Source of the DNA: a virus
Taxonomy: Duplodnaviria; Caudoviricetes
DNA length: 64,000 bases
Reading direction: 5' to 3' (one strand)
IMG/VR virus record: IMGVR_UViG_3300043395_004688
Part shown: positions 1 to 64,000 of the stretch, piece after piece
Position numbering within the stretch: the first letter of the stretch is position 1
Layout: every line of letters starts with the position of its first letter
The notes under the pieces: generated by a model
Told to the model about the DNA's origin: nothing
The model's input: only the letters and a program-made list of their open reading frames with translations
Database searches by the model: none
Translations under genes and position numbers: made by a program

Positions 1-1239
1 AGTATATGCTGTACCATTCACTGCACTGGCATCAAAGCTTACTACCCAATTTGAACCATTGTATTCAATGATGTCATTGGCCTCTGCAACCACAGTACCC
101 CAGAATCCGTTTTGTGGAACGCTGTCAATTATCAAATATCTCTGCCCACTGGCAACTGGCGGAATAGTGCCATCGCCGGGCTTTCCTCGAGTAGGATCAA
201 TAACACCGTTGATCATGCCAATAGTATTGGTTGGTAAAGTGGAATTGTCCATTTCGTAACTTAGTATATTGGGATTTCCACCGACCTGACTTACTTTAAG
301 AATAACCTCTTGCGGATCATCAATGCTGCCCAGTTTAAGTCTAATTTCAGTGATACCATCATTGATACCGCCATAGTTGTCAAAGTGCAATTTCCAACTT
401 AAATTCTCACCAGTCTCTGGATCAACAATAGTGTTGTCTTTGTTTAACAACTGTACATACTCACCGGTAACACGAATGTGCCTGTCTTTGAATGTAATCC
501 ATTGACGACTTTGAAAATTGCTGTTGATGATAATGTCGTCGATAAAGCCAAAGTCAGCACCAACATTGTTTAGAATACTGTGAATGAGAACTTGTCTCTT
601 GACCTTTGCGGGAGGTGTAAGGAAGATAGGCAACTGAAAGATTAAACTAGCAACATCAATGATGTCGTCGGTGCCTTGAGGGATTGCCCTGGCCGTCCAT
701 GTGATGTTAATTAACTCAACCACTGCCAAGCTAGTCCAGTCGTAAGGATTTTGGCTGCTTTGCAAGTTAACGCTGGGATTAAACAGCAACAAGATTTGTT
801 CAAGCAGTTGAAGTTTTTGTTCCGTATTACTAGTCCATATGTCAACATTGATTGTTAAGTCATACGGAATAGGAGAATGTCTATCAAGCGAATATGTCTC
901 GCCAACCTTATCTTGGTAGGTACCAGTGGCGTCATCATAAAGCTTTTCGTATATCTGAACCGTTTCTTGATAAGTCGGAGTCATTCTTCTTTCAGCATTA
1001 GGCAACAGTTCAGCAATGTAACAACTAATAGCCGGCACGCTTAGAATAGTGTTTTCACTGTTTTTGCGTAGAATGTGCTGACTCATGCGAGTTGTATCAC
1101 CGTAACGCACTGGTACTTGATGATAATGGTCGGCACCAGTGCCGTCTTTGCCCATCTTTACAGAAAAGCCACTGAACAAGCGCATAAACTGTAAGAGCCA
1201 GCGTCTAATTTGTTGATCATAAAAATATTGTTGACTCAT
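1..1239 (-). CDS. gp15: Tail terminator / sheath stabiliser (T4 gp15-like), 3' end runs off the window
   Basis: Not in the ORF track. Manual translation from ATG at 1239 (TAATG overlap with the upstream stop) gives MSQQYFYDQQIRRWLLQFMRLFSGF...VPVRYGD...PIPYDLTINVDIWTSNTEQKLQLLEQILLLFNPS, the gp15 pattern; adjacent to gp14/gp13-like genes. Confidence 0.8.
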   Translation of the reverse strand, partial: MSQQYFYDQQIRRWLLQFMRLFSGFSVKMGKDGTGADHYHQVPVRYGDTTRMSQHILRKNSENTILSVPAISCYIAELLPNAERRMTPTYQETVQIYEKLYDDATGTYQDKVGETYSLDRHSPIPYDLTINVDIWTSNTEQKLQLLEQILLLFNPSVNLQSSQNPYDWTSLAVVELINITWTARAIPQGTDDIIDVASLIFQLPIFLTPPAKVKRQVLIHSILNNVGADFGFIDDIIINSNFQSRQWITFKDRHIRVTGEYVQLLNKDNTIVDPETGENLSWKLHFDNYGGINDGITEIRLKLGSIDDPQEVILKVSQVGGNPNILSYEMDNSTLPTNTIGMINGVIDPTRGKPGDGTIPPVASGQRYLIIDSVPQNGFWGTVVAEANDIIEYNGSNWVVSFDASAVNGTAYT

Positions 1240-2357
1240 TAGTTGTCTGCCTTGGGTTTTGGTTTAGTAAATACTTGACTCAATGGTTGACTGCTTGGTA
1301 CTGAAGATATATCTGTTCCAAATCCGTTGGCAGTTGTGCCGGCCGGATTTTGAATAAAGCTACCAGCATTAACAGTATTAGCTCGCCAGTCGGTAATTTC
1401 AACATCAAGAACTCTGTGCCATCTTGATCCTCGATAAGCAAACAGTCGATTAGGAGTAAAGTCAACACGAATAAACAAATCACCTTGATTGGGTTGACTA
1501 GGAAATGTTAACCCAGTTGGCACATCAGTGGTATCGCCGCGAGCTGCTGCCAATTCTCTAGTCATTACAGTATTGTCACTAATACCACCTGTTCGCATCA
1601 CATTGATAGCAGGAGTGTAAGTGGGCTCGTCGGGAGAATTGTTTGGATATCCTGCAGGATATCCTACACCTGGCGTAAACGACTCTGCACTTGCAAGTAT
1701 GGCTTTGTCAATTTTAATTTCAGTTTGATAAGTGCTTAGAGCATTCTTTAAGCTATCAGCATCCTCAGGATCGCCTAGTATGCTACGATACTCTTGTGCA
1801 TCATTAATTGGTGATACCTTAACACGCCACAAGTGTGGCCACCATGTTGGGCCAAAACCTTCTGCGGCGCGGCTTGCATCTTGCACAGCATAAAATTTGT
1901 TAATGCTTTTTGCAGTAGCATCTAGCAATAAGTCGTCGTTTAGGTGAGGAACTTCAACAACATCCCCTGCCATAAGTTTACGGCCCAAACGCTCTACCAT
2001 TTCATTGGTATGAAAGGTAATAAACAAAGTATCAGCATTTAAAAACAAACCAAATTGGCTTAGATCAAAATCCTGATCAGTTACATTGTAGGTGCCGCGC
2101 AATTCGTAAATAGTTGTGTCGTATACGCGGTCACGATTTTCCATAAACAACAGGTCCTGCATGTCTAGCTCGCTAATTTGGTCCTGCTCAGATAATTTTG
2201 GTCTTGCAGGATCACTACCATCTTCTGTAGCGGCAGGCCCAAGATACTTATGGATCAAAAAGGAAGTTCCGCCCGCACCAACGGCTTCACGGATCACACG
2301 ATCCTGATAAAAATAGTCTTTGGTTTTAGCGTTTTTCCACAGTGATAATTTTGGCAT
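1239..2357 (-). CDS. gp14: Neck protein (T4 gp14-like head closure)
   Basis: QDLLFMENRDRVYD and FGLFL..DTLFITFH..M...LGRKLMAGDVVEVPHL motifs; position between gp15 and gp13 homologues. Confidence 0.7.
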   Translation of the reverse strand: MPKLSLWKNAKTKDYFYQDRVIREAVGAGGTSFLIHKYLGPAATEDGSDPARPKLSEQDQISELDMQDLLFMENRDRVYDTTIYELRGTYNVTDQDFDLSQFGLFLNADTLFITFHTNEMVERLGRKLMAGDVVEVPHLNDDLLLDATAKSINKFYAVQDASRAAEGFGPTWWPHLWRVKVSPINDAQEYRSILGDPEDADSLKNALSTYQTEIKIDKAILASAESFTPGVGYPAGYPNNSPDEPTYTPAINVMRTGGISDNTVMTRELAAARGDTTDVPTGLTFPSQPNQGDLFIRVDFTPNRLFAYRGSRWHRVLDVEITDWRANTVNAGSFIQNPAGTTANGFGTDISSVPSSQPLSQVFTKPKPKADN

Positions 2358-2393
2358 ATTTGATCCTCAAGCTTATTTACCGTATCCTTTTGC

Positions 2394-2422
2394 TTGACAG
2401 CAAGTGTGAGAGAAGCTATAAT
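2394..2422 (+). promoter_or_regulatory. Consensus sigma70 promoter
   Basis: TTGACA (2394-2399), 17 nt, TATAAT (2417-2422); AGGAG RBS before ATG 2457. Confidence 0.85.
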
Positions 2423-2456
2423 AGTCATATTGGATACATACTCTTAGGAGAGAACC

Positions 2457-3707
2457 ATGGCACTAGCAACTAAATCCGCACCTGTTAAGAGGGCCAAAAA
2501 GCCCATTGCCCGCAGTACTAGAACTGCGCCTGCTACCAAATACATGGCAGACGGCAAAACCAAGCTTCGGGCAATTAAAAGCATTGATGTAAAATACCTA
2601 GGAGATGAACCTTCTTGGGAGAACCAAGAGTCTTGGACTACAGAAGAGCTGAACTCGCGCTTGGGGCGAGCATTCAACTGGTACAATTACAATTGTGATG
2701 GCAAAGATGCTCGTGAGTTCTTTGAGGATTGGTGCGCTATAACCCCGGGCTATGAGGAGTATCCAAAAAAGTTTAAACCATTGGCAGATTGGCACCTTGG
2801 CTCTACACTGGGCTTCCGTTGCAGGATGTTTATGGCCGGACTTAAGGTAAAAGATCCGGAAAAAGACCTGGCATTTATTAATAAACGCATTGCAGAGTGC
2901 GAAGAAATGCTGACAAAGCAAAAGCCTGCAAAAGCAGAGCCGTCGGCTACTGAAGTAGAAACAAAGAAAGAAACCATTCAGGACCGCCTGCGTGAAAAGT
3001 TTAGTGAAGTAGTAGGCGAAATTGAAGGAGCCATTGACGAATACTTTGACAGCAAGAAGGAGTTTGACACTTACAAATTCTTGCAAGCGTCGGGCCTACC
3101 GGCACAATTTGCCGCAAAGATTCCAGAAATATATCAGCGTCATATTGCTGAACTGGAAGAATACCTCGAAGGTAAGTGCCCGCAATTGCTTGAAGGTTAC
3201 AAGCACCTTGGCAAGCGAGGTGCCAAGGATGCAATCAAATTTTACCAAAGCATCATTGACGGAGCCAATGCATACAAGACTGCAAAAATTGCAACCCGTG
3301 CCAAGCCTAAGCGCAAGCCAGTGTCACCTGAAAAGCTGGTTAGAAATCTAAAGTATCTCAAAGAGTTCCCTGAGCTCAAGCTTAACAGTATTGATCCGCG
3401 AGACATTATTGGCTGCACTGAGCTCTGGGTCTATAACACTAAGACTCGCAAGCTAGGCAGATTCCATGCCAATACACATGGTGATATGGTAATCACTAGC
3501 TTGGGCGTTAAAGGTAGTGCTATTACTGGCTTTAGCGAAACGCTGAGTGTTTGCAAAACTCTACGCAAGCCACAGGAAGTACTAGATAGGTTTAAAGTGT
3601 CCGGAAAGCCACAACTACGCAAGTTTATGGACCCTATCAAGAGCGTAGAAACCAAGCTAAAAGCCCGCATTAGTCCAGAAACTATCTTGCTCCGCGTTAT
3701 CAAGTAA
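2457..3707 (+). CDS. Hypothetical protein (basic, early-promoter driven)
   Basis: 416-aa ORF with RBS and a perfect sigma70 promoter; no motif recognised. Confidence 0.8.
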   Translation: MALATKSAPVKRAKKPIARSTRTAPATKYMADGKTKLRAIKSIDVKYLGDEPSWENQESWTTEELNSRLGRAFNWYNYNCDGKDAREFFEDWCAITPGYEEYPKKFKPLADWHLGSTLGFRCRMFMAGLKVKDPEKDLAFINKRIAECEEMLTKQKPAKAEPSATEVETKKETIQDRLREKFSEVVGEIEGAIDEYFDSKKEFDTYKFLQASGLPAQFAAKIPEIYQRHIAELEEYLEGKCPQLLEGYKHLGKRGAKDAIKFYQSIIDGANAYKTAKIATRAKPKRKPVSPEKLVRNLKYLKEFPELKLNSIDPRDIIGCTELWVYNTKTRKLGRFHANTHGDMVITSLGVKGSAITGFSETLSVCKTLRKPQEVLDRFKVSGKPQLRKFMDPIKSVETKLKARISPETILLRVIK

Positions 3708-3750
3708 GTTTTGCCAAGGTGTCTCCGGTAAATACTATCGGAGACACCAC

Positions 3751-4506
3751 ATGGCAGATACTACTCAAAGAAACAAAGCTCAAAAGTTCATTGAACTAAG
3801 CCTCGGCGGAGGCATGGTAGATGTTGAACTTGATAAAGAGCACTATGATATGGCTATTGATAAAGCCGTGTCTAAATACCGCCAGCGCAGTAGTCGCGCA
3901 GTTGAAGAAAGTTTTATGGTTCTAACTCTAGAGCCTGAAGTCAATGAATATGTGCTTCCTGACGAAGTAATTGAAGTCAGAAATGTCTATAGACAAAACA
4001 GCGGTGGCGTGAGCTCAGGTGGGTCTGGTGCCACTGGTTTTGATCCTTTTGAAGCTGGCTATTTGAACATGTATTTGTTGAGCTATGCTAAAGCAGGACG
4101 AGCAACAACATTTGAATTATACATGGGACATCGAGAACTTTTGGCCACAATGTTTGGTGCCTATGTAACTTATAATTTTTCAAATACTTCAAAAAGATTG
4201 TCGTTGCACAGACGATTTAATTCTGAAGAGCAAATAATTATTCACACCTACAATTATAGACCTGATGAAGAGTTGTTAGCAGACACCAGCTCTGCGCCAT
4301 GGATCAAAGACTATGCACTAGCACACGCTAAAATGATGCTAGGACAAGCTCGAAGCAAGTTTGCTCAACTAGCGGGTCCTCAGGGTGGTGTACAGCTCAA
4401 TGGAGCCGACTTGATCACACAAGCACAGGCCGAATTAGAAAAGCTTGAAGAAGATCTTAAGACTTACGCCGAAGGCGGAACACCTCTAGGCTTTATATTT
4501 GGATAA
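3751..4506 (+). CDS. gp13: Neck protein (T4 gp13-like adaptor)
   Basis: LGGGMVDVELDKEHY...WIKDYALAHAKMMLGQARSKFAQLAGPQGGVQLNG...FIFG, a gp13 signature. Confidence 0.85.
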   Translation: MADTTQRNKAQKFIELSLGGGMVDVELDKEHYDMAIDKAVSKYRQRSSRAVEESFMVLTLEPEVNEYVLPDEVIEVRNVYRQNSGGVSSGGSGATGFDPFEAGYLNMYLLSYAKAGRATTFELYMGHRELLATMFGAYVTYNFSNTSKRLSLHRRFNSEEQIIIHTYNYRPDEELLADTSSAPWIKDYALAHAKMMLGQARSKFAQLAGPQGGVQLNGADLITQAQAELEKLEEDLKTYAEGGTPLGFIFG

Positions 4507-4549
4507 TTGGTAACTTGACATTATGTTGGCTTTTTTGCTAATATAGTGC

Positions 4550-5173
4550 ATGACAAAACAAATTATTGGCGTATGCGGTTTTATTGGATCTGGCAAAGAT
4601 ACAGCCGCAGATTATCTTGTAAACTTTCACGAGTTCCGACGCGATTCGTTTGCATCCACTCTTAAAGATGCTGTAGCCGCAGTATTTGGTTGGGACAGAG
4701 AACTCCTGGAAGGGCGAACCAAAGAAGCCCGATCATGGCGAGAGCAAGTAGATCCGTGGTGGGCTAAAAAGCTTGACATGCCAGAACTGACTCCTCGTTG
4801 GGTCCTACAATACTGGGGCACAGAAGTATGTCGCAAAGGCTTTCATGATGACATCTGGATTGCCAGCTTAGAAGCTCGATTGCGTAGCAGCAAAGACAAC
4901 ATTGTTATCAGTGACTGTCGGTTTCCAAATGAAATCAAAGCCATCAAAGAAGCAGGTGGGCAGGTGATTTGGGTACAGCGAGGTCAACTACCTAGTTGGC
5001 ATATTATGGCAGCTAATGCCAACAAGGGTGATGCAGTTGCAGCCGCTAAGTTAAAACAGCTGGGTATCCATGCCAGCGAAACAGCCTGGGTTGGCACAAA
5101 GTTTGATCATGTGATTGATAACAATGGCAGCATTGATCAGCTATATTTGCAGTTGAAAACGGTTGTCCAGTAA
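4550..5173 (+). CDS. Deoxynucleoside monophosphate kinase (T4 gp1-like)
   Basis: IIGVCGFIGSGKDT P-loop, SFASTLKD, TPRWVLQYWGTE, VISDCRFPNE motifs. Confidence 0.9.
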   Translation: MTKQIIGVCGFIGSGKDTAADYLVNFHEFRRDSFASTLKDAVAAVFGWDRELLEGRTKEARSWREQVDPWWAKKLDMPELTPRWVLQYWGTEVCRKGFHDDIWIASLEARLRSSKDNIVISDCRFPNEIKAIKEAGGQVIWVQRGQLPSWHIMAANANKGDAVAAAKLKQLGIHASETAWVGTKFDHVIDNNGSIDQLYLQLKTVVQ

Positions 5174-5281
5174 AAAGCAAATCTAACATATTTCAATAAA
5201 TAGGTCCTCTTTTACCGTAATCTGCTAAATATCTTCAAGAAGGGTACGAAAATCCCTTAGAATGAATACGGAGATATTTAT

Positions 5282-7663
5282 ATGGCTCAGCTAGTTTCCC
5301 CAGGCGTAAGTGTTAGCATTATTGATGAAAGTGCTTATGCATCAGCTGGTAACGGAACGGTTCCTGTTATTGTGTTGGCCACCCGAGCCAACAAAACAGC
5401 ACCTGACGGTTCTACAGCACTTTATACAACAGCACCTTACATTAAAAAGCCGCTACTGCTTACAAGTCAAAGAGAATTGGCGCAGTTATACGGCGAACCA
5501 GAATTTACCATTGTTGATGGTACACCAATTCACGGTCACGAACTAAACGAATACGGTTTGTTGGCAGCATATTACTACCTAGGTATTGCCAATCGCGCAA
5601 TCCTAGTTCGCGCAGATTTAAAGATGGAAGAATTGGAGCCAAGCGAAACTGCTCCAGCAGGTCCTCCTACCAACAACCAATACTGGGTAGAAAGCGATGT
5701 AACATCATGGGGTATTTTTGAATACTCAGGAACTGCTTGGGTATCCAAAGCAGTTACAGTATCCAATGGTGTACCGGGTGTCAGCACCGGCAGCAACGGT
5801 CAATATGCCGTAGATGTTTCAAATGCCTTGTTTGAGTTTTACAAGAAAGTCAGCGGAGTATGGAAAAAAGTTACTTCAAGTGACCTTTCTCAAACTGTCA
5901 ATGTTGGTCCACACTACAATGTTCCAACTGGTTCTGTAGCCGGTGATGTGTGGTTTAAGACAACAACTCCTAATGCAGGTTTTAACCTTAAGCTGAAGAA
6001 GTACAATGCAACATCTGAAAGCTGGACTGTACAAGCAATTGGACCAGGCAAGATTGACATGTTGGTTGCATATGAAGATAATGCCACTGCATCAGCTGCG
6101 TTTGGTGCAGGTTTAAGCACTAACGACATTTATGTTCAAACAGCAGATCCAAATGCCGCAGCTTTTACAATCAAGCGTTATACAGGCAGTACTTGGATTA
6201 GCTTGGAACCTAGTGTTTCTGCCACTGCTCCAACTGGTGCAATTCCTGATGGCAAACTATGGTACGATGCCGGTGATACTGTTGACATGTACATCAAAGA
6301 TACTGTTGGTGGAGTACCAACTTGGAAGCCTGTTTCCAGCGTAACAGTAAACACTGAAGAACCAGGTACACCAAGCCAAGGAGATGTTTGGATTGATACC
6401 AATGACATGGCAAACTATCCTGTTATTAAATTTTATGATGGTTCAGATTGGGTAACACGCGACAACGCAGACCAAACAACCGAAAACGGATGCTTGTTCG
6501 TTGACCTAACTGCCACAGCAGGTGACACCAGCGGTGTTGCAGGTGGTGCAACACCAATGGACGATGAAACACCAAATCCTGCTTATTATCCAGACGACAT
6601 GCTGTTATGGAATCATGCAGTAAGCTCAGGTAATGTCAAGCGTTGGAATGCCACAGAAGAGTTCTGGCAAACAGAATCTGGTAACATTGATTCAGGACCA
6701 AAAGCTGGTTCACCTTACATGTTTGAAAAGGCTCAGCGTCGTGTAGTTGTCAAGCGTCTACAGGAAGCATTGGCTGATAACGAAGAACTTCGTGCAGAAA
6801 CACTAACATTCAACATCATTGCCACACCTGGCTATGTTGAGTGCTTGGACGAAATGATTACATTGAATGTGGATCGTAAGGAAACTGCATTTGTAATCGC
6901 TGACACACCAATGAAGCTTTCAAGCAGAATGAGCGATGTTACAACATGGGCAAATGGTACCAACGCTGGTACTAACGGAGCAGATGGACTGGTAACACGC
7001 AACGGCGGAGCAGCAATTTACTACCCAAGCTGCTTGTCAACTGACTTATCAGGTAACGATGTAGCTGTACCAGCAAGCCATGCAGTATTGCGCGGTATTG
7101 CTTACAATGACTTGGTTAGCTATCCATGGTTTGCACCAGCTGGTCTAACACGCGGTGCTCTAAGCGGTATCAGCAACCTAGGCCTAGTAAATTCAGAAAA
7201 TGAGTTTATGCCAGTCGCGCTAAACCAAGGGCAGAGAGATACTCTGTACTTGAAGAAGATCAACCCAATGGTCAACTTCCCAGGACAAGGTCTGTACATT
7301 TGGGGTCAAAAGACTCTGTATCCAGCAGACTCTGCACTTGATCGTGTAAACGTTGGACGACTATTGGCTTACTTGCGCGAAAGATTTGATGTTATTGCTC
7401 GTCCGTTCATCTTTGAACCAAACGACAAGCGCACAAGAGATCGCGTAGTAGCAGTATTCAACGGCTTTATGGAAGACTTGTTTGTTAAGAGAGCCGTATA
7501 CGACTTCTTGGTAGTATGTGATGAAACAAACAACACACCAGCAAGAATTGATAGAAACGAACTGTACATTGATGTGGCAATTGAGCCAGTTAAAGCCGCA
7601 GAATTCATCTACATTCCTGTTAGAGTGGTTAACACTGGCGCGATTGCCGGTGGTACACGCTAA
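5282..7663 (+). CDS. gp18: Tail sheath protein
   Basis: N-terminal LVSPGVSVSIIDES; C-terminal WFAPAGLTRG, INPMVNFPGQG..IWGQKT, LDRVNVGRLL, FEPND..TR, DIAIEPVKAAEFIYI pattern. Confidence 0.95.
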   Translation: MAQLVSPGVSVSIIDESAYASAGNGTVPVIVLATRANKTAPDGSTALYTTAPYIKKPLLLTSQRELAQLYGEPEFTIVDGTPIHGHELNEYGLLAAYYYLGIANRAILVRADLKMEELEPSETAPAGPPTNNQYWVESDVTSWGIFEYSGTAWVSKAVTVSNGVPGVSTGSNGQYAVDVSNALFEFYKKVSGVWKKVTSSDLSQTVNVGPHYNVPTGSVAGDVWFKTTTPNAGFNLKLKKYNATSESWTVQAIGPGKIDMLVAYEDNATASAAFGAGLSTNDIYVQTADPNAAAFTIKRYTGSTWISLEPSVSATAPTGAIPDGKLWYDAGDTVDMYIKDTVGGVPTWKPVSSVTVNTEEPGTPSQGDVWIDTNDMANYPVIKFYDGSDWVTRDNADQTTENGCLFVDLTATAGDTSGVAGGATPMDDETPNPAYYPDDMLLWNHAVSSGNVKRWNATEEFWQTESGNIDSGPKAGSPYMFEKAQRRVVVKRLQEALADNEELRAETLTFNIIATPGYVECLDEMITLNVDRKETAFVIADTPMKLSSRMSDVTTWANGTNAGTNGADGLVTRNGGAAIYYPSCLSTDLSGNDVAVPASHAVLRGIAYNDLVSYPWFAPAGLTRGALSGISNLGLVNSENEFMPVALNQGQRDTLYLKKINPMVNFPGQGLYIWGQKTLYPADSALDRVNVGRLLAYLRERFDVIARPFIFEPNDKRTRDRVVAVFNGFMEDLFVKRAVYDFLVVCDETNNTPARIDRNELYIDVAIEPVKAAEFIYIPVRVVNTGAIAGGTR

Positions 7664-7685
7664 ATAGCACTGAGGAGAATTCAAA

Positions 7686-8300
7686 ATGGCAGTCAATTTA
7701 GACAAATTTAATGTACCAGGCGGAGCCGACGGTGTTTTGGTTCAACCAAAGCTTTCTTATAGATTTAGAGTTACTCTGATAAGCTTTGGTTCCAACGCAG
7801 AAACTCAGCAGCTAACAAGCCAAGTTGTAAGCGTTAGCAGACCCAGTCTCACACACGACGATGTGGTTGTTGATGTTTACAACTCAAGAATCTTCTTGGC
7901 CGGTAAGCACACCTGGGATCCTATTACGCTAACAGTTCGTGATGATGTAACAGGTGGTGTTGCCAGGGCTATTGCAAGTCAAATTCAAAAGCAAGTTGAT
8001 CACGCTGATCAGGCCAGTGCTAAATCAGGTAGCGGTTACAAGTTTGAAGTGAAAATTGAAAACTTAGACGGTTCAAATCCTGCCACCGGCGAGGGCGTAC
8101 TTGATGTGTGGCACCTTGGTGGTTGTTATATTCAAAACGTAAACTACGGCGAAAATAACTATGCAACCAGCGATCCGTTACAGATTACAATCGCTATCAA
8201 GTATGATAATGCAAATCATTACCTAGGCGAAGAATCTGAAGCATTACTAGAAGGCGGCGTAGGTACGCCATCTGATCCAGCTTCACAGTCTGGCGGTTAA
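7686..8300 (+). CDS. gp19: Tail tube protein
   Basis: QPKLSYRFRV, VSRPSLT, AGKHTWDPITLTVRDD, W.L.GC.I..V.YG...Y..SD...I...I.YDNA; follows the sheath gene. Confidence 0.88.
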   Translation: MAVNLDKFNVPGGADGVLVQPKLSYRFRVTLISFGSNAETQQLTSQVVSVSRPSLTHDDVVVDVYNSRIFLAGKHTWDPITLTVRDDVTGGVARAIASQIQKQVDHADQASAKSGSGYKFEVKIENLDGSNPATGEGVLDVWHLGGCYIQNVNYGENNYATSDPLQITIAIKYDNANHYLGEESEALLEGGVGTPSDPASQSGG

Positions 8301-8365
8301 TATAAACTGAAGCTTTAATAAAAGTGATAAGTAAGTGTAAGCAAACTGCTTGCCCTTACATAGAT

Positions 8366-8391
8366 GAAAAGGGCGAGAAATCGCCCTTTTC
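8366..8391 (+). terminator. Rho-independent terminator
   Basis: GAAAAGGGCGA-GAAA-TCGCCCTTTTC hairpin after the tube gene. Confidence 0.8.
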
Positions 8392-8410
8392 TATTGGAGC
8401 AAAATTGTAG

Positions 8411-9853
8411 ATGACTTATAGTAATACAGCAACTAAAAGAATAATGTCAGGCATTCAGTCTCACGGAAGTGGGATTGGACTGGGCGAAAACTTCCCTTAT
8501 TTAAAATATGCATGGGAACTTTATGTTCGAGATACCGACGGCAAAGGAAACCTATTAATAGGATTACCACCATTGGTTGCAAAAACAGTTGAACTTCCCC
8601 GTTGGAGCACCGACACACAATTGATAAATGTCTATAATCACAAAACAATTGTCCAGACAAAATTCAATTGGGAGCCAATTACTATTAGTTTTTATGATCA
8701 GATCAACAAGTCAGCTGAATGCTTGATTTGGCATTTTGTAAAAGCACAATTTGATGCGCCCGACGGTAGTAAAGCACCCAAGCACAAAGATCTTGACCTA
8801 GAAATCCGTATGAAAAATCTCAGCGGGCCTAGCGCACAAGATAAGGTATACAAGCTAAAAAAAGCCTACATTGTTGATGCTCAGCACGATACCTTAGACT
8901 ATTCTACCAGTGATGTTGTTCTTTGGACTGTTACTGTTAGATATGAAGAATTAGAAATAGATGACTGTGACTTTAAAGGACCAGCACCAGTGGCTGCAAC
9001 CGGCGTAGCTCGACAACCAAGACCCGCCCCGCAAAGAAGAGAAGATAGAAGAACAACCAGTTCAAACTTCACTCCTCAGACTCAGCAAAGAATACCACCA
9101 GATGCTAGAACAGAAACCGAACCTAATCGTTGGGTGGAAGCTGGTGGCCTAGAAACAGCAGGTGGCGCAGCCTACGGAAATCCAACATTGCTGCGTCAAG
9201 GCGAAAGAATTCGTAGAAACAGAGAAGAACAAGCACGACTAAGAAGAGAGCGCGAAGCACAAAACCCACCAGGTCCAAGCGTTGGCGAGCGCATTAGAAA
9301 TTTCTTTAGTTGGCCATCTCGCAATCAAACCAATGCACCCGGAGGAACAGGCTCCTCAATGGAAGCAGAAGGATTTAGCGTTCCACCAGGTGCAACAAGC
9401 AATCCCAGCACTGGACCAAATACTCCGGCAACAACAAATCGCCAACCACAAAGACCACTGACTTCCACACAGCGAACTGTCATAGAAAACGAACGCGAAA
9501 GTATGCGTAATGCAAACTTTAACCCAGCATGGAAAGAAGCTTATATAAGAAACCTTGAACAAAATCCTCCGGTTACTGATAGTGCTCAGTCTGCTGCCGC
9601 AGCAAGACGCATTGCTGAAGCTCGAGCGTCAGCCGAACATCCACGATATCCAAGTCAGGTCAGAGTAACAAGAACCGATGGATCAAGTGTTACTACTAAT
9701 CGAGAATCTGCACCTGCTCCTGTTCGCAATGGCAGCGAAGTTCAGCGCACACGACCTAACGATGTTCGAGGAAACGAAGCAGTTGAAAGACAGCAAAGAC
9801 TAGAGCAGCAAAATAGAAATAGATCAACACCGTCTACACCACCCGGTGGCTAA
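8411..9853 (+). CDS. Tube-fold protein (gp19/gp54/gp48-like N-terminus) with long low-complexity C-terminal tail
   Basis: First ~185 aa show tube-like motifs (KTVELPRW, KFNWEPITISFYD, AYIVDAQHDTLDYS..D...WTVTVRYE); the remainder is R/P/Q/T-rich. Confidence 0.6.
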   Translation: MTYSNTATKRIMSGIQSHGSGIGLGENFPYLKYAWELYVRDTDGKGNLLIGLPPLVAKTVELPRWSTDTQLINVYNHKTIVQTKFNWEPITISFYDQINKSAECLIWHFVKAQFDAPDGSKAPKHKDLDLEIRMKNLSGPSAQDKVYKLKKAYIVDAQHDTLDYSTSDVVLWTVTVRYEELEIDDCDFKGPAPVAATGVARQPRPAPQRREDRRTTSSNFTPQTQQRIPPDARTETEPNRWVEAGGLETAGGAAYGNPTLLRQGERIRRNREEQARLRREREAQNPPGPSVGERIRNFFSWPSRNQTNAPGGTGSSMEAEGFSVPPGATSNPSTGPNTPATTNRQPQRPLTSTQRTVIENERESMRNANFNPAWKEAYIRNLEQNPPVTDSAQSAAAARRIAEARASAEHPRYPSQVRVTRTDGSSVTTNRESAPAPVRNGSEVQRTRPNDVRGNEAVERQQRLEQQNRNRSTPSTPPGG

Positions 9854-9867
9854 CAAGGAAACATCAC

Positions 9868-10158
9868 ATGGCAGAATACAAGACAATATCGCAAGTTGAA
9901 TTTGATAAATCAACACAAAGAATTACTTCGCTGGGACTAAGCCGAGTATCTGCTGAAAACATAGTCTTATCTTTTTGGAAAATTTCTCAGGACCTAGATT
10001 TAGACTTTAAAAAATTTTTAGATGCTAGCATTGTTGATGGTCAGCTAGATGTTGACCAACGAGTACTAGATTATATTAACAAAACATTACCACCTACAAT
10101 TCGTTATAGAAAAGACACTCTTAGCAAAGCATCTAATCTTGTATTGCGTGAACTATAA
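9868..10158 (+). CDS. Hypothetical protein
   Basis: 96-aa ORF with RBS, coupled to the next gene. Confidence 0.7.
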   Translation: MAEYKTISQVEFDKSTQRITSLGLSRVSAENIVLSFWKISQDLDLDFKKFLDASIVDGQLDVDQRVLDYINKTLPPTIRYRKDTLSKASNLVLREL

Positions 10159-10607
10159 TGGCCAGAAGTTACTCGCAAGGGTTTTATACGCTAATCCATC
10201 CAGAAAAATATGTAGGATCTGGAACTCCAAAATATCGCAGTGGTTGGGAACTAACTTTTATGCGATTTTGTGATAACCATCCTAGTGTGATTAGCTGGGC
10301 CAGTGAAAATGTAAGAATACCTTACAAGAATCCTTTCACTGGCAGAGACACATTTTATGTTCCTGATTTTTTTGTAGTTTATCAAAACGGTGCTGGCCGC
10401 CAAGCCGAGCTCATTGAAATCAAGCCCAAAGGGCAAACAGTTATGGAACATGCTCGCAGTCAACAAGAAAAGGCTGCTGTGGCGCTTAACATGGTAAAAT
10501 GGCAAGCTGCACAGATATGGTGCAAGCGCATGGGTGCTAAATTTAGAGTATTAACAGAAGAAGATATCTACAATAATACTAATCCCACTAAGAAGCAGCG
10601 CAAATAG
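10158..10607 (+). CDS. gp4: Head completion nuclease (T4 gp4-like, TnsA-like fold)
   Basis: QG.Y...HPEKY.G...P.YRSGWE..FM.FCD.HP.V..WASE...IPY..P......YVPDF...IEIKP motif set. Confidence 0.88.
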   Translation: MARSYSQGFYTLIHPEKYVGSGTPKYRSGWELTFMRFCDNHPSVISWASENVRIPYKNPFTGRDTFYVPDFFVVYQNGAGRQAELIEIKPKGQTVMEHARSQQEKAAVALNMVKWQAAQIWCKRMGAKFRVLTEEDIYNNTNPTKKQRK

Positions 10608-10620
10608 TCATAAGTAGTTC

Positions 10621-11133
10621 ATGACTAAAAAATTAGAAGAGGTATTTGGTTTTCCATCTATTGAGGAAACTAACCTCGAACTGAACACTCAAGCAGAAGC
10701 ACAAGTTCCTGAAGAAATTCAACGCGAGCTAGAAACTGCTGCGGCTACAATTGACATGGCAAATCGTGTTGATATAGCTCTCCCAACAGTAACTGACATG
10801 TCTAGTGCTGAACGCGAATTAGACAGTTTAGCTAGCAAAGCACAGGAACAGAGTGAACGCTTAATGGATTTAGGATTTAATGTTGACGACAGGAATGCTG
10901 GTAAAATCTTTGAAGTGGCTGCACAGTTATTAAAAACAGCAGTAGATGCAAAAACTGCCAAGCTTGAAAAGAAGCTCAAAATGGTTGAACTGCAACTACG
11001 CAAAGCTCGCCTAGACAGCGACAAAAAAGAAAATCCAGACAATAATGTACTTGATGCAACAGACAATGGCGTAGTTGGCAATCGCAATGACATTGTAAAA
11101 GCCATCCTAAAGAGTGTGGGTAATAATAAATAG
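10621..11133 (+). CDS. Probable terminase small subunit
   Basis: Helical 170-aa protein (MTKKLEEVF...GKIFEVAAQLLKTAVDAK...KLKMVELQL) upstream of the large terminase; resembles gp16-type proteins. Confidence 0.55.
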   Translation: MTKKLEEVFGFPSIEETNLELNTQAEAQVPEEIQRELETAAATIDMANRVDIALPTVTDMSSAERELDSLASKAQEQSERLMDLGFNVDDRNAGKIFEVAAQLLKTAVDAKTAKLEKKLKMVELQLRKARLDSDKKENPDNNVLDATDNGVVGNRNDIVKAILKSVGNNK

Positions 11134-11153
11134 TCACATGAGAGGATTTAATT

Positions 11154-11759
11154 ATGCCCAGTTTATTAGAATACATTAATCAACTACAGCGAGAACATCG
11201 TTATCGCGTAAAAATGATATTCTCACCTTCTGAAAAGCAACTTGAAGTACTAGAGCGACACATGAAAAAATACGACGCTCTTGAGGTTAGCCGCCCAGAA
11301 AAGCTCATGTTACAATCAAAGCCAATGGATTTCCCGCAGTACGCAGGGCATGAAGTTGTTATTGTTGATGTAGTAACTCGTTTACCAGTTAGCCATCCAA
11401 CTTTGGAAGCAGAATTGCGCGGCTTGCTTTTTGTTCCAGAAGGAACACTACGAGTTATTGGTCGCGATGAGCCAAGTGAGAAAGAAGCAAACGAAAAGAA
11501 AACAGCACCAATTACAGGCACAGACTACACTGAAGCCGAAGCAAACGCAATTTCACCGGACCAAGTTGCAGGCGACAAATACAATCAAAATCTTTTAAAA
11601 GACTTAGATGCTGCTCGCAAAGATGTCAAGGCTGGAATTGTCAAATCAGAAGCCAAGTCTGAATCCAAAGATGCTGGACCAGACTTTGAGGCAAAGCAGA
11701 GTGCAAGTCCGCTGAGTGGTGCTAAAAACCCCAAGATGCCAAAAGGAGATAAAAAATGA
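11154..11759 (+). CDS. Hypothetical protein (probable head-associated)
   Basis: 201-aa ORF with GAGG RBS and TAAATA late motif upstream. Confidence 0.7.
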   Translation: MPSLLEYINQLQREHRYRVKMIFSPSEKQLEVLERHMKKYDALEVSRPEKLMLQSKPMDFPQYAGHEVVIVDVVTRLPVSHPTLEAELRGLLFVPEGTLRVIGRDEPSEKEANEKKTAPITGTDYTEAEANAISPDQVAGDKYNQNLLKDLDAARKDVKAGIVKSEAKSESKDAGPDFEAKQSASPLSGAKNPKMPKGDKK

Positions 11760-12823
11760 GCAATCCAAGAGACGACTCAGATGGCGTTGAACTACATGGT
11801 AGTTTCAATGTCAAACAATTTGCTGAAATGTTAGGCTTGGATCCCAGCGATACAACCCGTTTGGCTAATTTTATTCGCAAACATAAGTCAGGACAGCGTC
11901 CTAGTTATCAAGAGGTAGGCTCTGCTGCCAAGGCCTTTATTGGCCTGGTAGATGCTCCTCAGGATATTACCAACAAAGCAGCTCTTATGTTGAGAAGAGT
12001 TGATGCTGAAAAGTATCATCAGAAACAAGAAAGTGTTCAAGCAGTAGCAGAAGGCATTCGAATGGCCAAAGAAGGCATAGAAGAATGTTGGAATGACATG
12101 GAGGGTCAAGCAATGACACAAGACAACGCAGGCGAGCAAATGTCAGTAACAATTTCTATGCCAGGCAAGAATATCAGTGTTACTACAGACAGCGCCGATG
12201 AAATTGGAAATATCCTACGCCTGGCAGGCATTAATGTAGGCGGTGTAGCATCAGGAGATGTAGATGGTGACGGCGATCATGACATGGCCGACCACAACGC
12301 AGAAGCACCAACCGGTGAACCAGCTGTGCTATATGTTGGTGCCGGTGATGCCCAACCTGCAATGCCTAGCGAAGTTCCTGGCGATGTAGATGGTGACGGC
12401 GACCATGACATGTCTGATCATAAAGCAGAAATGTCCGACGACAAAGAACCAAAAGAATCAGCTAAACCAGATTTCACTGATGTTGACAATGACGGCAACG
12501 AAAAAGAATCTTGGGAAGATGCAGAAGAAGACAAGGACGAAGCCAAGAACGAGTCCATTCGTATTCTAGCTCTTGCTGGTCTCGACGAAAGCAAGCTGAT
12601 GAACAGCCCAGCTGGTACATCAATGGATGAACCAAAGGTGTTTGATAACTTGCCTAGTGAAAAAGGCACAGGCGCAGGCAAGCCAGACTACGGTACACGC
12701 CAAAGTAACATGGGCGGCGAAAACCCAATGGCCCTACACAGCTTAGATATGGAAGAATCATTCCAGGCTGCTATGGGCGAGTACAGAAAGTTTGTTGCTG
12801 AAAATATTAGCAAGAAAAAGTAA
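11756..12823 (+). CDS. Acidic hypothetical protein with DxDxDG repeats
   Basis: 355-aa ORF; DVDGDGDHDM occurs twice, plus DVDNDGNE. Confidence 0.7.
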   Translation: MSNPRDDSDGVELHGSFNVKQFAEMLGLDPSDTTRLANFIRKHKSGQRPSYQEVGSAAKAFIGLVDAPQDITNKAALMLRRVDAEKYHQKQESVQAVAEGIRMAKEGIEECWNDMEGQAMTQDNAGEQMSVTISMPGKNISVTTDSADEIGNILRLAGINVGGVASGDVDGDGDHDMADHNAEAPTGEPAVLYVGAGDAQPAMPSEVPGDVDGDGDHDMSDHKAEMSDDKEPKESAKPDFTDVDNDGNEKESWEDAEEDKDEAKNESIRILALAGLDESKLMNSPAGTSMDEPKVFDNLPSEKGTGAGKPDYGTRQSNMGGENPMALHSLDMEESFQAAMGEYRKFVAENISKKK

Positions 12824-12838
12824 GCAAGGAGGCCGGCC

Positions 12839-14389
12839 TTGGCCTTAGAAAATGTTTTTGTAAAATCACCTTTTAAAGTAGAAAAGTTCACGGACGACAA
12901 CGTCCGTGAGCTTGCCTTGTGCGCTCAAGATCCTGTATACTTCATTGACAACTATTGTTGGGTTCAGCATCCCATTCGAGGCAAGGTCAAGTTTGAACTT
13001 TACGACTATCAAAAAGAACTAATAAATTGCTATCACGAAAATCGCTATAGTATCAACATGCTTGGGCGACAGATGGGCAAGACTGCCTGTGCGGCTGCTT
13101 ATCTAGTGTGGTATGCTATGTTTATACCAGATAGCACAATTCTCATTGCCGCACACAAGTTTGCTGGTGCTCAAGAAATTATGCAAAGGGTTCGTTATAC
13201 CTATGAAACATTGCCTCATTGGTTGAAGGCCGGTGCTACCAGTTACAACAAAGGTAGCATTGACTTTGACAACGGTTCGCGCATTGTATCAACTACCACA
13301 ACTGAAACAACTGCTCGCGGTATGAGTTTGTCACTGATCTACTTAGACGAGTTTGCATTCGTTAAACCAAGAATTGCCAGCGAGTTTTGGACTTCTATTT
13401 CACCAACACTATCAACTGGTGGTAAGTGTATTATTACAAGTACACCCAACCAAGACGATGATCAGTTTGCTAGAATTTGGAAAGACGCTACAAAGAACAT
13501 TGACGAGTACGGAAACACTACCAAGATTGGTCGTAACGGATTCTCTCACATCAAGTTCATATGGAGTGCTCATCCAGAGCGTGACGAAGTATGGGCTCAG
13601 GTAGAAAGAAGCAAGATTGGTGAAGAAAGATTCTTGCGCGAACACGAATGTGAATTTATTATTGCTGATGAGACCTTGGTAAATTCTATGAAGTTGGTTA
13701 CCATGGAAAGCCGAGATCCTAGCAGCAAGCTTGGGCAAGTTCGTATTTTTAAATATCCGCAGCCTCAAGGAGCCTATGTTATAGGATGGGATCCTAGCTT
13801 AGGAACTGGAGGAGATCCGGCAGCTATTCAAGTTTTCAAACTGCCTGAACTAGAGCAAATTGCTGAGTGGCAACACAACAAAACTGATGTGCAAGGTCAG
13901 CTTAGAACACTAGTTGAAATTTTAAAATGGCTCAAAGACGAAACTCGAGGCACAGCCGAGCTATACTGGAGTGTGGAAAACAACACCATAGGTGAAGCAG
14001 CACTTATTAGCATACGCGAATACGGCGAGCAAAACATTCCGGGCACATTTGTCCAAGAAATTCGAAGAGCAGGACAGAGTCGCGGTCGCCGGGGATTCAA
14101 CACAACGCATAAAGCTAAAATTACAGCCTGTATGCGACTTAAGAACTATGTTGAAAGCGACAAAATGACCATTTACAGTCATAATCTACTGCGCGAACTC
14201 AAGAACTTTATTGCCCGGGGCGCAAGCTTTGCAGCCAAAGATGGTGAAACAGACGATCTAGTAATGGCAACCATCCTAATGCTCCGCATAGTAGAAGTAG
14301 TAATGACCTGGGACGCTAACACCTATGACAGGCTGGTAAATGCAGGTTCTGAGGAAGTTCTAAAGCCCATGCCAATAGGCTTCTTGTAA
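12839..14389 (+). CDS. gp17: Terminase large subunit
   Basis: LYDYQK, GRQMGKT Walker A, ARGMSLSLIYLDEFAF Walker B, IITSTPN, GWDPSLGTGGD and DDLVMA nuclease motifs. Confidence 0.95.
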   Translation: MALENVFVKSPFKVEKFTDDNVRELALCAQDPVYFIDNYCWVQHPIRGKVKFELYDYQKELINCYHENRYSINMLGRQMGKTACAAAYLVWYAMFIPDSTILIAAHKFAGAQEIMQRVRYTYETLPHWLKAGATSYNKGSIDFDNGSRIVSTTTTETTARGMSLSLIYLDEFAFVKPRIASEFWTSISPTLSTGGKCIITSTPNQDDDQFARIWKDATKNIDEYGNTTKIGRNGFSHIKFIWSAHPERDEVWAQVERSKIGEERFLREHECEFIIADETLVNSMKLVTMESRDPSSKLGQVRIFKYPQPQGAYVIGWDPSLGTGGDPAAIQVFKLPELEQIAEWQHNKTDVQGQLRTLVEILKWLKDETRGTAELYWSVENNTIGEAALISIREYGEQNIPGTFVQEIRRAGQSRGRRGFNTTHKAKITACMRLKNYVESDKMTIYSHNLLRELKNFIARGASFAAKDGETDDLVMATILMLRIVEVVMTWDANTYDRLVNAGSEEVLKPMPIGFL

Positions 14390-14401
14390 CTAAATACACA
14401 C

Positions 14402-15253
14402 ATGTCAACGATTACCGATATTTCCAAAGAAATTGCTGCTGCTGTTGCCGGAGTTAGCCACGATGCTAATTTCAAGGATTCTGACGGCAACGATACCCTA
14501 CAGCAAGAACAAGCAACTTATTTGTATTTGCCAAAGTTTGGCATGATGGTTTTTATTAATCATGAAAACAGCGATGTTGAAATTTGGTATGATCCTGTAA
14601 AAACAGACGATGAATGGCTTGCAAATAATTTTAAGCCAATGCTAGAAGCTATTGCCCGTCGTTATTTGTATGGAACCAGCGTTCGTAGCTATGAAGGTGA
14701 TATTAAACCAAAACAGCTAAGTCATAGAACTGAGGTAACCGAAAGCCGTAACAGTTTAAAAATCAGCTACCACCCATTGGGAGATACTCAAATTAGAGTA
14801 GCTCATACCAAGTCAATTACTGAAGAAAAGCCAGGTGCTCGTAGTCGAAACATCAAGGCAGTATTCATTGAGAAAGATGGAGAGCGTTTTCGCTTCCCTT
14901 ATAATCATTTGATGGGTGCTCGTGTTATGGGCTTGCATGTTGAAAGCGGTGGCAGACCTTGGGACGATCTTGGTGAGAAGATCTTAGAAATTAGCCGTCG
15001 TCGCCGAGAAATCATGGAACTGCTACGCTGGTCAAAGAAACTTGAAGAAACTGACCACATTACAGAAATTAAAAAGCGTGGCAAAGATGAAGTCTTTATG
15101 ATTCGTCGTATGATGGAGCGAGCAGCTCGTACCGGCGACTTATCTGAAATCCGTGAATTTCAACTACCTGCAAAAGACAAAATGATTGAACAATCAATGG
15201 TCAGCGAAGCAGTTGGCGAGCTCAGTGATTCACTAAGCAAATTACTAAGTTAA
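14402..15253 (+). CDS. Hypothetical protein
   Basis: 283-aa ORF behind a TAAATA late motif; no motif recognised. Confidence 0.75.
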   Translation: MSTITDISKEIAAAVAGVSHDANFKDSDGNDTLQQEQATYLYLPKFGMMVFINHENSDVEIWYDPVKTDDEWLANNFKPMLEAIARRYLYGTSVRSYEGDIKPKQLSHRTEVTESRNSLKISYHPLGDTQIRVAHTKSITEEKPGARSRNIKAVFIEKDGERFRFPYNHLMGARVMGLHVESGGRPWDDLGEKILEISRRRREIMELLRWSKKLEETDHITEIKKRGKDEVFMIRRMMERAARTGDLSEIREFQLPAKDKMIEQSMVSEAVGELSDSLSKLLS

Positions 15254-15256
15254 TTT

Positions 15257-15282
15257 AAAAAGCCCCTTAAAAGGGGCTTTTT
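15257..15282. terminator. Bidirectional terminator
   Basis: AAAAAGCCCC-TTAAAA-GGGGCTTTTT between convergent genes. Confidence 0.85.
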
Positions 15283-15283
15283 A

Positions 15284-15373
15284 TTACACCAATCGTTCTA
15301 TACAGATAAAGTTGTTATTCCAGCTAGCATCAATTACACGAACACCATTTAGTGATACACCTTGTATTATCAT
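15284..15373 (-). pseudogene. 29-aa mini-ORF, probable internal-deletion remnant of a fibre-like gene
   Basis: Manual translation [29 protein letters not shown]; ATGA overlap with the fibre stop; C-terminus mirrors the fibre's [10 protein letters not shown]. Confidence 0.55.
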
Positions 15374-17847
15374 ACTAGTCGTTCAATAGAAATCATATTG
15401 TTGGCGTAGCCGGGACCTATCACAAACGAGATGCGCCAGGCTAGTCCAGCACCGGTGTCATTGATAGTCCAAGTGCCACTGTCGCCTGCAACGGTAAAGT
15501 TGTTGACAGCGTTCAAGTAAGCAGGAGTTGTTGTTACACTCAATGGTGACACGCTGGTAATATTAGTGCCACCTATTGTACCGGCAGCATTGTAGACGCT
15601 AGATCCGTATACAGAGTAAGTTCCGCTAACAGTTGATACCTGCAAACTGCGATTGCCTGATGTTGGTATTCTTGCTCGTAGATTACCTAATGTGACATCA
15701 ACACCTGCGTTGACGAACCCACTCGCTCTGTTATTCAGTAGTGTACCTACTCCTGTTGCGGCTATTGATAGATCAATATAAGCACCTCTATAGTTGCTGC
15801 CATTTTCATAAATTCTAACTCTATCTACATACTGATCAATAACAACATTACTGCCACTTAGGCTAGAATTAGGTGATTTAGCTAATTGTACTTCGCCGCC
15901 CTCGTTGGCACTGGCATTTGTAGAAACTAAAGTATTTCCGCTGACCGCGCCGGTTGCAGTGATAGTGCTAACAGAACCTAATGTTACTGTAGGATTGATT
16001 TGGGTGACTTCCATATGAGCATAGTCACCCGAAACCTCAATAGTATTGCCTGTTGTTTGGCGTAATTCATAAGTTGTATTCGAGCTAGGTGATACTATAG
16101 CTTTAGCATTATTAGTTGTGCCTATTGCACCAGGAGCACTAACAACTTCGCTGAAACCTTCTACACCGACATAAGCACCGTTAGTCACATCATACCAACG
16201 GAACATACCCCAGGTACTACTGGAAACAAATCTTCCTATAATGGCTTCAAGTTTGTATGTGTGGCCACCAGTGAGTCTGACTTGTGTATTGCTGATCTTG
16301 TTGATTAAATTACCATTACTGTTTAATGTTGTTTGGAAGTTAATGGGTTGACCTATTCCAATCCCACTTTGGGTGGCGTTATTTTTTGCGAATAGATAAC
16401 TGCTGTTTATCAGTCCAGTGGCTGTAAGTGCTTCACCGTTGAGTGTAATACTGCCGGCATCGATGCTTGTTAAACCAGTAAATGAAGTTGGCTTGTTGGT
16501 TAGATCATCGTAGTCTCCACTGGTCGCTACTGTGGCCAATGTTGGAGTATTTGCAATTTGACTATATTGTATATTAGGAATATCACGACCATCAACATTA
16601 ATACGATTGCCAGGACCCAAGTCAGTCCAATAAGTTGTATTTGATGTTGGCAAACTTTCATTGTCATAATTTGCCACAAATATATTACCGTTGTCATAAA
16701 CCACATCGCCGGCCAAATAACGAGTACCATCGGCAATAGTATGATTCACTGTCCATTGTGGTGCAGACCTAATTATAGTTGGGGTATTAGTTAGATCATT
16801 GTAATCACCGCTAAATGGTGCAGGCAAATCGCCGAGGGTAATAAACCCGGCGCTATTAGTTAATTGATTAGTATCCGTAGGAATAGTCGGAGTGTTGGTT
16901 AAGTCATTATAGTCGCCAGTATAGGCTGTGGTTTGAATTGTGTAATCTGGAAATACTAAAGTTCCATTAGTCTTAAGTTGCCAAAAGTTTCCAGAATCAA
17001 GTGTTCCTAATAATAAATCAACACCAGCATTACTAAACATCTGCGCTGTGCCATACTGCGAAGTTGGCACTTTGATATAGCCTTGTGCTTCTAAGGTAAA
17101 GTTATAGCTGCCGTTAGTAAGCTGATTAGTACTGGCAGAAATTATTGGCTTGTTTGTTAGGTCATTGTAATCACCACTGAATGGTGCTGGCACATCTGCT
17201 AGGGTAATAAAACCACTATCGTTTGTTAATTGATTCGTTGAAGTTGGTATTGAGGGTTTGTTGGTTAGGTCATTATAATCACCGCTAAATGTACCATCAC
17301 CTGCTGCCCATGTCAAATTGCCTACGCCATCATTTTTTAAATATCCAAAAGCATCTGCTGGTAAATTTGCAGCGCCATCTGCTCCAGCTGGACCTTGTTC
17401 GCCTGTATCTCCTTTGGGTCCTTGTGGTCCCTGTGGACCTGTTTCACCTGTATCTCCCTTAGGTCCTTGTGGACCTGTAGCACCTGTTTCACCTGTATCT
17501 CCCTTAGGTCCTTGTGGACCTGTAGCACCTGTTTCACCGGTATCTCCTTTGGGTCCTGGTGCGCCATCTGCTCCAGCTGGACCTGTTTCACCGGTATCTC
17601 CTTTAGGTCCTGGTGCGCCATCTGCTCCAGCTGGACCTGTGGCACCTGTAGCACCTGTTTCACCAGTATCACCTTTTGGTCCCTGCGCCCCGATTCCTCC
17701 TCCGCCAATTAAAGTACCACCGGCAACAGTACCGTCATGATAATAAAGATTACCATTTCTATAGGTGATCTCACCAAGTCTTCCGTAGTGGGTCGATGGG
17801 TTTGCTTCGTTAACCTTAAAGGTTAGAATTTTTCGAAAAGCAGTCAT
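15370..17847 (-). CDS. Collagen-repeat tail fibre / virion appendage
   Basis: About 35 Gly-X-Y triplets near the N-terminus, five (F/Y)(S/T)GDY(N/D)DLTN(K/T)P repeats, beta-rich C-terminal modules. Confidence 0.8.
17395..17700 (-). repeat. Tandem 9-nt-period coding repeats (collagen Gly-X-Y)
   Basis: Repeated CCTGTTTCACC(T/G)GTATCTCC(C/T)TT and GGTCCTTGTGGACC blocks encode [10 protein letters not shown] / GPQG. Confidence 0.9.
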
Positions 17848-18032
17848 ATTGTATCCTTTGCATCAGCAATGTAGCTATTTTCATATTTACCGTTATTTGG
17901 CGAAATTGGCTATTGCTTTTTGTCTGCGGTCATAAGTACAATACAACACATGCAAAGACAATCTGAGCATGAGTTGTTTGGCTCACTAAGAGACTAACAC
18001 TAATAATGGCTAATATATAAAGGAAAAACATT

Positions 18033-19022
18033 ATGGCTTCTCTAGCAGAAATCCGCGCTCGCCTAGCCGAGCAGGCAGCAAAATCCGGTGGTTCTAATAC
18101 CGGTACCGGTGACAACGCAATTTTCGCACACTGGAACATCCCCGAAGGTACATCCGCATCAATTCGTTTCCTCCCAGACGGCGACGATTCCAACACATTT
18201 TTCTGGCGTGAGCGTCAGATGATGCGTTTTGAGTTCGCTGGTGTTAAGGGCGGCGACGAAAACAAAAAGGTTGTAGTCCAGGTTCCTTGCGTTGAAATGT
18301 GGGGCGAGACTTGCCCTGTACACGCACAAATCCGTCCTTGGTTTAAGGATCCTAACATGGAGTCTTTGGGCCGTAAGTATTGGAAGAAGCGTAGTTATGT
18401 GTTCCAGGGCTTTGTTGTAAACAGCCCCATTGAGGAACAAAACACTCCAGAAAATCCTATTCGTAGGTTTATCATCAGTCCTCAGATCTTTACCATCATC
18501 AAGCAGGCACTAATGGATCCTGAGATGGAAGAACTGCCAACTGATTATCAGCGTGGTACCGACTTCCGTTTGAACAAGACCCAGAAGGGTGGCTATGCTG
18601 ACTACTCTACCAGCTCATGGGCTCGTAAGGAGCGTGGTCTAAACGAAACCGAGTTGCAGGCTATTGCAACTCACGGCTTGTTCAACTTGAACGACTTCAT
18701 GCCCAAGCGTCCGGGTGTAGACGAAGTTCGTGCCATCGTTGAGATGTTTGAAGCATCTGTAGATGGTCAGTTGTATGATCCAGATCGTTGGAGCAAGTTC
18801 TATCGCCCAACCGGCGTGCAGTTGGCTGGTTCGTCTACAGCTTCCAAGACTGATGACGATGTAGATGAAGATACGCCTGCGCCAGTGGCTTCCAAGCCAG
18901 TAGCGGCCCCTGCGTCAAAGCCTGCGGCACCAGTTGCTACAGCGGCAGCACCAGCAGCCGAGGGTGGAGCCAAGCCCAGCGTTGATGATATCCTTAAGAT
19001 GATTCGTAGCCGTCAGACCTAA
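18033..19022 (+). CDS. gp32: Single-stranded DNA-binding protein
   Basis: IRFLPDGD...FFW, PCVEMWGETCPV, RKYWKKRSY, DY..GTDFRLNKTQKGGYADYSTS motifs. Confidence 0.9.
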   Translation: MASLAEIRARLAEQAAKSGGSNTGTGDNAIFAHWNIPEGTSASIRFLPDGDDSNTFFWRERQMMRFEFAGVKGGDENKKVVVQVPCVEMWGETCPVHAQIRPWFKDPNMESLGRKYWKKRSYVFQGFVVNSPIEEQNTPENPIRRFIISPQIFTIIKQALMDPEMEELPTDYQRGTDFRLNKTQKGGYADYSTSSWARKERGLNETELQAIATHGLFNLNDFMPKRPGVDEVRAIVEMFEASVDGQLYDPDRWSKFYRPTGVQLAGSSTASKTDDDVDEDTPAPVASKPVAAPASKPAAPVATAAAPAAEGGAKPSVDDILKMIRSRQT

Positions 19023-19085
19023 TTGACACTACACAAGGAGGGTAGATGATTCTACCCTCCTCATCATTAATAAAGGATAGATATC

Positions 19086-20180
19086 ATGGTTCAAAAAGCA
19101 TTTGATGTAAGTAAATTTAGAAAGAGCCTGACCAAGGCTGTGCCTGGCATGAGCTCAGGCTTCAACGATCCAAGAGACTGGATCAGTACTGGTAATCACA
19201 CTCTCAACTACCTTATGACCGGCGACTTCAATCGCGGCATTCCACTGGGTAAGGTTACCATGTTTGCTGGTGAATCCGGCGCAGGCAAGAGTTACATCTG
19301 TTCGGGTAACCTTGTAAAGAACGCACAAGCACAGGGTATTCTCCCAGTGATCCTTGACAGCGAAAACGCACTGGACGAAGACTGGTTGCGAGCATTGGGT
19401 ATTGACACAGCACCTGACAAGTTGATGCGCTTTGGTGTCAGCATGATCGATGAAGTGGCCAAGTTCATTTCAGAATTCATGAAGGAATACAAGGACGCAT
19501 ATGGCGAGATGCCATACGAAGACCAGCAAAAGGTCTTGTTTGTTATTGACTCTGTGGGTATGTTGCTGACTCCTACCGACATCAACCAGTTTGAAGCCGG
19601 TGACATGAAAGGCGACATGGGTCGTAAGGCCAAGGCACTGACTGCCCTGATCAAGAACACCGTAAACAGGATTGCACCGCACCCAGTAGGGTTGGTTGTT
19701 ACTAACCACACATACGCAAGCCAAGACATGTTTGACCCAGATGACAAGATTACTGGTGGACAGGGTTTTATCTATGCATCGAGTATGGTAGTGGCCATGC
19801 GTAAGCTCAAGTTGAAGACTGATGCTGACGGCAACAAGACTTCAACTGTAAATGGTATTCGTGCCGCATGTAAGATTATGAAAACTCGCTATTCAAAGCC
19901 ATTTGAAAGTGTGCAGGTTGAAATTCCTTACTCCACAGGTATGGATCCTTATTCAGGTCTTGTTGACTTGTTTGAAGCTCGCGGCTGGTTGAAAAAGGAA
20001 GGCAACAAGCTGTCCTACACTACGCTAGACGGCGAAGTAATTAAGGAATTCCGTAAAGGCTACACAGATGAAATTCTCGATGTGATCATGAAGGATGTGG
20101 TTGCTCGCGGAACTGACATGGCTTACCAAGGGGCTATTAGTCCTAATGGTGAAGCTGACGCTGCTCCAATCGAAGAGTAA
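19086..20180 (+). CDS. uvsX: RecA-like recombinase
   Basis: ISTGNHTLN, FAGESGAGKS Walker A, VIDSVGML, NHTYASQDMF, GGQGFIYASS. Confidence 0.93.
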   Translation: MVQKAFDVSKFRKSLTKAVPGMSSGFNDPRDWISTGNHTLNYLMTGDFNRGIPLGKVTMFAGESGAGKSYICSGNLVKNAQAQGILPVILDSENALDEDWLRALGIDTAPDKLMRFGVSMIDEVAKFISEFMKEYKDAYGEMPYEDQQKVLFVIDSVGMLLTPTDINQFEAGDMKGDMGRKAKALTALIKNTVNRIAPHPVGLVVTNHTYASQDMFDPDDKITGGQGFIYASSMVVAMRKLKLKTDADGNKTSTVNGIRAACKIMKTRYSKPFESVQVEIPYSTGMDPYSGLVDLFEARGWLKKEGNKLSYTTLDGEVIKEFRKGYTDEILDVIMKDVVARGTDMAYQGAISPNGEADAAPIEE

Positions 20181-20185
20181 TCAGC

Positions 20186-20566
20186 ATGTCTGATGACCAT
20201 GAAACATGGTTACGGGAACAAGGTGCAAGGATTGTTGGGAAGCAGTCCTTTCGCCGCTATATCCTAGACCGTATGCCAGTTAATTATACAGCTACGGATA
20301 TGATGGCCACTGTGAATACTGTTGACGATTACCTCTATCATCTCGAAGTTCCTGCCGCTTTACTGGAGCGTTGGAGTAGGAACAGTAGACAATTAAAGCA
20401 TTTAATAGAGTTAGCAGACAGATACAATTCATCACCGGTGACTGAATATGCAAAAGGTGTTGAACGACACCAAGAGTTACTGCGCGAAAATCCAATGTAC
20501 AAAGAAGCCTGGCGAGAATTTCAGTCCATTAGAGCCTTGCTTGGTGAAAATACATATTGGCCTTAA
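20186..20566 (+). CDS. Hypothetical protein
   Basis: 126-aa ORF in operon position. Confidence 0.65.
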   Translation: MSDDHETWLREQGARIVGKQSFRRYILDRMPVNYTATDMMATVNTVDDYLYHLEVPAALLERWSRNSRQLKHLIELADRYNSSPVTEYAKGVERHQELLRENPMYKEAWREFQSIRALLGENTYWP

Positions 20567-20590
20567 CACAAATTTTTGCTATACTGTACT

Positions 20591-21070
20591 ATGTTTAAAA
20601 AACTCATGCAACGCCTGGATCGTCATAGAGTCATTCTTGACAGGCAATCCAATGAACCATACCTTGAAAGATACTATCTTTTCCTTAAGGATAGAAAATG
20701 GTTCCCTTTCAATGTGTTTTTGCATAAGTTCCTTAAAAGCGATCCGGATGATGTACATGATCACCCATGGCCGTATGCCACTTTAATTCTTCGTGGCGGA
20801 TACTACGAATGGACTCCCAAGTTTGACCACACCGGGAAAAAGATCGGCGAAGTACAACACTGGCGAGGCCCTGGACATTTTCGTACATGCGGCGCCGAAA
20901 GCTATCATAGGATTGAACTTGATCCTAGCGTAGAATGTTGGACATTGTTTATGCCGGGTCCTCAAAAGCGCGAGTGGGGATTCTTAGTGTCCAGCAAAGG
21001 ACAAGATCGCTGGATACACAATGAAATATACCTGACTAAAAAGGCTAAACAAGAGAACTTGGATTACTAA
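20591..21070 (+). CDS. Cupin-fold protein
   Basis: HDHPW and YHRIEL..WTLF..GP..REWGF cupin motifs; ATG 20591 lies 5 nt after extended -10 TGcTATACT. Confidence 0.7.
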   Translation: MFKKLMQRLDRHRVILDRQSNEPYLERYYLFLKDRKWFPFNVFLHKFLKSDPDDVHDHPWPYATLILRGGYYEWTPKFDHTGKKIGEVQHWRGPGHFRTCGAESYHRIELDPSVECWTLFMPGPQKREWGFLVSSKGQDRWIHNEIYLTKKAKQENLDY

Positions 21071-21106
21071 GTATCCAGTACTAATTTGTACGCCAACTAT
21101 GGAGAG

Positions 21107-21352
21107 ATGATAATGCAAGACATGGGTGTAATGATAGCGCAAATGTGGCTATCCCTAAAACCGTATATTGACAAGAAGGAAAGGTCAGAAGCAGCAGTGG
21201 CCTTTCTAAGAAGTTGTGAGGATTTTGTTGATCTGGAAGCAATCAGAGAAGAAGCAACAGATGATGCCGACAGCGCATTACTAGGTGCCTTTGCTGAGTT
21301 ACTAGGCGAAGATCCTGACGAAGAAGATCACGATTACAACGAGGAATACTGA
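21107..21352 (+). CDS. Small acidic hypothetical protein
   Basis: GGAG RBS before ATG 21107/21113; commonly precedes uvsY in T4-like phages. Confidence 0.65.
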   Translation: MIMQDMGVMIAQMWLSLKPYIDKKERSEAAVAFLRSCEDFVDLEAIREEATDDADSALLGAFAELLGEDPDEEDHDYNEEY

Positions 21353-21813
21353 TGAGCCAGTGGTATAGGAAGGTAGCACAAGATATTGGAAATCTTCCTG
21401 ACTGCATTGCCTATTTTGAAAACCAATTAATTGAAGCTCGTGGTGAGCTCAAAATGATTGGTAGTTTAGAACGGGCCAGCAGAGAAATGCCAGGCATTGT
21501 TGAGTATCGTTTCAACCAGCTTCAAGAAATTGAAGCCATTCTTGAACACCTGAATATCGAACTTCGCAAACTTCGTAGTGCCAAGTTCCGTCAATTTACG
21601 GAACACTACAATAGAACTCTTAGCAGTCGTGACGCAGAGAAGTATGTAGATGGCGAACCAGAGGTTGCAGACATGGACAGTATTGTCAATGAATTTGCTC
21701 TAGTAAGAAACAAGTTCATTGGCCTTACCAAGGCCATTGATAGTAAACAGTTTCAAATTAATAATGTTACTAAATTGCGAGTTGCAGGCTTAGAAGATGT
21801 AGAACTGCGATAG
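21352..21813 (+). CDS. uvsY: Recombination mediator
   Basis: RTLSSRDAEKYVDGE..V......NE.ALVRNKFIGL.KA.D.KQFQINNV.KLRVAGLED. Confidence 0.85.
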   Translation: MSQWYRKVAQDIGNLPDCIAYFENQLIEARGELKMIGSLERASREMPGIVEYRFNQLQEIEAILEHLNIELRKLRSAKFRQFTEHYNRTLSSRDAEKYVDGEPEVADMDSIVNEFALVRNKFIGLTKAIDSKQFQINNVTKLRVAGLEDVELR

Positions 21814-21930
21814 TTAGCAAATACTAACTTTTAGGCCCAAAAGTGTTGCAAAAAAGCCACATTTTTGGGCTATTTTTGTGGCAAAAAAGCCACAAAAAAT
21901 CTGCTTACAAATCAATGACTTACAAACCCC

Positions 21931-22088
21931 CTAAAAACTGTCAAAAAACGGTTGACCTTTGAGCCCAGATCCAGCATAATAAGAACATGATGCAAAACAA
22001 GGCCCAAAAACAGCAAGTGTTGTATGTGTGCAACATTGCTAAAAACCGTCAAAAAACGGTTGACCTTTGAGCCCTGTTACTGCATAAT
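21931..22088 (+). promoter_or_regulatory. Two tandem near-identical sigma70 promoters
   Basis: TTGACC-17-CATAAT at 21952-21980 and 22060-22088, each inside a 36-bp direct repeat (21931-21966, 22039-22074; one mismatch). Confidence 0.85.
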
Positions 22089-22125
22089 AGATATTGTGTT
22101 AAACATTCCACGCAAAGGAAACAAC

Positions 22126-23181
22126 ATGTCAGCTTATATCACTATCCGCAACGGTTCCTACCGTAACTTCAACATCTCCAATCAGACATTCCAGCTTGTT
22201 GCCGACTACAAGGAAGGCACCAAGGGTGGCTATGTTACTGTTATTGCCGATGAAACTTTGGGCGAGTTTGCAGGACGCGAAGTTCGCGTCAAGGTTGACT
22301 CCATGCGCGATGTTGTGCCGGCCAGTGCCGCCGAGTGTGCTACCAACAGCATCGACGCTAATTATAATGCACCCAAGCGAAAGGAACCCAAAGTGCAAGA
22401 GACTGACGAGCAGGCCATTGAACGCATTCGTGAGCGTTTTGACATCCTTGAGGAAATGACCGAGGGTGCTGTGGACGGCTCGGTTCGTGCTATGATTGTT
22501 GTTGGCCCTCCGGGTGTGGGCAAGAGCTTTGGTGTCGAGAAGGTACTGGACAAGGCTTCTATGTTCGACAAGATCGGTGGTAAGCGTCCTCGCTACGAAG
22601 TGGTTAAGGGTGCTATGAGTGCCATTGGCTTGTACTGCAAGCTTTACAATTACTCTGACGCCGGCAATGTGCTGGTGTTTGACGACTGCGACAGCGTTCT
22701 GCTTGATGACTTGAGCTTGAACATTCTCAAGGCTGCTCTGGACTCTAGCAAGAAGCGCACCATCTGCTGGAACACTGACAGCCGTATGCTTCGTAGCGAA
22801 GGTGTGCCGGACCGCTTTGAGTTCAAGGGCTCGGCCATCTTCATCACCAATATCAAGTTTGAGCATGTTAAGAGTGCCAAGCTTAAGGATCACCTTGGTG
22901 CGCTGGAAAGCCGTTGCCACTATCTGGATCTAACGCTGGATACCACCCGCGACAAGATGCTTCGCATCAAGCAGATTATGATGGACGGTATGCTGGACCA
23001 TTATGACTTTGCTGACGGTGTCAAAGAAGAACTCTACGAGTATGTTGACACCAACAAAGATCGTCTGCGCGAGCTGAGCCTGCGTACTGTGATTAAGATT
23101 GCTGACTTGCGTAAGATGGTTGGTGAAGGCGACAAGTGGAAGCGTCTTGCAGAGACCACTGTGATGAAGCGCGGCGAATAA
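22126..23181 (+). CDS. P-loop AAA-type ATPase with N-terminal extension
   Basis: GPPGVGKS Walker A, VLVFDDCD Walker B, FITN sensor, ALESR Arg finger; AAGGA RBS supports start 22126 rather than 22024. Confidence 0.85.
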   Translation: MSAYITIRNGSYRNFNISNQTFQLVADYKEGTKGGYVTVIADETLGEFAGREVRVKVDSMRDVVPASAAECATNSIDANYNAPKRKEPKVQETDEQAIERIRERFDILEEMTEGAVDGSVRAMIVVGPPGVGKSFGVEKVLDKASMFDKIGGKRPRYEVVKGAMSAIGLYCKLYNYSDAGNVLVFDDCDSVLLDDLSLNILKAALDSSKKRTICWNTDSRMLRSEGVPDRFEFKGSAIFITNIKFEHVKSAKLKDHLGALESRCHYLDLTLDTTRDKMLRIKQIMMDGMLDHYDFADGVKEELYEYVDTNKDRLRELSLRTVIKIADLRKMVGEGDKWKRLAETTVMKRGE

Positions 23182-23245
23182 GTTACCCCTGCCGTGTGCG
23201 TAACGGGCAATGTCAATAAGACCCGTTTCGATAAGGAGTTTTAAA

Positions 23246-24286
23246 ATGCGTAAGATGGCAACAATGCGACAAATTGATGAAGTCCGTCCCATTGAAGGTG
23301 CGGATGCCATTGAGTGTGCAGTAGTTGGTGGATGGACAGTAGTTACCAAGAAGGGCGAATTCAAGCCCGGGGATGTGGCAATCTACTGTGAAATTGACAG
23401 CTGGATCCCCCATGAGCTTGCACCGTTCCTTAGCCGAGGACAGGAGCCTCGCGAGTTTGAAGGTGTACGTGGTGAACGCCTGCGTACTGTAAAGCTTCGT
23501 GGACAATTAAGCCAAGGCCTACTGCTCAATTATTGGGATTACCCTGCGGTGGTCAACGAGTTTCATAAGACTCGCTTGGCCAGCAATGAACCATTCGATG
23601 TCAGCGAGCTTCTAGGAATTAAGAAGTACGAGCCGCCTGTTCCGGCTCAGCTTGCCGGGGAAGTCAAAGGATTGTTTCCTGGTTGGTTGCAAAAGACAGA
23701 TCAGGAGCGTATCCAGAATCTTTCTAGCGAGCTAGCACATTGGATCAGCGAGTCTCATGCTTGGGAAATGACCGAAAAGCTTGACGGCAGTTCAATGACC
23801 GTGTATCTTAACAACGGTGAATTTGGTGTATGCAGTCGCAATCTTGAGCTCAAGCCCAATGCAGAAAACTCTCTGTGGAAGGTTGCCGTCAAGGACAATC
23901 TAGAAAGCAAACTGCGAGCAGAAGGCCGCAATCTTGCCCTGCAAGGTGAGTTGGTAGGAGAAGGCATTCAAGGCAATCCTTACAAGCTTCGCGGACAAGC
24001 TTACTATGTGTTTGACATCTACGACATTGATCGCGGGTGCTATTTTACTCCTGAGGAGCGAAAGGCATTGGTTACCAAGCACGGCATTGCTCATGTGCCT
24101 GTGCTAGGAACCTTGGTAATGGACAAGTCAACTACCATTGCTGACTTGCTAAAGATTGCCGAAGGCAAGAGTGTAATGGGAGATATCAATGGTCCTGAAC
24201 GAGAAGGCCTGGTCTTTAAGAGCAAACAGTTTCAGTGCTCATTCAAGGCCATTTCAAATCGTTTTCTATTAAAGACTAGCGGTTAA
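23246..24286 (+). CDS. RNA ligase (Rnl2/DRB0094-type)
   Basis: N-terminal LATMRQI..V.PI.GAD.IE domain, TEKLDGSS motif I, LQGELVG motif III, YVFDIY IIIa, REGLVFK motif IV, FKAIS motif V; AAGGAG RBS before 23246. Confidence 0.88.
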   Translation: MRKMATMRQIDEVRPIEGADAIECAVVGGWTVVTKKGEFKPGDVAIYCEIDSWIPHELAPFLSRGQEPREFEGVRGERLRTVKLRGQLSQGLLLNYWDYPAVVNEFHKTRLASNEPFDVSELLGIKKYEPPVPAQLAGEVKGLFPGWLQKTDQERIQNLSSELAHWISESHAWEMTEKLDGSSMTVYLNNGEFGVCSRNLELKPNAENSLWKVAVKDNLESKLRAEGRNLALQGELVGEGIQGNPYKLRGQAYYVFDIYDIDRGCYFTPEERKALVTKHGIAHVPVLGTLVMDKSTTIADLLKIAEGKSVMGDINGPEREGLVFKSKQFQCSFKAISNRFLLKTSG

Positions 24287-24328
24287 CACCAACTGGCTGA
24301 CTATTTGCGTGGAATGCAGTTGGTGGGG

Positions 24329-24356
24329 AAAGGGCTCTTAGGAGCCCTTTCTTTTT
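24329..24356 (+). terminator. Rho-independent terminator
   Basis: AAAGGGCTC-TTAG-GAGCCCTTTCTTTTT. Confidence 0.85.
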
Positions 24357-24491
24357 GGCCATGGTATGGACAAATTACCTATTTTAAAATCATGGTTTTT
24401 GTGCTAAGTATAAGCTCTCCCAAAGAACGACTTTGAGTGTTATGGTAATGTGTATCGTATACATTGCCTGCATTAATTGCTATAATAAGTC

Positions 24492-25949
24492 ATGCCAGGA
24501 ATATGTCGACTAGAAATCCGTGACGAAGTAAACATCAAGTTTCATGACTTGGATGCATCAACACGCCGAAGATGCGAAGCTAAACTAAAATACCAACTGC
24601 CTTATGCATACCATGTGCCTGCCTTTAGGTTAGGAAGGTGGGATGGTAAGGTTGGTTTCTTTACAACGGCCGGTGCCACATATCTAAATCTATTGGATCG
24701 GGTACTGCCAATCTTAGACGAAGAAGGTTGGCGAATTGAAATTGAAGATCGTAGACTTGTACACAATTTCAATTTTGCAGAAGTTACCGAGGACACCTTT
24801 AGCCATATTGTTTGGCCCAAAGGTCACCCTGCAGAAGGTCAGCCTATCAAGATACGCGACTATCAAGTAGAGTGTATTAACAGGTTTCTTGCCAACCCAC
24901 ATGGGGTGCAAGAGATTGCAACTGGTGCTGGCAAGACGCTTATGACAGCCGCTATGAGTTTGTGTTGCGAACCCTATGGGCGCACAATTGTTATCGTTCC
25001 TAACAAGGATCTTGTAAGACAGACTCATGCAGACTATGTGAACATGGGGCTAGATGTTGGTGTGTACTTTGGGGATGAAAAGGATCTAGGACACACTCAT
25101 ACTATTGCTACTTGGCAAAGCATCAACTCGCTAATTAAAAGGCACAAAGAAGGTCTTAGCGAAGTTGGTGTAAGTGCATTAACAGATGATTTGATTGCTG
25201 TTATTGTTGACGAAGTACACATGGCCAAGGCCGATGTGCTTAGAACTTTGCTGACTGGGCCCTTTGCTAATGTACCAATTCGTTGGGGACTAACTGGTAC
25301 GGTTCCCAAAGAAGAACACGAGTATATCAGCCTAATTGCAAGCTTGGGGCAAGTGTTACACAGGCTGCAAGCCAGCGAGCTTCAAGATATAGGTGTGCTT
25401 AGTAACTGCCATGTTAAAGTATTGCAGTTTGACGATAAGGTTGATTACAAAACCTATCAGGAAGAACTGACATATCTAACTACCAACGAGCGCAGAATCG
25501 ACGAGTTAGCACGAACCATTGATGCTATCAGTCAAGGCGGCAATACTCTAGTATTGGTAGATAGAATCACCTGCGGTAAAATGCTAGCAGAGCGATTAGC
25601 CGACAGCGTTTTTGTCAGCGGCAATATGAAAAGCAAAGACAGAAAGGAAGAATACGATGAGGTCACTGTCAGCGATAATAAGATCATTATTGCGACCTAC
25701 GGTGTCGCCGCTGTTGGTATTAATATTCCTCGCATTTTTAATCTTGTTCTTGTCGAACCTGGTAAGAGTTTTGTACGAGTTATCCAAAGTATTGGGCGCG
25801 GCATAAGAAAAGCACAGGACAAGGATTTTGTTCAAATCTGGGACATCACATCAACAGCAAAGTTTGCAAAAAGACATTTGGCTAAGCGCAAAAAGTTTTA
25901 TGAGGAAGCAAACTATCCCTACCAAACAGAAAAGGTTTTGTATAAATGA
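24492..25949 (+). CDS. uvsW: SF2 DNA helicase
   Basis: RDYQ, ATGAGKT, VIVDEVH, GLTGT, GINIPRI, QSIGRGIR motifs. Confidence 0.92.
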   Translation: MPGICRLEIRDEVNIKFHDLDASTRRRCEAKLKYQLPYAYHVPAFRLGRWDGKVGFFTTAGATYLNLLDRVLPILDEEGWRIEIEDRRLVHNFNFAEVTEDTFSHIVWPKGHPAEGQPIKIRDYQVECINRFLANPHGVQEIATGAGKTLMTAAMSLCCEPYGRTIVIVPNKDLVRQTHADYVNMGLDVGVYFGDEKDLGHTHTIATWQSINSLIKRHKEGLSEVGVSALTDDLIAVIVDEVHMAKADVLRTLLTGPFANVPIRWGLTGTVPKEEHEYISLIASLGQVLHRLQASELQDIGVLSNCHVKVLQFDDKVDYKTYQEELTYLTTNERRIDELARTIDAISQGGNTLVLVDRITCGKMLAERLADSVFVSGNMKSKDRKEEYDEVTVSDNKIIIATYGVAAVGINIPRIFNLVLVEPGKSFVRVIQSIGRGIRKAQDKDFVQIWDITSTAKFAKRHLAKRKKFYEEANYPYQTEKVLYK

Positions 25950-26452
25950 ATATTCTAACAGTTAACAATTTAGCCTACGACTTGGATCGTTTGCCTCAAG
26001 AAATTGACGAAGATCTGCGTTACGGTGTACTTGACTACAGCAATCCTGCTGATGTAGACTATGTATTTGTGCCTTTGGTATTCCTCGAAAGCTTTAGTTG
26101 TCCGGCAGCAGTACTGCGTATTGGTGAATACGAAGTTAAGGTTCCGTTGGATTGGTCATTGATTATCGGTGAACCAGATCACGGAGAGCCCGAAGTCATC
26201 AGCATCATGAGTCTTAACGATCGTGGCTTCAGCACCTTTGTGTTTAACCCTATCAACGGCTACAAGCCCAGCTGGCAAAAGGTTGAAGTTGTAAACATTT
26301 ATCAAGAAGTCAAATGGTATGTGCCCAAGCTTAAATTTGGTCACATACTAGCAGTACCACTAGAAAAGAAAGATAATCCCATGTGCGCTTTCTTTCTCAA
26401 AGAAGTAAACAAGGTGCCTGAAGTACTTGACTTAAACAAGATTTGGTTTTAA
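25946..26452 (+). CDS. Hypothetical protein
   Basis: 168-aa ORF coupled to uvsW (ATGA overlap). Confidence 0.75.
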   Translation: MNILTVNNLAYDLDRLPQEIDEDLRYGVLDYSNPADVDYVFVPLVFLESFSCPAAVLRIGEYEVKVPLDWSLIIGEPDHGEPEVISIMSLNDRGFSTFVFNPINGYKPSWQKVEVVNIYQEVKWYVPKLKFGHILAVPLEKKDNPMCAFFLKEVNKVPEVLDLNKIWF

Positions 26453-26461
26453 TATTAGCGC

Positions 26462-26950
26462 ATGGCAACAAAAAAGAAAACCAGCACAGCCGCATACAAA
26501 GTGCCCATCGATCAGGTGATGGCTGCGGTAGACCTGCGAAATGGCGATTACTATTCCAAGTTGTCTGATGAGGATCGCAAGTCCGTAAACACTTTTATGG
26601 CTCAAAGATGGGCAAGTCAGGTACAAGGAAGCAGAGAAATTCAAGAGCACTATCTTGTTACCATAAACGACCTATCCAACATTGACTACATTGCTACCAC
26701 CAGTCAGCATGATGAAATGCGTTGGCGTGTGATTGCCTTATGTGGTCTTGGTTCCAAGCTTAGACATGAATTTATTCCTCCCAAGGGTCAAAAGAAAGAC
26801 AAGTTAACTGCCTGGTTAATTGAACGATTCCCATCGCTGGCAGACGAGGAAATTGAGCTGTTTCGAGAAATCAACGGCGATGATTTTCTAGAAGATATGG
26901 CCAGAGCTCAAAACCTTAGTGATAAAGATATCAAAGAATTGTTTAAATAA
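26462..26950 (+). CDS. Possible clamp-loader small subunit (gp62-like)
   Basis: Helical protein with FMAQRWAS...HEFIP pattern reminiscent of gp62; own sigma70 promoter TTGACT-17-TAATAT (26427-26455). Function tentative. Confidence 0.4.
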   Translation: MATKKKTSTAAYKVPIDQVMAAVDLRNGDYYSKLSDEDRKSVNTFMAQRWASQVQGSREIQEHYLVTINDLSNIDYIATTSQHDEMRWRVIALCGLGSKLRHEFIPPKGQKKDKLTAWLIERFPSLADEEIELFREINGDDFLEDMARAQNLSDKDIKELFK

Positions 26951-27643
26951 ATGACTACGGAATATAAATGTAAATTTTGTAACAAGTCATTCACCAGAGA
27001 GCGTACTTTAAGCAGCCATATGTGCGAAAAGAAGCGTCGCTGGATGAACAAGGATGAAGCTGAAAGTAGGATTGGATTTAGTGTGTGGCTAGACTTTTTA
27101 AAGTATGTGAGCCCACACACTAAAAAGACCAAGACATTTGAAGATTTTGTTCGTAGTCCTGACTATTTGGCTTTTATCAAATTTGCTAATTACTTGATAG
27201 ACTTGAAACCATACGAATGCGATAAGTTTATTAACTGGCTGTTTAAGATGGGTGTGAGATTAGGCGATTGGCAGAAGCCAGGAACCTATCAACTTTACAT
27301 CCAAGAGGCATCAAAAAAAGAAAGTGCAGCCAGAGCATTAGAAAGAACCATCTTGGTTATGCAGGAATGGGGATTGAGTACTGGTAATGACTGGAGAACC
27401 TTTTTTGAAAAGGTGTCACCAGTTACCGGAATGAATATGATAACCATGGGCAAGATCAGTCCTTGGATTATATATTCAACAGACTCTGCTCAAAATCTCA
27501 TTGATCGTATGGAACCAGGACAAGTAACAATAGTTACTAAACATGTGGATACGGAATGGTGGAAAAGAAAACTGAACAAAGAGCCCAAAGAAGTGACCTG
27601 GATCAACACAATGATGCAGCAGGCCCTCAGTATGAGTCCTTAG
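26951..27643 (+). CDS. Zn-finger protein (CKFC...HMC), possibly helicase-loader-like
   Basis: N-terminal C-x2-C-x12-H-x-C zinc knuckle; replication-gene context. Confidence 0.45.
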   Translation: MTTEYKCKFCNKSFTRERTLSSHMCEKKRRWMNKDEAESRIGFSVWLDFLKYVSPHTKKTKTFEDFVRSPDYLAFIKFANYLIDLKPYECDKFINWLFKMGVRLGDWQKPGTYQLYIQEASKKESAARALERTILVMQEWGLSTGNDWRTFFEKVSPVTGMNMITMGKISPWIIYSTDSAQNLIDRMEPGQVTIVTKHVDTEWWKRKLNKEPKEVTWINTMMQQALSMSP

Positions 27644-27742
27644 AACGCAGGTTGTTGGAGTTCATTGAAAAACTTGACAAGTTGACCCTAGAACTCAGCG
27701 AAATCAAACAACAGCAAAAACTACTGACAGACATGATTAAAA

Positions 27743-28342
27743 ATGATAAATCAGCCTGACATTGACATTGACTTTGCCAATAGAGAACAGATCCTCAGTT
27801 TGCTGAAACATGTTCCTGCAATGCAAGGATCCAATGGTAGCAAGCAAAAGCACAAGACTGGCGTGTATTTTCATCCAGTGCCGGTCAATCCCTATACAGG
27901 TTGGTGCAGCCTTGACTACGAAGCAGCCGAACAACTGGGATTTTTTAAAGTTGACTTATTAAATGTAAACTTGTATCAACGAGTCCAAAGCAAAGAGCAT
28001 TTGGATAAGCTTGCCAATCAGGAGCCGGTATGGGAACTTTTACAACAAGAGGAATTCGTCGATCTGTTATTTCATTTGAACGGGCATGGGGATGTTCTGA
28101 AGAGGACTTGCCCTACTTCCGTGGAACAATTAGCTGCCGTCCTAGCGATGATCCGCCCCGCCAAGAGATACCTGATTGGGAAACCCTGGACGACGATTAT
28201 GAAGGAAGTGTGGACGAAGCCTAAGAATGGTGAGTATTACTTTAAAAAGGCTCACGCTGTAGCTTATGCAGTTGCAATCGTGGCGCAGATGAATTTGATT
28301 TGCGAAGAATTTGTACTTTTTAAAAGTACGAATCAGCTCTAA
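27743..28342 (+). CDS. Minimal DNA polymerase III alpha (DnaE)-like protein
   Basis: PDIDIDF, KHKTGVYF, GFFKVDLLN, LAMIRP and YFKKAHAVAYA match DnaE palm/finger motifs in the correct order, in only 199 aa. Confidence 0.8.
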   Translation: MINQPDIDIDFANREQILSLLKHVPAMQGSNGSKQKHKTGVYFHPVPVNPYTGWCSLDYEAAEQLGFFKVDLLNVNLYQRVQSKEHLDKLANQEPVWELLQQEEFVDLLFHLNGHGDVLKRTCPTSVEQLAAVLAMIRPAKRYLIGKPWTTIMKEVWTKPKNGEYYFKKAHAVAYAVAIVAQMNLICEEFVLFKSTNQL

Positions 28343-28713
28343 GACATCTTTCTAATAAGGCTAATTTGTCGCCGTTTAGTTCGCTTGGTAATCACATTTG
28401 TCAGACTAGTTTGATGCCCGTACAGCATTTCAAAGTCTTTGGTGCTAAAAGTTTTGAGGATATATGAAAACCGACGCATGGGCTCTTTGAGCACAATATT
28501 AATAGGGATTAGGCGGTTTGATCCCCACCACCATTCTTCTCCACATTCAATGAATGCAGTTTTGTCATCGTCGCCTTTTAGCTGGTTGTAGACATACATT
28601 GTGACCACAGTTTGGTCACTGTTTTGTACAATTCCAACCAATTCGCTGTCGCCGTAGCGCACCAAGCTCATAAAAGGAAAGCGTTCTAGAAATTCTTTTA
28701 GCTTACTATCCAT
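28339..28713 (-). CDS. Hypothetical protein
   Basis: 124-aa ORF with a TAAGTA late motif just upstream on the minus strand. Confidence 0.7.
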   Translation of the reverse strand: MDSKLKEFLERFPFMSLVRYGDSELVGIVQNSDQTVVTMYVYNQLKGDDDKTAFIECGEEWWWGSNRLIPINIVLKEPMRRFSYILKTFSTKDFEMLYGHQTSLTNVITKRTKRRQISLIRKMS

Positions 28714-28746
28714 CGTCTTTACTTACCTTTTATTTGTCTAGCGGTC

Positions 28747-29559
28747 ATGCTAAATAATGATATGGCTACTTTAAACACAACTATTCCAACAGCTTCTCTT
28801 AACTACGCTGGTGCGGGCACCGGGCATAGTCTGACACGACATGCACCGAGCTACACTGATCAACGCATAGTTTGGTTTAAAGGTGTGGATAATCTATTAG
28901 ATCTTACCGTTACAGGAACAGATCGTAGACCTGTAAGTTTATTGAATAAAGAATTAACAGTCACCCTATGGGATACCACAACAGGAACTACAATTTTTCG
29001 ACGCCGAGCTATTGCCACCGTTCCAGAAAATGGACAAGCCAGACTAACTGTTTTTGCCAGAGATTTAATGACCACACCCAGCGGAATTTACAAGTTAGGT
29101 GCTACCTTTGTTGATGGCAACGGTTTAGAAACTGCCCTAACTTGGAATAGAGCAATGCAAGCTGGATTTGACATTGAAATCAAAGACGAAGTAATTCCAA
29201 CTAGCAGAACCACAGTTGCAGTTGACTCTTGGACTAACTCCGGCGGCAATTATTTTTCCAGTGCTGTAAACGGACCCAGTTTTTATCGCAAAGATTCGAG
29301 TCTGTTTTCGGTGGCCTTGTACGCAACCAACTATACTGGCACCGTCAAAATACAAGGCACACTGGATGAGGTGGTGACCGGAAACACTCTTTGGGCAGAC
29401 CTAAAGCCACAAGATGCCAGTTCGCCTATACTAACACTCACTGGCTATACTGGCATTGACCCATACAACTATTATGGTAGTGTTCGTTGGTTAAGAACTG
29501 TTCGCGCCGACAGCTCAAGCAACGCTGGAACTCTTGACAAAATCCTAATTAGAGTGTAA
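28747..29559 (+). CDS. Probable virion structural protein (beta-rich)
   Basis: 270 aa, T/S/G/V-rich, TAAATA motif at the start; no enzyme motif. Confidence 0.55.
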   Translation: MLNNDMATLNTTIPTASLNYAGAGTGHSLTRHAPSYTDQRIVWFKGVDNLLDLTVTGTDRRPVSLLNKELTVTLWDTTTGTTIFRRRAIATVPENGQARLTVFARDLMTTPSGIYKLGATFVDGNGLETALTWNRAMQAGFDIEIKDEVIPTSRTTVAVDSWTNSGGNYFSSAVNGPSFYRKDSSLFSVALYATNYTGTVKIQGTLDEVVTGNTLWADLKPQDASSPILTLTGYTGIDPYNYYGSVRWLRTVRADSSSNAGTLDKILIRV

Positions 29560-29571
29560 ACTAGCTCTATA

Positions 29572-30540
29572 ATGAGTCTAGTTGAAACTACTCTACGGTC
29601 CCACCTACCTGCATTAAAACCTAGCTCGTCTGGCTGGCTCAGCATGAACTGTCCGGTTTGTGTGCAAAATGGCCAGCCCAGGCCTGACACTCGTTATCGA
29701 GGCGGCTTTAGATTTGACACAGACAAAGTAGGTTATCATTGCTTTAACTGTGGATTCACCACAGGATGGAGGCCTGGTCAACGACTTGGCATCAAGCTGA
29801 TCAAGCTCATGCGAGCTGTTGGCATTGATGAAGGCGAAATCCAGCGTTTAAAAATACAGCTTTGGGACCAAGTAGTACCGGATGAAGTTAGCATTGAAGA
29901 GCCATTCAAAAAGCCAGATTGGCCAGAAATACAATGGCCCTGGACAGTAAGAGATTTAACACTTGAAGCCGCAGAATATCTTGACAGCAGAGGCGTGTTA
30001 GAACTTAGCGACTGGTATACAAGTGCAAGTCCTCTGCAAAGTATGGACAGTCGTGTTATATTGCCTTATACCAGCGATGGCAAGATTGTAGGATATAGTG
30101 CTCGTTGGATTGGCAATGTGCCAGATAAGAAAACTGCAAAGATGATTAGCAGTAGACCTCCAAGCTTTGTATTCAACCTAGATCATCAAAGCCAACAGCG
30201 TAAGTACACAATAGTAACAGAAGGCGAATATGATGCATTGACGCTGGATGGTGTTGCAATTATGACCAATGAAATTAGCCCCGAACAAGCTAAAATCATT
30301 GAGGACATTGATAATGAACCTGTTGTTTTGCCTGACCGCGATCGTGCCGGAATGACCTTGGCTTTACAAGCAGCCGAACTGGGATGGAGTGTGAGTTTTC
30401 CAGAGTGGCCAGATGGCATTAAGGATGCTAACGAGGCTGCACAACAATTTGGAAGAGCTGCCACACTACAAAGCGTGATTATGGCAATTGAACCTAGTCC
30501 GCTAAAGATTAAATTACTAGCAAGGCGGTGGTGTGTTTGA
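29572..30540 (+). CDS. gp61: DNA primase
   Basis: CPVC...YHCFNC zinc ribbon; TOPRIM VTEGEYDAL and PDRD, KDANE. Confidence 0.9.
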   Translation: MSLVETTLRSHLPALKPSSSGWLSMNCPVCVQNGQPRPDTRYRGGFRFDTDKVGYHCFNCGFTTGWRPGQRLGIKLIKLMRAVGIDEGEIQRLKIQLWDQVVPDEVSIEEPFKKPDWPEIQWPWTVRDLTLEAAEYLDSRGVLELSDWYTSASPLQSMDSRVILPYTSDGKIVGYSARWIGNVPDKKTAKMISSRPPSFVFNLDHQSQQRKYTIVTEGEYDALTLDGVAIMTNEISPEQAKIIEDIDNEPVVLPDRDRAGMTLALQAAELGWSVSFPEWPDGIKDANEAAQQFGRAATLQSVIMAIEPSPLKIKLLARRWCV

Positions 30541-30730
30541 AGTTAGAATAGATTGGAAACTAGGTCAAGACACAGAGGAATGGTGGAATCAAGCCTGTGC
30601 TTGGGTCTTAGAAGAATTTGGACTACCGGGCAGTTGCTACAACATAAGGTTCACAGAAAATTACATGATTTTTGATTTTGATAATAAAGAAGATGCTGTA
30701 ACAATGATGTTGCGATGGGGGAAAAATTAA
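30533..30730 (+). CDS. Small hypothetical protein
   Basis: 65-aa ORF bridging primase and helicase with overlaps at both ends. Confidence 0.65.
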   Translation: MFEVRIDWKLGQDTEEWWNQACAWVLEEFGLPGSCYNIRFTENYMIFDFDNKEDAVTMMLRWGKN

Positions 30731-32217
30731 TGGCAGACGAAGCTAAGAACTACGGGCATGATATACAACAACTGTTTTTATCGTTTTTGATCAGTAATCG
30801 AGATCTGGCTGCTCGTTGTCAGAATGTGTTAGAGCCGGAACACTTTGATCGCAGGCTCAGAGCTGCTGCCGAGTTTATTAAAACCTATATCAACGAACAC
30901 GGCAACATTCCTGATGCCATACAGATCAAGGCATCAACAAATATTGAATTAACTGACCTAGGTGACCGAGCACATGAACATAGCTCGTGGTTCTTGGATG
31001 AGTTTGAGGGCTTTGCCAGACATAAGGCATTGGAGAAGGCTATTCTCCAAAGCGCCGACTTGCTGGATAAGAGCCAGTATGGTGCAGTAGAAAAGCTAAT
31101 CAAAGATGCAGTTCAGGTTGGACTACCAAAGACTTTTGGCACAGATTACTTTGCAGATCCCCAAGGGCGACTAACCGCACTAAAAGATAACAACGGCCAG
31201 TTGAGCACTGGTTGGAAGACACTGGACGATAAGTTGTATGGTGGTTTTAATAGAGGCGAACTAAACATCTTTGCAGGTGCATCAGGTGCAGGTAAAAGTT
31301 TGTTCTTACAAAATCTTGCGCTTAACTGGGCAATGACTGGCCTTAACACAGTTTACTTTAGTCTTGAATTGAGTGAAGGACTGTGTAGTATGCGTATGGA
31401 TGCAATGCTAACAGACACACCAACTCGCGAAGTGTTTAAGCGGCTTGAAGATGTCGATCTCAAAGTTAGAATGAGTGGTAAGAAGGCCGGAGTACTGCAA
31501 ATTGTACAGCTGACCAACGGCATTACAGCCAACGACATCTTGGCATGGGTGCGCGAGTTCCAAACACAGCGCAAAATCAAAGTAGATGCTATCTTGGTTG
31601 ACTACTTGGATTTGATGATGCCAGCAAGTCAAAAGATCAGTGTTAGTGATATGTTTGTTAAGGACAAGCTGGTAGCAGAAGAATTGCGTAACTTGGTTGT
31701 CAGCGAACAGTTATTGTTGGCAACAGCTAGCCAGTTGAATCGTAGTGCAGTTGAAAGCGTGGAGTTTGACCACTCTATGATTGCCGGTGGACTTAGTAAG
31801 ATTCAAACTGCGGACAATGTGTTTGGTATTTACAGTACACCTGCAATGAGAGAGCGTTGCATGGTGCAGATCCAGTTTATGAAAACTCGTAGTTCTAGCG
31901 CAGTTGGGCAAAAGATTGATCTAAGTTTTAATCCAGATACTCTGCGTATATCTGACGCTGCCGATGACAGCAATGCTAATGTTAGCAAAGCATCAGATGT
32001 ATACGAAAGAATCAAACAAAGGTCAAATGTAGGAACTACTGTGAATACAGGATCTTCGGCTTCGGCTCCTTGGGAGAAGCCCACTGGAACTCATGCTTGG
32101 GAAAAGCCAATGAATAATTCTGGAGCAGAAAAAGCTGAACAGCGTTCCAGTACTGCACCAGTGGCCACCAGTGTTCAACGAGCAGCCTTGGCTAAAATTG
32201 TAACGAGAGAAATCTAA
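30730..32217 (+). CDS. gp41: Replicative DnaB-like helicase
   Basis: STGWKTLD..LYGGF.RGELNIFAGASGAGKS, YFSLELSE, LVDYLDLM, TASQLNRS, KTRSS. Confidence 0.92.
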   Translation: MADEAKNYGHDIQQLFLSFLISNRDLAARCQNVLEPEHFDRRLRAAAEFIKTYINEHGNIPDAIQIKASTNIELTDLGDRAHEHSSWFLDEFEGFARHKALEKAILQSADLLDKSQYGAVEKLIKDAVQVGLPKTFGTDYFADPQGRLTALKDNNGQLSTGWKTLDDKLYGGFNRGELNIFAGASGAGKSLFLQNLALNWAMTGLNTVYFSLELSEGLCSMRMDAMLTDTPTREVFKRLEDVDLKVRMSGKKAGVLQIVQLTNGITANDILAWVREFQTQRKIKVDAILVDYLDLMMPASQKISVSDMFVKDKLVAEELRNLVVSEQLLLATASQLNRSAVESVEFDHSMIAGGLSKIQTADNVFGIYSTPAMRERCMVQIQFMKTRSSSAVGQKIDLSFNPDTLRISDAADDSNANVSKASDVYERIKQRSNVGTTVNTGSSASAPWEKPTGTHAWEKPMNNSGAEKAEQRSSTAPVATSVQRAALAKIVTREI

Positions 32218-32218
32218 T

Positions 32219-32650
32219 TTATTTTGGCTCGTATTTAGAAACCATTGGTTCTTCTTCAGTAGCACCAAGTTCTGGTTTTACATCAGCTGCAATATCAGCT
32301 TCGTCTTCCTCAGCTGATACATTAAAATCACGGATGTCGCTACGCATTCTCTGGATCAATGAGTTATCACTGGCAATGATGTCAGCCATGCTAGCAAAAG
32401 CCGCAGTCAATAGCTTGGATTCAGCAAAGGTAATTGGCTGCTCTGCTGATAATTTGTTCAAAACCTGCATAAAGCGACTCTGTAGCTCATCACTGACCAG
32501 TGGCTTTAGAGCCAGCTTTAAGCGGGCAAGTTCGCTGGCATTGATTTCATGTCCAGGCTCGCCAGTATCGGCATTGGTATCAAGTTCGCTGATCTGTGCT
32601 AAACGCTCGGCTAGCGCACGAATTTCTTTTGCACCTGTTGAAAGTTGCAT
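32219..32650 (-). CDS. Hypothetical protein
   Basis: 143-aa helical ORF with GGAG RBS and TAAATA motif on the minus strand. Confidence 0.7.
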   Translation of the reverse strand: MQLSTGAKEIRALAERLAQISELDTNADTGEPGHEINASELARLKLALKPLVSDELQSRFMQVLNKLSAEQPITFAESKLLTAAFASMADIIASDNSLIQRMRSDIRDFNVSAEEDEADIAADVKPELGATEEEPMVSKYEPK

Positions 32651-32698
32651 GAGTTGAGTCTCCTAATAAGTTTATTTATGCATAAATAGAGTATCATC

Positions 32699-32950
32699 AT
32701 GAGAAAACAAACCCGCAGCATTTTAGACGAAATTACCGGCTTAGTACCCAAGCAAGACAAGCATTTTCTTGTGGAAAGTCTAGCTGTGCAAGCCATTGCG
32801 CGAATTATCAACCTAACGGAAGTAATTCACCAAAATTATCCGCAGCACCAAGCCGACGAACTAATTCGTAGACTACAACTGGCCATCAAAAATGGTGATC
32901 CAGCTAAGTTTACTCGCGGTGTACGATCTATCAAGGAAAACGAACAGTGA
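32699..32950 (+). CDS. Hypothetical protein
   Basis: 83-aa ORF behind TAAATA. Confidence 0.7.
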   Translation: MRKQTRSILDEITGLVPKQDKHFLVESLAVQAIARIINLTEVIHQNYPQHQADELIRRLQLAIKNGDPAKFTRGVRSIKENEQ

Positions 32951-34131
32951 AAGTAACTGAGTTAAAACGCACACCACTTGAAGAAGGCTTTATTGATAAC
33001 CTAGTAGGTAAAGCAATTGGTATGTCCGGCGGCGACGGTATTACCGGCTTTATTAGAAGTTTACAAGGCGAAGGTGCCGCATTAAAGAAACTAGCTGATG
33101 CTATTGAAGTGGGTCTGGTAGGCGAGCTTCGCAAGCAAGCCGGACAAAACTTTGCCAAGATACAAAGAGATCAAGTACCGTTGCCTTTAACTGCAATGAT
33201 CAAGCTTGGGTTGAAATCTGCCGAAGCAGTATCGTCTAAAGAAACCGGCACAGCCACAGCCGCTGGCACAACTAGTTCAGATCCTGTGAGTGCTGCTCAA
33301 ATTGCCGAGCTTATTAAAAACAACAAGCGTTCTGTGGTTACTGTGGCCGGTGGCGGAGTAAATGCCATTGTTGACGCAATTGTACAGGTGGCTGGCGGAG
33401 CCGAAGCAACAGCCATTGAAAACTTAAAATATGAAAAGGCACTTGACGGTATTTGCTTGTCTCTTGCCGCAGCCACTATCATAGCCACTGGCGAGGATCT
33501 AAGCGAAACACCATTTAAAATGGATCCTGAACTCAAGCAAAAATTTGAAGAGCTTGGCGCACAGATATTAGATATTCTATTAGATCCAGCAAACGGACTA
33601 AAGCAGAATCAAGATTTCATAGACAACATTAAAAACTTAATCATTGTTCATTATCTCAATGAGCGTATTAGAAAGAGATATGCGGTAATGACTGCTGCTC
33701 AACTAACTGAGTTGATATCAAAAACACCAGTTATTTTGACTCCTGGTGAGTATAAGAGATTTTTATCACAGCATAATCCGACAGGCATTCAATCAGACCC
33801 ATTAAATGCAGTAATTAATTCCGTAACAGAAGCCGTACAAGGACAATTTAAAATTTGGTTACAATTGGCAGCTGATGAAGCAGCCACAGGAAGAAAGCCA
33901 CAACAATCTTTAAACTTGTACACAGAATGGGCTAGAACTGTGATCAAGATGCTTGATCAAAGCAAGTACGGATCTGCTCCTGCTCCTACTGCTCCTACTG
34001 CACCCGGAGAGCCAGAAGCCAACCCACTTGATGATGCAGGAAAATTCGTTGAGGAGTTGGAAAAACATTTGGCCTCTGGTGGAACAATTACACCCGAACA
34101 GTTAGCTATACTCAAGGAATTAATGAAATGA
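32947..34131 (+). CDS. Hypothetical protein (probable head-internal)
   Basis: 394 aa, GTGA coupled; LEEG motif near the N-terminus. Confidence 0.7.
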   Translation: MKVTELKRTPLEEGFIDNLVGKAIGMSGGDGITGFIRSLQGEGAALKKLADAIEVGLVGELRKQAGQNFAKIQRDQVPLPLTAMIKLGLKSAEAVSSKETGTATAAGTTSSDPVSAAQIAELIKNNKRSVVTVAGGGVNAIVDAIVQVAGGAEATAIENLKYEKALDGICLSLAAATIIATGEDLSETPFKMDPELKQKFEELGAQILDILLDPANGLKQNQDFIDNIKNLIIVHYLNERIRKRYAVMTAAQLTELISKTPVILTPGEYKRFLSQHNPTGIQSDPLNAVINSVTEAVQGQFKIWLQLAADEAATGRKPQQSLNLYTEWARTVIKMLDQSKYGSAPAPTAPTAPGEPEANPLDDAGKFVEELEKHLASGGTITPEQLAILKELMK

Positions 34132-37100
34132 AATTAAAAGAAGTCAACACAGTACAACGACAAAAGCTTTATGAAGGACTTGTGTATAGCAGACAAATTC
34201 TTGCTGAGTCAGTTAGTGGCCTCACTGAAGATCAAACCAGAGTTGTAAATTACATATACAATCAATTTACTCCACTGATTCATGCAATGCTGACGGAAGC
34301 ACCGCTGACCAAGGCACAAGTTGATCAGATTTTTCAAGGTATTGAAAGTGGCGCAGTAGCCGCTGGTAACAATAGAACACTAATTGGTAAAGGCGTTGAT
34401 TATGCCAAAGAAGCAAACAAGATTGCAGATCAGTTTGGCGAATGGCTACAAACAACCACTCCAGTCCAAGCCGCAGATCAAAAATTTGAAAAACTGAAAA
34501 AAACTATTAAGACCTCTTTGGGCGACGATAGCAGAGTCATGAAGGGTATTAACAGCTTAGGACAATGGGCCAAAGATAACCCAGGTACTTCAGCAGCCGT
34601 AATTGGTTTAATGACAGTGATTGCCAGCATTGCTGGTAGTCCAGCAGCTGGTACAGTTGTTGCACTTGTGCTTAGAAGTGCTTTAGAACTAGTCAAAGGC
34701 GAAAAGCTATCTACCGCAGTTGGACGAGGTCTTAAGACTTATGCCATTACTTGGTTGGCAGGTCAGGCCCTAGAATTGGTCAAGGACGGCATCTTGGCAG
34801 TATTTGACCGCATTGCTGATATCTATAAGATTACCACAAACATTACACCAGTAAATGATGTTATTGGTGATGTGAACATGATGGTAGAAGTCAACGGTCG
34901 TTCTTATATTGATGTCAGCAACATGCCAATGTTTAAAGCTGACTATGAAGTACTGGACAACCTAAGAGACCAAGTATTTCAATCAGCAGAAAGAGATGCC
35001 GCAGCCTTTGCATCAGCACATCAGGCCTTTTATGCAAAGTTAGCCGAAGTCAGTACAGCAGAGTATGCAGCCAAATTGGCAGCGGCAGCTCAGCAGTCCG
35101 GTGAGACACTATCTAATGTTGCTGTCTTTGACACAGTACGAGACGGTATTAATGGTGTTGGTGATGCCATAATTGCACTTGGACAAGGCGCAGCCGCAGC
35201 CGCATCTGCCATGCCTGGTGACAAAAAAGACGCTGAAAAGCCAGAAGAAAAGGGCACAGCGTTTGACACAGAGAAGGACAAAGAAAAAAGCGGACCAGGT
35301 AATCGCAAGGTTGGTGACATTGTTCAGTTTGGTGCCGCTGGTGATCCAAGTAGTGCTCAATGGACTGGTGAAGCCGGCAAAGAATGGGAATTATTAGGCG
35401 GCGCCCTCTTTGACAGAATCATCGATGATCCATCAACAGATCGAGTGAATAACATACAGCGCGACACATCAAGGAAAGTGCATAGGTTGTTCATCGACAA
35501 GGATAGTGCTAAAAAATTATTCACCTTGGAAAGCAGAAGGCTTGCTCCGGGTAAGCAATTTGCCGTGTTTGAAGCTATTCAGTATATCTATGAAAATCCA
35601 GCAGTACTAACTCAAATCCAAACCAGTGCCAGCAAGTTGTTGCAAAAGCTTGCAGTCAAGGGTGGCAATATTACCAATAAGGTAACAGCAGATAAACTTA
35701 GACAGGCTTGGGAAAAGGCCGGCAGTCCAATGGACAGTGAAGATTTACATGACTTTTTGACTGGGCAAGGAGTTGATTCAGCAATAGTGGCAAAAACATA
35801 CGAAGTCTTAGGCCACGCAGCACCAACACAGAATGTCAAACGAGTCAGTCCACCAAAGAAAGATGATACAAAGTCTGGCGAGGGAACACCAACTGATACT
35901 AAACCAGCTGACGGCAAGTCAGCTGATACCACTGCAACTACTACATCAACTACTCCAACAACAGAGCCAACAACTCCTACTACAACAACCACTCCAACCA
36001 GCGACACCACAGCCACAACAACTACATCAACTACACCAACTTCTGCTGAACCGGCTGCTCTTAAAAATCTAGCAGCAAATGTAAAAGCATTCAAAGACAA
36101 AGGCGGTGCGCTGCCAGATGATGTAAAGGCCAGATTACAAGCTCTCATTTCTAAAGCAGAAGCAACACCTGCACCTAAAGAAAGTGTACAAGTCGTCAAA
36201 AAATCTTTGACAGAAGCGGTTGCTCGTGGTCGTCAGCAGGTAATGCTCACTGAAGCAAAGGCTCGCATCGACCATCCTGAAGATCTAGTTTTTGAAGAAG
36301 GTTCAGCCGGTGCCCGTCGTGCATTAGAGGCCATTGTTCATACTGCAAAGAATCCAAGTACAGCCACAGTCAAATGGGACGGAACTCCTGCTATTATATT
36401 TGGTCGAGATGATCAGGGATTTATTCTAACAGATAAGTCAGGATTTGGTGCCAAGAAATATGATGGTATGGCTCGCAGTAGCACAATGTTTAGAGATATG
36501 CTGTACAATCGCAAGCCCGACGAGCCAGGTAGACTTGAGTATTCCACACAGTTGGCCAAACTATTCCCTATGTTGGAAAAGATGGTACCAGTTAAATTCC
36601 GTGGATTTATTCAAGGCGATGTGATGTGGATGAATCCACTGGAAGAACACAACGGCGTATTTGAGATTCAACCTCTCAAGGTAAAGTACACCATTGATGC
36701 CAGCAGTGACCTAGGTAAGAAGATTAAAAAGAGTCAAGCTGGTATTGTGGTACACAGCTACTTCTCTGATAAAACCGAAGAAGAGCCTAGAGCAATGTCT
36801 CCTGCAGAAATTGAATCATTGAAAACAAGTCCAGGCTTAATGGTACTGAGTCCAGTGATGCAGGTGAGATCTGAGGCATTTGAATTGCCCAAGGCCGACA
36901 TTGAAAAAGTACAACAGTTTATTCAATCCAAGGGTCCAGCCATTGATCGCTTGCTGGATAACATGACTGTTAGCTCAATGAAAATTTCTAACCTACCAGA
37001 TATTTTCAAGAGCTTCTTGAATTTTAAAGCTTACCAAGGCAAGGATGGATTTGTCCAACAAGAATTCCTTAACTGGCTGAACAGTCCAGACAGTAAGCTG

Positions 37101-37352
37101 ACAGCCAACAAGTTACAAAATGTCATGGCACATTTAGAAAAGAACAAGGCTGGGTTTGACGCAGTATTTAAATTGGCCAATGCTTTGGTTAATTTAAAAT
37201 ATCTACTCAAGGCTCAGCTAGATGCACACGCTAGTCAGAATAACTCTGTGCTTGCAACAGTTAAAGGCCAGTCAGGGCACGAAGGCTTTGTGGCAGATAC
37301 ACCGCACGGTAAAATTAAATTAGTTAATCGTCCTGTGTTTATGAAAAAGTAA
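34128..37352 (+). CDS. Large multidomain protein with C-terminal ligase-like nucleotidyltransferase domain
   Basis: TVKWDGTPAIIFG (KxDG), IQGDVM, HEGFV, IKLVNR in the last ~365 aa; hydrophobic helices and a Thr/Pro linker upstream. Confidence 0.7.
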   Translation: MKLKEVNTVQRQKLYEGLVYSRQILAESVSGLTEDQTRVVNYIYNQFTPLIHAMLTEAPLTKAQVDQIFQGIESGAVAAGNNRTLIGKGVDYAKEANKIADQFGEWLQTTTPVQAADQKFEKLKKTIKTSLGDDSRVMKGINSLGQWAKDNPGTSAAVIGLMTVIASIAGSPAAGTVVALVLRSALELVKGEKLSTAVGRGLKTYAITWLAGQALELVKDGILAVFDRIADIYKITTNITPVNDVIGDVNMMVEVNGRSYIDVSNMPMFKADYEVLDNLRDQVFQSAERDAAAFASAHQAFYAKLAEVSTAEYAAKLAAAAQQSGETLSNVAVFDTVRDGINGVGDAIIALGQGAAAAASAMPGDKKDAEKPEEKGTAFDTEKDKEKSGPGNRKVGDIVQFGAAGDPSSAQWTGEAGKEWELLGGALFDRIIDDPSTDRVNNIQRDTSRKVHRLFIDKDSAKKLFTLESRRLAPGKQFAVFEAIQYIYENPAVLTQIQTSASKLLQKLAVKGGNITNKVTADKLRQAWEKAGSPMDSEDLHDFLTGQGVDSAIVAKTYEVLGHAAPTQNVKRVSPPKKDDTKSGEGTPTDTKPADGKSADTTATTTSTTPTTEPTTPTTTTTPTSDTTATTTTSTTPTSAEPAALKNLAANVKAFKDKGGALPDDVKARLQALISKAEATPAPKESVQVVKKSLTEAVARGRQQVMLTEAKARIDHPEDLVFEEGSAGARRALEAIVHTAKNPSTATVKWDGTPAIIFGRDDQGFILTDKSGFGAKKYDGMARSSTMFRDMLYNRKPDEPGRLEYSTQLAKLFPMLEKMVPVKFRGFIQGDVMWMNPLEEHNGVFEIQPLKVKYTIDASSDLGKKIKKSQAGIVVHSYFSDKTEEEPRAMSPAEIESLKTSPGLMVLSPVMQVRSEAFELPKADIEKVQQFIQSKGPAIDRLLDNMTVSSMKISNLPDIFKSFLNFKAYQGKDGFVQQEFLNWLNSPDSKLTANKLQNVMAHLEKNKAGFDAVFKLANALVNLKYLLKAQLDAHASQNNSVLATVKGQSGHEGFVADTPHGKIKLVNRPVFMKK

Positions 37353-37361
37353 AGGTGTATA

Positions 37362-38147
37362 ATGGAAAACGAACAAGACAACAGTTTTAGTTTTATTAGA
37401 GAAAATTGTAACGAAAGTAAAATGTTTCGTAACAATTACCTGTCTCAACTGACTCTTAGAGACACAGCCGATAGTGTGTTTCTTAACATGCTAACATTGT
37501 ATATGTTGAGTGCAGAGTTTGAAACTCGTCCTTTTGCTCAAGACTATGCCAGACGAACACTGATGTTTGGAAATTTTGCACTACCAAGAGTGGGCGGTAC
37601 TGACTTGTATCAGGGATTGCACATTTTGCTTAATCCAAACGGTGATGCAGCCGGGAGACTCAAAGCCTCGGAACAAAATAAAGCATTGGCTGCTCAACTC
37701 AAAACCAACAGCAAATTGGTCAGACTATTTCTTAAAGGTATTGCCGACGGCACCTTAGATCGAGTTGCTGCCATTCGTATCATGTATAGACTTGAAGGAC
37801 AAATGGCCATTGATATCAGCAACTACAAGAGCCTGCGTAGACTTATGACAGATTGGGAAAATCAAACCACATATCAAAAACAAATGTGTGTAACCAGACT
37901 GCTTCAATATTATAGAATCCGAGGTCGTCGTAGCGAACTATTGCCAGTGTTAGAAGCACTAGCTCGTAACAAAGGCTTAGAGTTAACAGATGTAGCCAAC
38001 GCCGAACTAGCAGCCATTGGTGCAGGCGGCATTGTAGGTTCCAGATCAGGCAACGGGTTTCTTTCAACCATAGCCAAAGTTGCCGCAGGTGCTGCAATTG
38101 GAGCAGCACTAGGACATGCTATTTTTAAAACTGATAGTTCCAAATGA
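37362..38147 (+). CDS. Hypothetical protein
   Basis: 261-aa ORF with Gly/Ala-rich hydrophobic C-terminus. Confidence 0.7.
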   Translation: MENEQDNSFSFIRENCNESKMFRNNYLSQLTLRDTADSVFLNMLTLYMLSAEFETRPFAQDYARRTLMFGNFALPRVGGTDLYQGLHILLNPNGDAAGRLKASEQNKALAAQLKTNSKLVRLFLKGIADGTLDRVAAIRIMYRLEGQMAIDISNYKSLRRLMTDWENQTTYQKQMCVTRLLQYYRIRGRRSELLPVLEALARNKGLELTDVANAELAAIGAGGIVGSRSGNGFLSTIAKVAAGAAIGAALGHAIFKTDSSK

Positions 38148-38554
38148 CAGACAAAAAATCTTACATGCTTCCGGGCAAGCACCTTGGAGCCGACCCAGAG
38201 TTTTTTACTGCTTGGACTCTCTATGACATCAGCCCAACCAGCCCAGAAAATCTCACAAGGCTAATGACCATTATAGCCAATAGAGGACAACCGTTGTTGG
38301 CCGGTATAGAGATTATTGAATCGCAGGATTTAACAGATGGATATTTTGGCACAGAATACAATGGAGTTCACAGAGTCTGTTGCTTAAAGTGGATTGCCAG
38401 TGGCATTGCACAAATGACCGAAGAAACCTTAATGAAAGATGCCGAAGGCATAGTAATGCAACTCAGCAAGCACGATACTGTTAAATTGCCCGGAAAAATT
38501 ATCACATCAGGACCCCAAACAAACACCTTTTTTATTAGGCACGATTCTTTTTAA
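38144..38554 (+). CDS. Hypothetical protein
   Basis: 136-aa ORF, ATGA coupled. Confidence 0.65.
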   Translation: MTDKKSYMLPGKHLGADPEFFTAWTLYDISPTSPENLTRLMTIIANRGQPLLAGIEIIESQDLTDGYFGTEYNGVHRVCCLKWIASGIAQMTEETLMKDAEGIVMQLSKHDTVKLPGKIITSGPQTNTFFIRHDSF

Positions 38555-38692
38555 TTTGGCTAAATATACAGTAAATTTAACATCCGTTATAACAACTCAC
38601 CCTGGCTCCAAAATTTGAACTAAACAATACACTCAAAGCACGATGCTTTGCTGTGTAATTTTACATTGGAAAATAACGGAGTTTACCAGGGC

Positions 38693-38986
38693 ATGGCCGC
38701 TACGAAAATAACGGAAAGTACCAGTCTTGAAATGCACGTTGAACTGTGTGCAGAAAGGTACAATCGCTTAGAAGAAAAATTTGAGCTAGTTGAAACTAGA
38801 CTTGATAATCTTCATAGAGATTTTAATTCATTCAAATCTGAAAATTCCAAAAACATGGCTGATATCAAGACCATGCTATCCAATGCAAAAGATGAAAAGT
38901 TCAAGGTTATGGTAACTGTGACCGGTACAGTAATTGTTAGCTTAATTGGCTTGCTTGGTTACCTTCTAACACATTTGCCAAAATGA
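38693..38986 (+). CDS. Coiled-coil protein with C-terminal transmembrane helix
   Basis: Heptad region then VMVTVTGTVIVSLIGLLGYLL; GGAG RBS supports ATG 38693. Confidence 0.65.
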   Translation: MAATKITESTSLEMHVELCAERYNRLEEKFELVETRLDNLHRDFNSFKSENSKNMADIKTMLSNAKDEKFKVMVTVTGTVIVSLIGLLGYLLTHLPK

Positions 38987-39249
38987 AAATAGTAGTAGAA
39001 GCCAAGATTGTATGGGCCCGTAAAGGCAAAAAAATAGCTAGAAAAGTGCGTTGTACTTCTGGACGACGCAAAGGTAGAGTTGTAAGTTCTGCTAGTAGTT
39101 GCAGTAAAAAAGTTGACATTAAAAAGAGGATGCAGTTTAAGCGTACCAAAGCTAGGATGCGTGGCCGCATTATCATGAAAACCAGAAGAACCAAAAAGTT
39201 TAATCCTTTGAGCAAAAGAGTAACCAGATTAAACAAAAGAAGACGCTAA
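38983..39249 (+). CDS. Small, extremely basic protein
   Basis: 88 aa dominated by K/R; coupled to the previous gene. Confidence 0.7.
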   Translation: MKIVVEAKIVWARKGKKIARKVRCTSGRRKGRVVSSASSCSKKVDIKKRMQFKRTKARMRGRIIMKTRRTKKFNPLSKRVTRLNKRRR

Positions 39250-39269
39250 ATAGATTACTGGAGAACACA

Positions 39270-39893
39270 ATGAAATTTAACGATATTACATCAACCAATC
39301 CGGCCCAGGCAGCAAAAAAGGCTTTGCGTAAAGAAAGCATTGAAGTAGCTGATCTAGGTGGCCGTCGCCTACGCGAAGAACTTCAACGTGTAAACGAAGA
39401 AATTGACACACTGGCCAGTAAGGGCGGTGAAGCATATACTAGGGCAATCCTTCACAGAGAAATCTACGAAGATATGGCCAAAGTTGATGCGGTAATCTTT
39501 GAAGCTGATTTAGACGACGAAAATATTGAGCAAGCAGAAGTTGTCATCGCTGCCCGTGCAATGAATAACGAATTTCAATCCATGATTGAAGATGTTGCTG
39601 ACATGCTAGGCAGCGACATGATTACTTTAGTAGATCAAATCAAAGCTCGCTTTGGTGATGCTGCTGGTGAACAATATGCACAAACAGTCAAGACTGCACT
39701 AGAAGGTGCAATTGATACCCTAACACAAACCAAAGACAGCCTAGATGGCGCTATTTCAGGATTGACTGGACCAGCACCAGCAGCCGAGCCGGCAGCACCT
39801 GCTGCTGACGCCGCAGCGGCTCCTATCTTCCCAAGTAGTAGTGGCCCAGAAGCCGAAGCCACTGGACGGGAGATTAAGAGTGACGCTGCTTGA
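39270..39893 (+). CDS. Acidic helical protein (possible prohead core/scaffold)
   Basis: 207 aa, GGAG RBS, TAAATA motif, Ala/Pro tail. Confidence 0.6.
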   Translation: MKFNDITSTNPAQAAKKALRKESIEVADLGGRRLREELQRVNEEIDTLASKGGEAYTRAILHREIYEDMAKVDAVIFEADLDDENIEQAEVVIAARAMNNEFQSMIEDVADMLGSDMITLVDQIKARFGDAAGEQYAQTVKTALEGAIDTLTQTKDSLDGAISGLTGPAPAAEPAAPAADAAAAPIFPSSSGPEAEATGREIKSDAA

Positions 39894-40221
39894 ACTAGTT
39901 AAAGCTGATCAGGGTTTTGCTAATGCTGTAAAGATGCTGATCATTCGTGGTCAGAATCAAGGCCAGTCTAAAATTCTGATGAAAGACATGATTGCCTCAT
40001 TGAACAAAATGGGTTTCAGTGCTGGTGGTCAGGTCAATGCTATACGAGAACTAGTGGCCACATTCAAGGCAAAAAATGATAAACTAATTTCTGATGTTAA
40101 TAACGACGAAATTACACTGACAACAGTTCCTTCGGCAGATACACAAGATCAAGCAGAACTAAACAAGATTGAAATCAGCAAAGATGCAACTGCCGCAGCA
40201 ATGAAGGAACTAGGACTATGA
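39880..40221 (+). CDS. Hypothetical protein
   Basis: GTG start at 39880 overlapping the previous gene's end. Confidence 0.6.
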   Translation: MTLLELVKADQGFANAVKMLIIRGQNQGQSKILMKDMIASLNKMGFSAGGQVNAIRELVATFKAKNDKLISDVNNDEITLTTVPSADTQDQAELNKIEISKDATAAAMKELGL

Positions 40222-40565
40222 GTAGATTAATGTTAACTGCTGGCGAAGCCAGAACCAAAGCTCTGCAGGATCTTATAGTTTTACGCGAAGTTCGTGACCT
40301 AGAAGAATTTATTCTAATAGAATCAGCAGCCGGAGGATACCAAGTCATTGTATCTACAACAACAACCATGGCAAAGAATGCTGCCGACACCGGCTATGCA
40401 CTAGCAGCCGAATATTACGATGTATGGGTTGGCGCTAGCGATGACAGGGCCAAGTCTTTGCAAATGGCTAAGGTAGTACAATACTTCACCGACCTTGGTT
40501 ATACAGTTGATCGCCAGACCAACTCAACTACCCAGACCACATTTCAATGGGTCATTTCTTGGTGA
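40218..40565 (+). CDS. Hypothetical protein
   Basis: 115-aa ORF with AAGGA RBS. Confidence 0.7.
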   Translation: MSRLMLTAGEARTKALQDLIVLREVRDLEEFILIESAAGGYQVIVSTTTTMAKNAADTGYALAAEYYDVWVGASDDRAKSLQMAKVVQYFTDLGYTVDRQTNSTTQTTFQWVISW

Positions 40566-40606
40566 CATATAGTCATTGACTTGTGTAGCAAATCTTGCTA
40601 TACTAA

Positions 40607-41329
40607 ATGACAATGACAACTTATAATCCTAAATTCAACTATCAAAAATTAGCTAGATCTGAAGGTGCTACTAGACTTTATACTACACCTGATGGCGACC
40701 GGCTCCCCTCTGTAACCACAATTCTAGACAAGACCAAGTCTGAAGAAAAGAAAGCCGCGCTAGCACAATGGCGAGCCAGGGTTGGAGAAGAACAAGCTCA
40801 AAAAATCACAACCGAAGCCGCCAATCGTGGAACTCGGATGCACACCTACCTTGAAAGATACATCAAGGAAGGAGCAATGCCACAAAAAGGATCCAATCCT
40901 TTCAGCTGGCCCAGTTATGCAATGGCTCAAGAAGTCATTGACAAGGGCTTGATTAATGTTAGCGAGATTTGGGGAGTTGAGGTACCTCTGTACTTTCCGG
41001 GCTTGTACGCAGGAACTACAGATGGTGCGGGCATACATCTAAATGAAGAAGCTATCCTAGACTACAAGCAAACCAACAAGCCCAAAAAGCGCGAGTGGAT
41101 TGAAGACTATTTCATTCAACTCTGCGCTTATGCAGAAGCACATAACGAATTACATGGCACTTGCATTAAAAAAGGCGTTGTGCTAATGTGTGTTAAACCC
41201 GAACTAGATCAGGATCACAACATTGTTGGTAAACCAGAATATCAAGAATTTGTACTTGAAGGAGCAGACTTCAGGTACTACACTGATCAATGGCTCAGGC
41301 GTGTCGAGCAGTATTACAAATTAGTGTAA
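40607..41329 (+). CDS. PD-(D/E)XK exonuclease
   Basis: LPSVTTIL, RGTRMH..LE, EVPLY..GLYAGTTD, ILDYKQT, YFIQLCAYA; sigma70 promoter TTGACT-17-TATACT at 40576-40604. Confidence 0.88.
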   Translation: MTMTTYNPKFNYQKLARSEGATRLYTTPDGDRLPSVTTILDKTKSEEKKAALAQWRARVGEEQAQKITTEAANRGTRMHTYLERYIKEGAMPQKGSNPFSWPSYAMAQEVIDKGLINVSEIWGVEVPLYFPGLYAGTTDGAGIHLNEEAILDYKQTNKPKKREWIEDYFIQLCAYAEAHNELHGTCIKKGVVLMCVKPELDQDHNIVGKPEYQEFVLEGADFRYYTDQWLRRVEQYYKLV

Positions 41330-41368
41330 ACGATATCAACTTAACAAACACCGCAAATAAATATCAAC

Positions 41369-41815
41369 GTGGAAGCCCGCAACTTAGATCATTGGTTCTC
41401 AGATAGGCAAAGTCGCTTACTGGCTTGGAGAGAGTGGAGAGAACAGTTATCTACACTTTCTGACAACGACCTTTACAACGAAATTGCACAATGGTGGAAG
41501 TTTGTACCCTTGGTAAACAAAACTTTTGACCCTTGGCGTATGGAGACTTGGCCTAATCCCTGGGATCTAGTTGCTGGCGGAAGCTTTTGCCCTAGTGCCC
41601 AAGGCCTAGGCATTTTTTATTCTTTAGTGTTAGCTCGTATCGATTGCGAGCTAATACTAGCAATTGTTGACAATAAAGCTAGACTACTAGTAATTTTACC
41701 AGATAAAAAGATTTTAAATTACATAGATGGCGAAGTAGTTGACATTGAAAAAACTGATTTGCAAATTTTGAAAGTATGGGCTCCTAGCGATATGACTAGG
41801 CTGGTTAAACTGTAA
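41369..41815 (+). CDS. Hypothetical protein, possible transglutaminase-like Cys fold
   Basis: WPNPWDL..GGSFC....GI.YSL pattern. Confidence 0.45.
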   Translation: MEARNLDHWFSDRQSRLLAWREWREQLSTLSDNDLYNEIAQWWKFVPLVNKTFDPWRMETWPNPWDLVAGGSFCPSAQGLGIFYSLVLARIDCELILAIVDNKARLLVILPDKKILNYIDGEVVDIEKTDLQILKVWAPSDMTRLVKL

Positions 41816-41874
41816 AGATATTGCGTCACCCACCTTGGTTAAGTAAGAAACTTACTACTCCAGGGAGAACAACA

Positions 41875-44202
41875 ATGGATCAATTGGTAGAACTTATGAG
41901 CAAGAGCACAATTAATGTAATTAAGAGAGACGGTAGAAAAGAACCGCTAGATATTAATAAAATTCATATCATGGTTGAGGAAGCCTGCGAAGGCTTAGCT
42001 GGAGTAAGTGTAAGTCAAATCGAAATGAATGCTGACTTGCAATTCATTGATGGTATCACAACTGCTGATATTCAAGAAATTCTCATTCGCAGCGCCAGCG
42101 ACCTAATCAGCTTAGAAAAGCCTAACTATCAGTTTGCGGCTGCAAGACTCTTGCTCTACGGACTACGCAAGGATGTATTTGGTCAGTTTGACTATATTCC
42201 TTTGTACGACTTGGTCAAACTAAATGTTGACCGCGGAGTGTACGATGCTGAACTGTTGACTCAATACACAGAAGCTGAATGGCGTCAGCTAGATGTGTAT
42301 ATCAATCATCAAAGAGACTTGGACTTTACCTATGCTGGTATGCGCCAAGTAGTAGACAAATATCTAGTTCAGGATCGTAGCAGTGGTCGTGTGTACGAGA
42401 CTCCTCAGTACATGTACATGATGATTGCCGCTACCTTGTTTGCAACCTATCCTGCTGATAAGAGACTAACTTATATTCGCCGTTACTATGACGCCATTTC
42501 TACTTTCAAAATCAACATTCCAACTCCAGTGATGAGCGGTGTGCGTACACCTATCCGTCAGTTTGCAAGTTGTGTTCTAGTTGATGTTGACGACACGCTT
42601 CCTTCAATCTTTAATAGTTCTACCGCAGTTGGATATTACATTGCACAGAGAGCAGGTATTGGTCTCAATGTAGGCCGCATTCGTGCTATCAATTCTAAGA
42701 TTCGTGGAGGTGAAGTAGCACACACAGGTGTTATTCCCTTCTTAAAGGTCTATGAGTCTGTGGTGCGTAGTTGCACACAAAACGGTGTGCGCGGTGGTAG
42801 CGCCACTGTGCATTTTCCAATTTGGCACAAAGAGATCGAAGACATCATTGTATTAAAGAACAACAAAGGCACCGAAGATAACCGTGTCCGTAAGCTAGAC
42901 TATTCAATTCAACTCAGTAAGTTATTCTATGAAAGATTGCTCACTGATGGCAACATCAGCTTGTTTAGTCCTCACGATGTACCAGATCTCTATGAAGCCT
43001 TTGGCAACAATGATGTCTTTGACAGTCTGTATGTAAAGTACGAAAACGACTCAAAGATTTCTAAAAAGGTTGTCAAAGCCATGCACCTCTTTAGCGAACT
43101 ACTAAAAGAAAGGGCAGAAACTGGTCGTGTTTATATCATGAACATTGACCACTGCAACAGTCATAGCAGTTTTACTGACATGGTCCGTATGAGCAATCTT
43201 TGCCAAGAGATTACTTTGCCTACAGATCCTATTCAATCTCTAGACGATGCCAATGGTGAGATTGCTCTGTGTATTCTCAGCGCCATTAATGTTGGCAATC
43301 TCCGTGAATTGGATGACTTGAAAAACCTATGTGACCTTGCTGTTCGTGCTCTAGATCAGATCATTGACTATCAACGGTATCCGGTATTGGCAGCAGAGCG
43401 TAGTACCAAGGCTCGCCGTAGTCTTGGTGTTGGCTATATTGGGTTGGCTCATTATCTTGCTAAGAAAGGATTGAAGTATAGTGATCCAGATGCTGCTCGC
43501 GCAGTCAATCGTTTGACAGAAGCATTTCAGTATTATTTGATCAAGGCCAGTGTCAATCTTGCCAAAGAAACAGCACCGTGTGAATTGTTTAGCCGTACAA
43601 AATATGCCAATGGAGTACTGCCAGTAGACACCTATAAGCGTGACATTGACGAATTCCTTGGCAATGAACTGCATTATGATTGGGAAGCACTACGCAAGGA
43701 AGTGTTGGCACACGGCATGCGTCATAGCACTTTGAGCGCACAGATGCCCAGCGAATCAAGTTCGGTAGTATCTAATGAAACCAACGGCATTGAGCCACCT
43801 CGAGCAGCTATGAGCACCAAGAAGTCCAAGAAAGGACCTCTAAAGCAAATTGTTCCACAATACGGTAGCTTAAAAAATAACTACTCTTATCTCTACGAAG
43901 ATGGTGTCAACGAAGGCTATATCCGTATTGTTGCAGCAATGCAGAAATATTTTGATCAATCGATTTCCGGTAACTGGTCGTACAATCCAAAACATTATCC
44001 TAACAACGAAGTACCAATGAGCGTGATGTTCAATGATCTTCTAACTACATACAAGTTGGGCTGGAAAACCAGTTACTACCATAATACCTACGACATGAAG
44101 GGCGAGGATGAAGAAGCTATTGTAATTGAGCAAGCACCTATGCTAAAATTAAGCAACACAGTAGTAGACAACGACGAAGCCTGCGAAGCCTGTACCATAT
44201 AA
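41875..44202 (+). CDS. nrdA: Ribonucleotide reductase class Ia large subunit
   Basis: ATP cone (VIKRDGRKEPLDINKI), QFASCVL, SNLCQEI, CILSAIN, AQMPSESSS, C-terminal CEACTI; GGAG RBS before ATG 41875. Confidence 0.97.
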   Translation: MDQLVELMSKSTINVIKRDGRKEPLDINKIHIMVEEACEGLAGVSVSQIEMNADLQFIDGITTADIQEILIRSASDLISLEKPNYQFAAARLLLYGLRKDVFGQFDYIPLYDLVKLNVDRGVYDAELLTQYTEAEWRQLDVYINHQRDLDFTYAGMRQVVDKYLVQDRSSGRVYETPQYMYMMIAATLFATYPADKRLTYIRRYYDAISTFKINIPTPVMSGVRTPIRQFASCVLVDVDDTLPSIFNSSTAVGYYIAQRAGIGLNVGRIRAINSKIRGGEVAHTGVIPFLKVYESVVRSCTQNGVRGGSATVHFPIWHKEIEDIIVLKNNKGTEDNRVRKLDYSIQLSKLFYERLLTDGNISLFSPHDVPDLYEAFGNNDVFDSLYVKYENDSKISKKVVKAMHLFSELLKERAETGRVYIMNIDHCNSHSSFTDMVRMSNLCQEITLPTDPIQSLDDANGEIALCILSAINVGNLRELDDLKNLCDLAVRALDQIIDYQRYPVLAAERSTKARRSLGVGYIGLAHYLAKKGLKYSDPDAARAVNRLTEAFQYYLIKASVNLAKETAPCELFSRTKYANGVLPVDTYKRDIDEFLGNELHYDWEALRKEVLAHGMRHSTLSAQMPSESSSVVSNETNGIEPPRAAMSTKKSKKGPLKQIVPQYGSLKNNYSYLYEDGVNEGYIRIVAAMQKYFDQSISGNWSYNPKHYPNNEVPMSVMFNDLLTTYKLGWKTSYYHNTYDMKGEDEEAIVIEQAPMLKLSNTVVDNDEACEACTI

Positions 44203-44210
44203 TAGGAAAT

Positions 44211-45314
44211 TTGATGACCGTAACAGTTTTTAACAAAGAAAAAATTGATTTCACCAAACAGCCTATGTTCTTTGGTGAAGCCCTCAATGCCCAAAGGTTT
44301 GATACCTTCAAGTATCCAGTATTTGACAAGCTGACTCAAACTCAGCTTGGTTATTTCTGGCGTCCTGAGGAAGTCAGCTTACAAAAGGATCGCAGTGACT
44401 ATCTAGACTTTCGCGATGAGCAGAAGTTTATCTTTACTGCTAACCTCAAATACCAGATTCTGCTAGACAGCGTTCAAGGACGAGCACCGGCAATGGCATT
44501 TATGCCTTATTGCAGTCTACCTGAGCTTGAAGGTTGCATGAATGCCTGGCAGTTTTTTGAAAACATTCACAGCCGCAGTTATACACATATCATTAAGAAT
44601 GTGTATTCAAATCCCACTGAAGTATTTGACACCATGCTCGACGATGAAAAAATTATTGCTCGAGCCAAAAGTGTAACCAAAGCGTATGACGAGTTTATCA
44701 ATGCTGCCCAGCTATATGAAGTCACCGGCAAGGGCTCGCTTCAAGATGTTAAGAAAAAGCTATTCTTGGCTATGGTCAATGTTAACGCTCTAGAAGCACT
44801 TCGATTCTATGTAAGCTTTGCTTGTAGTTTTGCCTTTGGCGAGCTAAAGAAGATGGAAGGTTCGGCCAAGATCATTAGCCTTATTGCTCGTGACGAAAGT
44901 CAACATCTAAGCATTACCAGTCACATCATTAAGAATTGGCTCAAAGGTGATGATCCTGAAATGGAAAAGATTGCCAACGAAAATCTTTCTGCCATTGGCG
45001 AGATTTATGATCTAGTGGTTGAAGAAGAAAAAGATTGGGCTAATTATCTTTTTAGCCGTGGTGCCATTGTTGGCTTAAATGAAAAACTATTGCACCAATA
45101 CATTGAATACATAGCTAATCGTAGACTCAAAGGGCTAGGTCTTGAAGCTAGGTACGAGCGTAGTGCCAATGATAATCCTTTGCCATGGACAGAACACTGG
45201 ACCAGTAGTAAGGGATTACAAGTAGCACCACAGGAAACAGAAATTGAGTCCTATGTCATTGGAGGAATCAAGCAAGATGTCAATAGAAACACCTTCGCTG
45301 GATTCAAACTCTGA
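44211..45314 (+). CDS. nrdB: Ribonucleotide reductase class Ia small subunit
   Basis: FWRPEEV, LLDSVQG, ENIHSRSY, LEALRFYVSF, RDESQH, APQETEIESY. Confidence 0.97.
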   Translation: MMTVTVFNKEKIDFTKQPMFFGEALNAQRFDTFKYPVFDKLTQTQLGYFWRPEEVSLQKDRSDYLDFRDEQKFIFTANLKYQILLDSVQGRAPAMAFMPYCSLPELEGCMNAWQFFENIHSRSYTHIIKNVYSNPTEVFDTMLDDEKIIARAKSVTKAYDEFINAAQLYEVTGKGSLQDVKKKLFLAMVNVNALEALRFYVSFACSFAFGELKKMEGSAKIISLIARDESQHLSITSHIIKNWLKGDDPEMEKIANENLSAIGEIYDLVVEEEKDWANYLFSRGAIVGLNEKLLHQYIEYIANRRLKGLGLEARYERSANDNPLPWTEHWTSSKGLQVAPQETEIESYVIGGIKQDVNRNTFAGFKL

Positions 45315-45561
45315 AGTAAGCGAACTTTATACCATGCAGTTTTGCGAATCTTGCAAGACTGCTATTCGTAAATTACACGAAGCTGGTTATGAGTTTGTGA
45401 TTTACGATGTAACTAAAATTGGTACTCGGCGAGTGTTTGAAGTATGGAAGCATCGACTAGGGCATAATCCAAATTTAGTTCCACAGTTTTGGTACAAAGG
45501 ACAATACATAGGCGGTAGTCCAGCAATTGATAAATTTTTAAAGGAAAACAATGCTTCTTAA
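45277..45561 (+). CDS. Glutaredoxin / NrdH-like redoxin
   Basis: ELYTMQFCESC (CxxC), VPQFW, YIGG; GGAGG upstream of ATG 45277 inside the nrdB end. Start uncertain. Confidence 0.8.
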   Translation: MSIETPSLDSNSEVSELYTMQFCESCKTAIRKLHEAGYEFVIYDVTKIGTRRVFEVWKHRLGHNPNLVPQFWYKGQYIGGSPAIDKFLKENNAS

Positions 45562-45871
45562 TATTAGAAAACCAGGTGATACTGTTTCACTAAAAATGAG
45601 TTCAGGTGAAGAACTTATTGGAACATACAAGGGCGATGATGCTACCAGCTATATCATTGATAGACCGGTGTCATTGACAGCTGGTCCAAATGGAAAACCA
45701 GCTTTGGTTCCATATCTTATGACAGTTAATCCACAGAATGCTAGAGATATCGCATTCAATAAATCTTTAGTAGTTTGCGTTGCAACTACTGAAAAAGAAT
45801 TGGCCACACAGTATTCTTCAGCAATGAGTGGAATAGTAGCGGCACCAGCTGGATTGAGGCTTGATGCATGA
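45551..45871 (+). CDS. Hypothetical protein (Sm-like barrel)
   Basis: GDTVSLKMSSGEELIG...IIDRPVSL pattern. Confidence 0.55.
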   Translation: MLLNIRKPGDTVSLKMSSGEELIGTYKGDDATSYIIDRPVSLTAGPNGKPALVPYLMTVNPQNARDIAFNKSLVVCVATTEKELATQYSSAMSGIVAAPAGLRLDA

Positions 45872-46845
45872 CACGGCCAGTACATAGACTAGGAGACATC
45901 AACGAGTGCGGCGGTGAAATTACAGAAGTAATACAAGGCACCGTATACGCCAATAATCTCTTGGTTAGTATTGACGGCAGTGATGTTGAAAGCGATCAAA
46001 CAGCTAATGGAAGCCAAACTGTTTTTATAAACGGTATACCAGTTAACCGAGAAGGCGACGAGGACGAAAGTGGCTGTGCTAGAGCCGAAGGAAGTCCAAA
46101 TGTATTTGTTGGGGATACGGCTTTTGGTTCTCCTCCGCGAGCACCCAGATCGGCTTTGTTTGTTAAGCCACCAACCCCAATAGCAGCCGATCAGAGTCCA
46201 TATCGCAGAACTGCGCCTCCTCCTACACGAGCCCAGAATGTACAAGCAGGTACTGCGCCCAATAATCCAGGAGTTGCAGACACACCTCCTATTCAAGACC
46301 AACCGGTTACTCAATGCGAACCAGGCAAGCCCAATGTACTAGGCTTCCTAAGCAGGTGCCTTGAAGAAGCAAAAAATGGAACCTGGCGGGAAACTGGGCA
46401 AGGTGGTCGTCCAAGTAATCCAAACATTATCAATATGTGGAGAGACATTGGTATAACATACTATACCAGTGATCAGACACCGTGGTGTGCAGGATTTGTT
46501 TGCTTTGCCATGAAACAAAGCGGAATGAAATACATTAGAGATGCCAATGCTTTTAGTGTTGCAAACAAGTTAGGCAGCGGTAGCGTTGACCCAAACTATA
46601 AAACAGTACCATTAAGCGAGATGAAAGCAGGAGATCTTGTATTATGGGGATCTGGTCATGTCAGCTTTTGCTACACAGCAAATAATGGTAGATATACCTT
46701 TGTTGGAGGCAATCAAATGCCTGGTCGAGCGGCTACACCACCGGTTAGAGACCCCAACAACGACGGGGATGTTACCATAAGTTACCCAGGTGGCTGGGTG
46801 CCTAGTTTAGGTGGTATTACCAAGGTGGTACGCTTAGATTGTTAA
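45868..46845 (+). CDS. PAAR spike protein fused to a CHAP/NlpC-type amidase
   Basis: N-terminal PAAR-type repeats (PVHRLGD, TVFINGIPVNREGD, GSPNVFVG); C-terminal TPWCAGFV, GDLVLW..GHVSF, VGGNQ. Confidence 0.8.
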   Translation: MTRPVHRLGDINECGGEITEVIQGTVYANNLLVSIDGSDVESDQTANGSQTVFINGIPVNREGDEDESGCARAEGSPNVFVGDTAFGSPPRAPRSALFVKPPTPIAADQSPYRRTAPPPTRAQNVQAGTAPNNPGVADTPPIQDQPVTQCEPGKPNVLGFLSRCLEEAKNGTWRETGQGGRPSNPNIINMWRDIGITYYTSDQTPWCAGFVCFAMKQSGMKYIRDANAFSVANKLGSGSVDPNYKTVPLSEMKAGDLVLWGSGHVSFCYTANNGRYTFVGGNQMPGRAATPPVRDPNNDGDVTISYPGGWVPSLGGITKVVRLDC

Positions 46846-46880
46846 ACAAAGCCTTCCATAAATACATGGGAGGCTTTTTA

Positions 46881-47546
46881 ATGTGTGATGCAAAACCAGC
46901 CGGATCCGGCAATGTACTAACTACACCCAGCGGTGTACCATACTATGCTGACAATAAAGCTCAGCGAGCTGGCGAAACTGCTGCAATGGGCCCAGGCGCA
47001 GGCGAGGCTACGCAGCCACCAGGTGGTGATCAGCCTCCTACAGATTTAACAGACTGCACAACCTACACTGACGCCCAATGGGACACAGGATGCAGTGAAA
47101 AATTCAAGTTTGCTCACATGAATAGAAAGCCACAAGGAGGTAGCTGTTCAGAAGCCGAAGTAGCTTGTAACTGGCAAAAGCTTTGCCAAAATATACTTGA
47201 CAAAGTTAAAACACAGTTCCCGGGCATGACAATTAGTTCAGGGTTTAGACCGTCATCTTATGATAGAGAATTAGGCGGAAGCGGAAACGGTGATCATACT
47301 TACGGCAAGGCTGCAGACATACAGCTTGGTGGTGAAGAAGGTGCTAAACAACTTTTTAAATTTATTGGTAGCAGCGGTTTACCATATAGCCAACTAATTT
47401 ATGAAGGAAGATGGGTTCATGTAGCCTACAACGGCGCCAGCCCAGCAAGTGTAGCAGTATTGGTTACTAGAACTGGCAGAGCACCTTATCAAAATGGTGG
47501 CGGTCGTGCTGGATCTGCTCTGCCTCCTGACCTTAGATGGGCATAA
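46881..47546 (+). CDS. Peptidase M15A-family Zn peptidase
   Basis: ISSGFR, GDHTYGKAADI (H-x6-D), QLIYEGRWVHVAY; GGAGG RBS before 46881. Confidence 0.85.
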   Translation: MCDAKPAGSGNVLTTPSGVPYYADNKAQRAGETAAMGPGAGEATQPPGGDQPPTDLTDCTTYTDAQWDTGCSEKFKFAHMNRKPQGGSCSEAEVACNWQKLCQNILDKVKTQFPGMTISSGFRPSSYDRELGGSGNGDHTYGKAADIQLGGEEGAKQLFKFIGSSGLPYSQLIYEGRWVHVAYNGASPASVAVLVTRTGRAPYQNGGGRAGSALPPDLRWA

Positions 47547-47556
47547 GTAAGAGACT

Positions 47557-49377
47557 ATGGCAATTATTCCAGTTATACCCGGTGTACAAGTTGCAACCAA
47601 AGGGATTCTCAATAAGCCACTAAAGGACATTATTTGTGCTTTGCTTTTTGGTGGCCTGGCAAACATGCTCAAAGGACCTCTTTTGTGTATCCAAGCCGAC
47701 CTTGACAAGTTGATCACAGAAAACACTGGCCTACCGGGCATTAAAGATTTACAAAACGAACTGAAAGAATTAAAAAACGAACTCAAGGCTGCTGAAGATC
47801 TGGCAGGAATCAAAGATACCCTGAATCGCATCAATGGTGCAATTGCTGAAGTTCAAAGTCTGTTGGCACTTGATGGTCTTTGTAAAATTCCAATGAAGGC
47901 TCCAAAGATACCAGATGTACTGGGACAAATCATTGATGCTGAATTTGCAGAAATGAATTCAATTTTAAAAGACATTGGAAGACTGGCCAAGCCGCAACTT
48001 TGCTTAAATGGAGATGGTGGAATTAACACTGGTAGTTATAATCCAGAAAGCATCTTGGGTAGCATACAAAAGCATGGCGGCCGCATGGCAGATATTCCCG
48101 GACAAAAAGTCAACGGATTGCTAAACAGAGTTAAAGGTATTAGAACTGCCTTAAACAAGTCAATCAATCGTCAATTGTTCCCTGACTTTAGACACAAAAC
48201 AAATTTGGTAACAGGCAAGCCATATGTGCCAGGACAAACTTTTGCTCAAGCCGGTTTAGTACCTGCTGGTGCATCAAATGCAAATACACCAGTGCCAGTC
48301 ATTACCATGGCACCACCACCACCCTTATCAAATCAATGGAACGGTCCTTATCCACCATCCGAAACGCCAAATCTAAAAGAAGCCACAAATCAAGCCAATG
48401 CAATAGTAGGTAATGTACGGAAGACAGCAAGCTATCCTGTCAAGACAGATGGCATTGTTACTACAAATATTTGGCCAGGGCTAGTTGGTCCTGAAGTTTA
48501 TGCCTTGGCAGTAACAGCACTAACACCACAGGATCCATTCTTTGCTCAGCAAGATCCTATCTACGATTACTGCGGAAAACTAATAGGCTATGAGTCCACA
48601 GTGATTACAGGTGATCCAGCTGACGATGTTGGTGATCCAATCTTAGATGCAGAACTAAATCCTCCAGTAACCAACTTTAATTTTGTCTGGATACAAGATC
48701 GTCAATGCTGGGGTGTTACCGGTGTTCAAAGCGAACAAATTATCAATGGCAGAAAAGACACATATCTAAACGCCAATCCAACTGTTGAATTAAGACGCGG
48801 TTATAGTCATACATTTGGCGTACCCAGTTCTGACATCGGTGGCTTTGTAGTCAACGGCGAAACAGTTAACCCTGCTTCAATAGCCCCTGAATTTTATATT
48901 TGTTATGTCAATGCAGACCTAACGCCTAGACTACAAGACGGCAAAGTAGTAAAGTTTAATCTTGGGCTGAGCAGACTAGAAACATTTGAGTTATTAGACG
49001 ATGCCAATGGTATTGCTGGCAGCGAAGGTCTAGAAAGAAGATTAAACAACCCATTGGGAACCAACATTTACTTCCAAGCCGAAAATAAAGTTTACACAGG
49101 CGAAGAACCGCCTAATGCACCCAATGAAGAAGTGTGGTGGTTCCATCCAATAACCTGCGTGACTAAACGATGGGTTCTAAATAGATATACTGATGCCAGC
49201 GACCCAGACACATTTGGCGATGTCATTGATGGCAGCGGCCAATGGGTTGAAGTCACACAACAGGAACGCGAAGACCGCTGGTTTGGTTCTAGCAATATTG
49301 CCAATGACCCACATGTAAACTATCTTGCTTACAGCAACGAAGATGGAACAATTTTTGGATTGCTGAAGTTTGTTTAA
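47557..49377 (+). CDS. Hypothetical protein (probable baseplate/virion)
   Basis: 606-aa ORF behind TAAGTA, following the spike genes. Confidence 0.65.
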   Translation: MAIIPVIPGVQVATKGILNKPLKDIICALLFGGLANMLKGPLLCIQADLDKLITENTGLPGIKDLQNELKELKNELKAAEDLAGIKDTLNRINGAIAEVQSLLALDGLCKIPMKAPKIPDVLGQIIDAEFAEMNSILKDIGRLAKPQLCLNGDGGINTGSYNPESILGSIQKHGGRMADIPGQKVNGLLNRVKGIRTALNKSINRQLFPDFRHKTNLVTGKPYVPGQTFAQAGLVPAGASNANTPVPVITMAPPPPLSNQWNGPYPPSETPNLKEATNQANAIVGNVRKTASYPVKTDGIVTTNIWPGLVGPEVYALAVTALTPQDPFFAQQDPIYDYCGKLIGYESTVITGDPADDVGDPILDAELNPPVTNFNFVWIQDRQCWGVTGVQSEQIINGRKDTYLNANPTVELRRGYSHTFGVPSSDIGGFVVNGETVNPASIAPEFYICYVNADLTPRLQDGKVVKFNLGLSRLETFELLDDANGIAGSEGLERRLNNPLGTNIYFQAENKVYTGEEPPNAPNEEVWWFHPITCVTKRWVLNRYTDASDPDTFGDVIDGSGQWVEVTQQEREDRWFGSSNIANDPHVNYLAYSNEDGTIFGLLKFV

Positions 49378-49421
49378 CCCTAACCCACATTATCTGGTTG
49401 GCCTTTTGAAAAATAGCTAAC

Positions 49422-49452
49422 TTGACAATACTAGGCAACTGTAGTATAAATA
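49422..49452 (+). promoter_or_regulatory. Promoter of the tmRNA gene (sigma70 and T4-late consensus overlap)
   Basis: TTGACA-17-TATAAA; the -10 extends to TATAAATA. Confidence 0.8.
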
Positions 49453-49456
49453 TCTT

Positions 49457-49733
49457 TATTGCTGTATGAAGCAACGAAAAAGGTGTTCTGGACGCCGGGG
49501 CAGTACCGGCCAGGTCCACCATAAGCATATTGGACAAATGGATACAACTAATATGCTTATGATGGGCCTGAACTAGGATCGACAGGGCAATGAGTATTGA
49601 AGTGGACAGCAGGGTAGGCGATGACCCTAAATCAAGCAAACTCAATAATTGCAAACGACAATTATTACTCTGAGGATCTACGCCTAGCGGCGTAACCCAG
49701 CGGGGCAGGAAAGGCCTTGTAACCCAACAAACC
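49457..49733 (+). ncRNA. ssrA: Circularly permuted (two-piece) tmRNA
   Basis: Acceptor piece ends GCCGG-GGCAGTA-CCGGC-CAGGTCC-A-CCA (49521). Coding piece starts GGGCCTG (49564), giving a 7-bp acceptor stem with G3:U70 and A73. Tag 49651-49695 reads ANDNYYSEDLRLAA*. Outer ends approximate. Confidence 0.93.
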
Positions 49734-49761
49734 AAGAAAGCCCACTTCGGTGGGCTTTCTT
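49734..49761 (+). terminator. Rho-independent terminator after tmRNA
   Basis: AAGAAAGCCCAC-TTCG-GTGGGCTTTCTT. Confidence 0.9.
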
Positions 49762-49776
49762 AGTGTAAATACCTAT

Positions 49777-50748
49777 ATGAGAAAATTCTTCTGTCCTGCG
49801 CCCTGGCGTTCAATTTATTATCATGTTGACAAAGCAGCAGTATGTTGTGTCAGTGCTAAGAAATTTAGCATGACACCAATGCAATTTGTTAACAGTGATT
49901 ATCTCAAAGAGCTAAGGCAAAAATTTTTAAACGAGGAATTTGACGACACCTGTATTACCTGCAAACGCTTAGAGGACGCAGGTTTACAAAGTGTTAGACA
50001 GCACATGGTTGGGCTATATGGAGAGAACATAACTTCTACTATAGATTACATGGAACTACGGACCAGCAATCTTTGTAATTTTCAATGTAAGATGTGCAAT
50101 GCAGAGTCAAGTTCATTGATTGCAAACGAAGTTTTTAACATAACAGATGAAAACTTCAATGAAATATTACTAATTGCTCAAAATTTAAAAACTCTAGTGC
50201 TCACTGGTGGCGAACCAATGCTGATAAAGCATTACTATGAGTTATTAGATCATTTAGCAATGCTTGGCAAACCAGATCTCAACCTACGCATATACACAAA
50301 TGCCAGCGTATACAATCCAATTTTTATAGAAAAGATTTTGAAGTTCAACACTAGGCTACATTTAAGCATTGACGCAGTAGGTGACACAGCAGTTGCACAA
50401 CGAACTGGGACCAACTGGACAGTAGTCAACGAAAATGTCAATAAGTTTTTAGAGCTTCCAATCCGTATTCAATTCCATACCACTCTGACCACAATATCAT
50501 TGTCAGACATTCATTCTTTGGCAAAGTATTTTTTTGATATAGCAACTAAAAAACCATCATGCACTTTTAATATTCATACAGCACGCCGGCCAGCACACTT
50601 GTCTGTGTTTAACATCGACAAAGACGAAATCCCAAAAACTGTTGAAAGCATTGATGCTGCATTAGAGATTCTTACTTTACCAAATTTTAACCAGTTTAGA
50701 AATCAACTGATATCTTGCCGCCGCGCCATAACTGCCAAACTCAAATAA
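49777..50748 (+). CDS. Radical SAM protein with N-terminal Cys cluster
   Basis: SNLCNFQCKMC (CxxxCxxC), LTGGEPML, YTNAS, LSIDA; N-terminal FCPAPW..CC and C..C cysteines. Confidence 0.88.
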   Translation: MRKFFCPAPWRSIYYHVDKAAVCCVSAKKFSMTPMQFVNSDYLKELRQKFLNEEFDDTCITCKRLEDAGLQSVRQHMVGLYGENITSTIDYMELRTSNLCNFQCKMCNAESSSLIANEVFNITDENFNEILLIAQNLKTLVLTGGEPMLIKHYYELLDHLAMLGKPDLNLRIYTNASVYNPIFIEKILKFNTRLHLSIDAVGDTAVAQRTGTNWTVVNENVNKFLELPIRIQFHTTLTTISLSDIHSLAKYFFDIATKKPSCTFNIHTARRPAHLSVFNIDKDEIPKTVESIDAALEILTLPNFNQFRNQLISCRRAITAKLK

Positions 50749-50825
50749 GACAAGTTGCCAATTTTTTCTTGACATTGCCAATGTCTTGTGTTAGAATATA
50801 AAATGACTTGTAAAGCGGATTTTTT

Positions 50826-51380
50826 ATGGCAATAGAAAGCAAGACTTGGATCACCAGCGACATCCATTTTTATCACCACAATATCTTAAAGTATTGTGCT
50901 GACTCGCGCCCCTACAGCGATGCCACGGAAATGAATGAGGTGATTGTTAGTCAATGGAATGCTATAATCAGTCCTATTGATCGAGTTTACATTCTAGGTG
51001 ATGTTGCATTTGCAGATGCTCAAAGGTCTGCTCGTATTGTCAACAGGTGCTTTGGTGAAAAGATTTTAATTACAGGAAATCATGATACCAAAAATCTCAA
51101 TGACTATAACTACAGGTCTTGTTTTTCTCAAATTCACAATTACCTAACTGTGAATCACAAGGGAACTTTTGTAGTAATGTTCCATTATCCAATTTGGGAA
51201 TGGGACCAAATGCATCAAGGTTCGGTACACTTTCATGGTCACTTGCATGGTCGTCCACATGGAATTCAAGGACGCATCATGGATGTAGGCATGGATCTCA
51301 ATGGGTGTACTCCGTTTTTGTTAGATGATGTGGTAAAACAGGCTCTACAGCAGCCTATACGCCAACATTATGCAAGGTAG
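50826..51380 (+). CDS. Calcineurin-like metallophosphoesterase
   Basis: SDIHF.H, ILGDV, GNHD, MFHYP, FHGHLH, DVGMD. Confidence 0.9.
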   Translation: MAIESKTWITSDIHFYHHNILKYCADSRPYSDATEMNEVIVSQWNAIISPIDRVYILGDVAFADAQRSARIVNRCFGEKILITGNHDTKNLNDYNYRSCFSQIHNYLTVNHKGTFVVMFHYPIWEWDQMHQGSVHFHGHLHGRPHGIQGRIMDVGMDLNGCTPFLLDDVVKQALQQPIRQHYAR

Positions 51381-51458
51381 TTTGGAAATTACCCAGCAAA
51401 AATCGTGGTAAATACTAGTATGCAGTTTCCACTGCATTTTTTAAAGGAAATTAAACTA

Positions 51459-52022
51459 ATGAAGAAGCTATTTGTAATTGCGGCACTTGCCGTAGCCACT
51501 CTGAGTGGTCAGGCTATTGCAGCCGATTCCGTTACCTTGGAAGGTCAATCCATTCAGGGTCGTGATGGTGCTGCTGATGCCAAAAACTTTAACATGACTG
51601 TTCGTAGAGACATCAACTCTATTCTAAGTGGACATGTTCAAGCTAGTGGCACACAGACTGACACTACAAATGCACTGACAAATCGACTAGAGGCTGGCCT
51701 AACAGCTTCCATCAAGCTTGTTGGTCCATTCAGTGGGTACACAACAGTCGCAGCCGGTGAAGCGTTTAGAGCTGTGGGCAACTACAGTTACTATTCTGTG
51801 GAGCCTGGCGTTCGTGCTGCCCTTGGTGCTGGCCTTTCGGCCCATGCTGGTTATCGCTATCGTGCTGCCTTTGATAGCGCCATTGCTGATACTACCAGTA
51901 CAGCTCGCGTAGGTCTGTCTTATGCCATTACCAAGCAAGACAGCATTGGTGTTCGCTATGACAGAGTCATGCAAGATGCCAAGCAAGATGTTTTTGCATT
52001 GAACTACACTCGTAGTTTCTAA
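51459..52022 (+). CDS. Outer-membrane beta-barrel protein
   Basis: Signal peptide MKKLFVIAALAVATLSGQAIA, amphipathic strands, C-terminal YTRSF; AAGGA RBS before 51459. Confidence 0.8.
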   Translation: MKKLFVIAALAVATLSGQAIAADSVTLEGQSIQGRDGAADAKNFNMTVRRDINSILSGHVQASGTQTDTTNALTNRLEAGLTASIKLVGPFSGYTTVAAGEAFRAVGNYSYYSVEPGVRAALGAGLSAHAGYRYRAAFDSAIADTTSTARVGLSYAITKQDSIGVRYDRVMQDAKQDVFALNYTRSF

Positions 52023-52049
52023 GCCAATCTAAATTAGATTAGTTTAGCC

Positions 52050-52081
52050 AAAGCCACCGTAACTGGTGGCTTTGTTCTTTT
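52050..52081 (+). terminator. Rho-independent terminator
   Basis: AAAGCCACC-GTAACT-GGTGGCTTT followed by T-rich tract. Confidence 0.8.
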
Positions 52082-52142
52082 TATGCACAGTAAGTATAGT
52101 GCATAGACATTAGTCGTGCAACACACTCACAGGAGAAATAAA

Positions 52143-52415
52143 ATGAGTAACTCAACTCAAGCCACAAATGGCTACATGATTCGTTTGGAAGTGCTAAAGA
52201 TGGCACTGGGAATTGTTGAACAAGAATTCCACACCAAGCGAGATGTTATCCAATCTCAATTTCAAATGGCCGTTGACTTTGCGCGAGCAAAGGCCAACGC
52301 ACAAGGCTATTCGGATGTTGAATTCCCAACCCAACCGGAATTGCCAGCGTTTCCAACGCCAGAAGAAATTAAGAACAAGGCCAGTGAATTGTACCAATTC
52401 ATAACCACAAAGTAA
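52143..52415 (+). CDS. Hypothetical protein
   Basis: AGGAG RBS before ATG 52143. Confidence 0.75.
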   Translation: MSNSTQATNGYMIRLEVLKMALGIVEQEFHTKRDVIQSQFQMAVDFARAKANAQGYSDVEFPTQPELPAFPTPEEIKNKASELYQFITTK

Positions 52416-52523
52416 TGTAGCCATAAGGGGTCTATGTGGTAACATATCATATAGACTTCCTAGCAGACTAATGTTATAATGATATCAGCATCACAAAGTG
52501 ATGTATAAGAAAAGGAAACTAAA

Positions 52524-52802
52524 ATGTTGAAGAAGTTCGATGAAACCACCAAGCAGTATAAGCTGTTCCGTGCTCTTGTAATTAACGGTGAGTCTCTCAC
52601 CGAAGCCGCTATCCAGAAGCGTTTTGGCATCAAGAACCCTACCGCTACAATCAGCCAGATTCGTCAGCGTGGTTATGCTGTTTATGCTAACAGCCGTAAG
52701 GCTGGCAACGGCGTTCAGGTTACTGAATACCGTCATGGTGAAGCCAGCCGCAAGATGGTTGCTCTTGCTTATAAGGCACAGAGCATGGGCATCACAGTCT
52801 AA
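52524..52802 (+). CDS. Small winged-helix-like DNA-binding protein
   Basis: ESLTEAAIQKRFGIKNPTATISQIRQRGYAV HTH-like segment; AAGGA RBS. Confidence 0.6.
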   Translation: MLKKFDETTKQYKLFRALVINGESLTEAAIQKRFGIKNPTATISQIRQRGYAVYANSRKAGNGVQVTEYRHGEASRKMVALAYKAQSMGITV

Positions 52803-52836
52803 TATAGTAGCTCAAGCTATTAATTAGACAAGAAAG

Positions 52837-52862
52837 GCTCGCTGGCAACAGCGAGCTTTTTT
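52837..52862 (+). terminator. Rho-independent terminator
   Basis: GCTCGCTG-GCAA-CAGCGAGC-TTTTTT. Confidence 0.85.
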
Positions 52863-52903
52863 CTTAGGTTGACAATGATTTTTCTTTAGGGTAAAATACT
52901 AGT

Positions 52904-53122
52904 ATGAAGAAGTTGGAAATTGACAAAGAAACAGCGGACCGCATTACGGTCCTCAACCTCAAAGACTATCGTTCTTATCTTAAGAAGGAGTTGTCTGAAT
53001 GGAAGAAGAATCCTCATTCTGATGACAATCCTACTGGTGTATGGATGCACCCAGAAGATGTCAGCGGTAACATTCTCAGAATAGAAGCACTAAATTTGAT
53101 TATTAAAGACTACGGAGCGTAA
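52904..53122 (+). CDS. Hypothetical protein
   Basis: TTGACA-17-TAAAAT (52869-52897) directly ahead of the ATG. Confidence 0.7.
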   Translation: MKKLEIDKETADRITVLNLKDYRSYLKKELSEWKKNPHSDDNPTGVWMHPEDVSGNILRIEALNLIIKDYGA

Positions 53123-53123
53123 C

Positions 53124-53717
53124 ATGAATCAAGATTTAGATACAAAATTGTGTACTGACTTTCCTAAAATTTTTCGTGATCGAAATGCACCAATGACCCA
53201 AACTTGTATGTGCTGGGGATTTGATCACGGAGATGGTTGGTATAATATTATTAGAAATGCTTGCTCACTGATTCAAAGCCACATTGACTGGACTAGAAAT
53301 GATCGCGCTCGTACACTGAGGTTTAATCGTGCTCTGCGTCAGGCCATTGCTGGTAACCGCGCAGCCTTGATGCGTTTTTATTCCACGGGCGGCCGCAAAC
53401 CCAGCGAATGGTTTTTGAATCAGATTGAAGAAGAAATTGCAGAGAAAAAATTTCGTAAGGTAAAGCCTGCATGTCCACAAGTTGTAGCAACACAAATCAA
53501 AGAAAAATTTGGCACTTTGCGTTTTTACTACAACGGTGGTGATGACATGGTTGACGGAGTAGTGCGTATGGCCGAAGCGATGTCTGCCGTAACCTGTGAA
53601 ACCTGCGGCAATGAAGGCAAAACTCGTAGTGGTGGATGGATCCGTACACTCTGTGACGAACACGAAAAGGCTTATCAAGAACGCAATGGTATTGCTGTAG
53701 GTGACGACAATGAGTAA
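53124..53717 (+). CDS. Hypothetical phage protein
   Basis: GDGWY.II...QIKEKFGTLRFYY...TCETCG motif seen in many large phages. Confidence 0.75.
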   Translation: MNQDLDTKLCTDFPKIFRDRNAPMTQTCMCWGFDHGDGWYNIIRNACSLIQSHIDWTRNDRARTLRFNRALRQAIAGNRAALMRFYSTGGRKPSEWFLNQIEEEIAEKKFRKVKPACPQVVATQIKEKFGTLRFYYNGGDDMVDGVVRMAEAMSAVTCETCGNEGKTRSGGWIRTLCDEHEKAYQERNGIAVGDDNE

Positions 53718-53931
53718 AATTAATTGGGAACTGTGTGGTGCAATCACAGCATTGTGTGTTTGCGTGTATATGTTGTTTACAATTCCAATGCCTAGCTATA
53801 GAGTATACGACTGCAGGATAGCAGAGATTAGTCCTGACTTTCCACTAAAGGCCAAGGAAGAATGTAGGAAACAGTATGCCAACACCAGGTGGAACCCTAT
53901 AGCACCTGCTCAAGCCAGCGAAGAAAAATGA
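53710..53931 (+). CDS. Small membrane protein
   Basis: N-terminal hydrophobic helix, YDCRIAEISPDFP. Confidence 0.6.
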   Translation: MSKINWELCGAITALCVCVYMLFTIPMPSYRVYDCRIAEISPDFPLKAKEECRKQYANTRWNPIAPAQASEEK

Positions 53932-54395
53932 AAACTGTATTTTATAAAAAGGTTGGTCGTCGATATGTTCCGGTAAGTGAGTACGACTCGCAACTGTGCG
54001 ATGCCTTTCCCAAAGGCGATCACTTGGTTCAATGTTATCCAGGTGGAAGTCTGCGGAGGTTCAATGTTAATCCTAAGCTTGCACCAATGATTGCGGCTGG
54101 TCGAGTAGCTGAGGAAGAAATCAGTCAAGCTGTTATGAAAGCCAGTGAAATTCATATGCAAAGGTCCGAGCAAGAGCGAGCATTAACTCCAAGTCAAAAG
54201 CAAGCTTGGGAAAATCTCATTCATGAGTTTGGTGAAGGTGCAAGATACCTGGCCTGGCCAAGTGCCAGGGAAATTGCTGAAGCAGGTGTCAATGCAATGG
54301 TTGCTCAAGCTCAAGAATTGCTGTCAAATCCAATGGTAAAAGCAGCTTATGATGAGTTTGAAGCCACTTGTAAATTAGTTTCTCAATCTAAGTAA
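53928..54395 (+). CDS. Hypothetical protein
   Basis: MKTVFYKKVGRRYVPV start, ATGA overlap. Confidence 0.7.
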   Translation: MKTVFYKKVGRRYVPVSEYDSQLCDAFPKGDHLVQCYPGGSLRRFNVNPKLAPMIAAGRVAEEEISQAVMKASEIHMQRSEQERALTPSQKQAWENLIHEFGEGARYLAWPSAREIAEAGVNAMVAQAQELLSNPMVKAAYDEFEATCKLVSQSK

Positions 54396-54962
54396 AACTT
54401 CCTCGCAACTTAGTCTAGTTCTATTAACCTTGCATTGCAATACCACACTAATTGCAATGCGAGGTTTTTCTTTGGTAAACACAACATGCGGTATACCAGC
54501 ATGTATCAAATTGGCGCCACTGAGAACAGCCTCATCTATTAAAATACATTCTTCTCTTGGCCAGCTGAGATAAGGTGACACTTGCTTTTTGTTTAACACA
54601 GTAGGCGCTTTGTTTATGTCAAAGTGGCCTTTGGCACCTTCCTTCAAACTGAACCATTGCATTGGCGCATCCTCGCCCCCAATGATAAAATTTATCTTGC
54701 TACAAGACTCTGTAATATGATCTAAGTCTGTGTGTATTCTACGCACACTACAATGAGCAGGCAAATAAAATATTTCAGCAAAGCTTATGTGCAGGTTCTT
54801 TGAGTCTGCCCACTCAAACAGCTTTGCTGAAAGTTTGCTGGTAGGAAATCCAAAATGTTTTGCGTCGGTTAATTCCCATAGGTAGTCAAACTGTCCATTG
54901 TCATCAACAGCCCATGGGCATTCAATGGCTTGATAGTTTATGCCCATTGCATAGCCTGCCAA
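54375..54962 (-). CDS. Cupin / 2OG-Fe(II)-like protein
   Basis: IHTD...KINF...HAGIPHVV jelly-roll metal motifs. Confidence 0.55.
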   Translation of the reverse strand: MAGYAMGINYQAIECPWAVDDNGQFDYLWELTDAKHFGFPTSKLSAKLFEWADSKNLHISFAEIFYLPAHCSVRRIHTDLDHITESCSKINFIIGGEDAPMQWFSLKEGAKGHFDINKAPTVLNKKQVSPYLSWPREECILIDEAVLSGANLIHAGIPHVVFTKEKPRIAISVVLQCKVNRTRLSCEEVLLRLRN

Positions 54963-55747
54963 TGCATTCTAATAGTAACATAATCTTTTCCAAAATAATC
55001 AGACCCGCGCATGGGCTTAAACAGCAAGCGATTGCAATTTGGATTTGACAATATCTTTTTTACTATGTCCTGTGCTGCATCTGAAGATTTGGCAAAGAAC
55101 ACCTTGTTCTTGCACCACATAAAGGGGAATAACAGATTCTCTTGTTGGGCAAGAACAGTAGCCCAAGTACGAAGCGGCGCACCAGTACACCAATCATCTA
55201 CAATATAAACACCGTTGTTGGATAACAAAGGAACACACCGACGCATGGTTGTTAGGTTTTCTTCTACCCCATCACCATAATCATGATGTATAATATCAAA
55301 TCTCTGCTCGCTGCCTAGTTCAGATTCTGACAGCAGGCATGTTAAATTCAACTGCTTGTTAGTTAGGCGATTGGTTCGTTCAATGATCCACTGTGCAGCT
55401 TCTTCTGGTGCAACAAGTTTTCCTAACTGATTTATTTCTTCAGGTGTCAGGCAGCGGTTAAAATGGTCAGTGTACCAGGCTCCACTACGCCCCTGTGTTT
55501 TTGCTCCAATGAATTCTAAATGATCTACACCAACAAAGTTGACATCAGTATGCCCGGTTTCATACAAGGCTTCGTTGAATGCAGCAACGCCGCCGCCAAT
55601 GTAAGAACCTAGCTCTAAAAAATTGTTAATCTTAGGCAAACTACCAAACAGCATCCAGCTTCCAATGATGTCTTCAGGAGGACTTAGCATACCAAGCTTT
55701 AGCAAGTGTTCATAGATGTTTTTTAAATTGCGCCAGGAATAGTCCAT
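54938..55747 (-). CDS. Class I SAM-dependent methyltransferase
   Basis: FLELGSYIGG motif I, VGVDH, FDIIHHD, GVYIVDD. Confidence 0.78.
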   Translation of the reverse strand: MDYSWRNLKNIYEHLLKLGMLSPPEDIIGSWMLFGSLPKINNFLELGSYIGGGVAAFNEALYETGHTDVNFVGVDHLEFIGAKTQGRSGAWYTDHFNRCLTPEEINQLGKLVAPEEAAQWIIERTNRLTNKQLNLTCLLSESELGSEQRFDIIHHDYGDGVEENLTTMRRCVPLLSNNGVYIVDDWCTGAPLRTWATVLAQQENLLFPFMWCKNKVFFAKSSDAAQDIVKKILSNPNCNRLLFKPMRGSDYFGKDYVTIRMHWQAMQWA

Positions 55748-55769
55748 TTCTTCTCCTATAAATATCTGT

Positions 55770-56315
55770 ATGATCGATAACTATTTTGTCTACGAAACCC
55801 CAGATTTTTTAGACCTTGCCTACATACAGCAACTAGTTATGCAAAAACTAGAAACTGACTTTGTCCGGCAAGGTTATGTGCGTATTGATGCAACGCAAGA
55901 TCTGTACTTGTCATCTGTAATGAGAGATTTTGACTTCCTTGGATCTTGGTTGAACATATATCATACTCCGCAGAACGGTTATATACCGTTGCACATTGAT
56001 GGTCACCGCCTGGCTGCATTCAATATACCCATTAGCGGCTGTGATGAAACTAGTCATACCATATGGTACGAACCAGTTACTGAATGGGTTAAAACTTACA
56101 AGCCAGATGAGCGACACTACCGAGTTTCAGGTGAAATGGTTGAAGTTTATCGATTTTCTCTAACAAGGCCAGCACTAATTCGCAATGATGTTGCTCATGA
56201 TGTGAAAAGAACCAATGCATCTGAAACAAGGATTATTGCCAGTTGGGGATGCAGTGGTTCTTTTAAAGAATGTCGTGATAAATTTAAAGATTGTCTAGAG
56301 AATAAACTTGGTTGA
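55770..56315 (+). CDS. Cupin / 2OG-Fe(II)-like protein
   Basis: IPLHIDG...FNIPI...NDVAHDV...R..AS. Confidence 0.6.
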   Translation: MIDNYFVYETPDFLDLAYIQQLVMQKLETDFVRQGYVRIDATQDLYLSSVMRDFDFLGSWLNIYHTPQNGYIPLHIDGHRLAAFNIPISGCDETSHTIWYEPVTEWVKTYKPDERHYRVSGEMVEVYRFSLTRPALIRNDVAHDVKRTNASETRIIASWGCSGSFKECRDKFKDCLENKLG

Positions 56316-57185
56316 ATCTAACTCAAGTCCACTAAAAATGTCTCCGTCGGCCAGCATATCAAAGGGATGCTTTTTGCCATAAAATTCATTTTGTGTCCAG
56401 CATTGGTCAACAGGATCGTAATCCCACCAAGGGCTAAATCCCAATACAAAATGAATCCTTGGGTGCGCCGACGGTGCATTGGCAAAAACTCTATGTGGAA
56501 TATGTGTATCCCAGCTGTATGCATGTCCAACAGGCAAATGCGTAGCTGGCTTGCCTTCAATTTCAAAAAGATAATCTTGATTGGTTAATATTGGAATGTT
56601 AATTCTAATATTTTCAAAGATGCGCTCATCCTTGTGCCAGCCACCTTCTTCTTTTCTGCGCTGATCAAAAGCAGTATCTCCGTGGATAATGCTTAGTCTA
56701 CTGCGTATGCGAGTGCGCTTGCTTCTGGCCATTAGCTCACCTATGCTTTTGAATCCACTGGCCATGGTAGGAGAATTCATCCCGTAGCCATCAAAATAAC
56801 CATTTTTTAAGACCTTGTGCTCAACTGTAACTCCATAAAAAAATCCACCATTGAGTAAGCTGTTGAGAGCAGTTCCTAGGGTACTTGAGTGCTGATCTAG
56901 CGAGTCAACGTGATTGGGATTATGTACCAAGCTGAAACCGGTGTAGTAGTCACTGATTCCATCGCTGGAAATCCAGCCATGCTCTCCATAGATTTTAGTA
57001 GCTTCCCAAATGTCATTGGTGAGAACTTGAGGGTCAAAATCTTTAATGTTAAAACAAAGCAACTTGTTGTAGTCACGAGCTGGCTTTACAGCTCGTTGAG
57101 CGTCCTTCCAATCGCTTTGACTATACAGCCATTTTATTATGGTGCTAGAGTCTGGGCAATCTTTGACATAGTATTTTTTTGACAT
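56295..57185 (-). CDS. Asp/Asn beta-hydroxylase-like 2OG-Fe(II) oxygenase
   Basis: WHKD...RINIPILTN...HLPVGHAYSWDTHIPHRV...RIHFV. Confidence 0.7.
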   Translation of the reverse strand: MSKKYYVKDCPDSSTIIKWLYSQSDWKDAQRAVKPARDYNKLLCFNIKDFDPQVLTNDIWEATKIYGEHGWISSDGISDYYTGFSLVHNPNHVDSLDQHSSTLGTALNSLLNGGFFYGVTVEHKVLKNGYFDGYGMNSPTMASGFKSIGELMARSKRTRIRSRLSIIHGDTAFDQRRKEEGGWHKDERIFENIRINIPILTNQDYLFEIEGKPATHLPVGHAYSWDTHIPHRVFANAPSAHPRIHFVLGFSPWWDYDPVDQCWTQNEFYGKKHPFDMLADGDIFSGLELDSTKFIL

Positions 57186-57306
57186 AACGCTTCTTTTTCT
57201 CCAAATCTTGATAAGTAGCTGAGCAAAGATATTTAGTTACTACACTTCAGCATAAATAACTCATAGAAACAGTCTCATATTAGTGAGATAAATTTGGAGA
57301 ACAGCA

Positions 57307-57618
57307 ATGTTTGTAATCACTCAACATTTTAGAAAACCTGATGAGGAAGGCTCCTTTTACAGCTTCCCAGCAGATTATCAATCGCACATTAATAACACTT
57401 ATAGAAGCACAAACAAGCTTCTGGATACCACTGCTGAATTCAATGCAGTTGATAAAGTACTGATTGTAGTAAATCGCTGGGCCAGCGAAGCTGCTTTCAA
57501 TGAGTACAAGGCAGATCCGGTGGTAGTGCAGAATTTAGCAGCACGTGAAACTTATAATACAGCGAATGGCATTAACATGACTCTTCGTGCTACACACGAA
57601 GAAGCTGATCCTGTTTAA
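57307..57618 (+). CDS. ABM/dimeric alpha-beta barrel-like small protein
   Basis: LIVVNRWASEAAFNEY pattern; GGAG RBS; TAAATA upstream. Confidence 0.5.
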   Translation: MFVITQHFRKPDEEGSFYSFPADYQSHINNTYRSTNKLLDTTAEFNAVDKVLIVVNRWASEAAFNEYKADPVVVQNLAARETYNTANGINMTLRATHEEADPV

Positions 57619-57646
57619 TTAAATTTTAACTTAACTTAGACCAATG

Positions 57647-57675
57647 TGAATCCGGCGTCGCCGGATTCATTTTTT
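57647..57675. terminator. Terminator between convergent genes
   Basis: TGAATCCGGC-GTC-GCCGGATTCA-TTTTTT. Confidence 0.85.
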
Positions 57676-58785
57676 AAAAGAGTTGTTGGGATTATAAAAG
57701 CTATCTAAGTCACCAACAAAATTAAAATCGTTATCCATACCAACATGAGCATGTCTGGCTCTAACAATGTGATATAGGCTTCCATACTTGGACTTGTGTT
57801 CGTATGCCGAATCTTGCATAAAGTCAGCTACTAGTTTTCTAGGATACCATTTGGTAGAATCTGGTGTACCTTTGTGTTTGTGTTCCCGGTTAACCATGGC
57901 CCAGAGCTGAAACTCTTTGCTGGAGTAAAAGTGATCAAATCGTCCTTGCTCCATGATCTCGGCGTCAATGCCAACTTCGCCTGAGTTAAACATAAGCAAA
58001 TTTTGAAAAAAGCAAGATGTCCATTTTCCGGTTAAGTTCAAATACCAAAACAAGTCCCAGAGGCTAGAGATTTCGAATTTGGCTCGTCGAGCTAGCTTGG
58101 CCAACAGATCAGCATAAAATTCAGCATCGCTTAATTCTAGTTTAGCCCAAACAAAGTAGTCGACCAACTTTGCTTCTGACCACGGTTTAAGCAATTCTTC
58201 CATGCTAGTCCAATGCAATAGCGGACAGGTTTGGGTGGCTGGATGAAACAGCTGATCATTGAGTTCACCTGAAATTAGTATTGCATTTTTTTCTAATTTT
58301 ATACCAAAGTCAAACGCATTGATTAGTTTAATGTTGCTTCGCCGGATAAACTTTTCCCACATTGTGGGATTTTCTTCTCGGCTTAGATTAGTCATCACCA
58401 GTTCAATTCGGTGACCACATTGCTCTATGCCTAGTCGTTCAATAAAGCTAGAAAGTATTAGGCTAGAATCAATGCCACCAGAGTACATGATCCTAATAGG
58501 ACCATCTATTTTTTCCTGGCGGTGTAATAGTTCCGAGACTCTGGCTTGGCAGCATTCAACATATGACATTGAAAACTTTTCATCATAGTCCGGTAAAGCC
58601 AATGATTCAGGATAGCCTACATTGATTGGCAAGTTAATGGTACCTGTGCGATCAATATATGATGAGCTGGCTGTCAGTATAGAGCTGTACAAAAGTTTCC
58701 ACAAGCGAATGTCTTCGCTGTCGCCTTTGAAGTTTGAGGAGTGGTAGGCGTATAGTTGCTGTGTCATACAAATCCGTTTTTCCAA
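57667..58785 (-). CDS. Asparagine-synthetase-C-like PP-loop ATPase
   Basis: IMYSGGIDSSLIL and ILISGELNDQLF; no N-terminal glutaminase domain. Confidence 0.7.
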   Translation of the reverse strand: MEKRICMTQQLYAYHSSNFKGDSEDIRLWKLLYSSILTASSSYIDRTGTINLPINVGYPESLALPDYDEKFSMSYVECCQARVSELLHRQEKIDGPIRIMYSGGIDSSLILSSFIERLGIEQCGHRIELVMTNLSREENPTMWEKFIRRSNIKLINAFDFGIKLEKNAILISGELNDQLFHPATQTCPLLHWTSMEELLKPWSEAKLVDYFVWAKLELSDAEFYADLLAKLARRAKFEISSLWDLFWYLNLTGKWTSCFFQNLLMFNSGEVGIDAEIMEQGRFDHFYSSKEFQLWAMVNREHKHKGTPDSTKWYPRKLVADFMQDSAYEHKSKYGSLYHIVRARHAHVGMDNDFNFVGDLDSFYNPNNSFKK

Positions 58786-59435
58786 AAGTGATTTTGGATT
58801 CTTTGTCTAATAGTTTTAACTTCTCTAATTGTTTGCGCGACTCTAATTTCCTCAAGAAACTTTTTTTGATACGAGTAGATCCTAAACTTTTTTGTTTGTC
58901 TTTCGTGATAGTCAAAATTTAACTCTCGCAGGGCCTGTTCCGTAGTTAACCCATTGGCAAGAGCATATTCTTGAAGCAGTTCTTCGTTGGTCAGGGCATA
59001 TTCAACTGCGCTGTCGTAGTCTATGTCTCCATAACCCATTGCATATTCACCCAGTATGAGATAACAAGTAAACAGCATGTTTTTTATAGCCGACGCTTTT
59101 TCAGCTACCAATAACTTTTTATCCACAAGTGCTTCTGTGTCATTAATGATTTCTATTAGATCAACTTGTCTGTTCCAACGATCCTCCTTCCACTTGCGAT
59201 GATTTTCGAGAGTAAAGGAAGGAGTGGCAAACTTCGCTACAGGTGAATCAAATTGTACAGTTCTTGTAATTGAATTAAAGGTAATTTTTCTCAACTCAGT
59301 TATAACCGGTAAACCAAACTGCGGAGTCAAAGGAGTGGCGTACAACACAGCCTGAGTTGATAAGTCAATGAGGAAGCATCCAGGATATTTGATGCGGCCT
59401 GACTCAAGTGTTTTACGCTTTTCCTTTGCCATCAA
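58764..59435 (-). CDS. Hypothetical protein
   Basis: 223-aa ORF coupled within the minus-strand operon. Confidence 0.65.
   Translation of the reverse strand: MMAKEKRKTLESGRIKYPGCFLIDLSTQAVLYATPLTPQFGLPVITELRKITFNSITRTVQFDSPVAKFATPSFTLENHRKWKEDRWNRQVDLIEIINDTEALVDKKLLVAEKASAIKNMLFTCYLILGEYAMGYGDIDYDSAVEYALTNEELLQEYALANGLTTEQALRELNFDYHERQTKKFRIYSYQKKFLEEIRVAQTIREVKTIRQRIQNHFWKNGFV

Positions 59436-64000: not shown

Follow-up and report, generated by a model that had tools for sequence, protein, structure and literature searches.

A conserved RNA leader that may gate translation of a holin-like gene in uncultured freshwater T4-like phages

A 138-nt intergenic gap (38555 to 38692) in the genome of an uncultured phage separates a 136-aa gene, to which no function was assigned, from a 97-aa gene. 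On balance, we favor reading the gap as a late promoter followed by a 121-nt cis-acting leader that gates translation of a small, tail-anchored, holin/XhlA-like protein. The elements of the leader are conserved among homologs, its hairpin covaries, and the partners of its long-range pairing co-evolve. An earlier note on this DNA had proposed a cis-regulatory RNA at the site, and indeed, some 50 homologous leaders keep the same order of promoter, arm, box, hairpin, UGG, and AUG; in those leaders, the hairpin covaries and the 5' arm co-evolves with the start region, which is the kind of covariation that the note had called for as a check. An Rfam search of 38480 to 38780 (release 15) returned zero matches even at E values up to 10. 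Judged by sequence comparison, the leader is a new, distinct, and well-conserved RNA motif without a match in Rfam, and it occurs only in T4-like giant phages of freshwater that have not been cultured.

The window, by which we mean the whole 64,000-nt stretch that was analyzed, is the reverse strand of bases 205 to 64204 of a 177.7-kb IMG/VR record estimated to be 53% complete; the leader features described below all lie on the plus strand of the window. Encoded in the window are a tail sheath, a tail tube, a large terminase, a UvsX-like recombinase, a DnaB-like helicase, and a ribonucleotide reductase, and we therefore take the source, an uncultured freshwater phage, to be a large T4-like myovirus. 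A whole-window Rfam scan found one tmRNA and four tRNAs as the only RNA genes. Among 50,697 deposited phage records, a DNA search found no relative and a protein search found no homolog of the 97-aa protein. Every relative was recovered from a viral or metagenome contig, and the contig names suggest a freshwater origin for the majority. Protein-anchored and motif-anchored searches together collected 62 unique upstream regions, and both the promoter and the box are present in 54. Leaders with usable start codons numbered 50 and were grouped into 28 lineages (<85% identity). Column conservation was read from a 44-sequence alignment and hairpin statistics were computed on a MAFFT alignment. The 50-sequence alignment and its covariance model provide the seed for a new RNA family.

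The gap opens with a motif of late promoters. CTAAATA (38560 to 38566) directly follows the stop codon of the upstream 136-aa gene (38552 to 38554), and in the 177.7-kb record, 14 of the 26 copies of CTAAATA are followed within 130 nt by the start of a gene on the same strand. By the same measure, four scrambled motifs reached 5 to 16%, and TAAATAC, which overlaps CTAAATA, reached 53%. The tail sheath gene is among the genes that CTAAATA precedes, and the TAAATA core is invariant or nearly so in the 44 aligned leaders. CTAAATA starting at -12 was reported as a late promoter in the T4-like phage Aeh1 (PMC1524935), and since the motif begins at -12, transcription would start near 38572 and produce a 5' untranslated region of 121 nt. 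That leader is the longest behind any CTAAATA copy in the record, the others being approximately 0 to 60 nt (the top entry of 81 in our table of CTAAATA copies was measured to a TTG at 38648; measured to the ATG at 38693, it is 126). Going by this count, the late mRNAs of these phages appear mostly to carry very short leaders. The TTG is in frame with the 97-aa gene, and it was ruled out as a start codon or as part of an N-terminal extension because the leaders of the close relatives L001 and L104 carry 1-nt indels. No second conserved promoter was found between the box and the hairpin of the homologous leaders. The earlier note had called so long a gap unusual. From approximately 32.9 to 45.3 kb of the window, no other gap exceeds 80 nt, but the record as a whole contains 38 gaps of at least 80 nt. 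Thus, the gap is unusual for the local run of genes and not for the genome.

Downstream of the promoter, the leaders share a common layout. CTAAATA is followed by 26 to 30 nt, often including CCGT, then by the box, an A/U-rich spacer that often holds a third repeat, the hairpin, a U-rich tail, (A/U)UGG(A/G), and AUG. Invariant in the 44 sequences are the promoter core, the CTCA of the box with two further box positions (G46 and C50), one A of the hairpin loop, and the ATG. In the window itself, the elements that had been named from the letters alone all lie where they were placed: TAAATA (38561 to 38566), TCCGTTAT (38583 to 38590), CCCTGG (38600 to 38605), TCCAA (38607 to 38611), TTGGA (38666 to 38670), ATAACGGA (38673 to 38680), GGAG (38678 to 38681), and CCAGGG (38686 to 38691). 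Likewise present is the inner hairpin, with TACAC (38628 to 38632), CAAAGCA (38634 to 38640), a CGA loop (38641 to 38643), TGCTTTG (38644 to 38650), and GTGTA (38653 to 38657). One detail differed, as CCAGGG ends one nucleotide before the ATG (38693) rather than two.

Pairing between the leader and the start region is supported by co-evolution of the two. In the window, the 5' arm UCCGUUAU (38583 to 38590, or +12 to +19 of the predicted transcript) can pair with either of two segments. One is the leader copy of AUAACGGA (38673 to 38681), which overlaps the GGAG Shine-Dalgarno sequence (38678 to 38681), and the other is a second copy in the coding sequence (38708 to 38715, or +16 to +23 of the gene). 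Pairing of the arm with the start region in the window gave a z score of approximately -3 (P = 0.003 to 0.007). For each lineage, we then computed how well the 20 nt preceding the box can pair with positions -25 to +20 of the AUG, keeping the best duplex. The mean energy of a lineage's own duplex was -8.25 kcal/mol, compared to -6.80 ± 0.38 when lineages were permuted, and 0 of 5,000 permutations reached the mean of the real pairs. Measured against shuffled arms, the real arms gave a Stouffer Z of -5.5. Moreover, at least eight distinct arm pairs were found. Neither their sequences nor their exact positions agree, but every one falls at approximately -21 to +13 of the AUG and so covers the first codons, the AUG, or the Shine-Dalgarno sequence. 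They include UCCGUUAU with AUAACGGA in the window, UCCGUUCC with GGAACGGA at +2 to +11 in L029, CCGUAAUC with GAUUACGG at +1 to +9 in L037, ACCCGUGU with CACAUGGGU, and GUCGCUUUACAU with AUGUCAAGCGAU; besides the window, L029, and L037, such pairs occur in L110, L111, L120, L141, and L146. The box itself is also complementary to the start regions beyond what shuffled sequences give (Stouffer Z = -2.9), and a scan along the leader found that complementarity peaks only at the pre-box segment and at the box. We conclude from this comparison that helix 1, as the pairing of arm and start region may be called, is real as a class of pairings.

Occlusion of the start region does not extend to every lineage. 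Significant arm-to-start pairing was absent in approximately 10 of the 28 lineages (L023, L024, L034, L113, L129, L131, L133, L143, and others). L027, L030, L133, and L143 carry, by eye, a local 5' hairpin in the segment between promoter and box instead, and thus start-region occlusion is not universal. In L027, for instance, the hairpin is GGAAGU-AUU-ACUUCC, and in L030, it has a stem of 9 bp. A base-paired 5' end may be the common requirement. We note that the family Shine-Dalgarno element is just UGGA or UGGG, which is weak, whereas other late genes in this genome have GGAG at 7 to 10 nt. The weak start region of the leader family is by design.

Between the paired sides stands the second conserved structure, the hairpin UACAC-U-CAAAGCA / CGA / UGCUUUG-CU-GUGUA (38628 to 38657). 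Compensatory changes on both sides were found at all 12 of its pairs. Across the alignment, 78.4% of the cells in paired columns were paired, compared to 61.9% in shuffled alignments and 33 to 44% when the partner strand was slid, and the covariation score of 0.503 (versus 0.258) was reached by none of 500 shuffles. The loop is an NNGA tetraloop (AUGA, AAGA, UCGA, UAGA, and others) in more than 20 of the 28 lineages and CGA in the window; its A (A38643) is invariant, and the preceding G (G38642) is conserved in at least 90%. The end of the stem lies 20 to 25 nt from the AUG in most lineages and 35 nt from it in the window. A U-rich tail follows, AUUUUACA plus UGG(A/G) (38658 to 38670), in which T101 and G110 are nearly invariant, and it averages 3.6 U per 8 nt against a background of 30%.

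A hairpin and a U-rich tail between a promoter and a gene could instead be a terminator. Transcripts would then mostly end there, at approximately 90 nt, the 97-aa gene would be reached by read-through or antitermination, and the arm and box of the short RNA could act in trans. Indeed, U runs of 5 to 7 give the tail a canonical look in 8 of the 28 lineages (among them L040, L052, L110, and L141), and a conserved, single-stranded 5' part that ends in a terminal hairpin resembles a base-pairing small RNA. The tail of the window, however, has just an interrupted U4, and a terminator scan called no plus-strand site there. U runs are no longer than 3 in 15 of the 28 lineages, and since runs of at least 5 occur in only 8, the family-wide role of the hairpin is not intrinsic termination. 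Moreover, terminators are marked neither by an invariant GA in the loop nor by a near-constant distance to the AUG, and the long-range helices enclose the hairpin without competing with it, such that no mutually exclusive antiterminator was found. In addition, the element is tied to the 97-aa gene: each of the 17 box hits with an upstream TAAATA precedes that gene, and the element never occurs away from it. A trade-off between the strength of the U tract and the pairing of the arm was considered and rejected (Spearman rho = 0.07). We regard termination, with or without a small RNA, as unlikely.

The box lies upstream of the hairpin. In the window, it reads ACTCACCCTGGCTCC (38595 to 38609) and contains the direct repeats ACTCA and GCTCC, 10 nt apart. 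The family shares ACTCAYCYWGGCTCA at a fixed distance from the promoter as one of two to four direct repeats spaced 10 to 12 nt apart; the general form is ACTCAY(Y)CYWGGCTCA, located 34 to 36 nt after TAAATA in most lineages and 30 to 32 nt after it in a few. Frequently, a third repeat (ACTCA, GGCAC, or GGCTC) follows 10 to 12 nt further on. GGCWC occurs at 11.7 per kb in the leaders and 1.5 per kb in the genome, an 8-fold difference. In L178 (about 250-435), L155, L158, L161, and L162, where the 97-aa protein is only 40 to 46% identical, the leaders hold two to four GGCWC copies (four of TTGGCTC in L178) spaced 11 to 13 nt apart behind (A/T)ATAAATA, and they lack a long-range arm but have a strong Shine-Dalgarno sequence, AAGGAG or TGGAG. 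Since these distant relatives carry the repeats without the other features, no part of the leader appears to be older than the repeats.

Copies of the box outside the leader were sought as signs of a regulon or of an antisense partner. The box occurs once in the 177.7-kb record, the covariance model R1 likewise finds one copy, and a paired-repeat scan of the record returned only matches in coding sequence that were judged to be due to chance. With up to two mismatches allowed, no antisense partner of the box was present on either strand of the record. We note three GGWCWC-type repeats spaced 12 nt apart (GGACTC, GGCTCA, and GGCAC, plus strand) at 84780 to 84810 of the record (in window orientation, approximately 28.7 kb before the window start), inside a presumed minus-strand run of genes. 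These are probably coding sequence and chance.

Phased repeats near a promoter might also be a DNA operator, in which a DNA-binding protein of phage or host would bind the repeats (every 10 to 12 bp from +24 onwards) and block or modulate elongation from the late promoter, with the RNA pairings being secondary. Consistent with this, the spacing is approximately one helical turn, the distance to the promoter is fixed at 34 to 36 bp, and up to four copies persist in distant relatives that lack the other features. The sense strand, however, is strongly skewed toward C over G, which suits single-stranded RNA and not a DNA site. In addition, start regions have evolved complementarity to the box, and the adjacent hairpin and arm covary in the manner of RNA. 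The strand skew and the adaptation of start regions to the box favor RNA over DNA as the form that would be recognized, and we consider an operator improbable as the main function. The operator and the RNA gate are not mutually exclusive.

The skew extends over the whole C-rich, G-poor segment from the predicted transcription start to the hairpin (38572 to 38627). Averaged over the 28 lineages, the segment is 26% C and 9% G, a skew found in only 1.2% of random 60-nt windows of the genome. The segment probably is single stranded when it is not paired to the start region, and it may be read as a single-stranded platform with repeated recognition sites. Alternatively, the C-rich, untranslated first 55 nt might load Rho, and transcription would stop inside the gene when the occluded start prevents coupled translation. 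The composition of approximately 55 nt in all 28 lineages, the YC-rich repeats every 10 to 12 nt, and the long leader with its occluded start region all suit Rho-dependent attenuation. Composition by itself, however, is weak evidence, and typical Rho loading sites are longer than the C-rich segment here. Attenuation by Rho seems very unlikely to be the primary mechanism and would supplement, not replace, a translational gate.

The predicted fold of the arms in the window differs from what the earlier note had drawn. Taken as an H-type pseudoknot, the note's model has helix 1 (38583 to 38590 with 38673 to 38680) and helix 2 (38600 to 38605 with 38686 to 38691) present at the same time, with the ribosome-binding site buried. 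Both helices exist in the window and cross topologically, and as the transcript emerges, helix 1 would be the first to form, by way of the leader copy. The 3' partner of helix 2, CCAGGG (38686 to 38691), is lineage specific, however, as it is found only in the window, L001, L002, and L104, four near-identical leaders, and is missing from L003 and all others. L104 has UCAGGG and retains helix 2 by a G-U pair. CCCTGG itself belongs to the invariant box and is kept for a reason other than helix 2. Thus, of the two helices, the first holds as a class of co-evolving pairings and the second only among the closest relatives.

Moreover, the coding sequence offers a different solution. A near-duplicate of 21 nt, 18 of them identical, links the leader (38669 to 38689) to codons 4 to 11 (38704 to 38724), and its likely origin is a short duplication in the past, through which the 5' arm acquired two alternative partners. 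In L104, the leader copy of AUAACGGA has lost 3 nt and the copy in the coding sequence is intact. Once coding sequence was added, full nesting was predicted by the minimum-energy fold and the centroid of the window as well as by a consensus over six relatives: the arm is predicted to pair with 38708 to 38715, the box CCCUGGCUCC with GGAG...CCAGGG, and UCA with a UGG in the start-codon region, with the hairpin inside. The elements of the window can therefore nest without a pseudoknot, since the 5' arm has a second partner in the coding sequence, and the nested fold encloses the GGAG, the AUG, and +16 to +23. It uses the same arms plus CUCC/GGAG and makes more pairs than the pseudoknot, in which a 5-nt linker (38681 to 38685) would have to cross an 8-bp helix, a tight fit by our geometric judgment. 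We hold the pseudoknot to be very improbable. The 156-nt stretch folds with a z score of -2.4 (2 of 200 shuffles fold equally well), and the 174-nt whole fold reaches just -1.2 against shuffles. Because the latter value is modest, the case for the leader rests on comparative evidence and not on thermodynamics. With regard to a riboswitch, one local hairpin alone is conserved across the family, the box and repeats form no junction in any fold, and the sequences point to no ligand.

The 97-aa gene (38693 to 38986) is predicted to encode an N-terminal coiled coil and a C-terminal hydrophobic segment of the tail-anchored kind, in agreement with the coiled-coil membrane protein that had been read from the sequence at the outset. 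A relation to lysis, suggested at the same time, finds a weak holin/XhlA-like signal in profile matches to phrog_689 ("holin"; E = 4.6e-5) and phrog_1193 (E = 0.004), but Pfam XhlA gave no match at E values up to 0.01, and the neighboring genes are virion or structural genes. The atlas neighbors of the protein are unnamed viral clusters, and it is well conserved, its mean column identity being 69%. The product is possibly lysis related as a holin/XhlA-like protein, which we treat as a lead only.

Downstream of the 97-aa gene, an 88-aa gene (38983 to 39249, plus strand) overlaps its stop codon by an ATG (ATGA). The 88-aa protein is extremely basic, approximately 40% lysine plus arginine, and neither Pfam nor PHROG profiles match it. 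Some leader-carrying lineages have the gene; in others, a 207-aa virion gene comes directly. A role for the basic protein as the factor that binds the leader was rejected, as it is missing from many leader-carrying lineages. The 207-aa gene matches a virion structural protein (phrog_14154), and a second CTAAATA (39246 to 39252, plus strand), which overlaps the end of the 88-aa gene, lies 17 nt before the ATG of the 207-aa gene. A late promoter thus stands on either side of the short unit made up of the 97-aa and 88-aa genes.

How might the gate work? The first 40 nt of the leader, that is, the arm (38583 to 38590) and the box (38595 to 38609), would pair with the start of the gene, from the Shine-Dalgarno sequence through the start codon to the codons that come first. 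With the start region paired, we propose that ribosomes could not load freely and that synthesis of a potentially membrane-damaging protein would be limited or delayed. Between the paired sides would lie a recognition module, made up of the phased ACTCA/GGCWC repeats in a G-poor stretch and the GA-loop hairpin, and some factor acting on that module would free the start region. One candidate for release is an RNA-binding protein on the box, as Com on the mom mRNA of phage Mu. Another is an endonucleolytic cut in the A/U-rich spacer, after which both blocking segments would be gone and the hairpin would remain as a protective 5' end. More tentatively, and with well under even confidence, we suggest that the leader represents a novel class of riboregulator, in which an invariant receptor of repeats and GA-loop hairpin is recognized by a phage or host factor, protein or nuclease, that makes an inert late mRNA translatable and times the holin-like protein. 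If so, T4-like giant phages would possess, in this leader, a lysis timer based on RNA.

Several other candidates were dismissed. The box resembles the T7-like promoter sequence TAATACGACTCAC, but it is present as a single copy in 177.7 kb, and identity over a 9-mer occurs in one lineage only. For a sigma-54 promoter (TGGCAC-N5-TTGC), the -12 element is not conserved, and a small upstream open reading frame from an AUG in the hairpin loop exists in fewer than half of the lineages and has no conserved frame. A kissing contact between loop GAG and box CUC would involve 4 to 6 nt in some lineages and none in the window, and no covariation was seen by eye. Complementarity of the box to a presumed 8-mer of 16S rRNA (GGGUGAGU) was set aside.

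Close parallels are found in phage T4, in which no riboswitch or regulatory RNA had been characterized according to a 2010 review (PMC3014915). The start regions of T4 e (lysozyme), soc, 49, and I-TevI are kept inaccessible within an RNA helix (PMC3014915). As with these genes, the gene here belongs to a T4-like phage, would be late or lysis related, and would have its Shine-Dalgarno sequence and/or AUG buried by an upstream complement against untimely translation. In those T4 genes, however, the late promoter lies inside the structure, so that late transcripts are made without the 5' arm, whereas in the present leader, CTAAATA is placed 17 nt upstream of the arm and the late transcript would carry both sides. 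Moreover, the T4 structures are local hairpins, whereas the arms here are 80 to 125 nt apart and enclose a conserved box and hairpin. Thus, of the features of a T4-type gate, sequestration of the start region was found, in predicted folds and by co-evolution, and a promoter within or after the 5' arm was not. The operator of T4 gene 32 combines a 5' pseudoknot with repeated UUAA(A) motifs that reach the ribosome-binding site (PMC3014915). The leader is similar in being long and structured, and in joining a nucleating structure to an unstructured stretch that holds short repeats ahead of the start region. The gene 32 operator, however, represses through cooperative protein binding and autoregulates a DNA-binding protein, whereas here a simple hairpin is the structure, the repeats are C rich (ACUCA/GGCWC), and the membrane product is unlikely to bind RNA.

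Other systems share parts of the arrangement. In phage Mu, the late and potentially harmful gene mom has an inhibitory stem over its start region, which the small protein Com opens. The leader resembles mom in that a late, potentially harmful gene has an inhibitory stem and an adjacent conserved RNA element, but the candidate module here, phased repeats plus a GA-loop hairpin, is not a Com target and has no sequence relationship to it. The mRNAs of the type I toxins hok and tisB have a long-range fold-back, a standby site, and activating processing. Like them, the 97-aa gene encodes a small, hydrophobic, potentially toxic protein behind a long 5' leader with long-range pairing, and the single-stranded region upstream could be a standby site. 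Unlike them, it has no antisense RNA partner on either strand of the 177.7-kb record and lies in a late phage operon rather than in a toxin-antitoxin locus. In phage lambda, PR'-tR' yields the 6S RNA, Q provides antitermination, and nut consists of boxA and boxB. There too, a late promoter and a leader with a linear box and a hairpin are followed by lysis-type genes; in contrast, the loops here are not GNRA-like pentaloops but NNGA tetraloops (in the window, CGA), the window has a weak U tract, and lambda boxA (CGCUCUUUA-like; pattern GCTCWTTWA) had no match in the window. That phages can time their lysis genes by sequestering start regions is already known. What this leader combines is a co-evolving long-range pairing, an invariant repeat box, and a covarying, fixed-loop hairpin, and should some factor act on the last two, it would reveal how these phages control a membrane protein posttranscriptionally.

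Follow-up and report, generated by a model that had tools for sequence, protein, structure and literature searches.

A circularly permuted tmRNA gene in a fragment of a freshwater T4-like jumbo phage

Results

The window analyzed here, a stretch of 64,000 nucleotides, corresponds to bases 205-64204 (minus strand) of a 177,701-bp IMG/VR record that is labelled 'provirus' and is estimated to be 53% complete. The record encodes a T4-type major capsid protein, gp23, with 62-65% identity to its best isolate matches, the capsid proteins of the jumbo phages Phosso (469 kb, 65%), CBB, GAP32 and PA5oct, and it is a fragment of an uncultured freshwater T4-like jumbo phage. The tmRNA gene described below is preceded in the window by nrdA, nrdB and genes for a PAAR-CHAP protein and an M15 peptidase, and it is followed by genes for a radical SAM enzyme and a phosphoesterase of a phage family. 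In the segment from 45868 to 47546, a short way upstream of the tmRNA, a PAAR domain is fused to a CHAP amidase, with the M15 peptidase coming next. The sequence-only reading of this DNA had placed the tmRNA in a gap without a credible open reading frame; the gap does hold a mechanical antisense frame (49289-49735, TTG start, 148 amino acids), for which no family match was obtained.

The gene lies on the plus strand and consists of two pieces in circularly permuted order, with the CCA end (49521) located upstream of the acceptor G1 (49564). The acceptor piece, which forms the 3' tRNA-like half (49458-49521, approximately 64 nt), was delimited from the sequence, ARAGORN, Rfam and RNAalifold. 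It contains a T-stem that can be read directly from the sequence (49494-49498 with 49506-49510, enclosing the loop GGCAGUA at 49499-49505), followed by the 3' strand of the acceptor stem, CAGGUCC (49511-49517), A73 (49518) and an encoded CCA (49519-49521). The coding piece (49564-49762, approximately 199 nt) comprises the 5' tRNA-like half and the message part and begins with the 5' acceptor strand GGGCCUG (49564-49570), which forms seven pairs with CAGGUCC. The acceptor stem carries the alanine identity elements, namely G3:U70 (G49566:U49515) and the discriminator A49518. The two pieces are further joined by helix 2, in which UGUUCUG (49485-49491) pairs with CAGGGCA (49583-49589), and by helix 5, formed by the strands 49460-49465 and 49606-49611. 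As the only such element observed in the message domain, the Rfam alignment shows a hairpin after helix 5 (approximately 49611-49631), and the D-loop analogue of the coding piece, UAGGAUCGAC, is of the alpha type. The T-loop lacks U54, U55 and A58, which is usual for alphaproteobacterial tmRNAs. Between the two pieces lies an intervening segment of 42 nt (49522-49563), predicted to be removed on maturation, which contains no open reading frame and folds (-11.6 kcal/mol) into a 12-bp hairpin (49522-49533 with 49548-49559) stacked on the acceptor stem. When the minimum-energy cofold was considered alone, the acceptor stem and the T-arm were recovered (z approximately -5), with helix 2 exchanged for a non-conserved pairing, and for this reason the comparative structure was preferred.

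ARAGORN and three covariance models gave a concordant picture of the gene. ARAGORN called a permuted tmRNA at 49429-49786 (plus strand) with the tag ANDNYYSEDLRLAA followed by a stop. The Rfam model tmRNA_permuted (RF04321) matched with 135.7 bits at 49460-49695 over its full length (model positions 1-213), beta_tmRNA (RF01850) with 114.3 bits at 49408-49762 over all 331 model positions, and alpha_tmRNA (RF01849), in a separate search, with 89.8 bits; all three scores exceed the respective Rfam cut-offs of 47, 84 and 50 bits. The sequence-only reading had described a circularly permuted, two-piece tmRNA and had named ARAGORN and the two subtype models as the means of checking it; the permuted call and three covariance models above threshold, both subtype models among them, bear that description out. 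The T-arm, acceptor stem, G3:U70, A73, CCA end and helix 2 that it had named were likewise all found in place, and its tag frame ending in LAA was read identically from the sequence and by ARAGORN. Overall, that earlier observation proved correct in nearly every detail.

The gene appears to have its own transcription signals. A sigma70-like promoter on the plus strand (49422-49450) consists of TTGACA (49422-49427), a 17-nt spacer and TATAAA (49445-49450), and transcription likely starts near 49458. The promoter bases align to the UUGA...UAuAAU columns of the Rfam beta_tmRNA model, and the position of the -35 box is kept in related loci, as TTGACA in L012 and L013 and as TTGCCA in L004. At the other end, a terminator-like hairpin with 12-bp arms and a UUCG loop (49734-49761, plus strand) aligns to the closing hairpin of beta_tmRNA and shows compensatory changes in L012 and L013 (GCCCAC/GUGGGC to GGCUAC/GUAGCC); its U-run lies within the 3' arm, and a free U-tract does not follow. 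A simple consensus scan of the window for promoters and terminators listed neither element, because the -10 box ends in A (five of six positions) and the U-run is inside the stem. Judged from sequence conservation, the promoter and the terminal hairpin are probably real regulatory elements, and the earlier claim of a dedicated promoter and terminator is thus upheld for a conserved promoter and a covarying hairpin, but has to be qualified with regard to the imperfect -10 box and the missing free U-run. A T4-type late promoter, TATAAATA, overlapping the -10 box was also considered and rejected, its motif occurring three times in the window versus 2.6 times expected.

Comparative folding supported the proposed structure. 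When the window and six viral relatives (seven sequences) were submitted to RNAalifold with no structure supplied, the program found the T-arm, the acceptor stem, both helices 2 and 5 and, in addition, a stem within the intervening segment, and 25 of the 48 predicted pairs showed compensatory changes. Helices 2 and 5 (columns 38-44 with 188-194, columns 12-16 with 211-220) both contained such changes. The acceptor stem showed no variation in the seven relatives. The stem of the intervening segment that adjoins the acceptor covaries, and the length of this segment is very variable, reaching approximately 440 nt in Phosso and being likewise long in L005 and L013.

The tag is encoded by a 14-codon frame at 49651-49695 (plus strand), which starts with the resume codon GCA (49651), ends in LAA and is closed by TAA (49693-49695). 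In the closest relative, L007, the tag ANDDYFYQDLKLAA has equal length and is separated from ANDNYYSEDLRLAA by four synonymous and five conservative codon changes, and a natural variant found in river RNA libraries, A49667T, replaces Tyr by Phe in the tag. The codon changes in L007 together with the Tyr/Phe variant therefore indicate that the message part is under coding constraint. In addition, the tag end (E/D)-D-(L/I/V)-R-L-A-A is recurrent in other viral tmRNAs, for example in L009, L070, L118 and L061.

The tmRNA sequence was found in many freshwater and river metagenomes and also in RNA libraries, whose data are assembler contigs that carry neither transcript ends nor strand. In three river metatranscriptomes, contigs approximately 98-99% identical to the gene were confined to 49489-49740, with zero depth over the flanking genes, a pattern that fits a discrete, abundant RNA; around the coding piece these contigs span 49544-49722. 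Related tmRNA pieces were present in a lake library at word depths of 39-52. One RNA-library contig of a relative represents precursor or DNA, since it spans the intervening segment.

The surroundings of the gene are conserved in a related viral genome of 363,943 bp (G002), which is 100% complete according to CheckV and contains homologues of 40 of the 72 open reading frames of the window. In G002 the tmRNA (298.6-298.8 kb) comes after homologues of nrdA (306.2-303.9 kb) and nrdB and a small gene, and it is followed by a homologue of the window gene at 51405-52022 (298.1-297.6 kb), so that the order is the same as in the window. The synteny of the tmRNA holds across phages that share only about 42% identity in their ribonucleotide reductase proteins.

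In its own coordinates, the record begins inside an array of tRNA genes for Thr, Val, Ala, Leu, Glu and Gly (G000:C1:43-2305, corresponding to window positions of about 61900-64000 and beyond), and the relatives G002 and G004 have tRNAs that are 84-94% identical to these. As this end of the record falls inside the array, the 'provirus' boundary or contig end cuts the phage's own tRNA cluster. The IMG/VR label 'provirus' is probably a classification error. Related jumbo-phage contigs contain a tRNA with a CUA anticodon of the amber-suppressor type, labelled 'Pyl' by ARAGORN (L005:1932-2007, L013:7693-7766 and L015:2184-2257). Between the tmRNA and the tRNA array lies a block of approximately 7 kb (54375-61730) with nine or so open reading frames on both strands, flanked by phage genes and phage tRNAs. 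This block, previously read as a tailoring-enzyme island, yielded no PHROG match and no homologue in G002 and looks like a lineage-specific accessory island.

A gene for SmpB was found neither in the record, which represents about half of the genome, nor in G002, in a second CheckV-complete viral genome (G003) or in Phosso. Searches of the record for an RF-1/ArfB-type domain were also negative, and a partner protease, adaptor or ArfB-like factor was not found. The sequence-only reading had proposed host SmpB from the window alone; as the phage gene is missing from this wider set as well, it is reasonable to infer that the RNA uses SmpB of the host. By analogy with the known tmRNA pathway, the RNA would rely on host SmpB, AlaRS, EF-Tu, RNase P and proteases.

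Discussion

Two-piece tmRNAs of phages have already been documented in aquatic and giant phages, and the gene described here adds a well-supported case from a freshwater jumbo phage. Among 18,146 phage genomes, Buchholz et al. (2022; PMC9004378) identified 133 distinct tmRNAs, 53 of them two-piece, and 50 of these 53 came from marine or aquatic phages. The premise of the sequence-only reading that phage tmRNAs are mostly one-piece fails for aquatic phages. The table of that study includes the phiCbK group, several cyanophages, HTVC008M, Mosig and others (PMC9004378). A tmRNA database published in 2025, from which the permuted model used here was taken, comprises 11,946 permuted sequences and counts 79 bacteriophage sequences (PMC11915505), and the Sinorhizobium jumbo phage AP-J-162 was published with one tmRNA (PMC11242549). 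Our own searches confirmed permuted tmRNAs in HTVC008M (90.6 bits), S-CRM01, S-SSM7 and phiCbK. The gene of the window resembles those of Methylophilales phage Melnitz, the Pelagibacter phages HTVC008M and Mosig, the Caulobacter phiCbK group and the cyanophages S-CRM01 and S-SSM7 in that a permuted ssrA is carried by a large lytic phage of aquatic bacteria, with no phage SmpB reported (PMC9004378). In contrast to these systems, however, the carrier is a jumbo phage of the Rak2/GAP32/PA5oct type rather than a Kyanoviridae-type myophage or a siphophage. A further difference concerns the glutamine riboswitch of Melnitz and Mosig, for which no hit at the Rfam gathering threshold was obtained in the window and which was present only in an unrelated locus, L011. 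Caulobacter is named as a bearer of the alphaproteobacterial two-piece tmRNA by Keiler et al. (2000), as cited in PMC9004378. In the Caulobacter phage phiCbK itself (NC_019405), the permuted tmRNA has a neighbour at a distance of about 500 nt, namely a GOLLD RNA (approximately 102.3-102.8 kb; L149:506-992) that contains a tRNA and scores 165.3 bits with RF02032 (cut-off 150).

At the nucleotide level, blastn of the tmRNA gene against 50,697 records of phage isolates gave no match, and a query with an alpha-type viral tmRNA gave only chance matches among phage isolates. The nearest isolate by capsid protein, the Sinorhizobium phage Phosso (PV764938), also has a permuted tmRNA and a PAAR gene nearby. 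The Phosso gene scores 113.3 bits with the permuted and 108 bits with the alpha model and has the T-loop GGCGGUA. It differs from the gene of the window in its acceptor stem, in its tag and in the length of the intervening segment, given above, which measures only 42 nt in the window. The Phosso tmRNA (L138:1501-2103, equivalent to PV764938 349596-350198, minus strand) is unannotated in its record and was missed by ARAGORN.

With respect to bacterial subtypes, the gene seems to be mixed. Features shared with alphaproteobacterial tmRNAs (RF01849) are the gene order, the T-loop GGC(A/G)GUA, the D-loop analogue UAGGAUCGAC and a tag starting with ANDN; in the Rfam alignments the alpha consensus has the T-loop GGCgGUA and the D-loop analogue AuAGGAUCGAC, the latter corresponding to CUAGGAUCGAC in the window. 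Nevertheless, the gene scores lower with the alpha than with the beta model. Betaproteobacterial tmRNA (RF01850) is the best-scoring subtype model and matches over its whole length, promoter columns and closing hairpin included, and the hairpin after helix 5 as well as both flanks fit the beta model better. However, the consensus T-loop of beta as well as cyanobacterial tmRNAs is UUCGAUU, from which the phage loop GGCAGUA differs at five of seven positions, and one 3' hairpin of the beta model is not formed in the phage gene, its pairs being marked as non-standard in the alignment. We therefore describe the gene, on these sequence features, as apparently combining an alpha-like tRNA-like domain and tag start with a beta-like body and flanks, and assign it to neither subtype, because both models passed their thresholds. 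The idea that the T-loop is specific to phages was discarded, given that GGCAGUA matches the alphaproteobacterial consensus. A pattern search of IMG/VR for the GGCAGUA loop returned at least 120 contigs with covarying T-stems. Among sister viral genes that share both the acceptor stem and the T-stem, the T-loops GGCAGUA, UGCGAUU and UUCGACU occur, i.e., alpha, intermediate and canonical forms, and sister viral contigs have tags of the form ANDE(R/K/Q)FALAA, which we take to be betaproteobacterial in style.

Outside viruses, a scan of 185,579 bacterial species genomes for the exact 3' tRNA-like arm gave a match in just one of them, a metagenome-assembled genome in which the arm lies on a short contig of uncertain origin. 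The gene has therefore not been copied recently from any species representative with a sequenced genome. This contig (L016; NZ_JBBAKG010000090.1, 23 kb) is binned with Haliscomenobacter (Bacteroidota) and encodes a permuted tmRNA of proteobacterial style with the T-loop UGCGAAU and the tag ANDEQFALAA; it is the sole match to the tmRNA 3'-end pattern in that 6.9-Mb genome, its open reading frames are almost all unrecognized, and it is probably a mis-binned phage contig.

Taken together, we consider it likely that the gene encodes a working two-piece tmRNA (ssrA) that has been passed on vertically within one lineage of T4-like jumbo phages from fresh water. What the analysis shows are the structure of the gene, its place in the tmRNA family, its covarying helices, a tag under coding constraint, its syntenic phage surroundings and its occurrence in RNA libraries, and the steps proposed below are inferred from the established tmRNA pathway on the assumption that the RNA is compatible with host SmpB and AlaRS. 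Host RNA polymerase would transcribe the gene into a single precursor, starting at the sigma70-like promoter and stopping at the terminal hairpin, and host tRNA-processing enzymes would mature it, with RNase P cutting before G49564 and 3' trimming proceeding to the encoded CCA at 49521. This processing would eliminate the intervening 42 nt with their hairpin, and the resulting RNAs of approximately 64 and 199 nt would stay joined by pairing in the acceptor stem and in helices 2 and 5. Host AlaRS may then charge the RNA by virtue of G3:U70 and A73, and host SmpB and EF-Tu would bring it to ribosomes stalled on broken mRNAs. Translation would resume at GCA, append ANDNYYSEDLRLAA and stop at TAA, thereby freeing the ribosome and marking the tagged peptide for ClpXP-type proteolysis. 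The likely benefit for the phage would be a supply of free ribosomes during the cleavage of both host and phage mRNAs, when expression of the host's own ssrA breaks down.

The origin of the gene has to be considered in this context, as the label 'provirus', the position 14 kb from the record end and the downstream 7-kb block that has neither PHROG match nor G002 homologue could be taken to indicate a host ssrA at the edge of a prophage or a chimeric assembly, all the more since tmRNA genes are classic integration sites (PMC12595487). Yet the GC content through and around the tmRNA region is uniform (0.41-0.45), phage genes lie on both sides, and related viral genomes hold counterparts of the genes at 50.8-54.4 kb as well as of the tRNAs at 61.9-62.4 kb. 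Moreover, the record ends within a phage-type tRNA array, no integrase was seen near the gene, and T4-like phages are not known to integrate. The tmRNA of the isolate Phosso and the same position in the complete 364-kb relative speak against a host gene, the latter indicating a stable phage gene and not a host attachment site, and a host origin thus appears extremely improbable. The view of the sequence-only reading that the phage supplies its own ribosome-rescue RNA is, in turn, supported by the flanking phage genes, by gp23 and by the synteny with G002.

A phage-borne RNA of this kind could also act in other ways. For mycobacteriophage DS6A, which has an RNA consisting of the tRNA-like domain only, a decoy role was proposed. 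According to Hudson et al. (2014; PMC4131195), a molecule limited to this domain is a strong inhibitor of tmRNA and may act by titrating SmpB. Similarly, the RNA described here might bind SmpB of the host, possibly together with AlaRS or EF-Tu, and thereby block or divert host trans-translation, in favor of which the missing phage SmpB and the near absence of the exact 3' tRNA-like arm from bacterial genomes could be cited. However, a decoy has no need of a message part, and here the resume codon, the 14-codon frame, the stop and the LAA end are kept under coding-type constraint, and covariation is seen in helices 2 and 5, by which the message part is positioned, making a pure decoy very unlikely. 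A working tmRNA could, on the other hand, serve a more specific purpose through its own tag, either countering host abortive-infection nucleases that cleave mRNA or tRNA or tagging host proteins early in infection for amino-acid recycling, an idea raised by Buchholz et al. (2022; PMC9004378). The recurrence of the tag end among viral tmRNAs and the phage's own tRNAs, including tRNA-Ala, are in line with such a role; nothing in the sequence, however, separates it from general ribosome rescue, and a dedicated protease, adaptor or ArfB-like factor is not apparent, so that we regard it as unlikely, if the least so of these alternatives. General ribosome rescue by a working tmRNA accordingly remains our preferred reading.

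The fixed locus of the tmRNA in a diverged 364-kb relative is evidence for long vertical retention and argues for lasting selection and against accidental capture. Since the synteny extends across ribonucleotide reductases of about 42% identity, alpha and beta features are mixed and only a single bacterial match was found, it is conceivable, though in our estimation a long shot, that this tmRNA lineage evolves inside jumbo phages and was not copied from the current host. If this were true, such phages could have carried the permuted form between Alphaproteobacteria and the betaproteobacterial lineage, and tmRNA type would be unreliable for predicting the host of a phage. It was already noted for Melnitz that the type of tmRNA need not match the host (PMC9004378), and the mixed character of the present gene likewise calls for caution when phage hosts or host switches are deduced from tmRNA type. 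Finally, the gene may be used as a test case for what a phage gains from a tmRNA and for whether such an RNA functions with the SmpB of its host.
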